Shown here: piece by piece, positions 1-64,000 of the stretch
How the letters are laid out: every line of letters begins with the position of its first letter
Position numbering within the stretch: position 1 is the first letter of the stretch
Made by a program: the position numbers and the translations under genes
Origin: Octopus sinensis
Taxonomy: Eukaryota
Length of the DNA stretch: 64,000 nucleotides
Direction of reading: 5' to 3'
NCBI RefSeq assembly: GCF_006345805.1
Contig: NC_043012.1
Coordinates: 49,538,001-49,602,000 of the forward strand
Notes under the pieces: generated by a model
Seen by the model: only the letters and a program-made list of their open reading frames with translations
What the model was told of the DNA's origin: nothing
Databases searched by the model: none

Positions 1-77
1 GATAAAATCAGTAGAATAGTCTTATGTCTGTATGTATGTGTATATATGTGTGTGCTCGTGCGTGTGTGTATGTGAAA

Positions 78-389
78 GTGCACGACTTAGTGGTCAAGGT
101 ATTCGGTCACTATTGTAGGGCCGAGAGTTCGATTACCGGCGGCGTATTGCGTCCTTGAGCTGGACATTTTATTTGACGCCAGTTCACTCAGCTGGCAAAA
201 GTGAATGGTCCCTGTACTTCAAATGACCAGCCTTGTCCCATTCTAATTCAAGCTGTATCTCCATGCGAACTAAGGCAAGAGAAAGCGTATTTGTGGAGGG
301 CTCAACCTCTTGTTAATTTCACTAGCAGATTGTTCCGTTGATTGGATCAGCTGGAACTTTCTCGTCGTTGTAACCGACAGAGTGGCAGT
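78..389 (+). mobile_element. tRNA-derived SINE (family C), diverged copy
   Basis: A-box-like gacttagtggtcaagg and B-box-like gagttcgattacc. Body and tail (cactcagctg...gggccagcctt...ggatca...gtcgtaaccgac.gagt.ccag) match the copy at 48811-49063. Confidence 0.7.
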
Positions 390-589
390 ATATATATATA
401 TATATATATAAATAATAAATATTAGGGAATAAATCCAAATTTACAGGGAAAAAATCAGATTTAGGATTAAATCCAATTTTATAGTAAAATATTATAAAAT
501 ATTATTAGAGACAAAACCACTATTTTGCAAAACAAACAAGGAAAGACTTAATCAATACATAAAATTTTAATAAATAGTCAAAAAAACCG

Positions 590-632
590 CCACTACAATC
601 GTTTCTTGTCTTGATCGACAATCTTCAGGTGG
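590..632 (-). ncRNA. Minimal type I hammerhead ribozyme
   Basis: Minus strand reads ccac CUGAAGA uuguc gaucaa gacaa GAAA c gauu g UA gugg. Stem I is ccac/gugg, stem II is uuguc/gacaa, stem III is short and self-complementary (acgauugu). Core is intact; predicted cut at GUA between 594 and 593. Confidence 0.85.
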
Positions 633-856
633 ACTTCCAATCTAAGAATAAAATGTGATACTTGATCCTTCTTAGTCCCTTCAATGAAGCAATCAGAGTC
701 AGCTACTAGGCTCAAGTCTTTGACCAGATCAGTCAAAGCCATAAAGTCATCACCAGCACCAAGCACTCGAATGAGAAAGTCTAGGCGTTTGAAAGCAAAT
801 TTCTCCAATTTTTCCAGGGAAATATTTCCAGAAGGAGGTTTTATATAAAATGACAT
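593..856 (-). pseudogene. PRIM2: N-terminal fragment of a DNA primase large subunit (PRIM2-like) fused to ribozyme-derived codons
   Basis: FYIKPPSGNISLEKLEKFAFKRLDFL and KKDQVSHFILRL match the PRIM2 motifs FYxxPPxxNISLxEFExxAxxRxxxL and RxDHISHFILRL (recalled). Homology ends at HFILRL; the last 14 codons are largely hammerhead sequence. Confidence 0.75.
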
Positions 857-1044
857 CTTGGAGTTTTGAAGTTTTCAGCTCTCTTCTTAACGACCAAAAT
901 AGAAACTTTATAGTCATCTTCGTGCTAAAGAGCGGTCTGAGTCCAGATCTTCCATCATATCACCCATCAGACTTAAATAACTGTTGTTGTTGTTGGTGTG
1001 ATAAATAAACATTTAGCCAACATTGTGGAATTCAAATTCGCGGC

Positions 1045-1081
1045 ATTGTTACTGTAAGTAACAATGTTACTTACAGTAACA

Positions 1082-1083
<2 letters not shown>
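1045..1083. repeat. Perfect 39-bp palindrome (19-bp arms, 1-nt centre)
   Basis: attgttactgtaagtaaca-a-tgttacttacagtaacaat. Confidence 0.95.
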
Positions 1084-1124
<41 letters not shown>

Positions 1125-1149
1125 GGGGGGGGGTGTTTGTGTGTATACA

Positions 1150-1426
1150 TACAGGTATTTTCCCCCGCTAATCTTCAGCTATAGGTTAACATCTGCTGGG
1201 CAGCTGATTTCCACCACTGTACACCGTTTCTCTTCCCTCTTCCAAATCAGTATTTCAGGTCTGCTATGTTTTCCATTTTATTGAGGCTTCCTCTGGGACG
1301 AGTGGCTATAGCTTCTACTATATAATGGGTTCATACCTCGTTGGCCTCAGGTTTATCCTTCCGGCGGATCGCATTATATAATGTCTTAGTTACATTATGT
1401 AGTTATTACCGTGATGACATTTTCAA
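1150..1426 (-). mobile_element. R4/Dong-like (RLE) LINE fragment, endonuclease region
   Basis: Minus-strand translation SRPEILIWKREEKRCTVVEISCPADVNL resembles the PD..D/E restriction-like endonuclease of R4/Dong elements; contains stops and frameshifts. Confidence 0.6.
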
Positions 1427-1532
1427 ATATATGTATGTATATTTGTATGTCCGTATGCCTCAAAATAGAAGATTTGATGAATGAACAGATTTATATAATT
1501 TATATAATTGTCTATGCAAACATGTATTTTGT

Positions 1533-1833
1533 TGTTTGTTCCTTCTCGAGCCATTCCTGGCTAATAAGGGCCGGTTTCCCGGTTTCTTGGCGTATAGGTT
1601 CCCCACCTGGACGGGACGCCAGCTCATCGCAGGTGAGCTGCAAGATGCAGGAGGAAAGAGTAAGAGAAAGTTGTGGCGAAGAGTCAGCAGAAGTTCGTCA
1701 TTACCTTCCGCCGGAGCCGCGTGGTGCTTAGGTATTTTCTCTCATAAATACACACATCGCCCAGTCTGAGATTCGAACCCGCGATCCCTCGACCGCGAGT
1801 CCGCTGCTCTAACCACTAAGCCATGTGCCTCCA
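1533..1833 (-). mobile_element. tRNA-derived SINE (family A), full length with TSD
   Basis: tRNA-like head (tggcttagtggttagagcagcggactcgcggtc...gggttcgaatctc), core ctgcgatgagctggcgtcccgtccagg, and (aac)n tail. 16-bp TSD caaacatgtattttgt (1517-1532) / caagcatgtattttgt (1834-1849). Confidence 0.9.
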
Positions 1834-2930
1834 CAAGCATGTATTTTGTGGATATGACCGAACCAAGAGTTTAATGTATTAGCTTTGGAGTGATGAGCTT
1901 CTAGTTTGAATTCACTGTTTGTTATTCGAGCAAGCATCTTTCACGAAGGCCCTGCGTTGACTGCAGTTAAGTAGCTAGAAACTGCACGAAACCCAGCTGG
2001 ACGGAACGTACCCGTATTTTAAATAGCCAGGGGATTAAATGTCTGCGGGATAATGAACTTTTTATTTGCTAGAAGTTAGAGCTAAAGAGTCAATGTTCTA
2101 GTTAATTGAAGGAGCGAATATTGATTGTGGATACCGATGAGAATCCAATTTATATTAGCAGGGAAATGAAAAAATAAGTCGTTGGAACATCCTTTGGTTC
2201 GACTGAGTTCATTCAAAGACATCAATCTTGTCGTGTTGACTACAGTGTGTGTGTATGAGTGAGCGTGTGGGTTGTATGAACGTGTGCGCGTGCGTATGGA
2301 TACGCGTATGTGTGTCTATGTACGTGAGTGTGCATGTGTCTGTGTTTATGTGTATGTAACTTTCATGCTCACCGTACCTAGCCCGTCCATTCAATGGTGG
2401 ATTCTCAGCTATTGATTAATAGAAAAAGCAATAGAAACTTTGACAGAACCCTATTTCCTAATACCTACATGTAAATAAATGTGCCACCAGCACTAATACC
2501 ATTGTCAACATTCCGCCAACCAACACTACCTAAACAACCACTCTACTCTCAGCACAACCAACCACCCAAACACACATAGTCCAACCCAACCCAACCAGAA
2601 GGACGAGCTTTTGATAAACACAATTCCCTTCACGCCCATCACAACGTGTTTATTTATACCGCATTTCAACAGTTTCTTTTTCCCTCCATACAACGATACC
2701 ACAATACATTGGACAGTGTGAACAAAACCAAGCGCCACCACGCCACCATCACGACAACAAAGACAATAATGACGACAGCAACGACACTAGCAAACCACCT
2801 ACTGCTGCTGATGTTACTGCTGACACGGTGAAGTAGCAGATAAGCCTCAAATAAATAACGATATTCAGTTAAGTCAGTTCTCATTTCAAATTCCACAGAA
2901 GACATATAAGGAGAACTACTTCAGGGTAAG

Positions 2931-3229
2931 GTGGAGGCGCAATGTCTCAGTGGTTTAGGGCAGCGGACTCGCGGTCGGAGGATCGCGGTTTCGATTCCCT
3001 GACCGAGCGTTGTGTGTGTTTATTGAGCGAAAACACCTAAAAAAAGCTCCATGAGCACCGGCAGGGGGTGTTGGCGACCCCTGTTGTACTCTTTCACCAC
3101 AACTTTCTCTCGCTCTTTCTTCCTGTAACGCTGCGATGGACTGGCGTCCCATCCAGCTGGGGGGAGCACATGCGTCACAGAAACCAGGAATCCGGGCCCA
3201 TGGGCCTGGCTGTGTTTGAAAAGGACGCA
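2931..3229 (+). mobile_element. tRNA-derived SINE (family A)
   Basis: Same head (cagcggactcgcggtcggaggatcgcggtttcgattcc) and core (ctgcgatggactggcgtcccatccag) as 1533-1833. Confidence 0.9.
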
Positions 3230-3235
3230 TAATAT

Positions 3236-3467
3236 TAGTTAGTTAGTTAGTTAATTTGGCTCAAAAGCAAATAGCAAAGCCATGTAGGAGGACATGGAGT
3301 TAAGTACAGGGTGGTGTTCATGTAAAGAGTTCAGGCCACTTGAGGTCAAGGGAGGCTTTGAACAAAGCGGTCGTCGGCATCTTCACCATCTCGTCTGGCA
3401 GCTTGTTCCACGGATCCGCAACCCGGACGGAGAAAGCTCCTCTCCTTCGATTGAGATGAAATCGTCA
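3236..3467 (-). mobile_element. CR1-clade LINE 3' end
   Basis: Minus translation RFHLNRRRGAFSVRVADPWNKLPDEMVKMPTTALFKASLDLKW fits the CR1 ORF2 C-terminal pattern (FSxRVxxxWNxLPxxxVxxxxxxxFKxxLD); (TAAC)n tail. Confidence 0.8.
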
Positions 3468-3535
3468 AAAGAAAACAAAAAAACTTCAGAGTAAGACAGG
3501 CTTAATGATTTGAAATATAATATAGAGACGAAAGT

Positions 3536-3766
3536 AAGGCGGCGAACTGGCAGAAACGTTAGCACGCCGGGCGAAATGCGTAGCCGTATTTCGTCTGCCG
3601 TTACGTTCTGAGTTCAAATTCCGCCGAGGTCGACTTTGCCTTTCATCCTTTCGGGGTCGATATAACCGACTTAATCCGTTTGTCTGTCCTTGTTTGTCCT
3701 CTCTGTGTTTAGCCCCTTTTGGGCAGTAAAGAAATAGGTATTTCGTCTGCCGTTACGTTCTGAGTT
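3536..3766 (+). mobile_element. tRNA-derived SINE (family B, Tx1-like tail) followed by a partial head repeat
   Basis: aaggcggcgaactggcagaaacgttagc head, B-box gagttcaaattcc, tail agcccc...taaagaaata; then 3737-3766 repeats the head-internal ggtatttcgtctgccgttacgttctgagtt. Confidence 0.9.
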
Positions 3767-4427
3767 TGGGCTTCCTCTTGGCCTCTTACCCTGGGCCAGT
3801 TCTCCATAGAGCAGTTGCTTCGGGATTCTGTTTTTGAAATGCTCGCTTGTAGAGTTGCATTCCCTCGTATTCGGTACAAGGTGTTTATTTATATTGGTAG
3901 TTTTGACTTTCAGAGTCCCTCCTAGCGTGTATCATTTATGTATAGTAATGCCCTCAATATAAATAAAAATATTTAAGAGGAAAAATTGATGGAGGTTTTT
4001 TCACGCTAACTACTTGATAAATACTTATAAAGATTTTATACTATGTTAAAATTTTATATATAAATCAAAGAGGCCAGGGAAAAGAAGAAAGAAGAAGAAA
4101 GAAGACATTCACCCAACACCAAAGCTGAAGACACCTCCAAAAGGGGGGGGGCACGTCAAAACGGTAGAGGGGTAGTGGCCGAAACCAGACGTGGTTCCTC
4201 CTGATGATGTGTTGAGCTAACTAGATCCTATAAAGGAACTGTTGTGGTAGCAGACCACGAAACACGGTTGTAATTCCTTCCTATACATACTATAATCAAA
4301 TTAGTAAAGGTTAGAATTAAGTATACAGGGGCAAATGCTCTACAAGAAATCCCGGATGCGTGCAGTAGAGTTGATTTTCAAAAATTGTAATATAGGAATG
4401 TCTACGTAGATTGATACATTTATAGAT

Positions 4428-4430
<3 letters not shown>

Positions 4431-4471
<41 letters not shown>

Positions 4472-4514
4472 ATATATATATATAGATACATATATATCTG
4501 TATGTATATATGTA

Positions 4515-4556
<42 letters not shown>

Positions 4557-4985
4557 TATATATATATACATACAGATATATATTTATCTATCTATCTATA
4601 TATATATATATGTATGTATATGTATGTGTATATATACATATATATGTACATATATATTTGTATATATGTATGTATATATATATGTGTATATTTATATATA
4701 CACATACCTATATAAAAATATATATGTACATATATACATATATATGTGTATATACCTATACATATACATACAGATATATATATATAGATACATATATATC
4801 TGTATGTATATATGTATCTATATATATATGTAAATATATATATATCTGTATGTATATGTGTATATATATATATATATATTATATATATATGTATATGTGT
4901 ATAGATGTACATAAATATGTATATATACACATACATATATATACATATATACATACATATGTGCATACATACATGCAAAGTTACA
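4431..4985. repeat. Compound (TCTA)n/(TA)n/(TACA)n low-complexity tract
   Basis: Direct inspection. Confidence 0.95.
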
Positions 4986-5438
4986 TACACCACTATATGT
5001 AAATAGTTGTTTGTTTATATAGCTTTTTGTATTTTTCCGTTGTCTTAGTATGCATCTAGCTTCCATCTTTGGTCAGTCTGTTCCACTAATATGGCGTCTG
5101 AATTTTGCTAAGTCTTCCTACCTTTGTTTACTTAACACTTGTTATTTTTCCGTCTGTTATGTTTAATCGTTTTACTTTTCAATTGGCCGACCTGTTTTCT
5201 TTTCAGACTTTCCTTTCAGACATTTCGCTCTTTGATTGGTAAAAATACTTCATGAATAACTTTCTATACAGAAGTACTGCTATGTTAATGTTGATTATGA
5301 TAATGAGGATGGCGACGATGATGATGACGACGACGATGATAAAGTCGACGAGTCAACACCGACGAAGATGACGACGACGATGATATTGTTGTTGTTGCTG
5401 GGACGTGGTCGTTGACAGAAGCCATATTACTATAAGTA

Positions 5439-6004
5439 TTGGGTTGTCCGGAAAGTTCGCGCAGATTTTGAAAGGATAGAAAAGGATCAATAAATACTTG
5501 CCATTACATTTTTAATCAACCAAATATGAACCATTTTGTTGGACAATGCGTCTCCATCTTTTCTTTAACTTGAAAATACCCTCTTCCCAGAATTGAGGTG
5601 GTTTCGTGGCAAAGAATTCACCAAGGTATCATTTTACGTCATCCAAGGAATTGAAGTTTTTACCATTAAGACAATTCTGCAGAGAACTGAATAAGTGGAA
5701 ACCCGAAGGAGCAATATCTAGTGAATATGGAGGGTGGGGCAACACATCCCAGCCGAGCTGCAGCAATTTTTGTCTGGTTCCCAAAGATTCAAGAGCCAAA
5801 AATGAACTTTCTTATCTTCCATTTTAAAGGGCTACAGAATTGACACAGGTTATAGGAACATAAACATTCTTCCCCGAAAAGATAGCTTAAACTGTGCTCT
5901 AAATGGAGGTGCAGTCAAATCCTATTTTATGCACTCAACGATGTTCTAAAATAAGCCGAAATGTAAGCTCCTATAAATTGGCACGAACTTTCCGGACAAC
6001 CCAA
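5439..6004 (-). mobile_element. Internally deleted mariner transposon with TIRs and TA TSD
   Basis: TIRs ttgggttgtccggaaagttcg / cgaactttccggacaacccaa flanked by TA. Minus strand joins the transposase start (MEDKKVHF) to the C-terminus LGWDVLPHPPYSLDIAPSGFHLF...RWRRIVQQNGSYL (mariner HPPYSPDLAP motif). Confidence 0.92.
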
Positions 6005-6249
6005 TATGAATCTTGGTTTTAGAAGTTTGATTTCAAATTTCACTGAAATCCCTATTGTTTTATTCCTCCGAGGTCGATAAAATGAAGTACCACTAAATTA
6101 CTTTAGCTGATATTATGAACTAAACCCTTTCCATGAAATCAAATTTGCTGACGGTATGCCGAAGTTAGAGACAAAGATGGATTTATTACTTGCATATTAT
6201 TACTACCGCCAGGTAGCACCAGTGGCAGCAGAAACAGCAACTGAAGCAC

Positions 6250-6353
6250 TAATACTACAAGTGTTGCTGCTACAACTACTACTACTACTGCAATAACTGC
6301 TGCTGCTGCTACTACTCCTACTACTACTACTTCTACTATTGCTGCTGCTGCTG

Positions 6354-6393
<40 letters not shown>

Positions 6394-6426
6394 CACTGTT
6401 ACTGTTACTCTTACAACTGTTGCTGC
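6250..6426. repeat. (CTA)n/(CTG)n trinucleotide tract
   Basis: Direct inspection. Confidence 0.9.
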
Positions 6427-6592
6427 TTTTCTTCTGGTTTTTGCTTTTTTTATTTTTGTTTTTTTTTTATTATTGCTGGAAATGTTTTTTCCTATCATTT
6501 CTATTGTAGTTTTGGAGGCCTATTGTTGATCCGTTTATCTATAACGTGGCGTTTTATTTGCTTTGTTTAATTTACATATTTGTTTTACTTTG

Positions 6593-6630
<38 letters not shown>

Positions 6631-6995
6631 TTATATAATCTTTTCTATCTATTTGTTCTTTTCCCACCTATATGTTTTGTTTCTTTTGTTTTGTTGTCTG
6701 TTTCTTTCTTTCCGCTTTTGTCCGCCATATTTGATGCGTATTTTACGTTTATTCTCCCCACTCTGTTTCCACCTACTTTAGCTAGATCAGATATTTGTTA
6801 AAAAGGTGTACATAATTATGCAGTAAATATCTAATTTAGACATGTTTAGTCAGGTAAAAAAAAGAGAGGTGAAAAAAAATTAAAAAATAATATAGACAAG
6901 AACAAATATAAATGGAAGGGCAGCTAACACAAAAGGCGAAACAAAGAACAACAAATGCAGAAAAAGAATTGATAAATTCAGCACATATATGCTTG

Positions 6996-7029
<34 letters not shown>

Positions 7030-7032
7030 TAT

Positions 7033-7075
<43 letters not shown>

Positions 7076-7089
7076 ATGTATATTTGTAC

Positions 7090-7137
<48 letters not shown>

Positions 7138-7237
7138 CAAACACACACAAACACTCACACACACATATATATTTATTTATATATGTATGTACGTATATAT
7201 ATATTATACACACACACACACACTCATATATATATAT

Positions 7238-7285
<48 letters not shown>

Positions 7286-7376
7286 CATATACATAGATAT
7301 TTGCATATGTTAAACGCAGAATTGCACTTATTTGAAAAGTTATATGTAAGATTTCGTTGTGATATATGCGTTTTTT

Positions 7377-7420
<44 letters not shown>

Positions 7421-7620
7421 TTATCTATCTATCTATTTTTCATTCTCTTACTCTCTCCCTTCTCTCTCCCCCTTTCTTTTTTTCTCCATCTCTGTATATA
7501 GATATAGATATGTATGTATGTATATATAGGGAACTTATATCTATACGCGTATGTAAGTGTAAGTTTATATATATATATATATATATAATATATATATACA
7601 TACATACATACATACATACA

Positions 7621-7651
<31 letters not shown>

Positions 7652-8060
7652 TTATATTTCTCGCTCTCTCTATATATACATGGATGTATTAGGTAAATTT
7701 ATTTATGTTCGCGTGTGTGTTTGTGTTACTATAACCGTAATATGTATGTATATACATATTCAGCAGAAGTGTGAGTTTCTAAGCTGAGAATAAAATTAAT
7801 AATCTTTCTGTAAATGCAGGCAGACGTGAAAAATACCAATAAATAAATAAAGAGTGAGAAAAAAACTTATATGATGAGGTCAGTATAGATATATCTTTAT
7901 GCCCTTGCGAAAATGCGAATATATAAAAAGACACCTATGCCTATAATCAGACTAAATGTGCAAATGTGTCTATGCACATGCATCATACACACACACGCAC
8001 TCACACAGACACGCGTGCGCATAGATACACACATACATAGATACATACATATATATATAT

Positions 8061-8511
8061 GCACACATACAAGAAAGATGTAAAAATATACATATGTACA
8101 TACATATAATATCCATATATATGTATATACATACATGTGCGTGTGAGCTTGCACGCGTGTGTATACGTATGTATATATGTATGTATGTAAGGCGATGTTC
8201 CACCACGACTGCAGTCAAGTGACTGAAACAAGAAAAAGAATAAAAGAGTATATAAATATATATATATATTATATATATATATATATGCACACATACAAGA
8301 AAGATGTAAAAATATACATATGTACATACATATATATATCCATATATATGTATATACATACATGTGCGTGTGAGCTTGCACGCGTGTGTATACGTATGTA
8401 TATATGTATGTATGTAAGGCGATGTTCCACCACGACTGCAGTCAAGTGACTGAAACAAGAAAAAGAATAAAAGAGTATATAAATATATATATATATATTA
8501 TATATATATAT
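8061..8511 (+). repeat. Tandem duplication of a ~226-bp unit containing a family D SINE tail
   Basis: gcacacatacaagaaagatg... starts at 8061 and 8287; the copies are nearly identical and join within (TA)n. Confidence 0.9.
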
Positions 8512-8623
8512 GCACACACACACATATATATATGTATATACTACACTCTTACATACGCCCTTGTTTATATTTACTGTTAAATACACAACAAAATGTTCCA
8601 TACATGTATCAACATAGGATCGC

Positions 8624-8694
<71 letters not shown>

Positions 8695-9372
8695 AGCACA
8701 CAGCCATATATAGACGCAGTTTAGTTCTGTAGACGACGATCTGCATTAAGCCAGACCTAAGGAATAATTTTCGGCGTTATATTATATTATATTATATTCC
8801 CAATAATCGATGGTGGTAATTGAACTCAGATGAACAGTAAAAGCAATGAAGGGAGAACTATTTGACCAAGGAGTAAAAATTCCTTGGACCCTTTCAGAAT
8901 CTTGTAATCTACCCCACCACACCCTTCCGATTCTGTTTATTCTCTCATGCTTGAGTATATTTTTTTTTAGTGTTTCTTGCGGTTGCTGAAGTTCGCATTA
9001 ACGATTGTAGTGTTGGCAATTGTGAAATTTTTCTTCTTTTCCGCTGTTATATTTTCTTGTTTTAAACTTCTTATTGTGTTGCTGTTAGGTTGGAGGTGTT
9101 TTTGAAATAATGTATTTTTGTAATTCTTCTCCCTTTCTTTCTCGCCTTTTCTCGTGTTTGTGCAAAATTTCACTAGCTGTTGAACAAGAGAATTTAATTA
9201 TGGTCTGTTAAACATGTTTAACATAGCAAATTTTTACACTTCTCATTTCTTACATTCCAGCCATTTTCTCACTCCCACACGCATACAGACACACATACTC
9301 TTATACATACGCTTGTCTACACACTTTCAATACGCATTCAGAAGTAGACTAAGAGAACACTTATATATATTG

Positions 9373-9428
<56 letters not shown>

Positions 9429-9443
9429 GTATATAATTGTATG

Positions 9444-9493
<50 letters not shown>

Positions 9494-9734
9494 ATGTATA
9501 TATATATGTATATATATATGCATGTATATATACATATATATTTATATACATATGTATACACACACAAACACACGCACACACACACATATATATGCATACA
9601 TAAGTGTATCTATATACTTATATAATTATATATATATATATATGTGTGTGTGTTCAAATTTACTTAAACACACACAAATACACAAAATACACATACACAA
9701 AATACACACGCAGACATAACTTTGCACACACACA

Positions 9735-9785
<51 letters not shown>

Positions 9786-10129
9786 GTATCTATAAGTATA
9801 TATAAGTATACGAAAAACTGTCTTTTAAATTACTTATCTTTCTTTGTGTCAGTCTATCCCACTATCTTTCTTTCTCTCTCCCTCCTCTCTCTCTCCCTCC
9901 TCTCTCTCCAGCTCTCTCCCTCTCTCTCGTTAGATATATACATATACACACATTTAATCTGTGCAATACTTGATCGATATTTACACAAATATTGGTTCGG
10001 TTGTTCTGATCTGTTAGGAAAATAATTCCAAGACTCAGGTCTAAATGTCTTCGAGCTTTCTTCTCGCTGTGAACTACCGAAGATCTTTCGCATATGACCA
10101 TCAACGTAAATGGATTAAAAACTTCTTAC

Positions 10130-11900
10130 GCCACATCTCAATAAATAGTGGCAGAGCTTACGACGCTCTACAAAATTACAGGCGCTAAAATTCGATCACC
10201 TGACTGATACCTTCTACATAATTGCAGGTACTTCGCAAGATAATTTGCAAGTATGTTTTCTATTAATTGTCCCCCTACACAACGTCCTCGTCGCTTGAAC
10301 TGCCAAATGTTTAATTCCAGAATTTACTGCAACAGGTTTCGACAGCCAGCCACACTAACAACTGATACTGAGTACGTTGAATGTATCGTTTTCCTTGAAT
10401 ACACTATCTCTGATGCTGTCACTCCTGAGTACCTCTTTCAGAATAATGAGGAATACATAAACAGTAGAAAAAAGCATTTATAATCTGTAGGCCTTTTCGA
10501 ATACGTAGCAACATTGCATTCACAAAAACGGATATGAAATTGTCTGACAAAAGACTGTTCAGATTTTAATGGATTGCGTGTAATCACGATGACATTAGAT
10601 GTTTCTTCTGTACTATTCTGGAATTAGTAGTATTGTACAAGCACATTGCTTGGAATTCAATCGGAAGTAATACCTGTGGCGTTTATACTCGTGTTAGCAG
10701 CCATATTTTCTGGAAATTATAAGCACTTGAACACAAACTGTGTAGAAGCTTTTTTACTCACACTAAAATCATTTCATGCTATTTTGTAGGCCATTGCCGG
10801 AAATGTAAGCAAAAGGATATTACAGATGCACTCTTACTGAAACCCAAACATGGATAAGATCACAATGGCCTTTCAGTAAAATCCTTCATCGAACATTTCT
10901 GTACAGAAACGGAATGTTGCCTTACTGTTCTCCTTAATGTATAGCAATGACTGCTGTTATAGACACACACAAATCCGAGGACAATTAAATATATTATTTT
11001 ATTTTTAGTGATATTCCATCTTCTTAATTAGGGCACAGAAGCTAACCTAGTCTTCGAAATCATTGTAGTGTCTTATATGGTTAAACGTTTACACACATAC
11101 TCTTTGTAATCCACTCACTGAGATTTAGAATAATCATTCCATCTATTTCATTCCATCTAAGTGAAAACAAATTAATTACCCATCTTGACAATCTTGTTCA
11201 CATTTGCCACTCACGAGCATTCCACCGATCACGACTTCGCATAGCAAAGTGAGTTCAGAGGTCAATATTTCGAATTTCTGCCTACATATCGAAAACCAGT
11301 TACGGACATTTTATATGGAGATATTTCTTTGCAACATGCCTGCTTTAAATTCCGTATCTGCGCACACTTCTTTCCGAGTTATCATGCTCTCAAATAAATA
11401 TTGTTGTCGAATTTCTTGCAAAATCATTGAAGAGCTAGAATTAACAACATTATACGAACTCAAAACTGTCCACATAAGAAACAGATTATTTCTACATATC
11501 TTTCCTACGTGTGATAAATGGACTGTTAAAAGTTTATATCCGACTTATGATATCCGTGAAATGAATAGACATGTTACGGTCATTTCGTGATCTATGCGCA
11601 TCACGATTCAAACATGTAGGTTTTCATGTTAAGTGAAAATTCGCTTTGATTTCCTTTCTGTATGGTTAGTTCTACTTGAAACTACAAACGAATATTAATT
11701 ACGTGACATTTCGAATTATTATTTCAGTGTTTTGCTGAAACATTTGAAATAATTCTTCGTCGGCTTGCGAATATTTCCGGTCAATCAACGAAGATTTCCC
11801 TTCGAACTTCAGCTGATTTCCGGTCATCCTACAACGATTCACATCGACTGATATCGCAGATATTCGATTGTATTCAAATTTTAACATTTTATTTTATGGA
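10130..11900. mobile_element. Possible highly decayed Helitron-like remnant
   Basis: Minus strand near 11030-11090 translates FNHIRHYNDFED*VSFCALI, similar to the Helitron NIRxYNxxFxMxSFGAxI motif. Composition looks coding but has many stops. Weak. Confidence 0.3.
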
Positions 11901-12344
11901 TATTTTCTTTAAGTGATTTTAAGTTAGGTACTTCTGATAATAATGTGGATTATTGGAAACGATGACTAAAACTTCCTCTCACTCAATCACACGGACGTGC
12001 AGATATAAAAATACACACTTAACCACAAAAATATATAAAAAAGTTTTCAGAAACAAAGAAAAAAACTACTCAATACCTGCTTTAGAGTATGATTATTTAA
12101 ATGAAACTTCTGCATCATTCTGTCGTTAATTAGAGGGTTTTTGTCTGAAAATGATTGTTCAGCTGACAAGAAAACTGTTACAAGGCTCAAGGGTCGCTAC
12201 GAAATCGAACAAAAAATTCTTAGTAGAAAAGAAATGCATTGCCATTTTAGGATATATGCATAAACACACACATACACATACCTACACATATGCATACCTA
12301 CACATACAAACATAAACACCCAAACTTCTCACCCCACCACACAC

Positions 12345-12400
12345 ATATACATACATACATACATACATACATATCGACAGACAAATGACAGACAGATGGA

Positions 12401-12444
<44 letters not shown>

Positions 12445-12455
12445 TAGATAGAAAT

Positions 12456-12487
<32 letters not shown>

Positions 12488-12511
12488 GTAGATAGAGAGA
12501 CAGATAGATAA

Positions 12512-12585
<74 letters not shown>
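12345..12585. repeat. (TACA)n/(GACA)n/(GATA)n microsatellite
   Basis: Direct inspection. Confidence 0.95.
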
Positions 12586-12919
12586 GGACTGGCACTGAAA
12601 TCATCATAGGCATTCCCGTCGCATCCAGATCACACCCCGTCCGAATAATTTCACCGGTCTCATTGCATTCAGATAGAAAACAGAGACAACCGAGACAAAT
12701 ACCGCAAGATCTTCTCTCTAACACTTGCAATTCTGCCAATATATAACACCCCCACATACGTTTACTTACCTTCCCTCTAACTCTTCCCCCACTCTCTCAC
12801 TCACTGTATCTCATCTTTTCTCTCTATCACTCTGCCTCTCAATCTTCCTCTCTCGTTATCTCTTACATGCGCACGTGCACACACATAATAGACATATATA
12901 ATCATCATTTGATCGCATT

Positions 12920-13287
12920 AAGGCAGCAAACAGGCAGAGTCCTTAGCAAGTCGAGCGAAATGCTTAGTGGCATTTCGTCTGTCGAAGGCGGCGAGCTGGC
13001 AGAAACGTTAGCAAGCCGGGCGAAATGCTTAGCGGTATTTCGTCTGCCGTATTTTCGGGGTCGATTAGATAAATATCAGTTACGCACTGGGGTCGATATA
13101 ATCGACTTAATCTGTTTGTCTGTCCTTGTTTGTCCTCTCTGTGTTTAGCCCCTTGTGGGTAGTAAAAAATAGGTATTTCGTTCGTCTTTATGTTTTGACT
13201 TCAAATTCCGCGCAGGTCGATTTGACCTTTCATCCTTCAAGGTCGATAAAAAAAATACCAGCTAGCTTTGTGGCCAAATTTTGAAAG
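12920..13287 (+). mobile_element. Nested family B SINEs: younger copy (12985-13171) inside an older copy
   Basis: The old head ends at ggcatttcgtctgtc (12969-12983), a second head-to-tail copy follows, and the old body resumes at ggtatttcgttcgtc (13172-13186). Confidence 0.85.
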
Positions 13288-13336
13288 TACAAAGCAACAG
13301 CTACGTGCTGCAAAATCCGACCTTCAAAAAGAAACT

Positions 13337-14050
13337 ACAAAATGTACCAACCAGTACAGGGATAAATTATGCTTAGATATTCAACAGCAAGTGACATAGG
13401 AAAATGTATGAGAAGATTAGAGTTGCTATCGGACCAACAGTGAGTAAAATGGCACCTCTCATGTCTGCAACAGATGACCAGCTGACAAACCAGAAGAAAC
13501 AAATGGAAAGATGGGTGGAACATAACTCTTAATTGTACAAGGAGCGAGATGTTGATAGACAACTTGATGAGGCCATTCCTCATCTCCCCGAAATGACAGA
13601 ACTTGATATACCACGAATGGAAGAAGAACTCTCCACTGCAATCGATGATCTTGCAAGCCCAAAACAGGTATAAGGACATTTCCAAAAATAGTTTGTCTAA
13701 GTGTGAGGTGGATGTCAGCAACTGGGAAGAGAGGGCTGAGGGCAGAGCAACATAAGGACTGTGGTGAAGGAAGGAACTGCTTCGCTAGAGATCAGTTACA
13801 GAAACAAACAAGTTGAGAAGCGTCAGCAGCGAATGAAAAACAGCAGAAATGCAGAGCACCGAAAGCCACCCTCTTGGTATACAAGTACTGTGACAGAAGC
13901 TGTGTTTCAATCATAGGAAGAATCAGCCATGAAAGAATTTGCAAGAAAGGGAGCCCCTGATATATTCGATTAAGTGACCTCTAATCTAATTTGACCGTCT
14001 GCATAGACGGAAAGTAGCAATTATAATTATTATTATTATTATTATTGTTA
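13337..14050 (+). mobile_element. RTE-clade LINE remnant with the RT domain deleted
   Basis: MYEKIRVAIGP...QMERWVEH...ELDIPRMEEELSTAIDDLA (pre-RT) is joined at ~13657 to RYKDISKNSL...WEERAEGRA and a C-terminal C2H2-like remnant (CDRSCVSIIGRISHERIC); (ATT)n tail. Confidence 0.8.
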
Positions 14051-14111
14051 TTATTATTATTGTTGTTGTTGTTGTTGTTCTTCTTCTTCTTCTCATTATT
14101 ATTATTATCAT

Positions 14112-14182
<71 letters not shown>

Positions 14183-14184
<2 letters not shown>

Positions 14185-14420
14185 GGCGGCGCAATGCCCC
14201 AGTGGTTAGGGCAGCCGACTCGCGGTCGTAGGACCGCGGTTTCGATTCCCAGACCGGGCATTGTGTGTGTTTATTGAGCGAAAACACCTAAAAGCTCCAC
14301 GAGGCTCCGGCAGGGGTGGTGATCCCTGCTGTTCTCCTTCACCACTCTTTCTCTCACTCTTTCTTCTGTTGGCCTGCTTGCTTAGCCAGCGGGTTGTCGT
14401 CATTCGAAGACCAGCGAAAT
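14183..14420 (+). mobile_element. tRNA-derived SINE (family A variant with a different 3' part)
   Basis: Head and body match 2931-3120. Confidence 0.85.
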
Positions 14421-14743
14421 CCATTCACTTTGGTTGGCCCGAGGCTATAGTAGAAGACACTTGCCCAAGGTGCCACGCTGTGAGGTTTAACACGGGATGG
14501 CACAAACATTTATAAGACATGCTTTATCATTACCTGCTGGAAAACTAATTTAGTCCAAATTCTTTAAAACTTTCATATTTAGGAAAGACTTGCGGTCATC
14601 TTCACTATAGATCTCCAGGCCTATAATTTGGACCTTATCTTCTAGAATATGAAAGAATAAGAACCAAAAACGAAAAGAGAAAAAAAACAAAAGCAACAAC
14701 AACATCAACAACAAAGACGACAACGCCGATGACGAGGCCGATG

Positions 14744-14778
<35 letters not shown>

Positions 14779-14789
14779 AATATATCCTA

Positions 14790-14932
14790 CTATAGACACA
14801 AAGCCTGAAACTTAGGTGGAAGGAGCCTAGTCGATTACATCAGCCCTATTACCCACAACTGATACCCATTTTATCAACCTCCAAAAGAATGAAATACAAT
14901 GCTGACCTCGGCGGAATTTGAACTCAGAATGT
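14790..14932 (-). mobile_element. Family B SINE fragment
   Basis: gacctcggcggaatttgaactcagaa and tagtcgattacatc are reverse complements of the family B body. Confidence 0.7.
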
Positions 14933-15129
14933 TTGCTCTTCGTTGGACCAAAATATGTGCCTATTACTCAAGTATGTGTGGTTTATCAGCAGTACTTTTC
15001 TCAATTATGCAGAAGGAGTGGTGGGCTGAAAAAGATGGAATTCAAAGCCTTCTTCTTCGCTTGCAGTGGTTATTAACAAGAGAAGCATAAATATGTAAAA
15101 GCCAATAACAGCCGCTCAATGAGAGAAAG

Positions 15130-16960
15130 GATGTTTTGATGCACCAGGGGCAAATCACGTGTCTTGGATGTGCTCTGTATATATTTGCCAAATTTGTTTC
15201 GAGACAATTTGATAGATATCAACCGTACATGGTAGCTAAACGGGAAAATTCCAAGTTGTGTAAGTCGAACATTATTTGCGATGTTGAGAAAAGACCCAAA
15301 ACAAGGGCAATAATATCGACAATTTTAGGCTCTGTTAAAACCAAAATTTTCAAATTTTGGCCAAGGTGTTAGAGAAAGATTGTCATTGGTCTGACAGTTG
15401 ATGTACAAACTTGCTCCTTTCCGAAGAGATCTATCCATGATAACTTCCGCTTCAAATTATGCAGCATCATAAGGAGGTCATGTATGTACCCTGCCTTGAG
15501 TGAGGCCTTGATCAATTTAAATCTATCAAAAGCTTTCGATAGGGTCGACCACCAGTGCTTTCCGACCTCCTCACGACGATTTGTTTCTGCCCCGTCGTCT
15601 ACAGTTGGTCTGCTGCAATGTACAGCGACATCTACACAGTGGTAAAGGTGAATGGCACCTATCTGAGCCATTTAATATCATGTGTTCTATGCCCAATGTT
15701 AATCATTCTCATCTCTTCTGCATGTACTGGTGCTTGAGACACAATTGTGGAAGCTAGAGACGCCGAAGAACATACGATGAGACCTAGGATTCAAAAGATA
15801 CGCAAACGGTATCACCGCCATACTGTCCAGAGTGCAAACTCCTCGAGGTAATCAACAGCGCTCTAAGGGACAACGAGCGAATAGCAGAGAACTACTGAGG
15901 TATGGCTACACTCCCCTATAACGTTCTGGGACAATGGCCAGACGGATGGATCGGTTTCTAAGGTGTTCCATTTGTTGTCAACAATTGCTACGTGGTGGAC
16001 TGAGCATGCTATGGCATGTGCTGACAGAGAGACATTTCCAGATTTTTCTTGTCGTTCAGCCGGCTTGTCACCTTTGTTCAGACTTACATTTCTACATCGC
16101 ATACCTGTTAAATTTCTAAGAATGTTATGTTGGCTAGATCACTCGGTTAAAAAGAAATGTGATGATATATCAAGTAGGTTAGCCCCTTAAAAAAAAACAA
16201 AAAAACTTTCACTGAACAGTCGGGAAGAGGTAAGAAACGCTTACATTTCTTCCATCATACATTACACACTCACCGTTGTGTCTTGCCCCAGTCAACATTG
16301 TAGCAGACTGAAGTATTTATTCTTTCGCACTCTGTAGAATGGCTGGGTTCGGTTTCTAAGGTGTTCCATTTGTTGTCAACAATTGCTACGCGGTGGACTG
16401 AGCATGCTGTGGCATGTGCTGACGGAGAGACATTTCCAAATTTTTCTTGTCGTTCAGCAGGCTTGTCACCTTTGTTCAGACTCACATTTCTACATCGCAT
16501 ACTTTTCACAGAATAGCAAATCTTCGATCAGGCGTAGATAGAGACTGTGCACACAGCATCTAGCGTGTCATTTTTTGCTCACAGTCGTACAATGAAATTA
16601 GTGAAAATAACCAGAAATAAAGGCGAGCAAGAGCGATGACTTTCTCTGGAAGAAGCTGTGTAGTCTTTCCGGAAGATTTTTGGAGTAGGCCCCTTGCATA
16701 ATTGCCTGAAATCCTGAACTAACATTAAATCCTAGAGGTATCACCGGTTCGGGTTAAATTCTAAAGGTACAAATGTGCTATCAGTTGGGCCTACACAAGA
16801 TGCACGCAGGGCATCGAAACTGCTCTGCGTCCAATCATACAATGCCCGAACATTGCTGAGTTAAGATGTATGTCGAACACCTACTGTCACGTGGAGGACG
16901 CATCTAGCCTTCAGCCAAGTCCATTGTGAATATCGTTCTACCGCCTTTATTTGACCGGTG
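15130..16960 (+). mobile_element. Decayed Tx1/L1-clade LINE ORF2 (RT and zinc knuckle)
   Basis: QTCSFPKRSIHDNF, ALINLNLSKAFDRVDHQC, MYSDIYTVVKVNG, and the C-terminal ETALRPIIQCPNIAE; many frameshifts. Confidence 0.8.
15950..16503 (+). repeat. ~155-bp direct duplication within the LINE remnant (15950-16104 and 16349-16502)
   Basis: cggtttctaaggtgttccatttgttgtcaacaattgctacg...catttctacatcgcatac occurs twice with few differences. Confidence 0.9.
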
Positions 16961-17759
16961 TTACTTATTTACGTCGAAAAAAAAAACAAAAACAAAACAA
17001 AGCAAAAAAAAAAAAGAAATTAAAACCATTTGGGAAGCAGCAAAATAACCAGTACTAGGAAGGAAAAAAAGAATAGAGAGGAATCAATAACAAAATCGAA
17101 TTGCAAGTATGGGACTCTAATTGCTGGATAAGGAGCAATTTTTCAAGGGTAGTATCGAAATCATAAAACACGTGACGATCCATAGATCAACAAAAAGAAG
17201 CGCATTAACATTAATGTCAATGATTATACATAAGGACAAAGTGAGAGATTGAATCTATCTTGGTAATAGGGAAATCTGAATAACAAACATATAAACCCTT
17301 AGAACAAATTTAATGCAAGACGTTAACACAATACTTCTATTTATATATTGGTTAACTGTATAGTTATTTAGTACGTTTTTATCACAAATTGTAAAATTGG
17401 AAAACTGCTTTTAGAAATTAACTGAAATATTTTCTAACTCTTACGACTTTGAATTGTCTTCAAGTTATAGAATTGTAGTAGATATGTGTGAACACAGCTT
17501 GTATAGTTTGATATAGATTTTTATGTACACAAGTAATATACTACCGAAAAAATGGCGTCCATAGATCGCTGATTCTTCTTTTCTCTCCTTGTTTTATCAT
17601 GTACAAGTTATAATGTTTAAATTCACTACCATATGATCCTGAGTTCAAGTATGGGTCGCACCCAACACTGTAACTTTTCTTTTACCGCGATCAATATAAT
17701 AAGTACCTGTGTGGCGATGAAAAAGTCATTACAGAACATTAATCTGTTTCTTTTGTAAG

Positions 17760-17959
17760 AAGCTAAAGAGGAAAAAAAAAAGGTAGATCAGCTTCGAAAG
17801 GAAATCTCTGCAAAAACTGACAGGTGAAATTTTCTACTGTGACATATGATTAAGAATCAAGAATCTTCGTTACGTATCCTAAGTTTATTAATTCTTCTGC
17901 AGGTGTTACGTTCTGTCCGAAGGCAACATATTTGAGTCTTCTTGCTTACGGCTTCATAC
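17760..17959 (+). CDS. Candidate exon pair (17760-17823, 17903-17959) of an unidentified gene
   Basis: ttttgtaag| AKEEKKKVDQLRKEISAKTDR |gtgaaa, a 79-nt intron ending ttctgcag|, then an in-phase continuation CYVLSEGNIFESSCLRLH. No homology recognised. Confidence 0.3.
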
Positions 17960-18284
17960 GTAATCAACAAATTTCAATAGACAAAGTGAAGAACTAATAA
18001 TCGCAATGAAAGTTTTATAGACATTCGTTTGAAATAACCCGAGTGACAGACTTATGTTTCCTATGGAGAGAACGCCGACGGTACAAATAGTTGTAAAATT
18101 ACTTAGTGTTCAGCATTCAAATAACTTATGATTATAGAAATGAATAAATATAATGAATTTCTCATTTTCAAAATGGGGGCAATTGGAGTGTGAATGAGAT
18201 TTCTTATGCAATGCTACGAGGAAAATATATTATCAATCAATATTGGAACTTACGATAAACGGCATTGAAGGACATAACCATTAG

Positions 18285-18348
<64 letters not shown>

Positions 18349-20196
18349 ACACACACATACACACACACACACGCATGCGCACGCTCACACATTATGCATT
18401 TATATATGTACATAAGAACACATACATACATGTAAAAACGCATAGAGACCCACATGCATACATGCACATACGCAAACAAATACACACGAGCTCACGCATA
18501 TATATATATATAATATATATATATATATATAATATATATATATATATATGATAGACATATACATAAACGTGGACACACTTCCACACATATGTTATATATA
18601 TATATATATATTGTGTATATATACATGATGCAGAAATATGTTTTATCAAATATAAGCTTGTATATTAAAATAATATATGAATATTAAAAAATGCTATGTA
18701 TATTAAAGGATATATGTTAAGAAAAGTAGAAAGGATATGATATGGATATTAACAGGTATACGTATATATATATATATATATGCACACACATATAAATACA
18801 TACATACATACATACATATATATACCAATTTTAGTATTTATACATTTCATATTTTTCTCAATATATATTTTAAGATCATATACATATAAACACACACACA
18901 CACACACATACATAAAATACAATACAATAACATATGTATACACTGAAATACATAGGCAGGCATACATTTACACACTCCCATAAACGTATGCATGCTTACT
19001 GAGACGTACACACATATATATATATGCATATATGTATAAATAAACTATGGTTATATCTTCCCATGGTTATTTTCTTTCCCTTCAACTCTCTTCCCCAACC
19101 TTTTCTGTCTGTCTGTCTTTCTTTCTTTCCTTAGTTCTTTTAGATCTTCAACTCTGTCTCCTTCTTTTCCCCTCACCCACACCACCACTTTCTCTGTCTC
19201 TGTCTGTCTGTCTCTGTCTCTCTCTCCCTCTCTTTCTCTCTCACTAACTCGCGATGTATCTCCGTTCTGGGTGAGATTAAAAACTTCTTCACCTAAATGG
19301 CCGATTGCCAACATGTTCACCATTTATCATCGAAAAGTTAAGAATTTAATAAAGTTAGGATTTCGATCTGCATATTTCTCCATAGAACATAAATATCCGG
19401 CAGATATTGCCTGTCAAGTCGCTGTTGTACTAGAACCAGCATCAAAGGAAGCAACGCTGTAGCAGACTCGTTTCACGAAGATTTCTTCTCGCCACTAAGC
19501 AGACTCCAAACGCAGGATTATGATGTTTTATTAAACGCATTAGTTATAGATATTTTGCTGCCGAGTCTTTGTACAGCCACCAACAAGCCAAAATCAGAAA
19601 TAAAACGGCTGCGTCTCTGTGAACTAGTTTAAATACTTTTGTAGAAATATGTATTCCGTCTTATTTCTTCTGCATCATATTTTTTCTTAATATTATTTCT
19701 TAATATTTACAGTGGTTGTAACCCCCACCAAAACACATACACAGATAAAGAGCTAAATATAGATACGCTTATATACATAAATATACATATTATGTTTGTG
19801 TGTGTGTGTGTGTGTGAGTGTGTGTGTGTGTGTGTATGTGTGTGTGTGTGTGTGTGTGTGTTGGCATTTAATATTATACAGATTTCTTTACTTTTCCAAC
19901 ATCTACTTTATGATATGCTTACTTGCAATTTCACTCGCTCCTTTTTATTCCTTTTTACTTTCTCTCAAATATCACTGCATCTTGCACACTGACGTACGTA
20001 TTCATAGATTTATACAGACATAATTCTCTCACCCATTCACTCACTCACTCACTCAATCACTCAGTCAGTCACTCACTCGCTCACTCACTCACTCACTCAC
20101 TCATTCAATCTATCATTCTATCTGTCTGTCTTCTCTGCCTGTCTGCTTGTCTGCCTATTTCACTGTCTGTCTATTTGCTGTCATTCTGTCTGTCTA

Positions 20197-20305
<109 letters not shown>

Positions 20306-20307
20306 TC

Positions 20308-21009
20308 ATCATCCTTGTGGCTACGGCGAAAGAATGTATCTGGTGGACGCGTCTGAAAGGATTGGAGACAAACACTTTCTTCTCTGGTCAATCTCTCATC
20401 AACGTCTTCTAGTACCGCTTGAAAAGGAAAGTGAGAGTAGAGAGGCAAGTTTTGTCTAGCTTATGTTTTAAAAAAAGGTGGGTGAATGTAGCAAGGATGG
20501 CACGTATAAATGACGAAGCCACCTTGAGCATAATCCTATGAACCCAGAAATTGAAAACAGAGGGTTACCCACTTGCAAACAAATGTGGTAACATATAACA
20601 ATATTGACCAAGGTTACCGTGGTCTTTTTCGTAGGCTTTTCTTCCCACGGATAAACCTTACTTGCCTTCCCCTTTACACCATATATCATAACACTGTGAT
20701 ACACGATCCCTATTGATCGTTTTTTTACTCTTCCTCTTTTTCCCCCCTTTTTTCTTCTTTTTTCATTTCTCTTTTCTTTTGTTCCTTTTCCTTTTATTGT
20801 TTTTCTTTTTATTCTTTTTATTTTTTATTTTATTTATTTATTTATTTATTTTTTGTTCTTTTCTTCCCTTTTACGATCCCTCTTGATCGAAAACCTACGC
20901 CACCCCCGTTTTTTTCTTTTGTTTTTTGTTTTTTTCGTCCCCCAAAAGAAAAGCTCTACCTTGTAACTTGTCCTATCTGTGTGCAGCCCTGTGTGGCGAA
21001 TAAAGAAAC
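20308..21009 (+). mobile_element. 5'-truncated Tx1/L1-clade LINE 3' end inside a (TCTA)n tract
   Basis: ORF2 C-terminus VATAKECIWWTRLKGLETNTFFSGQSLIN...KRKVRVERQVLSSLCFKKRWVNVARM, a T-rich 3' UTR and terminal aataaagaaa; (TATC)n on both sides. Confidence 0.75.
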
Positions 21010-21088
<79 letters not shown>

Positions 21089-22192
21089 CCTACCTACCAA
21101 CCTGTCTATCTATCTGTCTGTCTGTCTGTCTGTCTGTCTATCAATCAATCTATCTATGTATCTATCTATTATCTTTCTATCTGTCAGTGTATCTATCTGT
21201 ACGTCTATCAATTTATCTACATATCTGCGTGTGAATATGTATATATATATGTGTGTTGTTAAAATAATTTCCAGTGAAGAAGAATAAACAACACGTGTGT
21301 GCGAATTACGTTCGAATATGTGAGCGAATTTGCATGGGTGTGTGAGTGTGTGTACGTGTCTATATATATTTGTGTGTGTATGTGTATGTATGTGTGTTTG
21401 TGTGCGTGTGTGTGCAACAGTGTAGATAGATCGATAGATATACAGAACACACGCACGCACATATGTAAATTACTCGTAGGACATCGTATTTTGCTATGCA
21501 ACCATGATATACTACAATTACATTAAACGCTTTATATGACAATACTCTGTCATATCATGTTAGCAGTGTTATTAAATCAGTTTTTAATGTTATCTCTACG
21601 GATCTCCTAATAACAGTTACAGCTAGCACTGATTTGTTACAACGTTCGTATCTGTGTACGTCTAATGTTAAAAATCCGATCGAAGATTGAAAAATCAGGA
21701 ATGGATGTATATACATATTTCAAAAATTCTTGCTCTTTCTTCACCACCATATCCAAACTATTGACCAATTTTTACATTAGACGTATTCATATACGAAATC
21801 AGTGCTCGCTATAATTTCTATGGAAAATCTATAGTGAGACCAATAGAAGGAGGTGAACGACTTTAGAATGAATTTGAATGTCTTTCTGGTCTTTTATTAT
21901 CATCGTTTTGCTCTTGAAACATAGCTTAGGAAGAATTAGTGAAACCTGATTATTGATCTATGCATTTATAATCATGTAGCATTAAATTTTTGGCATAATA
22001 GTGCTTGGTTCTATTTACCATCCTGAAAGCTATTTGACCATCGTGTGTGGTAAACAAAGCTATCCTAATAATCCAAACATGAACAGGTTTTTTAGCGCTC
22101 TTATCATTGGTCACGAATGTAATCCTAGATTTGGAGAATTATCGACAAGTCTCAAACGACTGCCTTCTTCTCCAAGGAATTATCATATATAT

Positions 22193-22276
<84 letters not shown>

Positions 22277-22611
22277 TGTATATATATATATATATATATA
22301 TACATATATGTATATATATATATATATATATACATATGAACAGCTAGGTGCAATATAATACTATAAAGAAGAAATTTTATTCTCACTAATCCTCACTGAG
22401 GCTATCGGATCAGACGTATTGCTACAAATAAGAGTTACAAACTCTTAAAGTTTTACGAAGCATACAATATATATATACACTGACTGGGAAGATAACCGCT
22501 TCTTGAACAACTCTTGGGGATCACTGGACTAGGTTAGTCTATCAGTTGTGGGCTCGTCAGCAGTGACTACTCAGTCGTTCACTGGTTTGGCTAATGTATG
22601 TGTGTGTATAT

Positions 22612-22969
22612 TCTTTTATTCTTTCATTCTTTTATTTGTTTCAGCCATTTGACTGAGGCCATGTTGGCGCACTGCCTTTAGTCGAAGAAATCGAACCCAG
22701 GGCTTATTCTCTGTAAGCCTAGTACTTATTTTATCGATCTCTTTTGCCAAACCGCTAATTTACGCTAAGTTGCCAAGCGATGGTGGGGGACAAACACCGA
22801 CACACAAACAAACACACACACACATATACGACGGGCTTCTTTCACTTTCTGTATACCAATTCCACTCACAGCCCGAGGCTATAGTAGAAGACACTTGCCA
22901 CGCAGTGTGACTGAACCCGGAGCTATTTGGTTTGTAAGCATGCCGCTTAACGCACAGTCACTCCTGCGC
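22612..22969 (-). mobile_element. tRNA-derived SINE (family D)
   Basis: Minus head gcgcaggagtgactgtgcgttaag...ccgggttcagtcac, internal (GT)n, and (gaataaaa)-type tail. Confidence 0.85.
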
Positions 22970-22982
22970 ATATATATATACG

Positions 22983-23017
<35 letters not shown>

Positions 23018-23019
23018 AT

Positions 23020-23230
23020 GTTTTTGTCTGTGTTTGTTCCCCTAGCATTGTTTGACAACCGATGCTGGTATGTTTATGATCCCGTCACTTAGCGGTTCGG
23101 TAAAAGAGACCGATAGAATAAGTACTAGGCTTACAAACAATAAGTCCTGGGGCCGATTTCATCGACTAAAGGCGGTGCTCCAGCATCGCCGCAGTAAAAT
23201 GACTGAAAGAAGTAAAAGAGTAAAAGAGTA
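23020..23230 (+). mobile_element. Family D SINE 3' half, inverted relative to 22612-22969
   Basis: ttagcggttcggtaaaagagaccgatagaataagtactaggcttaca...taaaagagtaaaagag. Confidence 0.85.
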
Positions 23231-23406
23231 TATATATATATATATATACAGTGACAAAGTTTTTCTTTAATTAAACTATGAATAATACAACATATTTAGT
23301 TAATTAAAATGACTGACACGTGTTTTTGCTGCATAGATTATGTACAGTTGTAACCCACAATATTCCGTTATGTTCCTTCACTCAGAGTCTTTCCACAAGG
23401 GTGCTT

Positions 23407-23444
<38 letters not shown>

Positions 23445-24471
23445 CGTGATAGATAGATGAATAGATAGATACATACATACATACATACATATATACATAG
23501 ATAGATATATGGATCATTATCGCATTGCAGGCAAGTTGAATACCACGGCTGGGAACCGGCATTATATAATAAATTTCTTACGGTAAAATATAGCCATTGC
23601 ATGCAATACCGCCTGCTAAAACGTGATAGTCATGTGACAACTAAATATTTCTCTTTACAATTAAATATTTCAACTATTTGTGCTTCATATTGTATTGTAA
23701 TGCAGAAACCTTTTACTATAAATACAAGCATAAACGTAATGTATAGAAAAGGAAAGGAAGTAAGCAACAGAAAATACGAGAGAGAAAAAGATACGTAGTA
23801 AGGAAGGAAATAAAAATAAAGATATGGAATTTGAATAATGAATTTAACCCGATAATGAATAAATAATAGGTAAAACTGACTAGAGCTGACCTCTGTGTCA
23901 GTTTCTTATGTATCTTTAAAGTGTTACAGCTCTTCGATAAATGAAACTTTATAAAGGATTTCTACATTGCCGCATTATTCCCAACGCACATAAAAATACG
24001 CACACACGCACATGCGTGCGCAGAGCACATATTAGCTTTCAGGCAATTTTGAATTATTAATAAAGGCGAGAATATGAGAGCAAGTAAAAGGTAACGTAAA
24101 TGAAGAGAAGATATACTGGTTGTTGAAGTAGAGGAATTGGAGAGATGAGACAGGTGGAGGTGAAAGTTTCTAATCTAGGGCAAGTATGACACAGGGATAA
24201 ATACATTAATGAAATGGTAAGTCTACGGTAATGAAAAGGAATAAGAAAAACGAATCGTATCGTTGCAATGCAAAAAATAATTCTGTGTATGTGTGTGTGT
24301 GTGTTTGTGTGTGTATGTGTGTGTGTGCGTGAGTGTGCATGAGTGTGCGCCTGCTTTTATGAGTACATATGTACGTCTGTTTATGCAAATATTATAACAT
24401 GTATCATATATATATATATATATACATAAATATATATATGAATACATATATATACATATATATATATATAC

Positions 24472-24518
<47 letters not shown>

Positions 24519-25227
24519 CACACACACACAGACAAACACACACACACACACAGACACACACATATATATATATATATACATACGCGCAAATACACACACA
24601 CTCATACACTTACACATACAGATATACAAATACATAAATATGTATAATTGAATGTGCCTGGAATACATTAAAAAGTAATAAAATCAGTCAAGTTGAGAAA
24701 GGAAGAAAAAAAACAGCTGAAAATATTCACAAATAATGTAATAAATACACAAGAAAAATCTTCCGACAAATAACGAAACTGATTGAAGAATGATAAGAAT
24801 CCATCTGCATAGTGATGATGTTTAGATATAACTGTTTCTTCTCCTCCGATGACAACCTCCGATGATGACGACTTTGCTGGTTGTCATTGACACACAGTGA
24901 CGTCGATCACGACAACAACGTTGGCGGCTGAGGCCACAGTGGTAATGTCTACGTAGAATGTTGATCCGAGCTTTATTCAATTAATCTTGACTGTTTTTGT
25001 GGTGGTCTGTCTGTGTGTGAGTATGTGAATATGTGTGTAAGTGCGTGTTGGTGTTTGTATTTGAGTTTAGAAGTGCGTAGATAATGTGGGAAGATATAAG
25101 ATGAAATGTCATATAGCAGTGGCCTGTGACTCCATGGCTCCGAAGGGGTATCTACATCGCTACTGCAGCTTCAGTGTATTTTTATGACTGTAAGACATCC
25201 TCTGTAATATTATATTTATGACTATAG

Positions 25228-26058
25228 ATATGCTCTTGTTTGCTGAAGCTTGGAAAACAATCGTGTAAAGGTAGTGAAGAGAGCTCAATGAATGAAGGAT
25301 TAGCTACAGAATATGACAGCAATTTGAGGCACAGTCGATCTGAATTTCTTTATATTAGTACAAGCGATAACTCTGTTGGCATAAAACCGAAAATACTTTC
25401 AGAACTTATGATCCAGGTTTTAACAATTATATACACAAAATTCTCATGATAATTACTGTTTGTTTCCCAGGTTTATTTGCTGCATCTGAACGAGACTGTA
25501 CTCGAACAACTGAGAGCAACGAACTATTCAGCACTAAATGATTTCATCATATGGTCAAGTTGTTTGTTCTTAGCTAAAATATTCGCAGATTTATCTCTAT
25601 GGTTAAGATCAGTGTACTTAGCTAAAATCTATGCAGACTTACTTATATGGTTAAGATATTTGTTCTTCATTCAAATATATGCATATATGGTTAACTTGTT
25701 TGTTCTGCAACCACATGTTTCCGGATTCAATACCACTACATTGCACTTAGGGCAAGTATCTTCCACTCTTATCTCGGACTAACCCAAACGTTTGGAACAC
25801 ATTAAAACAATAGTAACATTTAAGTGTCCATGTGATTTACCTGTTTCGATGGTTGATATAATTAATATATAAACAGTGATGTCGACACGTGAAATTACTA
25901 GAACTTATGACCATTTAAAGCTTACTATTAAAGTTACTAGATTCTTGAATTATATTTATTTCAGGCTTGTGGATGAAATTTCAAAGAAAAACACTGTAGA
26001 TATCCATCAAATGGTCTGTCCTGTTTCTTTTCAGGCCAGTCGGTCAGGTGAACATTAG
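25228..26058 (+). CDS. Candidate three-exon segment (25228-25416, 25471-25553, 25965-26047/26058) of an unidentified gene
   Basis: AG/GT boundaries are phase-compatible: ICSCLLKL...ELMIQ | VYLLHLNETVLEQLRATNYSALNDFIIW | LVDEISKKNTVDIHQMVCPVSFQ. Acceptors tttcccag and tatttcag are good; donors are weak. No homology recognised. Confidence 0.4.
25550..25695 (+). repeat. 48-bp tandem repeat, about 3 copies
   Basis: tatggt(c/t)aag...ttagctaaaat..(c/t)gcaga units start at 25550, 25598 and 25646, with a partial unit at 25686. Confidence 0.85.
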
Positions 26059-27005
26059 TCGATGGCCCGCATGTACTAAAACGATGTCCAATCTGTTCAA
26101 GAATTCCTGCCAGATCTCAAGATTAAGAATAATTATCTACCTTCATTCAGTCATGAAGCATCTGGAAATGGTTAGATTCGGGTTTCTCCTCGTTTCTCAC
26201 GAACGAAATCATTAAAAAGCTATTATTTTTTAAAGAGAAGAATAAATGATTGCAACTGAGTGTCGACCGTAACCAAGGCATGATATCGATTATCATGATG
26301 CTTAGCTCGTGCATTATCATTATGCAAAGTGTTCGTCACCTTGTCTCTATTGTAGTCTGAAATCATTTCCTTTCATTGTAAGTGACAATATATTTTATAT
26401 TGCTGGTATATATTGGCTTGTTCGTGTATGTGTGTGTGCACGCGCGTGTGTGTACGTACGCACACAGACACATACACACACACACACGAGATAGTCATAT
26501 AGATTTTTACCTTCTTATCTAAAAAAAAAGTATCGGGTTTTGTGGTGACAATTCAATATAATTTAATACACAACAATAATTCTTAAACAACTAATTTGGT
26601 ATTGAGTGTTTCACCGTTCAGACATTAAAACTCACCATTGTCATTTTTTAATTAACGGTGATTATATCAGATAATTATCTGTTAGGCAGTCATAGTAGTC
26701 GCAGAGAAGTCATCAAACTCTTTGGTTATTTGCAAACGAAACAGATTTTTCACTGTAAACAATTTGTAGGGGTAAAGTGTTTAAGCAGATAGAGTATTAC
26801 ACTATCAGCTCATTTGTTGAGAGTTTCTAGTGATTGATGTGTTTCGTTGTTTGCTTCTACTTTATGTTCAGAAACGTGATTAATGCCAATATATGTTGCT
26901 GGACTTGAGACAAGTGTATAGTGGGATCATTGAGGTTTTTAGAGTCATAATATAGGATAATGGACATCATTCTGGTTATGTCTGGAAGTCTAAACCTATG
27001 GTAAA

Positions 27006-27184
27006 CACCGGCTGATCGCGACACCAGCGCCTGTTCTGGCACTGTGAATCTAAATATCACTGGCGATCAGATGAACCGCTGCTAGGTCTAGCGGTAGAGT
27101 GTCCTTCCTTGACAGGACCAAGGAAGGTCGAAACCACATGATTTGGTGGTCTCGGCGCTGGAGGTAACAGGATGTTTATCTCCC
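27006..27184 (+). ncRNA. Unclassified structured RNA-like island with a hammerhead-like 3' half
   Basis: GC-rich island with many perfect helices: 27012-19/27063-70, 27024-31/27154-61, 27075-80/27090-95, 27103-11/27119-27, and GAAA-ccac...gtgg-TC at 27130-51. Confidence 0.45.
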
Positions 27185-27817
27185 TGCTAAAGATACAAAT
27201 AAGAGTATATTTTGCACCGAAAAACCAATATAAGAATTTCTCTTGTGGTAACTACAGCAGGGTTGTTTGTTCTAATAAAAAATCAACGTCTAAGTGAACA
27301 TAATTATTACTTCTATAGATAAGCTCTGATTCTCTTTATGGACATTAGATTATATCTCACTAAAGTTATCTATCATTTTCAAGGATCGTGGTGAAATTTT
27401 AAAAGAGAGCGTTCAAAGAAATTATATATTTATACATTATTATATATTGTGTGCATTCTATATTTAGGCAGAGTTGCAGATATATGATGTTAGGGAATGC
27501 ATGAGAGATAAATAAAAAAAAGAGCCTGTAGCGCACGAATTTGGGCAAGTGTCCCTTGTCATGTTTTAAATGAAGTACAGTAGGGGTGACGAATAGAAAG
27601 GCAATTTCATGGCGTCGTTTTAGATAGGGTGTAATTACACACTTAGAAGACATTAAGAAGCGGCAGCTGTTGTCGTAATGAATGAAAGAATGTAATACAA
27701 AATGTTATTATTGTTTTTCATCCTCACATCAGTGATGATTGGTTAAATCTATGAAGAGCAGCGGTCTATCTATGATCGCCTTGTCATTTTTAACGACAAT
27801 CTATGTCTAATAACTTT

Positions 27818-28005
27818 TAACCCTTTTGCATTTAGACCGATCATATCTGGCCAAAATATTCTACCAGTTTTATGTTCAAAATGGCCAGAATATGCTTTTT
27901 ACACTGAACAATCACATCTATCAAACTATTGAAGCTATGAGACAGCGCATGATTAATTCAATAAGTGTTACGTCTGACAGAATAGTCTGAATGTTCATGT
28001 GTTTA
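27818..28005. mobile_element. Degenerate TTAA/CCCTT-type (piggyBac-like) MITE
   Basis: Begins ttaacccttttgcattt; the decayed inverted end is gaatgttcatgtgttta. Confidence 0.4.
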
Positions 28006-29201
28006 TATATTCTTAACGTTCCATGACTATAAATAATTAATTGAGTGGGATTTAGTTGAAATATTTAAGTGATCAAGCGAGGGGGAGGAAACTTTCGCGT
28101 TGACCCTTATGATTTTTTGCAAATTTTGAATGCCTGGCAATCATCGGAATTCACTTTGTAGTGTGGGAACCTCTTGTATGGCATTCATAATTATTTGTTG
28201 GTGATTAGTAGGTCTTCTGAGCTGAAATATTTTAAATTATTATAGTTAGCGGGACATGAAAGTAGGTAAGTTTTGTAATACAAATGCATGGGACAAATCT
28301 ATAACATACTGGAGTTATAAGTGCCATATCGATATACAAGACCCATAATATTGATGACGAAGATAAAAACTAATATCGGACAGGATGTTCACTACGATCA
28401 AAGATTTTAAACATGTCAAGGAAACCTACTTCGACTTTTCAATGTCAATCGGGAAGCAAAGCGATCCGAGGGGAGAAGAAATGCGGTTGTTTACAACTGT
28501 TCTCATTATATCTGAGATATTGGACACCTGAGTAGAGGTAAGTCTGTAGCTGTTAAGGTCTTAGGTGTTGTATTTTCTGGAAATCCAAGACACGTACAGA
28601 CACGCCAAGCACACACTTATATGAGCTATAGGGAATAAATAGCGATACATTTTGATATATCCTTTTAGTAACTGATATAAATGGAAACTTACAAAATATT
28701 CTTTATTTTGCTTAATACCAATGCATTGCAGTGAACGAGTGAGAGGGAGTGAGGGAGAGAGAGGGCGAGGAAAAGATAGAAAGAGATAGACAGAGAGAGA
28801 GAGAGATAGGAAGTGGTATATTGTGTTGTTATTTGCTATGTAGATGTTTAAATGTAGAAGTTTACTAAACAGATCTCATTCTGTTTCCAATACAAGCATT
28901 GAATTATTCCATCAGCTGAACCACCCGATCATAGAATTAGATTTCATTTACTGTGTATTTTACAAACACCTGTAAACTTACGGGAATTTTGAGACAGAAT
29001 CGGTGTAACAGAGAGTATAACAAACATAGCAAGTATTATGTACAGGATAAATGCTCTGGTTAAAGACAATTGGCCAAGATGAGAATCAGTCAGATCGAAA
29101 TCGTATAAATACAAAACGCGCTATTTAGCTATTCGGCCATGTTGCATCATTGAACGCATGATATACACGAGCTTGCGCGCACACGCACACACACATACAC
29201 A

Positions 29202-29253
<52 letters not shown>

Positions 29254-29503
29254 CGCACTTGTGTGAATGACGTTTGGTTGTACAAACATTTTCTGAGAAA
29301 ATATGGCTACACATATTAATTCGTTCAGCAAAACATAAATTGTATTATGTTTGTGGGAAGATAACGAGTATTATTTCATGATTTTCCCAAATATTTGAGC
29401 GATCTTTATTTAGTGATTGAGTGATAGTATGTGGGTGCATACATCGGTTCCATGTGTACAAATACATGCAGGTATATATATATATATTATATATATATAT
29501 ATT

Positions 29504-29580
<77 letters not shown>

Positions 29581-30087
29581 TATATATATATTTATATATA
29601 TATGTATATATTTATATACACATGTGTCTATATAGTTTGTAGATCCATGGGTCTTCATATTTTGGATAATATCTTAGCAACTACATAGTGATTGTATATA
29701 AATCAGAAATATGTTTATACAAGAAATATTAAATAAGTATATTTACAAGCAAAATGCACACGCCGACATATACGTGTATACATACACAGAGAAACAAACA
29801 CAGACATACACACATACAAGCACACGCAGATATGAAAACATGATCATAGATAAACGTTAAATCATCACACTGTTATATTTAGTTAAATAACATAACACAA
29901 CATGAGGAAATGGGTATAATAATAAATGTAATAACCACAACAATAATAATATTAATAGTAATAATAATAACAACAATATATTAGTGTATAAAATATGACA
30001 TGCATGCATATGTCGAGAATATATCAGTGTTTATATTAAGTATATAATAAATCAACGAGATATTACTAACAATACTATGTATATATA

Positions 30088-30127
<40 letters not shown>

Positions 30128-31473
30128 GGTAAGCATATTATGTATATGTAGACACACATACATATATACATGCATATATGCACAGATATACAAACACACA
30201 CGCATTTATATATACACAAACACACACATAAGTATATATATGTATATATGTATCCATTACCGCAAATACAAACTCACAAAAAATTCCAATACTTAAAACT
30301 AAAATATACTTTCTTGCAATTTACGACAATTTGGTGTTGTAATCCTTCTGTTCGCACACATACAATATAATAAATAATAACTAAATAAAACAAATAACAA
30401 ATAATAAATACTGAGTATATATAGCTGAATAGCTTTTAGGTTTATTTTACGAAACGTTGTTATCACAGAATTCCAACTCATTTTAATAAACATTATTTCG
30501 CAAAGTACGTTCTTTAGCTGCCGCCTTCCCATTGTAGAAAGTCACATGATATTTACGGAATTTCTTGACTTTCGTTCACATTTAACACAGAGATAGATAT
30601 CGCTGTTCTCACATCCAGAAGTGAAAAGTAAAAAGTACAAGAACACAAAAAAAAGACAACAACAACCTAGAGGCTTGTCATTTCTGGCAGAGTATTTTAC
30701 TGGAATAAAATGATTCATTGGGCTACTTACTCTTAGAAAGGCGTTTATTAGATCGAGCAGAGAATGCATTTCTATAATTCATCTTCGTTTTGCACCATTT
30801 CATCGTAATCTTTTCTCCCATGTTTCCATTTCCGCCGGAAGCAACGACGGCATTCATTTTCGAAAACCTAATCAATGTTTGAAAATTGCGTTTCAGAAAA
30901 TGTTAATAATTTACCAAACCTGCTTGCTAGAAACAAAAGACTGTTTTCTCATTCTCTTTGTGTAAAAGAGCTCTGGCATTTTATCATGAGAATTTAAATT
31001 GAGTTTTCTTTCCTCGTTCTATGACATTTAATCTTCCTCAAGCTTGTTGGACATCTTCCAGTCATGTTTCTTGCTTATCTCTCTTGATGCATGCGATGGA
31101 TATGTATAGTAAAGTGTTGTTGCAATATTTCTAAATACACAGTATTACTGACTGAGAAAAAAATAATAAACTGGGTTGTGGGGTGTTGCCAGTAATTCCC
31201 GCAAGACGAGTGAGATATAGCTACATGCACATTATAGATAACAACCGAATACATAAATAATATTCAGCTATATCATGTGAAAAAGTATGCGTTCGAGGAG
31301 GTAGAATACCAATTATTACCATATATATATACTCATATGCATAAACGAGACACAGAAACAGAAACACATATGTGTGTGCGTGTGTGCTATATGATTGAAT
31401 GTGTGTATGTGTGTAATTTTAACTGTGTGTTTTACGATAATATATATTCTATTTGATGAATGATAAGTAAAGA

Positions 31474-31516
<43 letters not shown>

Positions 31517-31517
<1 letters not shown>

Positions 31518-31706
31518 GCTGGCAAATTCTTTACTGCTTAGCGCTGTTTCGTCCGTGTTTTACGTTCTGAGATCAAATCCCACCGAGGTCGATTTTGTCT
31601 TTTATCCTGCCGGGATCGATAAAATAATTACCAGTTGAACACCGGGGTCGATGTAATCGAATTGTCTCTCCCTCAAAATCACTGGCCTCTTTCTTAAATT
31701 TGAAAT
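31517..31706 (+). mobile_element. Family B SINE (alternative tail) after (ATT)n
   Basis: ttacgttctgagatcaaatcccaccgaggtcga...ggggtcgatgtaatcga...aaatttgaaatc. Confidence 0.8.
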
Positions 31707-32933
31707 CAATATTACTAGTATCATCATGATTATCATTATCATTATTATTGAAGACGTCACACAGCATCCAAAATTTTTATGTTGTAGATAAAAGATATTG
31801 CGTTTACCTGGGATTTGTATTGTCGGCCTTTACACAAGAAGGACCTCAGGTAGCATTTTACTCAGTATGCATGCAAGTTCAGGTAAAGATGATTTCGTAA
31901 CACACCAGGTTTATAGTGTATTTCTAAAGTGTCCAGATGTTTCTTTTATTTTCATTATTACCAAAATTAGTATTTTTATCATCATCATCATCAATATTTG
32001 AACGGATATTTTTGAACTGGCTCGTTTGATTACTTGTATTTTCCACGACAAAATTTTAAGAATTTCACTTTGCCAAAAGAAAAAAAAAATGTCCGCATGT
32101 CTTTTCTTGGGGAGCTAAAAACAATGCTTCTCGGTGGAAATGTAAATTGAATCTTTTGTTGTAGCAGTGAAGATTACTATCATCGTTCATATTCTCTAAA
32201 ACTATTGAGTGAAAGATTGTTGCTAACTGTGAAAATATTAGTACAGGTTGCATAAGAAAGGCAAACGAAAGGAAAAACTCCACTTACGCAAGCAAATGAA
32301 ATATCATACACAAACGTAGATATTGACACTTAGGAAAACCGACAAAAAATAAATAATAATCACATTTGTAATGCAGACATTGCTACATAAAATAAAAAGA
32401 GAGTCAATAACACAGGCAATAGAATATGTTTTGGAGGCCCAATATATGCTCTGAGCGTGGAACAGTTCTCTGAAAATCAAACTATGACGGAGATGTTAGG
32501 TAGAAAAATTTAGCAAATCTGTCAAAGTAAATGCTAAGAGAAAAAGAATTTGGTAAACCTCTTTTAAAGAGGGGACGTTCTGTGTTCCTTCAAAATAGTA
32601 ATTAGAAGAGGATTGACCAATATGCTTGGCGACATAGTTTCAACAGAATGAAATGGAGCAAATGGTAGAGTGTCTAATGCGGAAGTAAGGTATGAAAAGG
32701 GATTCCTTGGTCCGCAATACACTTACTCAAGGTTGATGCCACAATACATGGCGCAGTTAATCTTTAAATATTATTTTGATTTTTACTAATTTGTTTAAAA
32801 TGTCCGCCACTTGTTCTCCATGCGTTGATCGTTTTCTATACGATTTTGCAAGGTGATTTATTTTAGAGTTTCATATTTTGTATGCTAAACGAAATTGTGT
32901 ATAATTAATACCAGTGGTTAAAAACGAGGGAAT

Positions 32934-32995
32934 CGTCATCATCATCATCGTCATCGTCGTCGTTGTCGTCGTCGTCGTCGTCGCCATCATCGTCG

Positions 32996-33033
<38 letters not shown>
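32934..33033. repeat. (ATC)n/(GTC)n microsatellite
   Basis: Direct inspection. Confidence 0.95.
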
Positions 33034-35035
33034 GTGTTCATAAACTGCTTGCCTTGTTCAAACCTCAAGACTAGAGATAAAATTTTCCTTACTCAAATGA
33101 CAGTGAACTGAATTGAATCTAAAAAAAACACCTGAGTTCATTCAATGAAATTTATAGACTGATTACGTAGCTACAGACAAAACCTTTCTGTTCGAGGTGT
33201 GGTTGATTAGTTTAATAATAACACACCCAACAAAAGTCTCCTTTGGTTGGTAAATTTACACATGAAAACTAATTTAACAACGCCATATCAAACTAAAATA
33301 TAACGTTCCCGGAGCCTAAGAAAAAGCACCTATACTATTACTGAACACGGTACAGATCACACTACTATATCAAAAATCGAGAGGGCACATTTGATAACGT
33401 GGTTCTTAAATAAATTGGTTTTCTTTTAAATATAAATATTGGATGATCACGCATTCATGTCTTGCTGAATCGACGTGGCTCTCGATTTAAGAACAACAAC
33501 CTAGAGCGTCATTACTTTTAGTATAAGTCATTTTGATGTAAGCCGTTTCAATAGACTCTTAGATATATTCGAGTCAAAGCTTTTCTTTGGGATACTGGAC
33601 TGCGGGTGCCTATGTTATCCGTTATCTTTTTCAGGGACATGCAATGGTTCTGGACTTTTCTCGACTGTCTCTGAATAACCTAAATGTATGCAAAAATAAT
33701 TTAGGACCCTAGAGTAAGGCGACGTTGGCTGTCGTAAGGCAGTATTCAAAGGAAGCTAATATATTAACTCTTTTAACTTTCTGCTAGAGGTGGGTGATAA
33801 ACATAAGCTGCTGTATGCTATAACTCTCCTATCTTACCGCTCGGTATCTAATGGAATTTGCTTTGGTTCAAATATTTGAGTTAGGCTTCCGTTTGAGGAT
33901 AACTCCCCGAGATAATTACATGTGGATTTTCAGTATAGCGAAGTATCCACACTGTATTTTATTTTCTGATTAAATGATAAAATAAATGGCTACGATTACC
34001 CGCTAGTTCTTGTCGATCTGAGTCAATAAAAAGAAACTAGATAAAATTGACGAGTGATAAACGTATGACACATGCAGTTCTTATTGAATGCATTACAGAA
34101 TAAATCGCTGATAATCAAATTTAAGAATGTGTACAGAGATATCACAAAATAACCTTCTATATATGCAAATTTATACGTATGAGTGTGTTCGTTACGTATG
34201 TGTGTGTATGTATGTACATGTAAGTATGTGTGCATTTATACACACACGTATTTGTGTGTTATTTGATTTTAATATCGAATTTTGCACTAGCTTCACTACG
34301 TTTATCTAATCTCTGATACTGCAAAATCAACTATATTTAATGTAGTATTTATTAAGCATAAAAATATATACACTATGCTTTAAAAATATACACAGCTTTT
34401 TATTGGTAATTCATACATACATATGTATTTTAAAGATTACACACACATCTACGTAATACATACGTATTTATATCATGAGAGGGGAAATATAGATTTGTAC
34501 CACGATCTAGAAGATCGCCGTGACCAATGCATAACGCTATCGTTGATTTCAATGTTTTGCCATAGCATGCTATTTATTTAAATCAGCAAAATAAAATGAC
34601 TGGTGTTCGTGTATTTATGAAGTGTATTATTAGAGCCACCATAGTATACAAATCTATAATCACAATTATCTATTTAAATAAAAAAAAATGTATGGCCCAG
34701 TTGATAAATATTGTCATTTTGGAGTGGTCGGCACCCACTGACAGGAATACGTGTATGTGCTTCTAGGCAACGAAATGGCAACGAACAATAACCGAACAAG
34801 ATAATTTTTGTTATACTTGGGGATGGTCACGCTTTTTTTTTGATATTCACTTTAGTTTTATTATAGTTATTTTTAGCTTATTCGTTTGTCAAAGTTCTTT
34901 TGTCTGTGACCTCTTCAACAACTTCCTATCTCATGCAAATTCAAATAATGTTAATAAATCTAAAGTGAAGATGAAATAAATAGGGGGTGTGTTTAATTGG
35001 CAAAAGATAACCGTCCCCAAATATAATGAAATCTG

Positions 35036-35457
35036 GGATCTTTTCGGTTTGAACGGCAGTTTTTTCTAGCGGTGTCATATGAAATTGTCACCCATAATTA
35101 TGACCCTAGTATCGATCTATTGCATTTCAATCTGTTTTAGAGTTAGTTAGGGTTAGGGGTGGGGCGAAGGGTATCTTTTTTTCTTCGCAAATGTAAATAA
35201 ACCCAATCTGTTTCTTAAACGAGGGACATATTCATACGGCACAGAATGTTTTCACCTCAATAGACGTCATTGATTGGTTGAAATTGCAGAAATTGAAGAA
35301 AAAAACCCAACAAATATCTTACAAAGTATAGAATTTTCTCAATAAAGCCAAGAGAAAAAGATGTTTTATAAACACATTCTACCAGTATACGAAGTTTAAA
35401 AGTGTTTAGTTACGTGGAAATTATTTTTAAAAACTGCCGTTCAAACCGAAAAGATCC
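35036..35457. mobile_element. MITE with 29-bp TIRs and an 8-bp TSD (Merlin-like or hAT-like)
   Basis: TIRs ggatcttttcggtttgaacggcagttttt / aaaaactgccgttcaaaccgaaaagatcc; flanks gaaatctg / gatatctg; internal gttagggttagggg. Confidence 0.9.
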
Positions 35458-35684
35458 GATATCTGTTTCAACACACGTTTTCGCATCAAAAAAAAGAAAA
35501 CTTTACAAAACAAATACATAAACGTAAAATTATATTTTAAAAGTTGGCATCTTATCCTCTTCGGATTAATTTCTCAATTCTTTTAAGGTGCCTAGTTGTC
35601 GGTTAAAATTTGCATATAGTGTGGTCACATACAATGCAGATACAAGCAAATGAACATAAGGAACAATCACATATACATATATAC

Positions 35685-35761
<77 letters not shown>

Positions 35762-36327
35762 AAACATGCAGAGTAACATTTTGGAACTTAGAAACTCCGA
35801 AAGAAGTGAAGTAAATTATTGTTTATAGACAAAGCTATAAACAAGGCATGTAGAATTTGCGTTTAAACCCTAGTATTCTACACGCGATTATTTAAAGCTG
35901 TCCAACTTCTGACAATATAACATATGATACGCCAAGTGATCATTTAATTTAATGTCTGACTGTATATACAGTAGAAAAGGAATTCGCAATTTTATAGCTT
36001 TAAATAAAATGCATTTAGCTTTTTGTTGCTATTCTCCGCTGTCCGATTTCAAACCAAGCCAACGTCTATTTTATGTTACATATTTGGGAGTTTGATAGAA
36101 AGAGCATACACAGGGAACCTTTTTTTCTTTTAATCACAGCCGGATTAGTGAACATCTCAGAAGGTCGGTCGAGATGATATTTGATATTGTACCGGTTCTT
36201 TAAGTACATAAAATATCACATGCAACGACTCTGGTTCCAAGCAGTATCGCTTTGCAAGTCTGTGGCTTTAACTTGGACAAACTAGGGTATAGAAACGGGA
36301 GACTGATATATATATATATATATATAT

Positions 36328-36625
36328 TGATATTATGTATTAATAGTAATGGTAAGACAACAAAGGAATGAATGAGACCTCGATATTATGTAAATAGAGG
36401 AATTTATCTGTAATATGATATGTGACAATTATTCGGTTGCCATAATAAGACTCCAAGTTTTGGGTGTCGGAGCGGAAACCTGCTCCAGCATCTCGTCAAC
36501 TATCGAGGCAAGCATTTTTTGATTGCCTTGATAACAGACGAGATGCCGGAGCAGGTTTCCGCAGCGGCATCCGCAACTCGGAATCTTAATGTGGCAACCG
36601 AATAATTGTCATATATTATTTTACA
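36328..36625. mobile_element. Penelope-like pLTR fragment with an inverted duplication; both arms carry degenerate hammerheads
   Basis: Arms 36409-36511 and 36523-36625 are inverted. The inferred consensus is gataa CTGACGA gatgccggagc..gctccggcatcc GAAA ctcggag TC ttat. Flanked by (TA)n. Confidence 0.75.
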
Positions 36626-36641
36626 TATGTATGTATGTATG

Positions 36642-36729
<88 letters not shown>

Positions 36730-37385
36730 TATGTGAGCACATGATGTCACGAAACGTATACAACGAATCAATACGAAACACGAGTACATGGAACATGAAC
36801 TATTTTTCGAACAACGAAAGACACAAATGGAAAAACAAAAGAAATAACATAAAGAACGACCCTTCATCAGTTCTTACCTGTTTTTCTATTCTCGTATTTC
36901 GAGCATTTAACAACAATATACGCCTTCAATAAAATAGTTGCTCCCGCAAAGCAAATTAAATAAAATTTGGGAGTTTGTGGAGGGTTAAAATTAGGAAACA
37001 CAAAGCGGACAGTAAAAACAAACAGGAAGGGCTGCTAAGCCTAAATGAGGTTGTGGGAGCAAACTGGTAATTCAAGCTTGGACAGGAGACAAACAAGAAC
37101 ACGTGTTCTTTGTTCCAGCTACAACGGAGAGAAAGAAAGAAACACAAGTTAGGATAAGAAAGATGGTCGATGGTCACCTGTGAGCCACGTGAGAAAGGGA
37201 GGAGAAGTGAGGAAGAGGGAGTGACTGAGTAATTGGATATGATAGTGGGAGAAGAGGAGGTAAAAGAAGAAGAGAGAGAGAGAAAAGCGAAAGAGTAAAA
37301 AGATCGTTTAGAGTGCGCATCACAATTATTAAGATAAAACTTACTTATAAGAGGATGGGTGGCGTTAAGCATATAATAAAATAAA
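36730..37385 (-). mobile_element. Probable interspersed repeat between (TA)n tracts, possibly Penelope-like
   Basis: Its start (gcacatgatgtcacgaaacgtatacaa) recurs at 37585 (gcacaagacgtcacgaaatgtgtacaa). Isolated minus-strand CTGATGA cores at about 36864-36870 and 37748-37754 lack complete stems. Confidence 0.4.
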
Positions 37386-37387
37386 CA

Positions 37388-37446
<59 letters not shown>

Positions 37447-37515
37447 TATATAGATTAGATACGTATCTATACACATTTACATCTATATCTATATCTATAT
37501 CTATCTATCTATCTA

Positions 37516-37577
<62 letters not shown>

Positions 37578-38833
37578 TATGTAGGCACAAGACGTCACGA
37601 AATGTGTACAATATATGAGAAGCAATTAGTTTTTCTTGTAAACCCTTTCACCGGTCCACACACGCGGGTGCAGCTGCATAGCTATCACTGACTGTCACAG
37701 GCCCTACATAGGAGTGGCTGAGGCTTTACATGCAGGGTGCTGTATGTCATCAGTAGCAACGATAGAAAGCTTCCACGATTCAAACCTTTAGAGTTGAACT
37801 TAATCTCGTTTTAGGAGTATATTTAAAATATCCCAAAACTTAACAACACTGCATTGCTTTTGTTTCTTATTGCAAGCATTCAAGCTGTTCTCTAGCTTGA
37901 AGGATTTCTCAATGTGTCAGTCCTGACGATAGCAAACAACACCTCCTTATTTTTGTTTCTTCCTTACTTTATTTGTACACTGATAACATTGTCATGAGCT
38001 TTGTCCATTATCAAGCAAATCAATAAAGCTCTAAGCAGTTGCAATACTACAACATTGCTGCATGCTTACTTGACTATCAAGACTGAGTATTTAACCGCAG
38101 GGAAATGAGACGTTTAGCGAGTTGGTTTGTATTCTCAGTAAGTTTAAGTTTGAAATTAACCTAGACGTTCGAAATCAGATGAAATTCTTGCATAGGTTTG
38201 TATGCGCAAATTTGCATCAGTATATCTCCAGTACATCCTTGAACATTCCATTTATTCAGTTGAAGCTATAGATTAATGACAGATAATTGGAGGTTGTTTC
38301 ATTGTTTTTGTAATTTTATGTAATAGTAATCTTATATACCCGGTGGTTGGGAATAGGTATAATGTTTTTATGTATTTCAAGGATTGATTTATGATCTATG
38401 AGGGGGGATGGTTGGCTTTCTAATCCTAAGTATGCTTCTTTAAGGTCTCTTCGTTCAGTTTTTCAGAGGATCTTTTATGAGGTGAGTACATTGTTAATTT
38501 TAATGAGATGTTTATTAATGGTGGAGAGGATTAATTTGAGGTAATACTCTTTAGATATACATTTGTTCATATAAGAGATCGCTCTCTGCTTCTCTGTCTC
38601 TCTGAAACGTACACACACATATATTCACATATATGTATATATCTACACATTCCATGAAATAATATACATCTATGTTTATATATATATGTATGTGTGTGTG
38701 TGTATCCGTTTATTTAGTTGGTGATTTTGTATGCACACACACACATATATATGTACATTCACACACATATATACATATATACAGACATATATATTCACAC
38801 ATACACATACATACACACACACACACACACACG

Positions 38834-38885
<52 letters not shown>

Positions 38886-40174
38886 ATATTGCGCATGTAT
38901 ATATGCATATAATATGATTATATAAATATACAGATTTCTTTGTAGAGCGAGTCGATTTCGTTTGAATGCCCATTTGTTTTGCTTGTTTTACTTGTTATTT
39001 TTTTTTTTATCTCGGAAGATAAGTTTTGAAAAAGTCTGAAGCAATATGAAAGCATCGCTTAACTGTTGTTAAACGACTTCTGAAACTTGAAAGGGAGACT
39101 AATTGGCTTTTGTGATAGGGTTATTTCACTGTTAAATCATCTATATTTGTTAGTGGGTTTCTAAATATGGTTCTATCTTTCTTCTTTTTATTGCCTCTTC
39201 ATCTCTCCCTCTCTCATTCTCTCCCACGCACGCACACACACACTCTCTCTCTCGCTCTTTCTCTCATTCTCTCTTGTTTTCTCTTTTGTTGCAACTCGTA
39301 TGTAGTGAGAGTTAGCTATATGTGTGTTGGTGCATACAAACACTTACGGTGTACAGAGCTGATGAGAGACTTTATTAAATAATGGTCCAATTTTGAGAGA
39401 ATGCAAATGTTGATAACTAAACTTGAAGAACAGTTCGTACATAGCAGGTGCTAACTAAGTTAGGGAATGCTTCCGATAAATCCCAGACGCTCAGATCAGC
39501 CATTGGTGATGGCAAACCACTGTAGATTAATGACAGATAATTGAATAAAACACAGCATATATATATTATATGTGGAGCTGATACTAAATGCCCCTTTTTA
39601 TGTAGATGTTATTTATTTTCTTTGTCCTCTTGTTTCTGGTGGGTTTTTATTCTTTTCGGAAAGAGAAAATGATTTCTGTAGTGGTAGTACGAGTGTTTAG
39701 TATATGTATCTGTGGGGTGTGTGTGCGTATGATGTCTTTGAGATATATCATCGGAGTTTCTAGAGAGCAATGATGTTGCTGAATTGTAAATACAGCGATG
39801 TGTACAGATGTTGCTGGTGTAGTTGATTATAGGACCATAGAGACACTAAATTAAACAACTGGCTATGTTTAAAAGTAGAGTATTAATAAGATTAGTGATC
39901 TAATAGGCGATAGCTGTAGCATTGACAGGAAATAGTATCATTCGATGGAAAATGGATATCAACCAGAAAGGAAAAAAGAATGCCATAGAAGACAAAACAA
40001 GAAAAAATATATATCTGTTGTAAAAGTGATATTATTTTTGTAACAATATCTGTAACTCGAACGATAAAAAAAATGTAATTAAGCAAAATTTCAACTAGTT
40101 TATGTTGAATTAGCGTTAGGGTTAATGATGTTCAACATGTAATAAATCGTAAATGTGTCAGAAGGAAAACATAA

Positions 40175-40430
40175 ATAAGTCATCAGAAATATGAGTGATT
40201 CATCATAATTAAACCATCAATATCATGATCAATAAGTCATCAATAAGTCGACAATATCTCATTCATATCTTCAACAATAAAATCACCGATAAATCACTAT
40301 GTCATCGACAAATGATCAAAAGTACATCAATGAATCATCAATGTGCTATCAGTTACATCTTCAATTGTCAATGATTATCAGTATGTCATCGAATGGACTC
40401 CTTCCCAATTTTTCACTATGTCATCATGAT
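40175..40430 (+). repeat. Degenerate ~11-bp minisatellite (tcatcaataag)
   Basis: Repeated tcatcaat/tcaataag variants. Confidence 0.6.
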
Positions 40431-41244
40431 ACGAAGCCCCAAACCCTGTTAATAATACGAATAGTAATAATAATGGTTTTAATATAATACTGAATAAGTT
40501 TCAAGACGATTCTTAAAACGTCATCACTATTGCGGAATTTGTTCTTTCTCCAAAAAATGAAAAGTAAGTTAAATACTTCACCGTTACTACATCATCAGCA
40601 CCATTATCAATAATTTGACAATAATACCGCCTCCAATAATATTGTGAAACGTGTTATAAATGCATCTCATTTTCTTTCGCAACCTTCAAAAGTGATATTA
40701 AACTGAGAGTCTATCAGAAAAAGTGACGTCACAGCAATCACTCTCTTCTGAAGTGTCAGTCTCTAATCTAGGATGTGATCCACCACGATTCAGTTTCAGA
40801 GCAACTTGCAAAAGTCGATGCTAGAGCCAAGTTTCCTAGCACGACAGAGTTGAGATCGCTAGCATTTTTTTTTCGAATCTGTTGTGGTGGAAATATATGG
40901 TACCATGTTCACGGAACCACTTCCATAGCCAAATTGGGAAGAAGAGAGATGCTATCCAGTGGGATGAATTCCATGAAATGCAATAGCTCTTTCAGGGTAT
41001 CTTCCTCTCATAAGTCAGTCGCCATTTTGTCATACGGGACCACGATACATGCAGATGAATTACCGTAGTATAATATGTCTATCTTATTAAAAATAATCTA
41101 GAGCCACCTAACGGGCTTATGCAGTCCAGACTCCATTGTTAAAGATTTTAAATCTAATATCCTGTTTTAATTTCATACGACCCTGTCTAAATATGGTAGA
41201 GGTTGCAAGTGAAGTATTATGACTCCAGTTAGAAATTTGAACGC

Positions 41245-41416
41245 TAATATTGGTTTCAAATTTTGGCACAAGGCCAGCAATTTTGTGGGACAGGGCTAAG
41301 TCGATTACATCCGTGCCGATAAAATAAGTAGTAGTTGAGTACTGGTGTCGATGAACTCGACTAAGCCCTTCCCCTAAAGCTGCTGGCCTTGTGCCAAAAT
41401 TTTGAAACCAATATTA
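41245..41416. mobile_element. Fold-back of two family B SINE 3' tails
   Basis: taatattggtttcaaattttggcacaaggccagca ... tgctggccttgtgccaaaattttgaaaccaatatta. Confidence 0.85.
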
Positions 41417-43444
41417 AACCAATTTTGGAATCAATATTAAATATGTTACATATTTATAAACGAGACAGTTGGATTCGAACCAAGACAAAGTGTGCATCAG
41501 TAGTTTTTAACTCTGAATGATCTCCAAAACATATTTGACATTATTAAATCGAAAGTCTGATAAATTGGAATTGTGATATTAATGCTTACGTACATGTTGT
41601 CTTAGAAGTGAAATAATTTGAACACAAAACCTCAGTACATGAGGAGTTCACCGGCAACAGTGAAGGTGGAATCAAAAACAAAAGCATACAAAAATTTTGG
41701 AAATCTCAAAACCCTCTACAAAAAAATTTTCCTGAACGCCCTTTGGCAGTATACTGGACAAATTCATACTAGTTTCTTTAGCTTGAGGTTAGAATCTATG
41801 AAACGATATACCTTTGCATCAGGAATTAGAAAAATGAGTTCTGCAAGCTAATAAACGATTTCTGAAATAGAAAGTTCTCCTGGTAATATAATGAGGAAAT
41901 ATGTCTCATGGGGTACTTACTTGAAGTTACACGGACTGGAATATTGAGTAGTTCATTGTACTGGTTACTGGGATAGCCCCATAAACTTCTGATATCTTAT
42001 TATCTCTAGCAATAAATCAACTTAGTAACAATATCATGAAATTATCTAGTTCAGCTATCTCACTTTGTGCTGAAAGAAACGATAAATTTGAAAGTAATTT
42101 AATTTTAAAAATAACACGGAATTCTTTTCTATGTAATGAATCTAGGTTATGATAATCAGTTAGATCTTGTGTTTGAAGACAATTATTATGTTGGTCTGCG
42201 AAGCAGCACGAAAATGTACGTTTCAATATAGCATCCCTGCTCTCATTCTCCCCGTAAGCAATTTTAAAATTTCGAATTTTTTATGTTTTGGGGGATACTC
42301 ATGAATGTCACATTAACTCCTGTTCCCTTTTTGTTAAAAAAAATTAGGGCATTTGCGATCATTTAAAAGAAAATCAATGAATATTACTGAAGATAAGTAA
42401 CGCGAAACAACATTAAATTTTCGTTAGGATATTGTTTTGTTTCAACTACATTGATTTTTCTGCCAGACATTCTCACAATAAATATCTAGTTTTACCCAAC
42501 TAAAGAATGGACGTCATTGTGTTTGCGTGATATAAAGTGATATTAAGGGTCACTGATGAACCAACATTTCGACCCCGGCATCGAAACGCGTTGATGAATA
42601 ATTAGCAACCACAATGCACGTAACTTGGAGGAGAAAACTAAGTAATTAATCAGTGTTATTCTCATGGTTGTCACCTGATTAGCTACGAAGGCAATTTATT
42701 TCACTCACTGTGATGTCTCGCTTTAGAAGGTTGGCAAATTGACAACAAAGTTCGTAGCAATAACAGTATCATTTATTTAAAATTAGACAACAGGGAAACA
42801 GCAAGAAACTATGCACACAATAAACACATTGTTTGTCCTTGATTATGAGAAGAGACCTTATGTTTTAGAAGAGAATAAATGGGAATTTGTTATTTAAACT
42901 CCTTACAACTTGGTGGTAAGGAGTGTAAATATAAAGGGATTGGAACTAATTTCGAACCATGTAAGGGAATTGAAACTAGTTTCAACAAGAACTCGACCAC
43001 AAAAATTTATAACAAGGCGTCTGTTTTCTAATCAATGGTACCCAATACATGCATAACAAAAGTATGTAAGTCTTGGTAAATTTTTATGGACATTTACAGT
43101 TGTAATTGGAGAAACATTGCTTTAATTAAGAGCTGAAAATATTTCATAATTTGTTGTGAAGTCTTATAATGTTTGTTACTGACGATTAGTTATAAGGAAA
43201 ATTCCATAAAAGATGAACAAGAGTAGAGTCGGTGGAAGGATTCAGTTCTCTTTAGAGAAGTTATTCCATTAAAATATGTTCATTTCATTCATCCCGGAAA
43301 GACAAAATGAAATGTTTACTCAGGTGAAACACGAATTTAGATCGTAAAGAGTAAATGTAGGACGTTGTCTAATACGGTGCTCTGTAGATTCGGCTTTACA
43401 GCAGTATTCAGTTTCCTATATGCATACCTGTATGTGCGTGTGTT

Positions 43445-43490
<46 letters not shown>

Positions 43491-44199
43491 AAAGAGAGAG
43501 AGAGTGTGTGTGTTGCGTGTGTGTGTGAGAGTGTGTGCGTGTGTATGTATATGCGCGAGTGGGCCTGTGATTGTGCTACATATAGTTGTCTTGACAAATA
43601 AAGATGCCTAGTCTCATAAAATGAATCTTGGGTATAATATATATGTGTGTGTGTGCATGTGTGTGTGTGTTTGATTGTGTGTGTGTGTGTATGTGTGTGC
43701 ACGCGTGTTTGTGTGTGTGTGCCTGCATGTATATACACGTACATGTATATAATTATATACGGGCTTCGTATGTTTAGAGATATTAGCGAATTGAATAAGT
43801 GGATATTGACACACTATATTCTCAGCAAAATTTATGGTCCATCCTGGAAATAATGATCAAAGAAAAATCGTTAAGGTCTAATAAGGTTTTAACCATACAG
43901 AAAACTAGAATAGAGGGAAACTTAGTTTAAAACTTAAAAGCAGCACTAGGAAGGTTATAGCAACTAACGCGAACAAATTAAGATTCGTCCTTGGCATATT
44001 CTCCAACGTAAAGCATGGAAGCTCCTTTTGAGAGATAATGGCGCTTGCTCTATGATAGGAGGGGAGAAAAGTCGTCCAATAAACCCGAATGGGAAAGGCG
44101 CAACGTGGCAACGAAGCCAAATTCGGACATCTTTGTTTCTCGAACACAGTCTAAGGTATTTCTCATTTTAGCAGCACTTAGCTTGAATATTCAGGACGA

Positions 44200-44310
44200 G
44201 CTAAGCGCTTGCATTCTTTCAAGGCTGATAAAATATGTACCAGTTGAAAATTAGGGCCGATTTACCCCCTCCTCAGAGTTGCTAGCCTTGGGCCAACATT
44301 TGAAACCATT
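44200..44310 (+). mobile_element. Family B SINE 3' fragment
   Basis: gataaaatatgtaccagttg...gccttgggccaacatttgaaacc. Confidence 0.65.
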
Positions 44311-44579
44311 ATTATAATTATTGGAAATGCAGGGAAGTTGCAGAATTGTTTGAGCTTCAAAAAAAAATATATATATATCGTGTAGTATTTGTTCCATTTT
44401 CTTTTATCCTACATGCAAATCTTGCTGTGGTCAACTTCACCTTTCAAGCCACCGTGGTCTAGAGAATAAAGTCACAGTCAACTGCAAATTTCAATGGCAG
44501 TGACTGACCACGCTCACAAATTATATTTCTTATGCTTACGCTACATATAACAACAACAACAGCAGCAACAACAAAACTG

Positions 44580-44900
44580 TTAGACTTACATGGTTTTGTT
44601 CTGCGCTCTTTCAAGTTGAGAGTTCGCAGCTCTGGTTTTACGGATCGTTTATTAGAATGTAGCAGGGAGGAATCGGAAGACAGATTCTTTAAGCTGCACC
44701 AACCGGATGGAGATCTTAGGGTGGACTTAAAACGAAGTGATTGGATATCATCTATAATCTCAGTTGGTCACGCTTGGGAATCCAGCCAGAAAGTGTAATG
44801 ACGGTTGCATCTGATAGGAACCTATGGAAGAATTCCCGAGGACACTACCCCCACGAAATTCCCAGGAATACTGGGCAGAGTGGGAGGATTGATAAAGAGA
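44580..44900 (+). mobile_element. RTE-type LINE 3' end
   Basis: Translation ...[30 protein letters not shown] matches the RTE C-terminal WxDxIxxL...AxDRxxW pattern. Confidence 0.65.
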
Positions 44901-44916
44901 TAAACAAAGTATGTAT

Positions 44917-44993
<77 letters not shown>

Positions 44994-45017
44994 ATATACA
45001 TATATACATATACACAT

Positions 45018-45067
<50 letters not shown>

Positions 45068-45068
<1 letters not shown>

Positions 45069-45336
45069 GGAGTAAACACATAAATGTGAAACAAGGTGGA
45101 AAAAAGAGTACTCAAATACCAGTGGTAGAGTAATATGCTTTATTTTAAGCAGCAGAAAATTCAACAAAATCTGTTACTCTGAGTTTCTCGTTGCCGTTCA
45201 TCAGACAGTTTTTGCTAGAATGGAACATATATATAAATTTATATATATGTTCCATTCTAGCAAAAACTGTCTGATGAACGGCAACGAGAAACTCAGAGTA
45301 ACAGATTTTGTTGAATTTTCTGCTGCTTAAAATAAA

Positions 45337-45342
<6 letters not shown>
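45068..45342. mobile_element. Penelope-like pLTR fragment with a perfect 200-bp palindrome
   Basis: 45138-45337 is a loopless perfect palindrome centred on aaa|ttt. The left arm continues to 45068, and both sides are (TA)n. Confidence 0.85.
45267..45304 (+). ncRNA. Minimal type I hammerhead ribozyme (mirror copy on the minus strand at 45171-45208)
   Basis: cugu CUGAUGA a cg gcaa cg a GAAA cucagag UA acag. Stem I is cugu/acag (extendable to caaaaacugu/acagauuuug), stem II is a short GNRA-capped hairpin with an A-A at 10.1/11.1, and stem III acucagagu is palindromic. Confidence 0.8.
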
Positions 45343-45419
<77 letters not shown>

Positions 45420-47279
45420 ATAGATAGGTAGATAGATAAACACACACACATATACTGAAGTACTGGTGCTGTTCTCTTCAATTTTGATGTTAACAAGAGC
45501 AGAGTAGCGTTGGGGTACTGCGACGGTGCTAATGAATTTTTTTTTTTAATGCAAGATTAAGTAGTGGCTGGTTCGATCCACTGGAGTACTGTATATCGAA
45601 TTAAGGATATTTATGCCATTTTAACTCAAATGAAAATATTTGGAACTTCACATGGTTTCCAGGAGTTGTATGATACATATGAAAAACAGAACAAGAATCC
45701 AAATCTGGTATTTCTTGATGAAAGCAATGTGGCTTACATTATCCAGTCTGCGGCACACATTGTAAGCTGTAGCTTTTGTTTTCTCCGTTTAAAACGAAAC
45801 CTCTGAATTTTGGAAGCGAGGAATAATGAGAAGTGGTCGTTCCTAATGTTCTCTCATAAAATATAATTAGTAGCATGATACTTCTGAAATAATTTCAACC
45901 GAGAATCGAAACTGTGTCACGGCCCCAATTTGGTGAAAGCGAAGCACACGTTGCTGCACGAAATACAGAAAGTGTAAAATTTATTGATGGTACACAAGAC
46001 ATTAATAGATACAATTATATCTCGTTAAAGCAAACATGTTGATGTTAAAAGGATCTTTTGATGCTGTAGTAAGTCTCAGGGGACTAAATAAACTACTAAT
46101 GAGAAAACTGTCTATTCTAGTTTTAATTATATTTTATTTACAATATGGCTGAGAGGAAGTACGTTGAGTTTGCAAAACGCTCTCCTGGGGTACTTTTCTT
46201 CAGCCGTATTGTTGATGTTCATTATCCGCGTCTCTGTTTTGGTCACTTACGATATTGCCAGATGTACATTATATGCTTTGCCGAGGATGTTTAATAAAGC
46301 TGAAACATTATTTCATCGGTCGATATTAATGCAAGATCCAATTCCACTGTAACAATTTTATGTTGAAAAAAAATTTTTATCAAGTAATCTGTTTAGATTT
46401 ATACCATTTGCTTTTACAACATCTTAACTTAATTTCCAAATTTTCTCTGTTAAATATATGACTATATACAGCGTGCAATGTTTTGTATTTAGTTAGTGGA
46501 GAGAGGGAGGAATGAAAGCTGTCACCACGTTGTAAAACACTAAATGTTTAAATATAATTAAATATGTTTCGATCTGAAACATGCAACTACTGCACGTAAT
46601 GCAATTAATGTAATGCTAAAATAATATACTTTAGTGAAGCTTGCTCTGCACTGAGCGAGACGGTTTATCAGTGACCCCGATCTTAGATTTATAAAGATTT
46701 TGGCTCTATCAGATATGCAAGAGAATAAATTGGTAAATGAAATCAGTGCATGTATGTGTGTTTATTGACCATCAATAAAATTCTAGCGAATTATGAAATG
46801 ATGCATGACATTACATTGCAAATGCGTTATTTCTCTGATTTCCATGAGTTTCGCATAGTTATGAGCCCTATGCTAACGATGTTGATAGTCTTTATCTTTG
46901 TAGGATAACATCATTTTTTCTGTACTACTAAATCTCGATAAACTGGTAGCTGCTTTCAAAAGTTAATATTTTACAACGCTGTCATCACAACGTTTGCCGT
47001 AATATTTAAAACTTCTTGTGTTTAGTTTGTTAATTTCCGCATGGAATACCGGATTGAAAATATTTTCTTATCATCTTTATCGACTGCTAAATGTCCCATC
47101 TGTGCTCTCGTTATTTCTGTCTGTTCAATCTGATCTTAAATAATGTAGTCCAGATCAATTCTAGAACAACTCTCCTGATAGTCATTGAAGATACAAAGAA
47201 AAGAAGCTTCGGCATTTTCTGAAGAATTCAGACATTTTAATGACGCCGTAAACTAGATATGATAATAATGACCTAATTT

Positions 47280-48725
47280 AAAATTTGACAGTTGTCACAT
47301 CGCTCCATGCAATAAATCACAGCTAATTGTTAAATGTGGAAGTCAACACGTTATTCCATACGTGCTAATAGTATCCTCAGTTTCTAAAATTCTTGCCACG
47401 ATCCCTAAAGTTGATACAGATATTTTATAATCGATTCTTTTTTAGGAATAGTACTGTTTCTCTCCGCAGAGATGAAATAGATAAGGTTACTGAAAATCTG
47501 TTGTACATGGAACTTAGAAAGAGAGAGTCTAGCATAAAACTGGACAAATTAACTATAAACGTAGCAAGCATTTTTAATGACGTATAGTCTTTTTTGTTAA
47601 AGAAAAATAAAGTCTTTGAAGAAATTGTTCTAAATCATTCATAACAGATACAAAGAGGGGAGCAATTTTTAAAGTTTCTTTTTTAAAAAAATAGTACCTC
47701 GAAGTTAAGAACCCCAGCCACCAAAAAATAAAATTAAATAAAACATACATATCAATAAAATGGTATCGTTCGCTACTGATGGTACACGATCTGTGACAGT
47801 GCTTTCGAATCATATATGGAAAAGAAGTGTCTTATATGTTGGCTGTTCACTGTGTAATTCATCGGCATTACTCCGAAAAAAGTTCGTGAGTAGCTGATTT
47901 ATAACCACGAGAAAATCAAAACTCAGGTTTTAAACATTAAGCTTCCCCATCAATTTTGTGGCAAATGAAGAAAGTTGAAACATTACTTGCCGACATTGAA
48001 GTCCGATATATTTGTTCCAGTTGCCGAATTTTTACCTATAAATCGTTATGGTTTAACTAGCTAAAGGCATTGACTATATTTGTAGAGATGTGCTTTAATT
48101 TATTGCAAGGCGAATACGGGGAATTTGCAAATGCAAGGAGACAATTTAAATTTGAAACACGCACAGAATGTAGTCTGCAGGTTTGTAAGTAACATTGAAT
48201 TGTACACGCGAAACAGTGGCCGAAGGGATTTTTGTCAGTTTCCATCAATGAAGATCCATTCAAAATAATTTACAGATGATAGTCTGAGGACCTACTCAAC
48301 ACATTTGCGACAATCAAAGGAATATTTGAGTGAACTTTTAATGATTTAATTAAACCAAGAATTCTTAACTGCATAAAAATCACATTTGTGTTCAAAATAG
48401 AACACAAAAATTGATTCAGAGGAGACAAACATTGATTCACAATACGATGAAGAAATAAAGATTTCTGAAAATCAAAAACTGTATTAAATATGGTTCCAAT
48501 GTCGTCAGTAATATCCTAACTGTTGAAGGAATCCAATCTAATTTTATTGCTATTACATTCTACTTCATGGTGGGAAAATGTTTTAGGACAGGAAATCAAA
48601 TTTTGATGAAGAATAGAAACCGAATGAATTGTAGTACTGCGTGGGTTTTATGATCTCCTTCGTAAAATTTACAACCAAATATTGCAAACTTTCTGATGTT
48701 CATCAACTACAGGGATCACATTAAT
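47280..48725 (+). pseudogene. Decayed hAT (Charlie/Buster, ZBED5/SCAND3-like) transposase
   Basis: NSTVSLRRDEI, SIKLDKLT, VSFATDG, AVHCVIHRH (CxxH), EVR, KNRNRMN and terminal QPNIA..HQLQGSH* occur in the expected order, with stops and frameshifts. Confidence 0.8.
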
Positions 48726-48810
48726 AAACTGCGTGTGTTATTTCAATTATTCTTCTTCTAATCATTATAATATAATGATGTGTTATTATGATTGTTCTAT
48801 TCTTATTCTG

Positions 48811-49063
48811 AAGGCACGTGGCCTAGTGGTTAGAATATTCAATTCTCGGTCGTTGTCTCCTTGAGCAAGATATTTTATTTCTCGTTGCTCCAACCCACTC
48901 AGCTGACGAAACTGAGATGTACACATAATTGAAAGGGCCAGCCTTCTCAAGTTCTCTGTCACACTGAATCCGCCAGGGACTTTGCATTTTAATTTCATGA
49001 GCAGGCTGTTCAAATGATCGGATCAACTAAAACATACGTTGTCGTAACCGACGAAGTACCAGT
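48811..49063 (+). mobile_element. tRNA-derived SINE (family C)
   Basis: aaggcacgtggcctagtggttagaa head; body matches 78-389. Confidence 0.75.
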
Positions 49064-50056
49064 GTTTTCTTTCTTATTAGCATTGTAGAATTTATAAGTA
49101 TAGGTACGACAATAAACATCGAAACGTTTTTGGAGGTAAGTGCGGGAAACGTTGGATAACATAGATTTTGAAGATAATGGCTATAACTGGCCGATTTCAG
49201 AAGTTGCAGTTCGTACAAGTTGGATTCGTATCTCTTCCATTATAATGTTTTTAGATTCTATTAACTGACCAAATGACTCTTGATTTTATTAAGCAAGTTA
49301 GGAAGTATGAAGTGTTTTAGGAAACATTTGCACTCTACAGCGGTCATTTTGTGATCACGTGCAACTGTATTTAGGGAAGTCGTTTTATAATTGCCCAAAA
49401 TATAGATGCACTAGTTTTACTCCAGCTTGCCTATTGCAAGAAGAAGCTCCCAAAATGCAGGCAACTTGTTCATAATACTTTGAGCTAAAAAAAAGAGCAA
49501 AATATTATCCTGTTCACACTTGAACATTATTTCTCACAAAATTCTGCCACCCAACCTAATTTTATTAATGATCAAGGTATTACCTACCCTAGCTCTCATT
49601 ATTGATCCTCAAAAAAAAAATCAATTATATTGGGACATAGTTTGCCTATTAATATGATTGGAAAAAAAAACGCACTTTTCCTTCTGTGCACTCGACACTT
49701 TATACTTATATCTTTATTGCATTATTGATATTCTCCCCGTTTTCCGATTTCATGAAATGAATTCGTTTTTTGACACGGGAGAGACGTTTTCAGAAACAGC
49801 AATTTATTAAAAATCAGTGTTCAATAGAAAATATATTCTATATTCGTCATTCGTGGAATATCTGCATTGATTTCCAACATTACTACAAAGGTAACGAATT
49901 GATGAAACAGGATGAAGCCGATTTTATCCCCACCGGTACTAGAATGTCACTTATTTCATTGATGCGCGAAAATCGGAACTCGGGACAGAGAATGGCATAA
50001 TCAAGTGCCGCCAAGCGTGTATTGCCGAAGTCTAATGATTCCTAATGCTTGTATAG

Positions 50057-51366
50057 AAAGCAGGCCAAGCGTCATTCAACGAAGAAAGCGGACCAAGAAT
50101 CATTCAACGAAGAAAGCGGGCCAAGCATCATTGAACGAAGAAAGCGGACCAAGCGTCATTCAACGAAGAAAACGGGCCAAGAATAATTCAACGAAGAATG
50201 CGGATCAAGTGTCATTCAACGAAGAAAGCGGACCAAGCCTCATTCAACGAAGAAAGCGGGCCAAGAATCATTCAACGAAGAAAGCGGACCAAGCCTCATT
50301 CAACGAAGAAAGCGGGCCAAGCATCATTCAACGAAGAAAGCAGACCAAGCGTCAATCAACGACGAAAGCGGGCCAAGCCTCATTCAACGAAGAAAGCGGG
50401 CCAAGCATCATTCAACGAAGAAGGCGGGCCAATCATCATTCAACGAAGAAAGCGGGCCAAGCATCATTCAACGAAGAAAGCGGACCAATCATCATTCAAC
50501 GAAGAAAGCGGACCAAGCATCATTCAACGAAGACAGCGGGCCAAGAATCATTCAATGAAGAAAGCGAGGCAAGCCTCATTCAACGAAGAAAGCGGGTCAA
50601 GCGTCATTCAACGAAGAAGGCGGGAAAGCGTCAGTCAACGAAGAAAGCGGGCCAAGAATCAGTCAACGAAGAAAGCGGACCAAGAATCATTCATCGAAGA
50701 AAGCGGACCAAGCATCATTCAACGAAGAAAGCGGGCCAAGCATCATTCAACGAAGAAAACGGGCCCAGCATCATTCAACGAAGAAAGCGGCCCAGCGTCA
50801 TTCAACGAAGAAAGCGGACCAAGCGTCATTCAATGAAGAAAGCGAGGCAAGCCTCATTCAAGGAACAAAGTGGGTCAAGCATCATTCAACGAAGACAGCG
50901 GGTCAAGCATGATTCAATGAAGAAAGCTGGCCAAGCATCATTCAACGAAGAAAGCGCGCCAAGCATCATTCAACGAAGAAAGCGGACCAAGCGTCATTCA
51001 ACGAAGAAAGCGGACCAAGAATCATTCAACGAAGAAAGCGGACCAAGAATCATTCAACGAAGAAAGCGGACCAAGCGTCATTCAACGAAGAAAGCGCGCC
51101 AAGAATCATTCAACGAAGAAAGCGCGCCAAGCATCATTCAACGAAGAAAGCGGACCAAGAATCATTCAACGAAGAAAGCGGACCAAGCGTCATTCAACGA
51201 AGACAGCGGGCCAAGAATCATTCAAGGAAGAAAGTGGGCCAAGCATCATTCAATGAAGAAAGCGAGCCAAGCCTCATTCAAAGAAGAAAGTGGGTCAAGC
51301 ATCATTCAGCGAACAAAGTCTGCAATGCATATTTCAACGAAGAAAGCTAGCCTAGTCTCATTCAAC
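50057..51366 (+). repeat. 28-bp minisatellite/satellite array, about 46 units, consensus ccaagcatcattcaacgaagaaagcggg
   Basis: Direct inspection; no spacers. The 28-aa periodicity of the overlapping ORF equals 3 x 28 nt. Confidence 0.97.
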
Positions 51367-51548
51367 ATAAGAGCAAAGAAAAATGAAAAGTTCCGCATTC
51401 AATCTTGAGAGTAGTATATAAAGCTTTCAAAACACATGGATACAAGGAATCTCTGTTGATCATCCATATTGAAGGAAATGTTATGGATACTGGAATGCAA
51501 GGAAATCCTTTACTACGGAGAAATATCTGGTATTGGTTTCAAAACAAA

Positions 51549-51778
51549 ACCTTTTGATACCAACCCGGCTAAGACTGCCCTTGCTTCTATTGTACAAACT
51601 CACTATATTAAGTAATGTAAATTAATAAAATCCCATTAAAATTCCTTTTTTATTTACGCTTCAGTTACCTGCTTAGTAATGACCAAGATATTTTACCAAA
51701 TACTTTATCATTTTCAAACTTAATTCATAACAAAACTGCAATGTAGTTCAACAGAAATATTGCAACAAAAGGGTTAAC
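51549..51778. mobile_element. TTAA/CCCTT-type (piggyBac-like) MITE
   Basis: Left end accttttgatacc and right end caacaaaagggttaa are inverted; the right end carries TTAA. Confidence 0.5.
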
Positions 51779-52206
51779 GCACTACGTACCTTGGTCAATA
51801 GTCATAGCAAATTGCTTGTGACGGAATTATTAAGTACTAATATCAACGAGGCATAGATACATTGCAGCCCTCTGATAATTTGAATAGTTGTCATTTGTTC
51901 ATTTTCCAGATGATATCCAGTGCCAGGTGGGTTGCATGAAATATAATATCTATCATAAAATATTTAACAAAAAACCTTGATTTATAATGGATTTTACTAC
52001 AGAAATTACGAAATAAAACATTAAACATTTTTAATGCTGTACAAATTCTAAGAGAGAAAATATCAATGTGATTTTGTTTTCTGAAATATCTCATATGATG
52101 GGTTCCTATCCACACAACTCTTTCATTATTATTTAATCCATTCCTGTAAGAGTACTTCAGTTTCACATTCATTGTCTAATGTCTATGAATACGCATACAC
52201 ACCCAC

Positions 52207-52258
<52 letters not shown>

Positions 52259-52562
52259 TCACTCGCTCAGAATGAAGACAATATGTGTGAATGGTAGAGT
52301 GTAAATATATATATGTATGCGAGCGCACATGCAGAGATGGATGCAAACAGAATTAAATACATACACACAAGCACTCACAGATAAATTGGATGAAAAAAAG
52401 AGAGTGGAGAGACAGTGAAATTATAGACTGTATTTGCTATTGAATATGAAATAACGCTACGTTGACTCAAATTAACAATAGGCGTTTTATTGCATACCTG
52501 CACAGGTTAATTTATAGAACATTGTCCAAATTTACCCATTTTATTCTTCCATTCACTTACTG

Positions 52563-52627
<65 letters not shown>

Positions 52628-53392
52628 TGTGTGTGTGTGTGTGTGTGTGTGTGTGCTTGTATGTATGTGCTAACCTTCGTGATATAATATGTATTTTAGT
52701 AATCTTGCTATTTAATTTCGTTGTGATAATATTGTTATATACTGTTTCGTTTCTGTGCAGAAAACAACACCGACAGGACTGGATTGAAGTCTCTTTATAG
52801 TCTCATAAGAGATCGCTTCACACCTTCTGTTCCTAGAATGAAATGAGATTGTTACTGATAGTTAGTTTTATTCTACTTAGCACGAAGTGTGTATGAAACC
52901 CCAATGATTTAGTCACCTGTGCAAAAGAAGGAATTGCTTTCGGTTACTACAATACGAGATATAAGGCAAAAAATACATGCCTGTATTTAGATTTGCTAAT
53001 AATTAAACCAACTAATGTACGCAAGAGCTTCGGCTAAATTTGCCTAGTATATAATTTTCCTAAACATTGACCGCAGAGAGAGAAACAACAGATATCTATT
53101 CATAAAGTATAAAAATTCGTGAAAGAAAGTAGTTAGGTCAGGTCAGTTTATGGTTTTACTTTTAACAAAGTTAAAATTCTTTATTTATTATAAGTAACAC
53201 GAGAATGGATTCGTTTACATTTAAAATTACCATAACGTCAGCTATATAGAAAGCAATTAGTTAATATACACACTCACCACCCCATGTATATGTATGTGTG
53301 TGTGTGCATATTAACATATATATATATATATATATATGTATGTATATATATATATGTGCGTGTATGTATGTATGTATGTATGTATCTCTCTA

Positions 53393-53492
<100 letters not shown>

Positions 53493-53683
53493 TACATATA
53501 TACATATATCTATCTACACACACGCGCGCGCGCATACATACACACACACATACGTATATTTATGTTGTACCGTTAATCACTCAAAACGTCGAAAAAATTT
53601 TCCATTCCTTCCGAGCATTAAACCAATACACCTGCTTGTTCTTCCATCACTTGTCTTCGTGTTTTGTTTTCTGTAGATTTGAA

Positions 53684-53717
<34 letters not shown>

Positions 53718-54572
53718 ACACACACAAACAGCTAAGTAGATTGCTTGACTTTTAAACATACGCACAAACACACATAAATACGCATACGTAAATATACATA
53801 TGCATAGATACATGATAGTATACCACCTCACTCATGGTTGCCTTCACCAGAGTGATATCTAATGCAAGCAGTCGGTGCAAAAGACTAATTTTCCTTTGCA
53901 GCCCACGTACTCTGTGCTGATAAGGGCTTGCTTTGTTCTTTTGAATACTACTATATTACCTGCTTTCAAGAGCAGACTTGCACATGTCAAAACGATGCCC
54001 ATCCTTCCTTGAGTTAACAGTAAAATAAAAATGTTTTTCCGGTATATTTGAAATCATAACAACATTAAAATTTCTGTGTGTATAATAAATGCTTGAAATA
54101 GTTTTAGTTGAATACCCCTTGGCAATAGACGTTTCACTGCATATAAGCACAAATTAATTTTCTAATGTTGCTCTTGATGTAACAATCTATTTCTTGTGAT
54201 TTGATGAGCCAGGGTTATTTATTTGCCTTAATTTCTATTGTATAATGTTGTGCACATATATTAATTACTTGATGAAAAGGTTACAAAATAGATGTAATCT
54301 TAGAGATGTTAGCTGGTTTGAATAAACCTATATTCACCTCACGTAACTCGTAACTTTATATCTTTATATACTTGTCACAGAATAATTCTGTCGCTCGGAA
54401 TTTCTGGATTTATAGCGATCGCCCTACGTTGTAATTGAATGTTAAGTGGACTGATAGCCGACTAAATGTGAAGAGCTTGCTGAGAATGCCACATTATTCT
54501 CTGAATCCACATTGTATACTACTCTTAGATGTATATGTGTGTATGTGTACACACACACACCACACACACACA

Positions 54573-54620
<48 letters not shown>

Positions 54621-54629
54621 TTATACGTC

Positions 54630-54810
54630 TGTATTTGTTCCCCTTATCACCACTTGATAACCAGTGTTGGTGAGTTTACATCCCCGTTAATCGGGGTTCG
54701 GCAATAATAAGCCGGGTGAATAAGTGCTAAGCATAAAAAAATAAGTCCTGGTGTCAAATTTGTTCGATTAAAACACTTGACGGCGGTGCTCCAGCATGGC
54801 TGCTGCAATA
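54630..54810 (+). mobile_element. Family D SINE 3' part
   Basis: cacttgataaccagtgttggtgagtttacatccccgt...ggcggtgctccagcatggctgc. Confidence 0.75.
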
Positions 54811-55662
54811 AAATGCAAATTTTTTGTTGAAATTGTATGTAGTACAACGGTGATAATGCTTCAACAGTGATACGGGATTTGTGTGGGTGGTGATAGACAA
54901 GTGGTAGTGACGGTAATGGGGCTGGAGTAGTATTGAAACTGTGTTGAAGAGACACGGCTGACTGAGTCATAACCTCTAGCTACAATACGGTGTTCCGTTA
55001 CAATGGGAATTATAATTATGTCTCGCGAAGGGCCAAAGGTCAGAAATTGCTATATTTGTTGGGAAACTGTAAACTTGTGATGTTCATATCTTTCTCAAAT
55101 AAGAAAAACAAGTGAAGTGAAGCAATTCCCACGTTGCTATAAATAATAATAACACATATGGGCGCAGAAAATATAGGAACACAAAACAAAGAGCGAAAGT
55201 GAGGGAGAAAGAAATATACTGCGTGCACACGTGCGCGCGAGTGAGCGTGTACATAAAGAAAAAGTGAAATCCATTGTTTAATTATAAGATATAAATGCAT
55301 AAAAAAGAGACAAAAATAGCATTTCTTTCTTTGCTGAAATGATAACTTAATCTTAAGAGTTTTATGGTGTGGAACAGAAAGCAATATTTAGCAGAAAAAA
55401 CGAGGCGAAATCTATAGGTAAAAAAAAAATAAAATGGCTGCGAAAGTATTAAATGATGTTATTTATAATGGAAAATTGATATATGCAAGGCTTTTGTTGC
55501 AATGTCTCCCCCCCCCCATACTTCGCACAAGAATCCATATCTAAGCAACATTTCAGCTGATAAATATTGGAACATTTGAAAATTAAAAAAAATTGTATAC
55601 CTAGGTATTCTCAAAGACTGTACGAGAGTGTGTACGCGCGTGAGCATGCGTATGAATGAGTG

Positions 55663-55693
<31 letters not shown>

Positions 55694-55704
55694 TGTGTGT
55701 GTGT

Positions 55705-55737
<33 letters not shown>

Positions 55738-58549
55738 CGTGCGTACAGTTATATTTTAATATTTGTATATTTTCTTTTTATAAGCATGCGTACGTGGTAG
55801 AATTTTAATATTTCCAATAACAATTTTCCTTTTCTTTTTGAAGGTAGGGGATTGTTTTTTAACAAGGACACTCGACACGATCGAATTGTTGTAAATTATA
55901 CGACTAATACGATTTATTAAAAAAGAAAGAAAAATATTAAAATAAATTATAAAGAGAGAAAAAAAGAAGAAACAGAAAATTTATATTAAAAATAATATTA
56001 ACGAACAGATAACAAAAAATAATAACCAAAGAAACCATCAGCAAAATGACGATAAAAAAATTCTTCAAAGGACAGGTTTATTGATAAAGCCACAAAAATT
56101 GCAGAGCGATATCTTAAAGCTGAACACGGGACAACATTCCTTGATTAGCCGCTTGGAATGGCCTATTAAGCAATTGAATTGTAGTTTTTAGTTGCCGTCA
56201 TTGAAAATAACATAACGAAGGAGGAGGAGAAATAGAAAAAAATATTAAAGAAAAAAATTAAAAAGAGAAAGGAAAAAATCTATTCAAAGAATGGAATATA
56301 CAAGAGGAAAGTGGTAGAGGCTGCAGCAAAATAAAATGTATCAATGTAACGTTGCAAAGGAAACAGAAAAAAAACAAGAAAATATACACCCACACGCACA
56401 CAGACACATATATTTGCGCATGTGTGTGTATACGTATATACATTCGTATATTTGAGTGTGGAATATATATATATATAAATAAACACATATACACATATGC
56501 ATATAGCACACGTGGGCATATGCATGAATATATCAAATGGAATAGCAAAAATAAAATGAAACTGAGGAAAACAAAGGATTAATATGGCTTTGTGTGATTG
56601 CATATCAGAAGTGTTTCACTGATTGTTACTTAAATTTTGTGATAATGTCAAGCTTACCCTTCACCAACATAAATCTCAACCGGATAAGTTATTGTTTTCT
56701 GGCGACCATATTTTTGTAATTTCAGTTCTGGTTTGATCTTTGAATCTTTATTTTTAAACGAATTATTACTTGTTTGTTCTTAATGCAATCTGAATTTGTA
56801 TAATTCTTTTTGTGTACATGTACGCGTATGAGATTGTGTGTGTCTGTGGGTGTTGTGCGTGTGACATGAACGTATATTAATGCATGGCTGTGTGTGCATG
56901 TTAGCGATTATGTCTGATATATCTTTGATCTCATCATAAATCATCTGGATTTCGTTTTGAAAAATATGTGCACAAAAGTATGCTTATAACGACGATTGAT
57001 GATGTTGTTAGTACTGTTGTTGTTGTTGCTATTATTGTTCTTGATTTCTTGGATTCTCAGAACTGGTACAACATCGAAAAATTGCCTTATCCGATAGTTT
57101 TCTTTACATCTTGCTTTCAATCGTAGTATTGAGCTTTATTTTGTGCCGTCCCGGCGTAGACAAGATAGTAACAATCAAAAACCGAGCGCCATTTAAGTGA
57201 CTATGCTTCTACTCCATATTTCCATCGAAAAATTGACCTTTGTTAGAAATGATTAATGCAATAACAATTAATATAACTATCACTGAGCTGGAAGAAACAG
57301 GAAGTCATCGGACGAAATAGCATGAAATATTTAATTGTGTCCATTTATATTCCCACCATGTTCAGTCGCTTTTTAACTTTCGTCCTTCTGATTTAAATAA
57401 AAACCACTGTGATGTAATATGTTTAGTATTTCATCTGCGTTCATTTCCTACATTTTTGGCTTCACAATTATTATTTTTTATTATTGTTGTCGTTTGGTTT
57501 CAATCTGCATGTTTGCTGCAATCACTTGCTGAGACACACCCAGCACCCTAAAGGAAGTGAAGGATAAGAGATATTACACTATGACTTAAAGCTTAGAGAG
57601 GGGAGTGGCAGAAGCAGTAGCGAAATATCTCAATATAATACAACACATTGAAATAGATACAGACTTTCTAAAAATGTGGACAGTACTCGTCAGTACAATC
57701 TTGTGGATTTCTCTGAGACATGGATCTCCTGGGACGTTATATAAATATTTTTGACATCTCTTTTTTATCATACGTAGGACACCTAAAATAAAAGGAGCAG
57801 TCCTTGCTTTAAGATGTCACATCAATTGTATTTTAATTTCTAGGTCTTTATATTGACTTCATTTGTGAAATTGCTTTACAGATATATTTTCATCAGTGGG
57901 GACAATTACATCTGTTAGTCTATAAGTATTTTCTTCCTTGTCTTTAATAATTATGTCTGCTTCATTGCCTTGAATCTTTCTATCGGTGTTGACTGGAAAA
58001 TCTCAAAGGATAGTGACATTTTTATCTTGAACGACCAGTAAGTAAGAGTGCTGATTTTCTAGTGTTTACATATTTTCCAGTGTAAATACTGCCCTACGCT
58101 ATCATGAGGATTTTGTATACGTTTCATGTCAGCACAGGATATCCAGAAGGGTAATGGTCTATTGTTTCATCAACTGTGTGGCAGAATCTGCATTTAGGGT
58201 CAGTACCGTTTTGGAGAACTTGAGCCTGGTAGATTCTGGTAAGTAAGCTTTCATATTGTGGCGCCTTCAGTCTCTGCTTTCAATCCTGAGCTTCTCAGCT
58301 CCTGATGGATTGCTGTTTGGTCTACATCAGTATTTTGACTTCAAAGAATATACTGACTATGCAGGGGCTTCTGACTCCATCACTCCTCGGTTTGTTTCCG
58401 CCCGTTCTTTTTTGCAGTTTGCTTGATTCGTTTTATTTCCTTGGGGGCAGGGGGTTTCAGGTTCTTCATCTAATTCAGGGTCAATGCCAACTTCCCTTGC
58501 AAATTTACAAACATCCTTGACAGTAGAGTGTGATATTTTGCTGCTAGTC

Positions 58550-58609
58550 CAGCAGCAGCAGCAACAGCAGCATCAGCATCAGCAGCATCAGAAGCATCAG
58601 CAGCAGCAT

Positions 58610-58695
<86 letters not shown>
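58550..58695. repeat. Compound (CAG)n-(TAG)n microsatellite
   Basis: Direct inspection. Confidence 0.95.
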
Positions 58696-58696
58696 C

Positions 58697-58885
58697 AGGC
58701 AAGCAAGTAGAATCGTTAACACGCCGGAGGTAACGCCTTTCGTACATCCTTATGTTCTGAGGTCAAATTCCGCTGAGGTCGACTTTGCCTTTCATCCTTT
58801 CGGGGTTGATGAAATAGTACCAGTGAAACACTGCGGTGGAAGTAATCGACTAGACATCTCCCCCAAAAAATTTCAGCCCTTGCCT
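58697..58885 (+). mobile_element. Family B SINE
   Basis: agaatcgttaacacgccgg...ggtcaaattccgctgaggtcgactttgcctttcatcctttcgggg. Confidence 0.8.
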
Positions 58886-59347
58886 TGAGTCTTTATTAGG
58901 ATTCCAGCGCCATACCTAACTACTACGACTGCGTACGAATTTATTGCCGAAATTATGTTTCTGACACTCAAATTTGAAGTCAGTATTTTCCTCATTCGCC
59001 GCAAGTATTCGCTTTTTTCCTTTGTCTATCATGTGGTGTTTGATTCCATCTGCCTTAATTATTCCCAGGTATTTATAGCAAGATTGAGGTTGAATTGCCT
59101 CCGTCATTCACCACTTGGTAGCTTTATGCCTTCTGTCCTAGCAAGTTTTCCTCGTATCATCACCATTGAAGCACATTTTGTGAGTCCAAACTTAATCTTT
59201 ATATCATTGGAGAAAAACTGCTCAGACTGGACTAATACTCTCCAGTTCTGCCTTAGTTTTTGTGAATAGCTTAAGGTTGTCCATGAATAGCTCAGGGTTG
59301 TATGTCTTCTCTTGCAGCTTCTGATAATTAGATCATCAATTAAGAGC

Positions 59348-59982
59348 TTATCCTATGATAATCTGCGACACGAGGGATGGTTCTTCAGCGGCACGTTGAC
59401 GGAGATCTTGACAGACTTCGACGTGATGTTCTTCCTTCTCAGTTGTCAGTAGGTTGGGGTCAAACTTGGCAAAGGTATGCCGCATGGTCAATTCATCCAC
59501 AAGAAAGGTCAACAATATCAGTAATGTCGTTGAATGTACTCCGGCGATCTTCATGCACAAGCTGGTGCTTTTTTCTCTACATATCCGGAGATGACGCTCG
59601 TGGCAGATCTTCCAGATCGCTCATCATCGTCCAGGGACGTTCTTCCACCTTTGAAGCGCCCATGCCACTCAAAACATTGCACGCGACCCATTGCCTCGTC
59701 GCTGTAAGCTTACCGAAGCATGCTCGATGTTTCTGTAGCAGGCTTCAGAAATTTAACGCGAAATATCACGTTGGCTCTTTGTTCGAACTTCTTTTCCATG
59801 TGAACAACATACAGGTAACCACTAACAAAAAGAAAATCAGAACTTCCGAAATATACACATCGTTGTCACTCGGTACACTACCTCATGAAGTTCACTGCTA
59901 GCTCTCACTGCGCACGTAACCGTGTGCTGCCATCTTTTGGCGTGCTACAGAACTAGTCCGGAAACGTTTTGATACTACCTTG
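59348..59982 (-). mobile_element. Mariner transposon 5' half
   Basis: TA plus a TIR-like caaggtagtatcaaaacgtttccggactag at the right end; transposase remnant AKFDPNLLTTEKEEHHVEVCQDL...SLVSQIIIG (WVPxxL / IITGDE region). Confidence 0.8.
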
Positions 59983-61903
59983 TATTTAGCGCCCATCAAG
60001 TGTTCTGGATCCCTAAGTTCCTAATAAAGAAGTATATTTCTTTTCCGATATGTTTACAAAAAGAAGCTTTCCAGCATGATTTGGAGATTTACGCATTATG
60101 ATATAATGGTTGTGATTATATTAGGGATTTGATTTAATATCTCTTTCCATTTCACTTCAAAATGGCTTCCGTGAAAAACAGGAAAAAATGAATGCGAACA
60201 TGAACATAGTCAAGCAGATAAAAACAATCCCCATAACACCAATGATGTTAATTCACAGAATTTTTTGTTACCATTCCCCCCACACGCACTCACGCGCGTG
60301 CACACACTTACACACACACACACCAATAACAAACATGAGTCTCAATAATACAGTTAACAACAGCAACAACTCTTGCACTTATGCCAAACGAAGAAAAGAT
60401 GTCCATTAAATTTGCTAAAAACGTTGCTTTGTGTAATACATACTGGAATGCCACCATTTATTTCACTATTATTGCTATTAAAAGTCATGCACTGATCATG
60501 AATATACTTACCATAAAAAGGTCTACGTGACAGTGTTATATAGAAAAATACAGCTGCTTGTCTGAAATTTCATTTGAAACCAATCAAAAATCGAAGGTGG
60601 TGTATCTCCGTATAACCCAAAAGTAATATTTCTTTAGGCCATCAAAGGATCAGTTAATGCAGTCGAAGCTGATGTGTAAAGCCATAGTCCAAAGTTTGTT
60701 GCACAGTGTTGAAAACTGGCGGAGTTGAAGAATCATGCATGAACGACAAAATGAATGTCGTTTGTTTTGACATTGGCTGTTTTGTTTCTTCTCACTTTTG
60801 TAGTAAATTCTGAGCAATCGGTGAAATCAACGTAATTAGATAAGATATGTTGCTTTCGTGGTGTAAAAGATATGGAAGTTTAACTAACATCTGAAGACCC
60901 CAAGGCTTTTCTGGAACTGAGAACGCGTGTTTGTATAGAACTCAAAAAAATAAAAATAATAATAATAAAACGTTTCCAGTACAGGACTGAATGTCCAGCT
61001 GCTACGCATGCAAACAATGTAGATTTGATGACACTCTCCTCGGAACGACTCCAGACGTAGATATGATGGAATCAAGAAGACTAACAAGACAAAAACCACT
61101 GGTTATAGGAGGTACTGTTTATAAAACACCGTTGAGAGTACCAAAAACGATTATTCGCCTCAGTACTGTAAGCAGTATCACCAGCACCTTACTTTTGTCT
61201 TGAGATGGTGAGGACATTGACAATGTACAGTATGTAGCAACGAGTAACTGAGAGAGTAAGATAAAAACGGATAAAGCGCCTCTCCATCTTCCGCTAAATA
61301 AAGTGTAGACCAAGGTTAGGTGTGTAGGACGAACGAAGAGCCCAATCTACAAATGTGAAACATTCCCAGCCCTTCTAGCAAGAATGTACATTACGTAAAC
61401 ATACAACTGAAACAAGTCGCAAGATTTAGAATTCAACGTGTACTTTTGGAAGGAGATATACTCTAATTATGCGAAATATGCAAGACGCAGATTGTTATAG
61501 AAAACCACATAACAGGATAGTGAAAACCACATTGCAGAATATTGACCGTACTTTTTCTCAGCTACTCTGGCATACGAGTTACGACGAGATTTTTTATGAC
61601 AGCTTCTTTCCAGTACCTGCATGTAGGCTACACGGAGATGGAAGGTAGTCTGTGGCGTGGGGTGCGACGCATCACCTGTATGTAGCTAATTTGTCTTAAA
61701 ATTTTCTATATTTAATTCTATTTCATTTATCTATATTCATACACAAACATAATCGTATTTACAGTTACGAATAAGTTTTAAATGCTTTCACTCAAGAGAT
61801 AACTTATACTCGCGTCTCATTTCCTGCAAAATTTAAAATCACCACCAGCACCAGCACCATCACCAGCAACCCCAGCCCACTACTACTTCTACTACTACTA
61901 CTA

Positions 61904-61939
<36 letters not shown>

Positions 61940-62688
61940 ACACTGATATACCGAGTGAAATCGCTGACTCTGTTTTCCACTTTGAAATATTATGAAACGA
62001 AAAGTTTTCTTTAGATTATGTACCATTCAAAACTTCAGTTGTCAGTAAATGTCTGTCCCCGAGAAACTAAAATATGTTTGTCTTTACAGATTTTATATTT
62101 TATTTCCTTTCACATTTTTGACAAATTTCTACGTCAAAACATCTACCAATCAAAGGAAAAGAAAAACATAACCTATCAACAACGTACATTGTAAAGAAAA
62201 CATAACAAAAACGAATTGCATGGCAGAATAAATACTCACAAATAAAACAACAATAACAAGAACAAAATAAACATTTAAAAGAAAAAGAAATTTTCTCGAA
62301 TGTCTTAAATATTATGAACTATAACAGTAAAATCAATTGCAAAAAAAACTAGCACCCAGACAAGTATGTTAATCTTAGATATGTGTTATTGCTTCTGTAT
62401 CGAGAGTTAAACGCTGTCGCTTTAGTGACGGAGATTTTGAATTGGACAAAGATCCCAGGAAAAATACTGACTCGGCGAACCGAATAAAACAATATAGCGT
62501 TCCTTTGCATCGAGAGTTAATTAAAAAAAAAAAGGGAAAAGTGATAGCAGTCGCTTTTGCAACAGCAGCCTCGGTTGAGCAGAAGAAGGTTGAAATATTT
62601 TCCCATAACTCGGACATAACACACTGTTATGTCCAGTCATTCAAGACAGACCAAAACAAAGGTGATTATCAGGTCCATTAGACAAGAT

Positions 62689-62909
62689 CTGGCAGAAACG
62701 TTAGCATGCTGGGCGAAATGCTTAGCGGTATTTCGTCTGCCGTTACGTTCTGAGTTCAAATTCCACCGAGGTCGACTTTGCCTTTCATCCTTTCGGGGTC
62801 GATAAATTAAGTACTAGTTACGTACTGGGGTCGATGTAATCGACTTAATCCGTTTGTCGGTCCTTGTTTGTCCCCTCTATGTTTAGCCCCTTGTGGGTAG
62901 TAAAGAAAC
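62689..62909 (+). mobile_element. Family B SINE, low divergence, Tx1-like tail
   Basis: ctggcagaaacgttagc...gagttcaaattccaccgaggtcgac...agccccttgtgggtagtaaagaaa. Confidence 0.9.
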
Positions 62910-63385
62910 AGAGATTCATATGCTGGCCATTACCTTTGTATTACGGCATGGACTAGCGGTTAGCGAAATTATGTTAAGGAGGTGGGGGATATGTGATCAG
63001 AAGGTATTATGAAATAGCAAGTCCTAATGAACCCGGACTACAGTAATGTGCAGTTGAGGGCACTAAAACACAAAGTGGCCTCAAACTAATGCTGCAGAGG
63101 GAAATGCTTAGTTGCTATACATGTAGGAGTATAAAGCAGACGAGGGCATATAACTCTGAAAAATGGAAATGATTAGGAATGCTGAAGGGAGGAGAAGCAG
63201 TGGTGAGTAACTAACGCTGAAAGAAGACCCGTTATTCATGGTCCAAATATTCGGCCAGGAAGAGTGGTCAATCTATGGCTGCAAGGGACGAGCCAACGAC
63301 GATTCTTTTACAAGAATACTGCTGGCAGTGGACTTCAAAAGTGTCGGCCTACTTGTTTTTGATACTGTGGTACATTTGGGGTTTA

Positions 63386-63570
63386 ACTACTACTACTACT
63401 ACTACTACTACAACAACGACTACTACTACTACCACCACCACCACCACCATAACCACCACCACCACCACTACTACTACTACTACTACAAATACTACTACTA
63501 CCACCACCACCACCACCACCAATACCACCACCATCAATACCACCACCACCACCACCACCACTACTACTAA
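63386..63570. repeat. (CTA)n/(CCA)n microsatellite
   Basis: Direct inspection. Confidence 0.95.
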
Positions 63571-63782
63571 AACGACAACAAAGCAACTGGTAAGTTTATT
63601 AACCCTGATAAAATAGGCTTAGGATTAAACGCTTTTCAATAGTCAACACCCAAGCGTTTAGACAGTTTCATATATATCTGATGTGTATTTCCGCTATATC
63701 CTAAGATATTTGAGTGTGGTTGGAGTGAGATTTGGCTACCATTTCTACGAAACTGTACTACCACGAGACAAGCTCGGAAACT

Positions 63783-63994
63783 AATTTCAAATCTTGGCGC
63801 AAAGCCAAGTTTGAGAGGAGTGGTTAGCCGAATATTTCGACTCCATTGCTTAACTGGTACTTATTTTATCGAGCATGAAAAGTTGTAAGGCAAAGTTGAC
63901 CACGGCGGAATTTGAACTCAGATCATAAAGACAGACGAAATACTACTGAGTATTTTCCCCCGCGTACTAACTATTTTGCCAGCTGGCCACCTTA
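63783..63994 (-). mobile_element. Family B SINE (alternative tail)
   Basis: aaggcaaagttgaccacggcggaatttgaactcaga...tgccagctggccacctt is the reverse complement of the family B head and body. Confidence 0.8.
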
Positions 63995-64000
63995 AACAGC

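What the first reader, a model, noticed from the sequence alone, without database searches (positions are those of the whole stretch)
1045..1083. All three hammerhead elements end in a fold-back upstream of the ribozyme and sit in (TA)n
Seen: the elements at 411-1088, 36328-36625 and 45068-45342 have unrelated sequences, yet each has an inverted duplication on the 5' side (19-bp, ~100-bp and 100-bp arms, with 0-11 nt spacers) and (TA)n flanks. Established: inverted pLTR copies are reported for Penelope insertions. Inference: they share a hairpin-primed or template-switch integration mechanism that targets TA microsatellites.
Basis: partly seen in the sequence, partly recalled or inferred. Interest (0 to 1): 0.7.

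Follow-up and report, generated by a model that had tools for sequence, protein, structure and literature searches.

The report
Twin-primed Penelope insertions carrying host exons
The three mirror-image ends are real insertions of a known kind of jumping gene (Penelope-like) in TA repeats, but they are likely made by copying one RNA twice, once from each cut DNA strand, rather than by a fold-back, and one of them carries two spliced exons of a host DNA-primase gene that were likely joined to the element by splicing.

Summary
Palindromes and (TA)n flanks are real, but the three are not one structure. Elements 2 and 3 are head-to-head arm pairs of Penelope-like elements (PLEs; families 1 and 3 fit the Hydra clade); the arms contain the hammerhead, and one arm has a 70-84 nt tail, the other not. 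This layout and TA targeting are published. A single fold-back does not build them: in family 3, 47 of 47 visible partners of tail-less ends carry the tail, and the tail-less arm reaches further 5' in 14 of 48 pairs. Element 1 is a spliced PRIM2 retrocopy joined at a GT donor to the element's own splice acceptor; its 19-bp palindrome is a small junction scar built from 14 host bases. In 9 of 9 family-1 pairs with foreign sequence on both sides, both arms carry the same foreign sequence, one tailed, one tail-less: one sense, spliced RNA primed twice. Ten of 10 traced joints lie at GT donors; 0 of 7 source genes hold an acceptor copy 50-194 kb downstream, so trans-splicing is open. The scan noted twin priming (other genomes) and splice capture (this genome) before; I found neither in print for PLEs.

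The parts
390..411 (.). (TA)n target, tail side of element 1
412..495 (-). Element 1: 84-nt 'tail' of PLE family 1 (between the two fixed 3' ends)
   Evidence: tail-less family copies stop at the position equal to 496
496..641 (-). Element 1: family-1 pLTR from the splice acceptor (first exon base 641) to the tail-less end; 412-641 is 230/230 identical to family copies L209, L310, L328
590..632 (-). Element 1: type I hammerhead motif (core intact, 4-bp stem I, 5-bp stem II, short helix III); activity untested
   Evidence: no Rfam hit
642..858 (-). Host PRIM2 (DNA primase large subunit) exon 2, 100% identical to G000:C13:23024990-23025206, ends at its GT donor; ATG at 856
857..1053 (-). Host PRIM2 exon 1 (5' UTR), 100% identical to G000:C13:23020022-23020218; 4.8-kb GT-AG intron removed
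   Evidence: host RNA contigs end at 1051 in 2 of 3 runs
1045..1083 (.). The given finding: 19-bp perfect palindrome, wholly made of both strands of a 14-nt stretch at the host transcript's 5' end; likely iterative snap-back fill-in during end joining
   Evidence: spanned by a contig of run X2
1081..1088 (-). 8-nt stub equal to the first bases copied from family 1's tail-less start; likely the second, abortive cDNA
   Evidence: 22 of 30 tail-less family-1 ends begin with the same 8 letters; same stub at L335; 3 of the 8 letters also belong to the palindrome arm
1088..1122 (.). (TA)n target, 5' side of element 1
36328..36405 (-). Element 2: tail of PLE family 2 (about 78 nt), next to (TA)n at 36307-36327
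36406..36508 (-). Element 2: tailed arm, decayed hammerhead
36526..36628 (+). Element 2: tail-less inverted arm, 84/103 identical to the other arm, decayed hammerhead, followed by (TA)n
45068..45137 (-). Element 3: 70-nt tail of PLE family 3, next to (TA)n at 44910-45066
45138..45237 (-). Element 3: tailed arm with hammerhead motif at 45209-45171 (2-bp stem II, minimal type)
45238..45337 (+). Element 3: tail-less inverted arm with hammerhead motif at 45266-45304; centre on an element-encoded AATT; followed by (TA)n 45338-45426

Best explanation
The three are insertions of three Penelope-like retrotransposon families in (TA)n, and the mirror-image arms of elements 2 and 3 are likely two separate cDNAs primed from the two cut target strands at two fixed sites of one sense RNA and then joined head to head, while element 1 is a spliced PRIM2 fragment joined at a splice donor to family 1's acceptor, likely inserted the same way with an abortive second cDNA and a snap-back scar. 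Steps: (1, shown) each family has two fixed 3' ends 70-84 nt apart, and a two-ended insertion has one of each; (2, shown) both arms carry the same splice junctions and foreign exons, so the template is spliced sense RNA of one species; (3, shown) either arm can reach further 5'; (4, inferred) the GIY-YIG nuclease nicks both strands of (TA)n and two RT molecules start at the two sites; (5, inferred) both run to the RNA's 5' end or break, which couples their lengths; (6, inferred) host end joining fuses the two cDNA ends at 0-4 nt of self-complementary sequence, sometimes with templated fill-in; (7, shown) host exons end at GT donors on the element's own 5'-UTR-intron acceptor; (8, open) whether that splice is in cis or in trans.
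For: Family 3: 82 tail-less ends on contig C1; 49 have an inverted arm >=24 nt; 47 of 47 with a visible outer end carry the tail, 0 are tail-less; 5' ends: tailed arm further 13, within 4 nt 21, tail-less arm further 14 (n=48); 5' ends coupled (Spearman 0.79; long-long 9, long-short 2, short-short 37, Fisher p 3e-8); in 9 of 10 long pairs the arms are closer to each other than to any other pair's arm. 14 of the 33 ends without a long partner join TA directly, so the tail-less site primes by itself; 2 have 6-12 nt tail stubs. Family 1: 18 of 19 two-ended insertions among 22 read are tail/tail-less; its 23-nt first exon with GT donor lies 1.1-2.4 kb upstream of the acceptor in 7 long copies (417 exact matches), and 30 of 34 facing pairs of spliced copies have <=48 nt between acceptors, about twice the exon. 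Barcodes: 9 of 9 pairs with foreign sequence on both sides carry the same sequence, one tailed and one tail-less. L215/216: seven spliced exons of a C5 gene, tail-less arm 832 nt, tailed arm only 298-832; likewise L208/209 (+315 nt), L217 (+about 300 nt), L213/214 (+12 nt). Ten of 10 traced joints at GT donors. In vitro, a Poseidon PLE cuts and extends both strands and starts RT at two sites that bound the tail (PMC11167929, parts 1-2 of 4 read).
Against: L323 looks tail/tail. L228 and L232 have one chimeric and one native arm, and multi-unit copies L066, L068, L069 pair ends from different tandem units: these need a tandem RNA or two RNAs. L165's arms are no closer than other loci; in 36 short pairs own-arm and cross-locus divergence hardly differ (0.61% vs 0.76%). 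The family-3 sample was anchored on tail-less ends, so tail/tail pairs could not be counted there. Asymmetric deletion at a palindrome's centre after a fold-back could mimic non-nested arms. Element 1's stub is only 8 nt, AT-rich, 3 of them shared with the palindrome. Family 2 was studied only in 30 loci of +/-1.5 kb.
Confidence: 0.72

Rival explanations
1. Fold-back (hairpin or self-priming, possibly on an antisense template as proposed for Adineta PLEs): one cDNA folds back and copies itself, the nuclease trims the copy at the tail-less site, and later central deletions blur the junction.
For: 21 of 48 family-3 pairs end within 4 nt of each other, many on a self-complementary CTAG; arms are near-identical; element 1's 39-nt scar is itself a snap-back product; proposed in print (PMC3846280, discussion passage).
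Against: Tail-less arm further 5' in 14 of 48 and by about 300 nt of host exons in 3 traced chimeras; non-overlapping partners (L203, L317, L334) and 14 solo tail-less insertions joined to TA; zero-spacer centres leave no loop (L146); both arms carry spliced joints, which an antisense template would not.
Confidence: 0.12
2. Two cDNAs from two different RNA molecules held by an RT dimer, one per target strand.
For: L228 and L232 have unlike arms; L323 is tail/tail; the Poseidon protein is predicted to be a dimer (PMC11167929).
Against: Rare chimeric RNAs appear in both arms in 9 of 9 pairs with foreign sequence on both sides, although foreign joints are 30 of about 2,700 family-1 matches counted; own arms closest in 9 of 10 long pairs.
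Confidence: 0.1
3. For the host capture only: ordinary cis exon trapping. A family-1 copy once sat in sense in each host intron, trapped the upstream exons, and is absent from the assembled haplotype or hidden in a gap.
For: About 1,180 acceptor-bearing copies exist; PRIM2 intron 2 holds an N gap; one gene (C14) and one other foreign sequence (L228/L232) were captured twice; exon-trapping alleles would be purged.
Against: 0 of 7 source genes hold an acceptor-bearing copy in 50-194 kb downstream of the donor, 4 of them without gaps; at least 17 different foreign sequences among 19 insertions; the C14 gene was joined at two donors 95 kb apart.
Confidence: 0.45
4. For element 1 only: RT jumped from PLE RNA to spliced PRIM2 mRNA at a microhomology, with no splicing to the element.
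For: The spliced host mRNA (exon 2|3) and the PLE agree in 11 of 12 nt around the joint; L205/L206 join the element's own ORF to the same acceptor at a microhomology without a donor.
Against: All 10 traced joints fall on the same PLE base and on a host GT donor, most with no homology beyond the AG or none at all (C12 copy); that base is the element's own acceptor.
Confidence: 0.08
5. Assembly or library fold-back artefact.
For: Perfect palindromes beside microsatellites are known long-read artefacts (own knowledge); raw reads of elements 2 and 3 were not seen.
Against: Fixed tail/tail-less ends in 47 of 47 pairs; element 2's arms have diverged to 82%; an X2 contig spans element 1's palindrome.
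Confidence: 0.02

Closest known systems
Hydra-clade EN+ Penelope-like elements (Craig et al. 2021, PMC8557442; abstract, section 11 and passages read)
   Same: C-terminal GIY-YIG EN, RWK and DKT motifs, CxCx5C linker, CxxC and CxH motifs, hammerhead in the pLTR, (TA)n targets, partial tandems, adjacent inverted 5'-truncated copy, tail at one end, intron in the 5' UTR (stated there for Penelope and Chlamys).
   Different: Tails here are 70-84 nt, not 30-40. That paper ascribes the tail to EN resolution of an intermediate and leaves the inverted copy unexplained; host-exon capture and mass insertion of spliced RNA are not in the passages read.
Poseidon element PAc of Anolis carolinensis (Frangieh et al. 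2024, PMC11167929; parts 1-2 of 4 read)
   Same: Both target strands cut and extended, AT-rich target, two internal RT start sites that bound the tail.
   Different: The parts read do not say that one insertion uses both sites, one per strand, on one RNA, nor derive the inverted arm from it.
Adineta vaga Penelope elements (Arkhipova et al. 2013, PMC3846280; parts 2-3 of 5 and passages read)
   Same: Inverted pLTRs with palindromic junctions, tail on one arm, mobilisation of host sequence.
   Different: There the host gene keeps its introns and lies between pLTRs, and the palindromes are read as self-priming on an antisense template; here the host sequence is spliced, lies 5' of the pLTR acceptor and appears in both arms.
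LINE-1 twin priming and LINE-1/mRNA chimeras by possible trans-splicing (bioRxiv 10.1101/2025.02.02.635956, passages read; Ostertag and Kazazian 2001 seen only in its reference list, content recalled)
   Same: Two primers on one RNA give an inversion; host first exons end at donors on an element acceptor, and 15 of 17 source loci lack an intronic element.
   Different: L1 twin priming (recalled) inverts a non-overlapping upstream part at a variable site; here two fixed sites give an inverted duplication. Here one natural acceptor takes all joints and there is no poly(A) tail.
Minimal hammerheads of metazoan PLEs (Cervera and de la Pena 2014, PMC4209133; passages read)
   Same: Type I core with short, often palindromic helix III in the pLTR; the D. 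virilis intron ends at the 5' end of helix I, as family 1's ends 9 nt before stem I.
   Different: Element 2's copies are decayed; element 3 has a 2-bp stem II with an extra A on each side; cleavage untested.

Membership tests
EN+ Penelope-like element | Single ORF with RT followed by a GIY-YIG-type endonuclease | tested here: met
   Families 3 and 1: long copies have an ORF with YRDD and a C-terminal G-VY...Y-G module; family 3 has 2,904 homologs, the top hit annotated PF01541. No direct Pfam or PDB hit. Family 2: RT-like ORF (40-50% to family 3) directly after the pLTR in L057.
EN+ Penelope-like element | pLTR partial tandems, adjacent inverted 5'-truncated copy, tail at one end | tested here: met
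   L066-L069, L070, 47 of 47 pairs.
EN+ Penelope-like element | Placement of the RT among PLE RTs in a tree with reference sequences | not tested
   No named reference PLE proteins were fetched.
Hydra clade | RWK and DKT motifs, CxCx5C linker, CxxC and CxH motifs in the EN | tested here: met
   Family 3: RWK, DKT, CNCKNESSC, CKLC, CRH; family 1: KWK variant, DKT (read from DNA), CTCRDKSNC, CxxC, CRH; definition read. Family 2's motifs were not read.
Hydra clade | Insertion into (TA)n | tested here: met
   26 of 27 terminal tails; 47 of 47 partner ends.
Type I (minimal) hammerhead ribozyme | CUGANGA, GAAA and UH core with helices I-III | tested here: met
   Elements 1 and 3 by motif and stems; family 2 in 18 of 29 other copies. 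Not met in element 2's own arms. No Rfam hit.
Type I (minimal) hammerhead ribozyme | Self-cleavage | not testable with these tools
   Only 3 of 82 family-3 arms end within 2 nt of the predicted cut; no assay.
Processed retrocopy | Introns removed, distinct parent locus | tested here: met
   PRIM2 exons 1-2 joined, parent on C13.
Processed retrocopy | 3' poly(A) tail and target-site duplication (LINE-made type) | tested here: not met
   3' end is the PLE tail running into (TA)n; no TSD can be read in the microsatellite.
Fold-back (hairpin-primed) insertion | Second arm nested within the first strand | tested here: not met
   14 of 48 family-3 pairs and 6 of 8 traced family-1 chimeras are not nested. 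Met only for element 1's local scar.
Trans-spliced chimeric retro-insertion | No acceptor-bearing element downstream of the donor in the same animal | tested here: inconclusive
   0 of 7 genes in this assembly, 3 with an N gap; other haplotypes and ancestors not seen.
Non-LTR retrozyme | Tandem non-coding units each with a hammerhead | tested here: not met
   The three elements are head-to-head or single, and each family has an ORF-bearing parent; definition from bioRxiv 2026.07.22.740005 (part 1 of 5 read).

The most novel reading that the evidence does not exclude
A Hydra-clade Penelope element's own 5'-UTR acceptor takes host exons by trans-splicing, and its twin-primed insertion then pastes them as poly(A)-less, often palindromic retrocopies into TA repeats: a LINE-independent route to gene-fragment duplication whose chimeric RNAs are natural barcodes showing that PLE inverted arms are two cDNAs of one spliced sense RNA.
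Probability: 0.38. Interest if true: 0.8.

Novelty: new variant of a known kind. Interest (0 to 1): 0.6.

Why it matters
How PLEs make their inverted arms and one-sided tail is stated as unresolved in the papers read, and the one published explanation I found is self-priming, perhaps on an antisense template. The host-exon chimeras here test that directly: both arms carry the same spliced exons, and either arm can be the longer, which favours two primings on one sense RNA and gives a simple in vitro test. They also show that PLEs, known for keeping introns, insert spliced RNA in large numbers (about 1,550 family-1 matches lack the AG; 21 of 22 such insertions read carry the spliced first exon) and copy host exons without poly(A) tails, a class that retrocopy pipelines would likely miss.

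Tried and rejected
Rfam scan: 0 hits. Folding: no significant stability. Pfam on the element-1 ORF and on four PLE ORF pieces: 0 families; PDB: 0. My first reading of the families as Neptune-like was dropped after reading the Hydra definition. The idea that element 3's central TA run is captured target DNA was rejected: it is in the family. The idea that the 23-nt leader is a trans-spliced leader RNA was rejected: it lies inside the element with its own GT donor. The idea that arms stop at the ribozyme cut: only 3 of 82 end there; most short arms end at -153 to -134, near an initiator-like motif. No RNA holder was listed as RNA on record; no listed RNA contig bridges exon 2 and the PLE, which says nothing on expression. 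The X2 contig across the exon 1/2 joint has only 29 letters a side, under the tool's bar for bridging. In X5 and X10 the exon contigs run into host introns without a break, which hints at absence of the retrocopy, but no contig showed the empty site. Two foreign sequences could not be traced to a donor (L207; L225/226). One of 83 listed C1 ends (L095) was fetched on the wrong side and dropped; L158's short match was counted as no partner; L167 (multi-unit) was left out of the 48. Flanks of the C26 and second C23 donors were seen only for 1.5 kb. No SINE control and no related species were examined. Literature searches that found no PLE twin-priming or splice-capture paper: (mostly open-access library; supplements not read and may bear on this).

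Full report
Setting. The window is G000:C16:49538001-49602000 of a 2.72-Gb animal genome; a source names the host protein found below as from Octopus sinensis. E1, E2 and E3 are the elements at 411-1088, 36328-36628 and 45068-45337. 'Tail' is the stretch between a family's two fixed 3' ends; positions such as -150 count back from family 3's tail end.

Observation. E1 has perfect 19-bp arms with a 1-nt spacer and E3 perfect 100-bp arms with none; 0 such palindromes arose in each of 25 simulations. E2's arms are 84 of 103 identical with 17 nt between them. All three sit in (TA)n. Hammerhead cores with stems are present in E1 (632-590, minus) and in both arms of E3; E2's are broken, though 18 of 29 other copies of its family are intact. 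Rfam and folding give no independent support. So the palindromes are real, but in E2 and E3 they contain the ribozyme motif, and only in E1 does the palindrome lie upstream of it.

What the families are. E3's family is young (40 of 40 scored copies 100% identical over 161 nt; 1,128 tail-less ends next to TA). Long copies have a 3.35-kb unit with an RT and C-terminal endonuclease ORF in partial tandems and inverted arms. E1's 3' part belongs to another young family (1,178 exact matches with the native AG) with a related ORF (27-39% in three pieces). Both show the motifs that define the Hydra clade, for which hammerheads and (TA)n targets are published (PMC8557442, section 11 read). E2's family is older (2,272 candidates, 40 scored), has the same tail/tail-less layout and an RT-like ORF after the pLTR in L057. 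Inverted 5'-truncated copies and a one-sided tail are published (PMC8557442, PMC3846280; passages read). The layout and the target are therefore known.

Test of the fold-back idea. A fold-back copy can hold only what the first strand holds. I read 82 of the 83 tail-less family-3 ends listed on contig C1. Forty-nine have an inverted arm of at least 24 nt, and 47 of the 47 with a visible outer end carry the tail; none is tail-less. As only one arm has the tail, it would have to be the first strand, yet the tail-less arm reaches further 5' in 14 of 48 pairs, the tailed arm in 13, and 21 end within 4 nt. L203 pairs a 59-nt piece of tail with a 1,650-nt tail-less arm that shares no sequence with it. 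Of 33 ends without a long partner, 14 join TA directly and 2 have tail stubs of 6 and 12 nt. The two 5' ends are coupled (rho 0.79; 9 long-long, 2 long-short, 37 short-short) and the arms of a locus are closest to each other in 9 of 10 long pairs; L165 is the exception, and short pairs do not discriminate. The sample was anchored on tail-less ends, so it cannot count tail/tail pairs; in family 1, 18 of 19 two-ended insertions among 22 read are tail/tail-less (three partner calls made by eye) and L323 looks tail/tail.

Element 1. Bases 1053-857 and 858-642 are exons 1 and 2 of the host PRIM2 gene on C13, 100% identical and joined across a 4.8-kb GT-AG intron. Exon 2 ends at its GT donor and is joined to the base after an AG in family 1's pLTR; 412-641 is 230 of 230 identical to family copies. 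Host RNA contigs end at 1051 in 2 of 3 runs (RNA by guess), so the copy likely reaches the transcript's start. All 39 bases of the palindrome match one or other strand of a 14-nt stretch there: I infer repeated snap-back fill-in during end joining. Beyond it, 1081-1088 equal the first 8 bases seen at 22 of 30 tail-less family-1 ends, and L335 has the same stub beside a tailed arm; I infer an abortive second cDNA, on weak evidence. A contig of run X2 crosses the palindrome without mismatch.

The acceptor is the element's own. A pattern for non-AG joints gave 1,556 matches; the 30 loci read are 22 insertions, 21 of which carry part or all of a 23-nt leader. That leader lies inside long copies, after an initiator-like motif and before GTAAGT, 1.1-2.4 kb upstream of the acceptor in 7 copies. 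So spliced RNA is inserted in bulk, and in 30 of 34 facing pairs the acceptors are at most 48 nt apart, about twice the leader: both arms stop at the RNA's 5' end. A 5'-UTR intron is published for Penelope and Chlamys (PMC8557442), ending at helix I in D. virilis (PMC4209133; passages read).

Host exons as barcodes. A pattern for non-native bases before the AG gave 30 matches; 26 of them, in 19 insertions, carry at least 100 nt of non-family sequence at the acceptor (five of these may be plain truncations and were not traced). This search was prompted by an earlier scan note on splice capture in this genome, which may concern the same family. I tried to trace 12 foreign sequences (E1, ten of the 19, and a further copy on C12 found); 10 led to a host donor and all 10 are GT; 2 were not resolved. 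In 9 of 9 pairs with foreign sequence on both sides it is the same sequence, with one tailed and one tail-less end. The tail-less arm holds the extra 5' part in L215/216 (297 nt, seven spliced exons in all), L208/209 (315 nt), L217 (about 300 nt) and L213/214 (12 nt); L224 and L233 pair a long chimeric tail-less arm with a short tailed one; the tailed arm is longer in L221/222, and L211/212 are equal. Against a strict one-unit model, L228 and L232 have one chimeric and one native arm, and L066, L068 and L069 pair ends of different tandem units; a tandem RNA would account for these, and so would two RNAs.

Mechanism. Shown: two fixed 3' ends, one of each per insertion; spliced sense template; same RNA species in both arms; arms not nested; coupled 5' ends. 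Inferred: nicks on both strands of (TA)n, two RT starts on one RNA, run-off at its 5' end, head-to-head end joining (E3's centre is an element-encoded AATT; many others CTAG). This fits the in vitro finding that a Poseidon PLE cuts and extends both strands and starts at two sites bounding the tail (PMC11167929, parts 1-2 read), and it goes against the published self-priming reading with a possibly antisense template (PMC3846280). I put it at 0.72; fold-back with later central deletion at 0.12; two RNAs at 0.10.

Cis or trans. None of 7 source genes has an acceptor-bearing family-1 copy downstream of the donor: C13 92 kb, C10 79 kb and C18 50 kb (one N gap each, in C13 within the intron itself), C5 100 kb, C4 93 kb, C23 58 kb and C14 194 kb without gaps. 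The C14 gene was captured twice, at donors 95 kb apart. Lost or unassembled source alleles explain this as well as trans-splicing does; a like pattern led others to propose trans-splicing for LINE-1 chimeras (bioRxiv 2025.02.02.635956, passages read). Contigs of three RNA-guessed runs also leave the window at the acceptor into different sequences, which I could not trace. For E1 alone, an 11-of-12 microhomology leaves a template switch possible.

Novelty and verdict. The elements are members of a known clade in a known layout. The mechanism and the capture route are variants that I did not find in print for PLEs (searches; subscription papers and supplements not covered). The scan has reached the twin-priming reading in at least 16 genomes and splice capture once in this genome; these notes are unchecked and are not counted as support. 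What this locus adds is the barcode test and the negative search for cis sources. Interest 0.6.

Noticed in passing
L213/L214 and L284/L285; sources G000:C7:50755431-50755624 and G000:C14:60012051-60122358: The first captured exon maps to C7 and the later ones to C14, in two independent insertions: a mis-scaffolded gene or a transcript spliced across chromosomes.
   Followed up: partly
L205/L206 (G000:C2:66.80 Mb): Tandem 408-nt units made of family 1's hammerhead, tail and ORF start, joined back to the acceptor at a microhomology; looks like a retrozyme being born from a PLE.
   Followed up: no
L212:808-950 and many tandem copies: A young repeat of about 404-nt period forms the first exon of a captured transcript, so it likely supplies a promoter to a host gene on C4.
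   Followed up: no
L228 (C22) and L232 (C10642): The same stretch, reading like an LTR-retrotransposon RT region (recalled, not searched), is joined to the family-1 acceptor in two separate insertions, once on the tailed and once on the tail-less arm.
   Followed up: partly
L038 (G000:C17:1.87 Mb) and L068:7675-7772: PLE insertions of different families stack in one TA run, as expected if each insertion leaves fresh (TA)n.
   Followed up: no
L070:3445-4044: The family-1 ORF has a long asparagine-rich insert between RT and EN, like the N-rich inserts reported for Adineta PLEs (PMC3846280).
   Followed up: no
family 3 copies L089, L151, L157, L171, L175: Several more diverged copies switch to a different upstream sequence at about -666, hinting at a subfamily or another splice point.
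   Followed up: no
window 42387-42407, 42553-42586, 43179-43200, 48462-48508, 48903-48934, 57665-57693: Further CUGANGA...GAAA motif matches in the window, not examined.
   Followed up: no
window 50055-51366: Satellite of 28-nt period, 47 copies, 86% matches.
   Followed up: no

What the first reader, a model, noticed from the sequence alone, without database searches (positions are those of the whole stretch)
27006..27184. Unclassified pseudoknotted RNA-like island with a hammerhead-like junction and an atypical core
Seen: a GC-rich island with at least six helices. The 3' part is a textbook hammerhead half: gtc GAAA ccac-loop-gtgg TC (GUC triplet at 27149-51), followed by tcgg, which can pair with ccgg (27008-11) just ahead of CTGATCGC, a non-canonical version of CUGAUGA. 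Stem II would be a ~110-nt branched domain. Two crossing perfect 8-bp helices (27012-19/27063-70 and 27024-31/27154-61) give a pseudoknot or an alternative fold that sequesters the core. A further hairpin (27160-83) and an AATAAA near 27275 follow. Inference: an expanded or switchable hammerhead variant, or a new structured RNA.
Basis: partly seen in the sequence, partly recalled or inferred. Interest (0 to 1): 0.75.

Follow-up and report, generated by a model that had tools for sequence, protein, structure and literature searches.

The report
Decayed hammerhead retrozyme copy, U3-A8 core
The island is one old, mutated copy of a 356-base non-coding repeat that is scattered through this animal genome and carries an ordinary-shaped hammerhead ribozyme motif with a known rare base swap; the repeat was likely pasted in by Penelope-type retrotransposon enzymes, this copy is predicted to be dead, and the proposed pseudoknot is not shared by its relatives.

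Summary
The helices are in the sequence, but the reading is wrong. The island is part of a 5'-truncated copy (27006-27314) of a 356-nt repeat with roughly 1,000 or more copies. Aligned copies show a compact type I hammerhead at 27103-27149: 6-bp stem I, core UUGACAA (U3-A8), 4-bp stem II, palindromic stem III, predicted cut after 27143, at the tip of a 45-bp rod. This copy has A9>G and damaged stems I and III. Copies form short tandems and back-to-back arms with 3' ends at two sites about 36 nt apart, the Penelope 'tail' footprint. Verdict: new member of the animal non-LTR retrozymes; cleavage, expression and circles untested; no partner element found. Of some interest: C3-G8, U3-G8 and U3-A8 cores coexist in the family. 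The scan's earlier notes report other retrozyme families of this kind, some with U3-A8, in this and other genomes.

The parts
27006..27314 (+). 5'-truncated copy (0.87 unit) of a 356-nt non-coding repeat; unit positions 219 to 170, counting from the base after the predicted cut
   Evidence: 82% identity to the family majority over 310 columns; unit length from tandem copies
27053..27099 (+). 5' arm of a 45-bp rod that extends hammerhead stem I in the family; eroded in this copy
   Evidence: majority fold; 80-90% of cells paired in 55 copies against 35-43% for slid partners
27103..27108 (+). hammerhead stem I, 5' strand (family CCAUCA; 4 of 6 pairs left here)
   Evidence: majority 6 of 6 pairs, 37 of 71 copies fully paired
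27109..27115 (+). catalytic core strand, family U3 U4 G5 A6 C7 A8 A9; this copy has A9>G
   Evidence: A at 27115 in 102 of 104 other copies; orthologue in organism E keeps A
27116..27129 (+). stem II, 4 bp with 6-nt loop; intact here
   Evidence: 42 of 67 copies fully paired
27130..27133 (+). G12 A13 A14 A15.1
27133..27142 (+). stem III, a 10-nt palindrome in the family majority; two substitutions here
27141..27143 (+). predicted cleavage triplet, AUC in the family (51 of 74), AUU here; cut would follow 27143
   Evidence: position inferred from the hammerhead numbering, not tested
27151..27197 (+). 3' arm of the family rod
   Evidence: 0 of 50 other copies fully paired; orthologue in organism E has the family bases at 27014 and 27066
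27103..27127 (+). copy-private 9-bp hairpin 27103-11/27119-27 that would sequester core and stem II
   Evidence: 0 of 65 other copies fully paired; pairing probability 0.89 here, above 0.5 in 0 of 57 others; 27108 is the family base in organism E
27024..27161 (+). 8-bp complementarity 27024-31/27154-61: in the family majority, but competing with the rod
   Evidence: 16 of 61 copies fully paired; pairing probability above 0.5 in 0 of 56 copies and 0.0 here (the folding program cannot form pseudoknots)
27274..27279 (+). AATAAA, a decay product of the repeat's tail, not a family feature
   Evidence: 0 of 29 other copies in the alignment
27305..27314 (+). 3' end of the copy, at the first of the family's two preferred 3' ends (unit position about 170)

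Best explanation
The island is a 5'-truncated, neutrally decaying copy of a 356-nt protein-free repeat whose unit carries a type I hammerhead motif with a U3-A8 core, a family likely spread as a non-LTR retrozyme by the enzymes of Penelope-like elements; this copy is predicted not to cleave. Mechanism, step by step. Shown: head-to-tail units, hammerhead anatomy, a long rod, even spread of 5' ends, two fixed 3' ends about 36 nt apart, back-to-back arms that mostly carry one of each. Inferred from known retrozymes: tandem units were transcribed, the hammerheads cut them to unit length (the palindromic stem III allowing two to fold as a dimer), the monomer closed to a rod-like circle, and a borrowed Penelope reverse transcriptase with GIY-YIG endonuclease copied it for up to about 2.5 turns into new sites.
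For: Repeat family: 51 matches listed at 69-87% identity, 966 first-look candidates; 202 exact matches to a 25-letter core pattern, 0 for the reversed control; rough estimate 1,150 or more copies. Hammerhead: majority pairs 6 of 6 in stem I, 4 of 4 in stem II, 3 of 3 in stem III; 35 of 74 copies not picked by the core pattern keep all 11 core tests and 18 of 74 a whole motif; the hammerhead fold of the majority lies 2.1 kcal/mol above its best fold. Positions 3 and 8 covary in these 74 copies (U3A8 50, C3G8 8, U3G8 9, C3A8 5, other 2; p = 0.0013). Tandem spacing 327-356 nt. 83 of 131 segment 3' ends fall in 2 of 18 bins; 21 of 82 loci hold both orientations; of 20 back-to-back pairs 9 have both ends in the two clusters, 8 of them one short and one long (p = 0.02), as described for Penelope-like insertions (PMC8557442, passages). 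147 GIY-YIG matches in the genome, some in open frames of about 780 codons; 12 of 30 fetched carry a minimal U3-A8 hammerhead motif downstream on the same strand, 0 on the opposite strand. Neutral decay: orthologue in organism E differs at about 35 of 305 bases in the element against about 24 of 316 in the flanks.
Against: No cleavage, transcript or circle was shown. RNAalifold found no consensus structure on 55 copies (-2.63 kcal/mol). The excess of double changes in the family structure (99 against 68.3, 0 of 500) is inflated by relatedness, CpG decay on both sides of the rod and uneven copy age; pairs with a double change were 31 against 25.7 (18 of 500). In the first 100 of 202 pattern matches positions 3 and 8 are not significantly linked (65, 13, 13, 5; p = 0.32; hand tally, test). 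Stem I has pairing probability above 0.5 in only 9 of 57 copies. In one complete double-mutant screen of a type III hammerhead only the G3-C8 swap rescued activity (PMC9901934, passages), so U3-A8 may be slow. No autonomous partner shares sequence with the unit (0 of 30 GIY-YIG loci), so solo terminal repeats of a lost element are not excluded. No target-site duplication was analysed.
Confidence: 0.85

Rival explanations
1. The unit is the pseudo-LTR of an autonomous Penelope-like element, and the copies are 5'-truncated insertions of that element rather than an independent retrozyme.
For: Same end geometry expected; Penelope-like elements of this genome carry U3-A8 motifs (12 of 30 loci); most copies are shorter than 1.5 units.
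Against: Units follow each other directly for up to about 2.5 turns with no ORF between; shared flanks among 82 loci are nested short repeats; 0 of 95 flanking ORFs hit a GIY-YIG or RT core domain (transposase, LTR-type RNase H, zf-RVT and Ig fragments only); the motif has canonical helix sizes, not the minimal form.
Confidence: 0.1
2. One reading: this particular copy is an expanded or switchable pseudoknotted hammerhead, or a co-opted structured RNA, that cuts after 27151.
For: This copy holds 3 perfect helices of 8 bp or more, more than any of 54 other copies; two or more new helices arise in only 0.22% of simulated decayed copies; organisms B and D share the private bases that could be checked.
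Confidence: 0.03
3. The hammerhead likeness of the family is incidental: the repeat is a MITE-like or fold-back element whose long inverted repeat explains the folding.
For: The 45-bp rod is an internal inverted repeat; weak covariation.
Against: The arms are internal, not terminal; units are head-to-tail; ends are 5'-ragged and 3'-fixed as in retrotransposition; all conserved hammerhead bases and all three stems stand in the right order, with C3-G8 copies present.
Confidence: 0.02

Closest known systems
Metazoan non-LTR retrozymes (coral, mussel, axolotl; Cervera and de la Pena 2020, PMC7229834; parts 2-3 of 6 and passages read)
   Same: Protein-free units of 150-450 bp with a type I hammerhead, tandem and dispersed, GC under 50%, predicted highly self-paired circle; mussel units are 350-390 bp and, like this one, lack the usual loop-loop nucleotides (the latter judged here by eye).
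   Different: Majority core is U3-A8; family is old (median 16% from majority) with arrays of at most about 2.5 units in the loci seen; expression and circles not shown; that paper's main text does not mention octopus or cephalopods.
Vertebrate non-LTR retrozymes as non-autonomous Penelope-like sequences (Li, Clavereau, Pollet 2026, bioRxiv 10.64898/2026.07.22.740005; part 1 of 5 and passages read)
   Same: Monomers, dimers and multimers; proposed origin from Penelope pseudo-LTRs.
   Different: Their link rests on co-occurrence and phylogeny; here it rests on insertion geometry, and no partner with shared sequence was found.
Hammerheads of Penelope-like elements, including the U3-A8 minimal motif of Schistosoma mansoni (Cervera and de la Pena 2014, PMC4209133; parts 1-2 of 4 read); natural U3-A8 cores (Perreault 2011, PMC3088659; passages)
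   Same: U3-A8 covariation of the C3-G8 pair; palindromic helix III suited to dimers.
   Different: Here U3-A8 sits in a canonical-size motif (6-bp helix I, 4-bp helix II) in a protein-free tandem unit, and intermediates are visible within one family.
Penelope-like insertion structure (Craig et al. 2021, PMC8557442; passages)
   Same: 5' truncation, partial tandems, adjacent inverted 5'-truncated copy, 30-40 bp tail on one end only.
   Different: No ORF; a bias for TA microsatellite targets was not tested here and is not evident at this copy.

Membership tests
Type I hammerhead (family majority) | Conserved core bases in order (3-9, G12 A13 A14, A15.1-U16.1, H17), 3-8 pair | tested here: met
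   35 of 74 copies pass all 11 tests; 67 of 74 have a standard or wobble pair at 3-8
Type I hammerhead (family majority) | Three helices round the core, helix I open-ended | tested here: met
Type I hammerhead (family majority) | Covariation support for the helices | tested here: inconclusive
   copies decay neutrally; 3-8 linkage p = 0.0013 in one set, 0.32 in another
Type I hammerhead (family majority) | Loop I-loop II tertiary contact; self-cleavage | not testable with these tools
   needs bench assay
Type I hammerhead (this copy) | Intact core and stems | tested here: not met
   A9>G, stem I 4 of 6, stem III palindrome 2 of 4; hammerhead fold 26 kcal/mol above best fold. It is a decayed homologue, not a predicted active ribozyme
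Rfam Hammerhead_1 (RF00163) | Gathering score | tested here: not met
   the genome search returned 7 other places, none of this family
Non-LTR retrozyme | 150-450 bp protein-free unit with a type I hammerhead in head-to-tail repeats | tested here: met
Non-LTR retrozyme | Highly self-paired predicted circle | tested here: met
   majority unit z -11, 66% paired (a majority sequence flatters this); single copies median z -4.0 over the 190-nt core
Non-LTR retrozyme | No LTR, primer-binding site or polypurine tract; large target duplications when present | not tested
   no terminal repeats seen; primer site, tract and duplications not searched
Non-LTR retrozyme | Expressed as linear and circular unit-length RNA | not testable with these tools
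   no RNA holder listed; only contigs of guessed RNA runs
Element mobilised by Penelope-like machinery | 5' truncation, partial tandems, inverted arm, 30-40 bp tail at one end | tested here: met
Element mobilised by Penelope-like machinery | Autonomous partner with homologous pseudo-LTR | tested here: inconclusive
   0 of 30 fetched of 147 GIY-YIG matches (5,029 candidates) share sequence

The most novel reading that the evidence does not exclude
The family is a fossil record of a ribozyme core being swapped in steps: source elements went from canonical C3-G8 through a U3-G8 wobble to U3-A8, the last step driven by deamination of the C7pG8 dinucleotide, and all three forms were mobile; subfamily markers follow the change (G8 in 10 of 21 copies of one subfamily, 5 of 21 of a second, 1 of 14 of a third). 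Natural copies would then allow a direct test of how much cleavage a retrozyme needs in order to spread.
Probability: 0.4. Interest if true: 0.45.

Novelty: new member of a known kind. Interest (0 to 1): 0.27.

Why it matters
As given, the finding is ordinary: a worn repeat copy whose chance helices looked like a new RNA. The family behind it adds an old, U3-A8 member to the animal retrozymes, one that Rfam misses and that searches for CUGANGA would miss, and its insertion ends give sequence-level support to the proposal that Penelope-like enzymes move retrozymes. It also shows that a structured-looking single copy in a repeat-rich genome must be read against its family.

Tried and rejected
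Rfam: nothing at gathering score in 64 kb; nothing over the island at E <= 10. RNAalifold on 55 copies: no usable consensus. Expression: no RNA holder listed; two runs guessed to be RNA gave 0 and 4 short pieces of other family copies; neither is evidence. Partner search: 95 flanking ORFs and 30 GIY-YIG loci gave no link; one family accession recalled from memory was not in the library. A shared flank in 5 loci looked like a longer unit but is a nested short repeat that interrupts the unit. One template-switch event as the source of the private helices: rejected for 27012-19/27063-70 because organism E appears to hold some of the changes (no difference listed at 27067-68) but not others (22 rows were not shown). 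A-to-I footprint: no excess of A>G over T>C (5.2% against 6.7%). Selection on core bases among copies: weak (A 3.8% against 6.7%, p = 0.04; G p = 0.10; T p = 0.25) and open to ascertainment. My count of the hexamer at the AATAAA position by pattern caught only 7 copies, so I used the alignment. Two helices ('long rod', 'ccgct/agcgg') were entered out of register and are not used. No host gene found: 0 of 89 window ORFs hit Pfam (89 of 102 listed). Earlier notes by sequence and near this place: none.

Full report
Setting. The window lies in a 2.72-Gb animal genome rich in simple repeats. I take the host to be an octopus: this rests on genome size, on earlier AI notes that call it octopus-like and on my recollection of the short repeats seen; no call names it. 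No Pfam domain was found in 89 of the 102 longer window ORFs that I submitted.

The observation. A search of the genome with 26950-27300 returned 51 places at 69-87% identity besides and including the window, nearly all starting near 27006. The island is thus part of a repeat copy, which runs 27006-27314.

The family. Tandem copies give a unit of 327-356 nt, 356 in the majority. From 99 loci I collected 105 distinct copies that cover the hammerhead region; 74 of the 104 others were not picked by a core pattern (37 by likeness to the window, 37 by the tail of the unit). They lie a median 16% from the majority, this copy 14.6%, with C>T 34% and G>A 29% at CpG: an old, methylated, decaying family. 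A core pattern has 202 exact matches (control 0); 13 of 74 copies match it, which gives roughly 1,150 copies or more.

The hammerhead. The majority reads as a compact type I motif: stem I 27103-08/27144-49 (6 of 6 pairs), core UUGACAA at 27109-15, stem II 27116-19/27126-29, GAAA, a palindromic stem III at 27133-42, AUC before the predicted cut (51 of 74), and beyond an internal loop a 45-bp rod, 27053-99 with 27151-97. These helix sizes are those given for canonical metazoan type I motifs, whose palindromic helix III lets two motifs fold as a dimer (PMC4209133). 18 of 74 copies keep a whole motif. U3-A8 is a known natural covariation (PMC3088659; PMC4209133), reported active in vitro in the first paper, while a full double-mutant screen of another hammerhead found rescue only for G3-C8 (PMC9901934). 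Structural support from covariation is weak: RNAalifold finds nothing; the family structure has 99 double-change cells against 68.3 shuffled (0 of 500), but relatedness and CpG decay inflate this.

Core states. In the 74 copies: U3A8 50, U3G8 9, C3G8 8, C3A8 5, other 2 (p = 0.0013); in the first 100 of the 202 pattern matches, tallied by hand: 65, 13, 5, 13, other 4 (p = 0.32). The sets overlap in part and depend on the query (G8 in 2 of 37 window-like copies, 15 of 37 tail-picked copies). Because C7-G8 is a CpG, decay turns C3G8 into C3A8, which would blur the linkage. G8 follows subfamily markers at 27046-48 (10 of 21, 5 of 21, 1 of 14). A stepwise path from C3-G8 through U3-G8 to U3-A8 fits, but its direction is inferred, with no rooted tree.

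This copy. Helix 27012-19/27063-70 is fully paired in 0 of 50 other copies and the hairpin 27103-11/27119-27 in 0 of 65; helix 27024-31/27154-61 is in the majority but competes with the rod. Three perfect helices are unusual (0 of 54 other copies), yet two or more new ones arise in 0.22% of simulated copies, 2-3 expected among the family. A contig of organism E spans the locus with 59 differences in 621 bases and has the family base at 27014, 27066, 27076, 27108 and 27115: both private helices are broken and A9 is intact there. About 35 of the differences fall in the element (11%) and 24 in the flanks (8%) (by subtraction, since 22 rows were not shown).

Mobility. In 82 loci, 5' ends of 131 segments spread over all 18 bins (4-16 each), while 83 3' ends fall in two bins, near unit positions 170 and 206; 21 loci hold both orientations; the longest run is 913 nt. 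Of 20 back-to-back pairs, 9 have both 3' ends in the clusters and 8 of these have one of each (p = 0.02; 10 of 11 if two interrupted arms are followed through). This is the described Penelope pattern of partial tandems, an inverted 5'-truncated neighbour and a 30-40 bp tail at one end (PMC8557442). Copies end far from the predicted cut site and run across it, as expected from a circular or multimeric template (inference). The genome holds many GIY-YIG ORFs (147 matches), 12 of 30 fetched with a minimal U3-A8 motif downstream, but none shares sequence with the unit.

Comparison and novelty. It works like, and by the testable features belongs to, the animal non-LTR retrozymes (PMC7229834; bioRxiv 10.64898/2026.07.22.740005); expression, circles and cleavage are untested. 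Four literature searches listed no paper on an octopus retrozyme; 'octopus' does not occur in the main text of the two retrozyme papers nor 'ribozyme' in a recent octopus repeat annotation (PMC13282606, passages). Supplements were not read and Repbase and Dfam are not on hand, so the family may already have a name. Earlier notes of this scan, seen after my own analysis of ends and core, describe several retrozyme families with the same footprint, some with U3-A8, in this and other genomes; none matched this family by sequence. They are not independent evidence, but they show that the class is common here.

Verdict. Observation partly confirmed, interpretation mostly not: a decayed copy of an old U3-A8 retrozyme family. 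New member of a known kind; interest 0.27.

Noticed in passing
window 42545-42600 (+): CUGAUGA and CGAAA with a short palindrome, flanked by helices in a non-standard order (42547-51 complementary to 42572-76; 42580-83 to 42594-97); resembles the permuted hammerheads that earlier notes report for this genome.
   Followed up: no
L100, L103, L104, L105/L106 (central Rfam hits): A second hammerhead family with a CUGAAGA core and stem II closed by GACC/GGUC, 72-88% alike, in a 431-nt tandem (L105) and a 99% inverted repeat (L103); unrelated in sequence to this unit.
   Followed up: partly
L103:2466-2566 and 2893-2996: 65% match to the 3' tail of the unit (positions about 110-217): a distant relative of the family.
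   Followed up: no
L111, L114, L123, L126-L129, L132-L136, 450-1,200 nt downstream of the GIY-YIG match: Penelope-like elements with a minimal U3-A8 hammerhead motif (UUGAUAA, 5-bp stem II, palindromic CAUG).
   Followed up: partly
L074:1879-2277, L089, L042, L055 (and L007 at another site): The same short repeat, in one or two copies, interrupts the unit near positions 92-108 in 4 of 82 loci, which suggests a preferred landing site.
   Followed up: partly
window 49951-51400: 28-bp tandem array with an open frame of 481 codons and no Pfam match.
   Followed up: no
L009:833-1213 (-): An immunoglobulin-domain exon about 250 nt from a family copy: that copy probably lies in an intron.
   Followed up: no

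What the first reader, a model, noticed from the sequence alone, without database searches (positions are those of the whole stretch)
45138..45337. Perfect 200-bp loopless palindrome with a hammerhead on each strand
Seen: no mismatches between the arms, and an intact core with a palindromic stem III. Any transcript through the locus would contain one sense ribozyme and its exact antisense. Inference: a very recent insertion from a third ribozyme family, which implies an active partner element. The hairpin could block cleavage and feed siRNA or ADAR pathways.
Basis: partly seen in the sequence, partly recalled or inferred. Interest (0 to 1): 0.75.

Follow-up and report, generated by a model that had tools for sequence, protein, structure and literature searches.

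The report
Head-to-head Penelope retrotransposon stub
This perfect DNA palindrome is one of well over a thousand short insertions of a young Penelope-type jumping gene, and the family's insertions suggest that its mirror shape likely arises when two DNA copies of one RNA are started from the two ends of the cut chromosome and joined head to head; the ribozyme-like motif in each arm is the element's ordinary one and is untested.

Summary
The palindrome is real: 100 of 100 bases pair, with no loop. It is part of a 270-bp insertion in (TA)n: one arm carries a 70-nt tail, the facing arm has none. The family has 1,198 exact tail-less ends in this genome, 110 loopless palindromes with another centre, and one twin of this one. 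Its autonomous partner is found: 3.3-kb units with open 705-712 aa frames (telomerase-like RT fold, C-terminal GIY-YIG fold, Hydra-clade motifs). Facing arms paired a tailed with a tail-less end in every resolved case (60 of 62, 26 of 27, 22 of 23; no same-type pair). Either arm can be longer, arms share alleles, and joins show microhomology. This fits two cDNAs primed at two fixed RNA sites and joined at their 3' ends, not the published self-priming idea. The hammerhead core is complete, but A10.1-A11.1 replaces the usual G-C pair; a dimer fold is predicted and cleavage is untested. Inverted pLTR, tail and hammerhead are known Penelope features. This scan reached the same twin-cDNA reading before on other DNA of this genome. 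The siRNA/ADAR role has no support here.

The parts
45068..45337 (.). Whole insertion (about 270 bp): tailed arm plus tail-less inverted arm of a Hydra-type Penelope-like element
   Evidence: Matches unit positions 3224-3400 and 3224-3330 of the full-length copy in L112 at 97-99%; same layout as the family
45068..45137 (-). Tail of about 70 nt between end site 1 and end site 2; in full-length copies it continues into the 5' leader of the ORF
45138..45237 (-). Left arm: pLTR sense on the minus strand, continuous with the tail
45238..45337 (+). Right arm: pLTR sense on the plus strand, ending at fixed site 1 (tail-less end; 1,198 exact TA-flanked matches in G000)
45236..45239 (.). Junction: self-complementary AATT shared by both arms (4-nt microhomology), which makes the centre loopless
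   Evidence: the same centre at L151
45254..45316 (+). Type I hammerhead motif: core C3 at 45271, GAAA 45288-45291, predicted cut after the GUA at 45300, A10.1/A11.1 unpaired; 45254 is also the family's inferred RNA 5' end
45159..45221 (-). Mirror hammerhead motif on the minus strand (C3 at 45204)
44909..45067 (.). (TA)n-rich microsatellite, left part of the target
45338..45421 (.). (TA)n microsatellite, right part of the target

Best explanation
The palindrome is the middle of a short insertion of a young Hydra-type Penelope-like retrotransposon in a TA repeat, and it likely formed when the element's enzyme cut both DNA strands and started two cDNAs on one RNA, one from each cut end, which were then joined head to head. 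Shown: the element, its open RT plus GIY-YIG frames, two fixed outer ends about 70 nt apart, one end of each type per facing pair, variable inner ends and short microhomologies. Inferred: (1) the two outer ends are the two internal reverse-transcription start sites described in vitro for the anole element; (2) one target end is always primed at site 1 and the other at site 2; (3) both cDNAs come from one RNA or one source locus; (4) their 3' ends are joined by 1-5 nt of microhomology or short inserted bases, and a loopless centre results when both stop at the same self-complementary word (AATT here, CTAG in 110 loci); (5) most short palindromes come from priming near the 5' end of the element's own mRNA and running off at position 45254-equivalent, while this copy ran 16 nt further and would need a longer, read-through RNA. 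The hammerhead is a passenger of the pLTR. It is predicted to fold only as a dimer and would be silenced by its antisense arm in a transcript across the locus.
For: End rule: of 94 tail-less ends examined, 62 had a facing arm, 60 ending in the tail and none at site 1; of 40 tailed ends, 27 had one, 26 ending at site 1 and none tailed; of 24 long-biased tailed arms, 23 had one, 22 at site 1. Of 88 distinct palindromes the tailed arm reached further in 22, the tail-less in 39, and they were within 2 nt in 27. In 5 the tailed arm is confined to the tail, so the arms share no sequence. Solo tail-less copies up to 2.8 kb long show that site 1 is an end in its own right. Minor alleles were in both arms 136 times and in one arm 16 times, against 12.6 and 134 with shuffled partners (98 loci). 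Microhomology averaged 1.86 nt in 42 direct joins against 0.72 in the null, and 0 of 5,000 shuffles reached it. Furthest 5' points: 34 at 3242-3249 against 3 at 3234-3241; short or long status was shared by both arms in 86 of 88. In a sister family in this genome the short arms are spliced (23-nt leader joined to the ribozyme exon), while 3 of 12 longer or unpaired copies searched show leader, GTAAGT, a 1.3-kb intron and TTTAG, so its template was sense mRNA. Partner protein: AlphaFold pLDDT 92, best Foldseek match TERT 3du5 at E 2e-9; C-terminal domain against I-TevI Z 9.6, rmsd 2.3 over 89 residues. In vitro precedent for two internal start sites and cutting and extension on both strands: PMC11167929.
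Against: All mechanistic evidence is from fixed genomic copies. Later deletion at palindrome centres and gene conversion between arms could mimic unequal arms and shared alleles. The samples were picked by exact patterns, so they favour young TA-flanked copies on C1 and C2. The RNA 5' end of this family is inferred from a pile-up of ends and an Inr-like word, not from RNA data, and the splicing evidence is from the sister family only. This copy is outside the run-off class (7 of 65 short palindromes reach 3211-3240). Identical junctions recur at unrelated loci, which re-mobilisation of whole stubs could also give. 18 of 60 clean junctions have inserted bases rather than microhomology.
Confidence: 0.7

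Rival explanations
1. Self-priming or fold-back: an antisense RNA or the first cDNA folds on itself and is copied, as proposed for rotifer Penelope palindromes; later deletions at the centre make the arms unequal.
For: Published reading of Penelope palindromes (PMC3846280 discussion). It explains alleles shared by the two arms and the 27 of 88 junctions within 2 nt of symmetry.
Against: The extra sequence lies on either arm (22 against 39); 5 pairs have arms with no shared sequence; long solo tail-less copies exist; a loopless centre cannot form by snap-back of one strand (inference from geometry); spliced arms in the sister family point to a sense template.
Confidence: 0.13
2. The palindromic stub is itself a non-autonomous element: a hairpin RNA that is transcribed and re-inserted whole by the Penelope protein.
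For: 110 loci share the CTAG-centred form; L151 repeats this exact centre; L092/L119 and L087/L111 share junctions with unrelated flanks.
Against: Most junctions are unique. CTAG lies 3 nt from the run-off edge, so it is an expected hot spot. The CTAG form occurs with both subfamily alleles. Whole re-insertion gives no reason for the far end to stop exactly at site 1.
Confidence: 0.1
3. The locus is kept as a host regulatory hairpin that blocks its ribozyme and feeds siRNA or ADAR pathways.
For: A transcript through it is predicted to form a 98-bp hairpin. Penelope copies yield small RNAs in rotifers and flies (PMC3846280).
Against: The same structure is a routine insertion product at hundreds of loci. 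A plain ORF listing showed no obvious host exon near the locus, which is a weak test. Nothing here shows selection on this copy.
Confidence: 0.04
4. The palindrome is a long-read or assembly fold-back artefact.
For: No contig spans the whole locus; the single crossing contig has only 15 bases on one side.
Against: Both outer ends sit at fixed family sites in TA repeats; a twin locus has arm mismatches; fold-back joins of the family appear in contigs of three studies.
Confidence: 0.03

Closest known systems
Hydra clade of C-terminal EN+ Penelope-like elements (Craig et al. 2021, PMC8557442; read: passages and section 11)
   Same: Single ORF with RT and C-terminal GIY-YIG; RWK, DKT, CxxC and CxH motifs; no CCHH; hammerhead in the pLTR; (TA)n targets; partial tandems with an inverted 5'-truncated copy and a one-sided tail.
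   Different: Unit 3.3 kb (described as generally under 3 kb); tail about 70 nt (30-40 described for PLEs generally); the second Cys of CxCX5C is F or S in 7 of the 8 top copies where the linker was matched; thousands of ends in one genome.
Poseidon_Ac (PAc) of Anolis carolinensis (Frangieh et al. 2024, PMC11167929; read: parts 1-2 of 4)
   Same: Two internal RT start sites bounding the tail; cutting and extension on both strands; AT-rich target; hammerhead upstream of the start sites.
   Different: Other clade. In the parts read, the paper ties the two sites to the tail but gives no account of inverted repeats or of a one-tail-per-insertion rule.
LINE-1 twin priming (as reviewed in PMC10760644; read: passages)
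   Same: Two cDNAs primed from the two target ends and joined by microhomology give an inversion.
   Different: In L1 the second priming is at a variable internal site, so the two parts do not overlap (recalled). Here both starts are fixed and 70 nt apart, so the arms overlap and form a palindrome, and this is the majority outcome (62 of 94, 27 of 40).
Minimal type I hammerheads of metazoan PLEs (Cervera and de la Pena 2014, PMC4209133; read: parts 1-2 of 4)
   Same: Located in the pLTR; small palindromic helix III predicted to need a dimer; dual motifs on opposite strands 100-700 bp apart were already noted there.
   Different: No G10.1-C11.1 pair (A and A in 182 of 206 aligned copies; U in 12, G in 11); helix II only 2 bp; long helix I.
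Non-LTR retrozymes (preprint 10.64898/2026.07.22.740005; read: part 1 of 5)
   Same: Short non-coding type I hammerhead repeats related to PLE pLTRs.
   Different: Retrozymes are head-to-tail tandem arrays; this is a single head-to-head pair cut from a coding element at its fixed ends.

Membership tests
EN+ Penelope-like elements | Telomerase-like reverse transcriptase in a single ORF | tested here: met
   727-aa stop-to-stop frame in L112 with YRDD; best Foldseek match TERT, E 2e-9. Pfam gave no hit.
EN+ Penelope-like elements | C-terminal GIY-YIG endonuclease | tested here: met
   Domain model against I-TevI Z 9.6, rmsd 2.3, 89 aligned; ranks 2 and 3 are T4 EndoII and UvrC. Y, Y-x-G, R, E and N invariant in 118 of 118 homologues. 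Foldseek alone had no hit at E<=0.001.
EN+ Penelope-like elements | pLTRs from partial tandems, an inverted 5'-truncated copy, and a one-sided tail | tested here: met
   L112: 2.8-kb tail-less inverted arm, then pLTR-ORF-pLTR-tail at over 99% identity; family-wide.
Hydra clade | RWK motif and DKT in place of DKG | tested here: met
   RLRWK in 10 of 10 and SDKT in 8 of 10 top copies.
Hydra clade | CxCX5C linker | tested here: inconclusive
   Present in L222 and L031 and in 118 of 118 homologues; second Cys is F in 6 and S in 1 of the 10 top copies, with no match in 2.
Hydra clade | No CCHH in EN; CxxC and CxH flanking the conserved E and N | tested here: met
   No Cys between VVY and the CKLC motif; CKLC and CRH present, invariant in 118 of 118 homologues.
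Hydra clade | Insertion into (TA)n | tested here: met
   Both ends here; nearly all far ends. The sampling patterns required TA at the near end only.
Hydra clade | Placement in the Hydra RT phylogeny | not tested
   No named Hydra reference proteins were fetched; no tree was built.
Type I hammerhead ribozyme | Conserved core CUGANGA, GAAA, UH with closed helices | tested here: met
Type I hammerhead ribozyme | Paired 10.1-11.1 (usually G-C) opening helix II | tested here: not met
   A10.1 with A11.1 in this copy and in 182 of 206 aligned copies; A-U in 12, mostly older copies that also carry C4.
Type I hammerhead ribozyme | Self-cleavage | not testable with these tools
   Monomer hammerhead fold probability 5e-5; the cofold minimum of two copies is the double-hammerhead form, -28.0 against 2 x -12.9 kcal/mol.
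Non-LTR retrozymes | Head-to-tail tandem units each with a hammerhead | tested here: not met
   One head-to-head pair; the sequence is the pLTR of a coding element.

The most novel reading that the evidence does not exclude
Hydra-type Penelope elements insert by an ordered twin priming: one RNA-protein complex cuts both strands of (TA)n and always primes one end at site 1 and the other at site 2 of the same sense RNA, so that inverted pLTRs, the one-sided tail and loopless palindromes are all one reaction. Most genomic copies would be run-off products from the 5' end of the element's mRNA. The young family also spreads with a hammerhead lacking its 10.1-11.1 pair.
Probability: 0.6. Interest if true: 0.72.

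Novelty: new member of a known kind. Interest (0 to 1): 0.5.

Why it matters
How Penelope-like elements make their tandem and inverted repeats is named as an open problem (PMC8557442), and the published reading of the palindromes is self-priming on antisense RNA (PMC3846280). This family gives a strict end rule, a sharp run-off edge and open-frame copies, which turn that question into a direct assay. The locus itself is one ordinary copy among many. Searches for a twin-priming account of Penelope inversions listed no paper devoted to it, but the library lacks most subscription papers, and earlier notes of this scan reached the same reading in this genome.

Tried and rejected
Rfam: no hammerhead family at the locus; whole-window hits shown were mostly microsatellite matches to miRNA models. 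A first core regex missed the motif because it required a 10.1-11.1 pair. Pfam and PDB sequence searches did not recognise the protein; Foldseek on the C-terminal domain gave only weak hits. Homodimer prediction of residues 17-490 gave no answer. Run search: no RNA holder listed. Presence/absence could not be read because contigs stop in the TA flanks. Rows dropped before counting facing pairs: L129, L140, L169, L188 (second hit separated by TA or unrelated DNA, or too short to align), L159 (direct tandem), L096 (no chain); L182 is the same insertion as L079; L206 and L207 are an assembly duplicate, both counted in the 24-locus set, which also holds the window's own locus. L062 and L135 were left out of the microhomology count as low-complexity miscalls. 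The AG at 45259-45260 was considered as a splice acceptor explaining the edge and rejected, because arms run through it to 45254 in genomic sequence. Supplements of the papers (Hydra consensus files and ribozyme lists) were not opened and may already hold this family.

Full report
Observation. Positions 45138-45237 and 45238-45337 are exact reverse complements with no loop. Each strand carries a type I hammerhead core. The 12 core bases are present and the cut triplet is GUA, but 10.1 and 11.1 are both A, helix II has 2 pairs, and helix III is self-complementary apart from its central A. Rfam does not score it. The palindrome lies between two TA microsatellites, and 70 further bases on its left (45068-45137) belong to the same insertion.

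What it is. The 172 bases 45066-45237 match 40 of 40 scored loci in G000 at 99-100% (372 candidates). Following these copies leads to a 3,325-nt unit. Locus L112 shows the whole arrangement: a 2.8-kb inverted arm without tail, then pLTR, ORF, pLTR and tail, with repeats over 99% identical. Its frame is 727 aa stop to stop. Eight of the ten best protein matches in G000 have open frames of 705-712 aa from Met. Pfam does not recognise the protein, but the AlphaFold model (pLDDT 92) matches telomerase TERT best, and the C-terminal domain matches the GIY-YIG domain of I-TevI (Z 9.6, rmsd 2.3, 89 residues). RWK, DKT, CxxC, CxH, the lack of CCHH and (TA)n targets fit the Hydra clade as described in PMC8557442 section 11; no tree was built. 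The family is large: 1,198 exact tail-less ends next to TA, 1,055 exact site 1 junctions with tail, and 1,923 tailed ends on the reverse strand alone (forward hits are double-counted).

The palindrome is the family's usual product. I mapped 94 of the first 100 listed tail-less ends, the first 40 listed tailed ends not already seen as partners (7 skipped; L182 later proved to be the far side of L079), and 24 long-biased tailed arms. A facing arm was present in 62 of 94, 27 of 40 and 23 of 24. It ended in the tail in 60 of 62, and at site 1 in 26 of 27 and 22 of 23; none was of the same type as the starting end, and four were unresolved. Loopless centres fall on self-complementary words: CTAG at 110 loci and AATT here and at L151, which has other flanks and two arm mismatches. 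Perfect arms are common: 36 of 89 palindromes have no substitution between arms. So the copy is young, but perfection alone does not make it the newest.

How it likely forms. PMC11167929 showed in vitro that an anole Penelope protein cuts and extends both strands and starts reverse transcription at two internal sites that bound the tail. The two fixed outer ends here read naturally as such sites. Four results favour two cDNAs over fold-back. First, the extra sequence lies on the tailed arm in 22 and on the tail-less arm in 39 of 88 palindromes. Second, in 5 the arms share no sequence. Third, tail-less solo copies reach 2.8 kb. Fourth, direct joins carry more microhomology than chance (1.86 against 0.72 nt, 42 joins; 18 of 60 have inserted bases instead). 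The arms come from one source: minor alleles are in both arms 136 times and in one arm 16 times, the reverse of shuffled pairs, and short or long status is shared in 86 of 88. Inner ends pile up at a sharp edge equal to window 45254 (34 at 3242-3249 against 3 at 3234-3241). That base is the first of hammerhead helix I and the A of an Inr-like word (consensus recalled), so I infer the mRNA start. The window's copy runs 16 nt past the edge, as 7 of 65 short palindromes do, so it would come from a longer read-through RNA. I tested this on a sister family that has a copy at window 400-900. Its short arms carry a 23-nt leader joined directly to the ribozyme exon, while 3 of 12 longer or unpaired copies searched show the leader followed by GTAAGT and, 1.3 kb on, TTTAG. 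That points to a sense mRNA template and speaks against self-priming on antisense RNA, the reading in PMC3846280, at least for that family. The caveats are real: centre deletions and gene conversion after insertion can mimic parts of this pattern, and no RNA or biochemical data were available for this family.

The ribozyme. It is the ordinary pLTR motif of Penelope elements; PMC4209133 already notes pairs on opposite strands and low, dimer-dependent activity. The monomer is not predicted to adopt the active fold (probability 5e-5), while two copies cofold as a double hammerhead. In a transcript across the locus the hairpin (-165.9 kcal/mol) would dominate. The A-A at 10.1/11.1 is the family state (182 of 206), and 12 mostly older copies have A-U, often with C4, so activity is uncertain. 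In the anole element the ribozyme was not needed for insertion in vitro.

Artefact check. Contigs of three studies hold family fold-back joins, and one X2 contig crosses this centre, with 15 bases on the short side. Together with the fixed ends and the twin locus, an artefact is unlikely, but no read spans both unique flanks.

Verdict. The structure (inverted pLTR, one-sided tail, hammerhead) is known for Penelope-like elements, so this is a new member of a known kind. The value lies in the family-level end rule and run-off edge, which make the open question of how these inversions arise testable. Paper searches listed no paper devoted to twin priming in Penelope elements, within a library that lacks most subscription journals. 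Earlier notes of this scan reached the same reading on other DNA of this genome; they are not counted as support. Papers seen: PMC11167929 parts 1-2 of 4; PMC8557442 passages and section 11; PMC4209133 parts 1-2 of 4; PMC3846280 passages and discussion; PMC2377424 and PMC10760644 passages; preprint 10.64898/2026.07.22.740005 part 1 of 5. No supplements were opened.

Noticed in passing
window 400-900, minus strand: Copy of a second Penelope-like family with its own hammerhead (C3 at 628, paired 5-bp helix II). 1,770 exact matches in G000; two outer ends about 88 nt apart; 8 of 8 full facing pairs among 22 loci had one end of each type; short arms are spliced, with a 1.3-kb intron in long copies.
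   Followed up: partly
window 36335-36628: Older palindrome of a third family in a TA repeat, arms about 80% alike, with a tail of about 70 nt on one side; 2,274 candidates in G000. The relaxed scan found no intact hammerhead core in it.
   Followed up: partly
L213-L221 (P0001 residues 578-586): Most top open-frame copies have F or S at the second Cys of the CxCX5C linker, which is Cys in 118 of 118 homologues.
   Followed up: no
L177, L178, L185, L187 and others: Older copies have CCGAYGA (C4) with A10.1-U11.1 or G11.1; the young copies have U4 but A11.1. Neither state is a fully canonical hammerhead.
   Followed up: partly
L071, L081, L163, L169: Insertions whose second arm is only about 4-14 nt but still ends at the fixed site of the other type.
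   Followed up: partly
window 49963-51408: Tandem array with long open frames of a basic repeat (481 aa on the plus strand; others on the minus strand).
   Followed up: no
window 41245-41416 and 22595-23250: Diverged inverted pairs of SINE-like repeats, 77-81% alike.
   Followed up: no
L206 and L207: Two unplaced contigs 99% identical over 9.9 kb around one insertion, likely a haplotype duplicate in the assembly.
   Followed up: no
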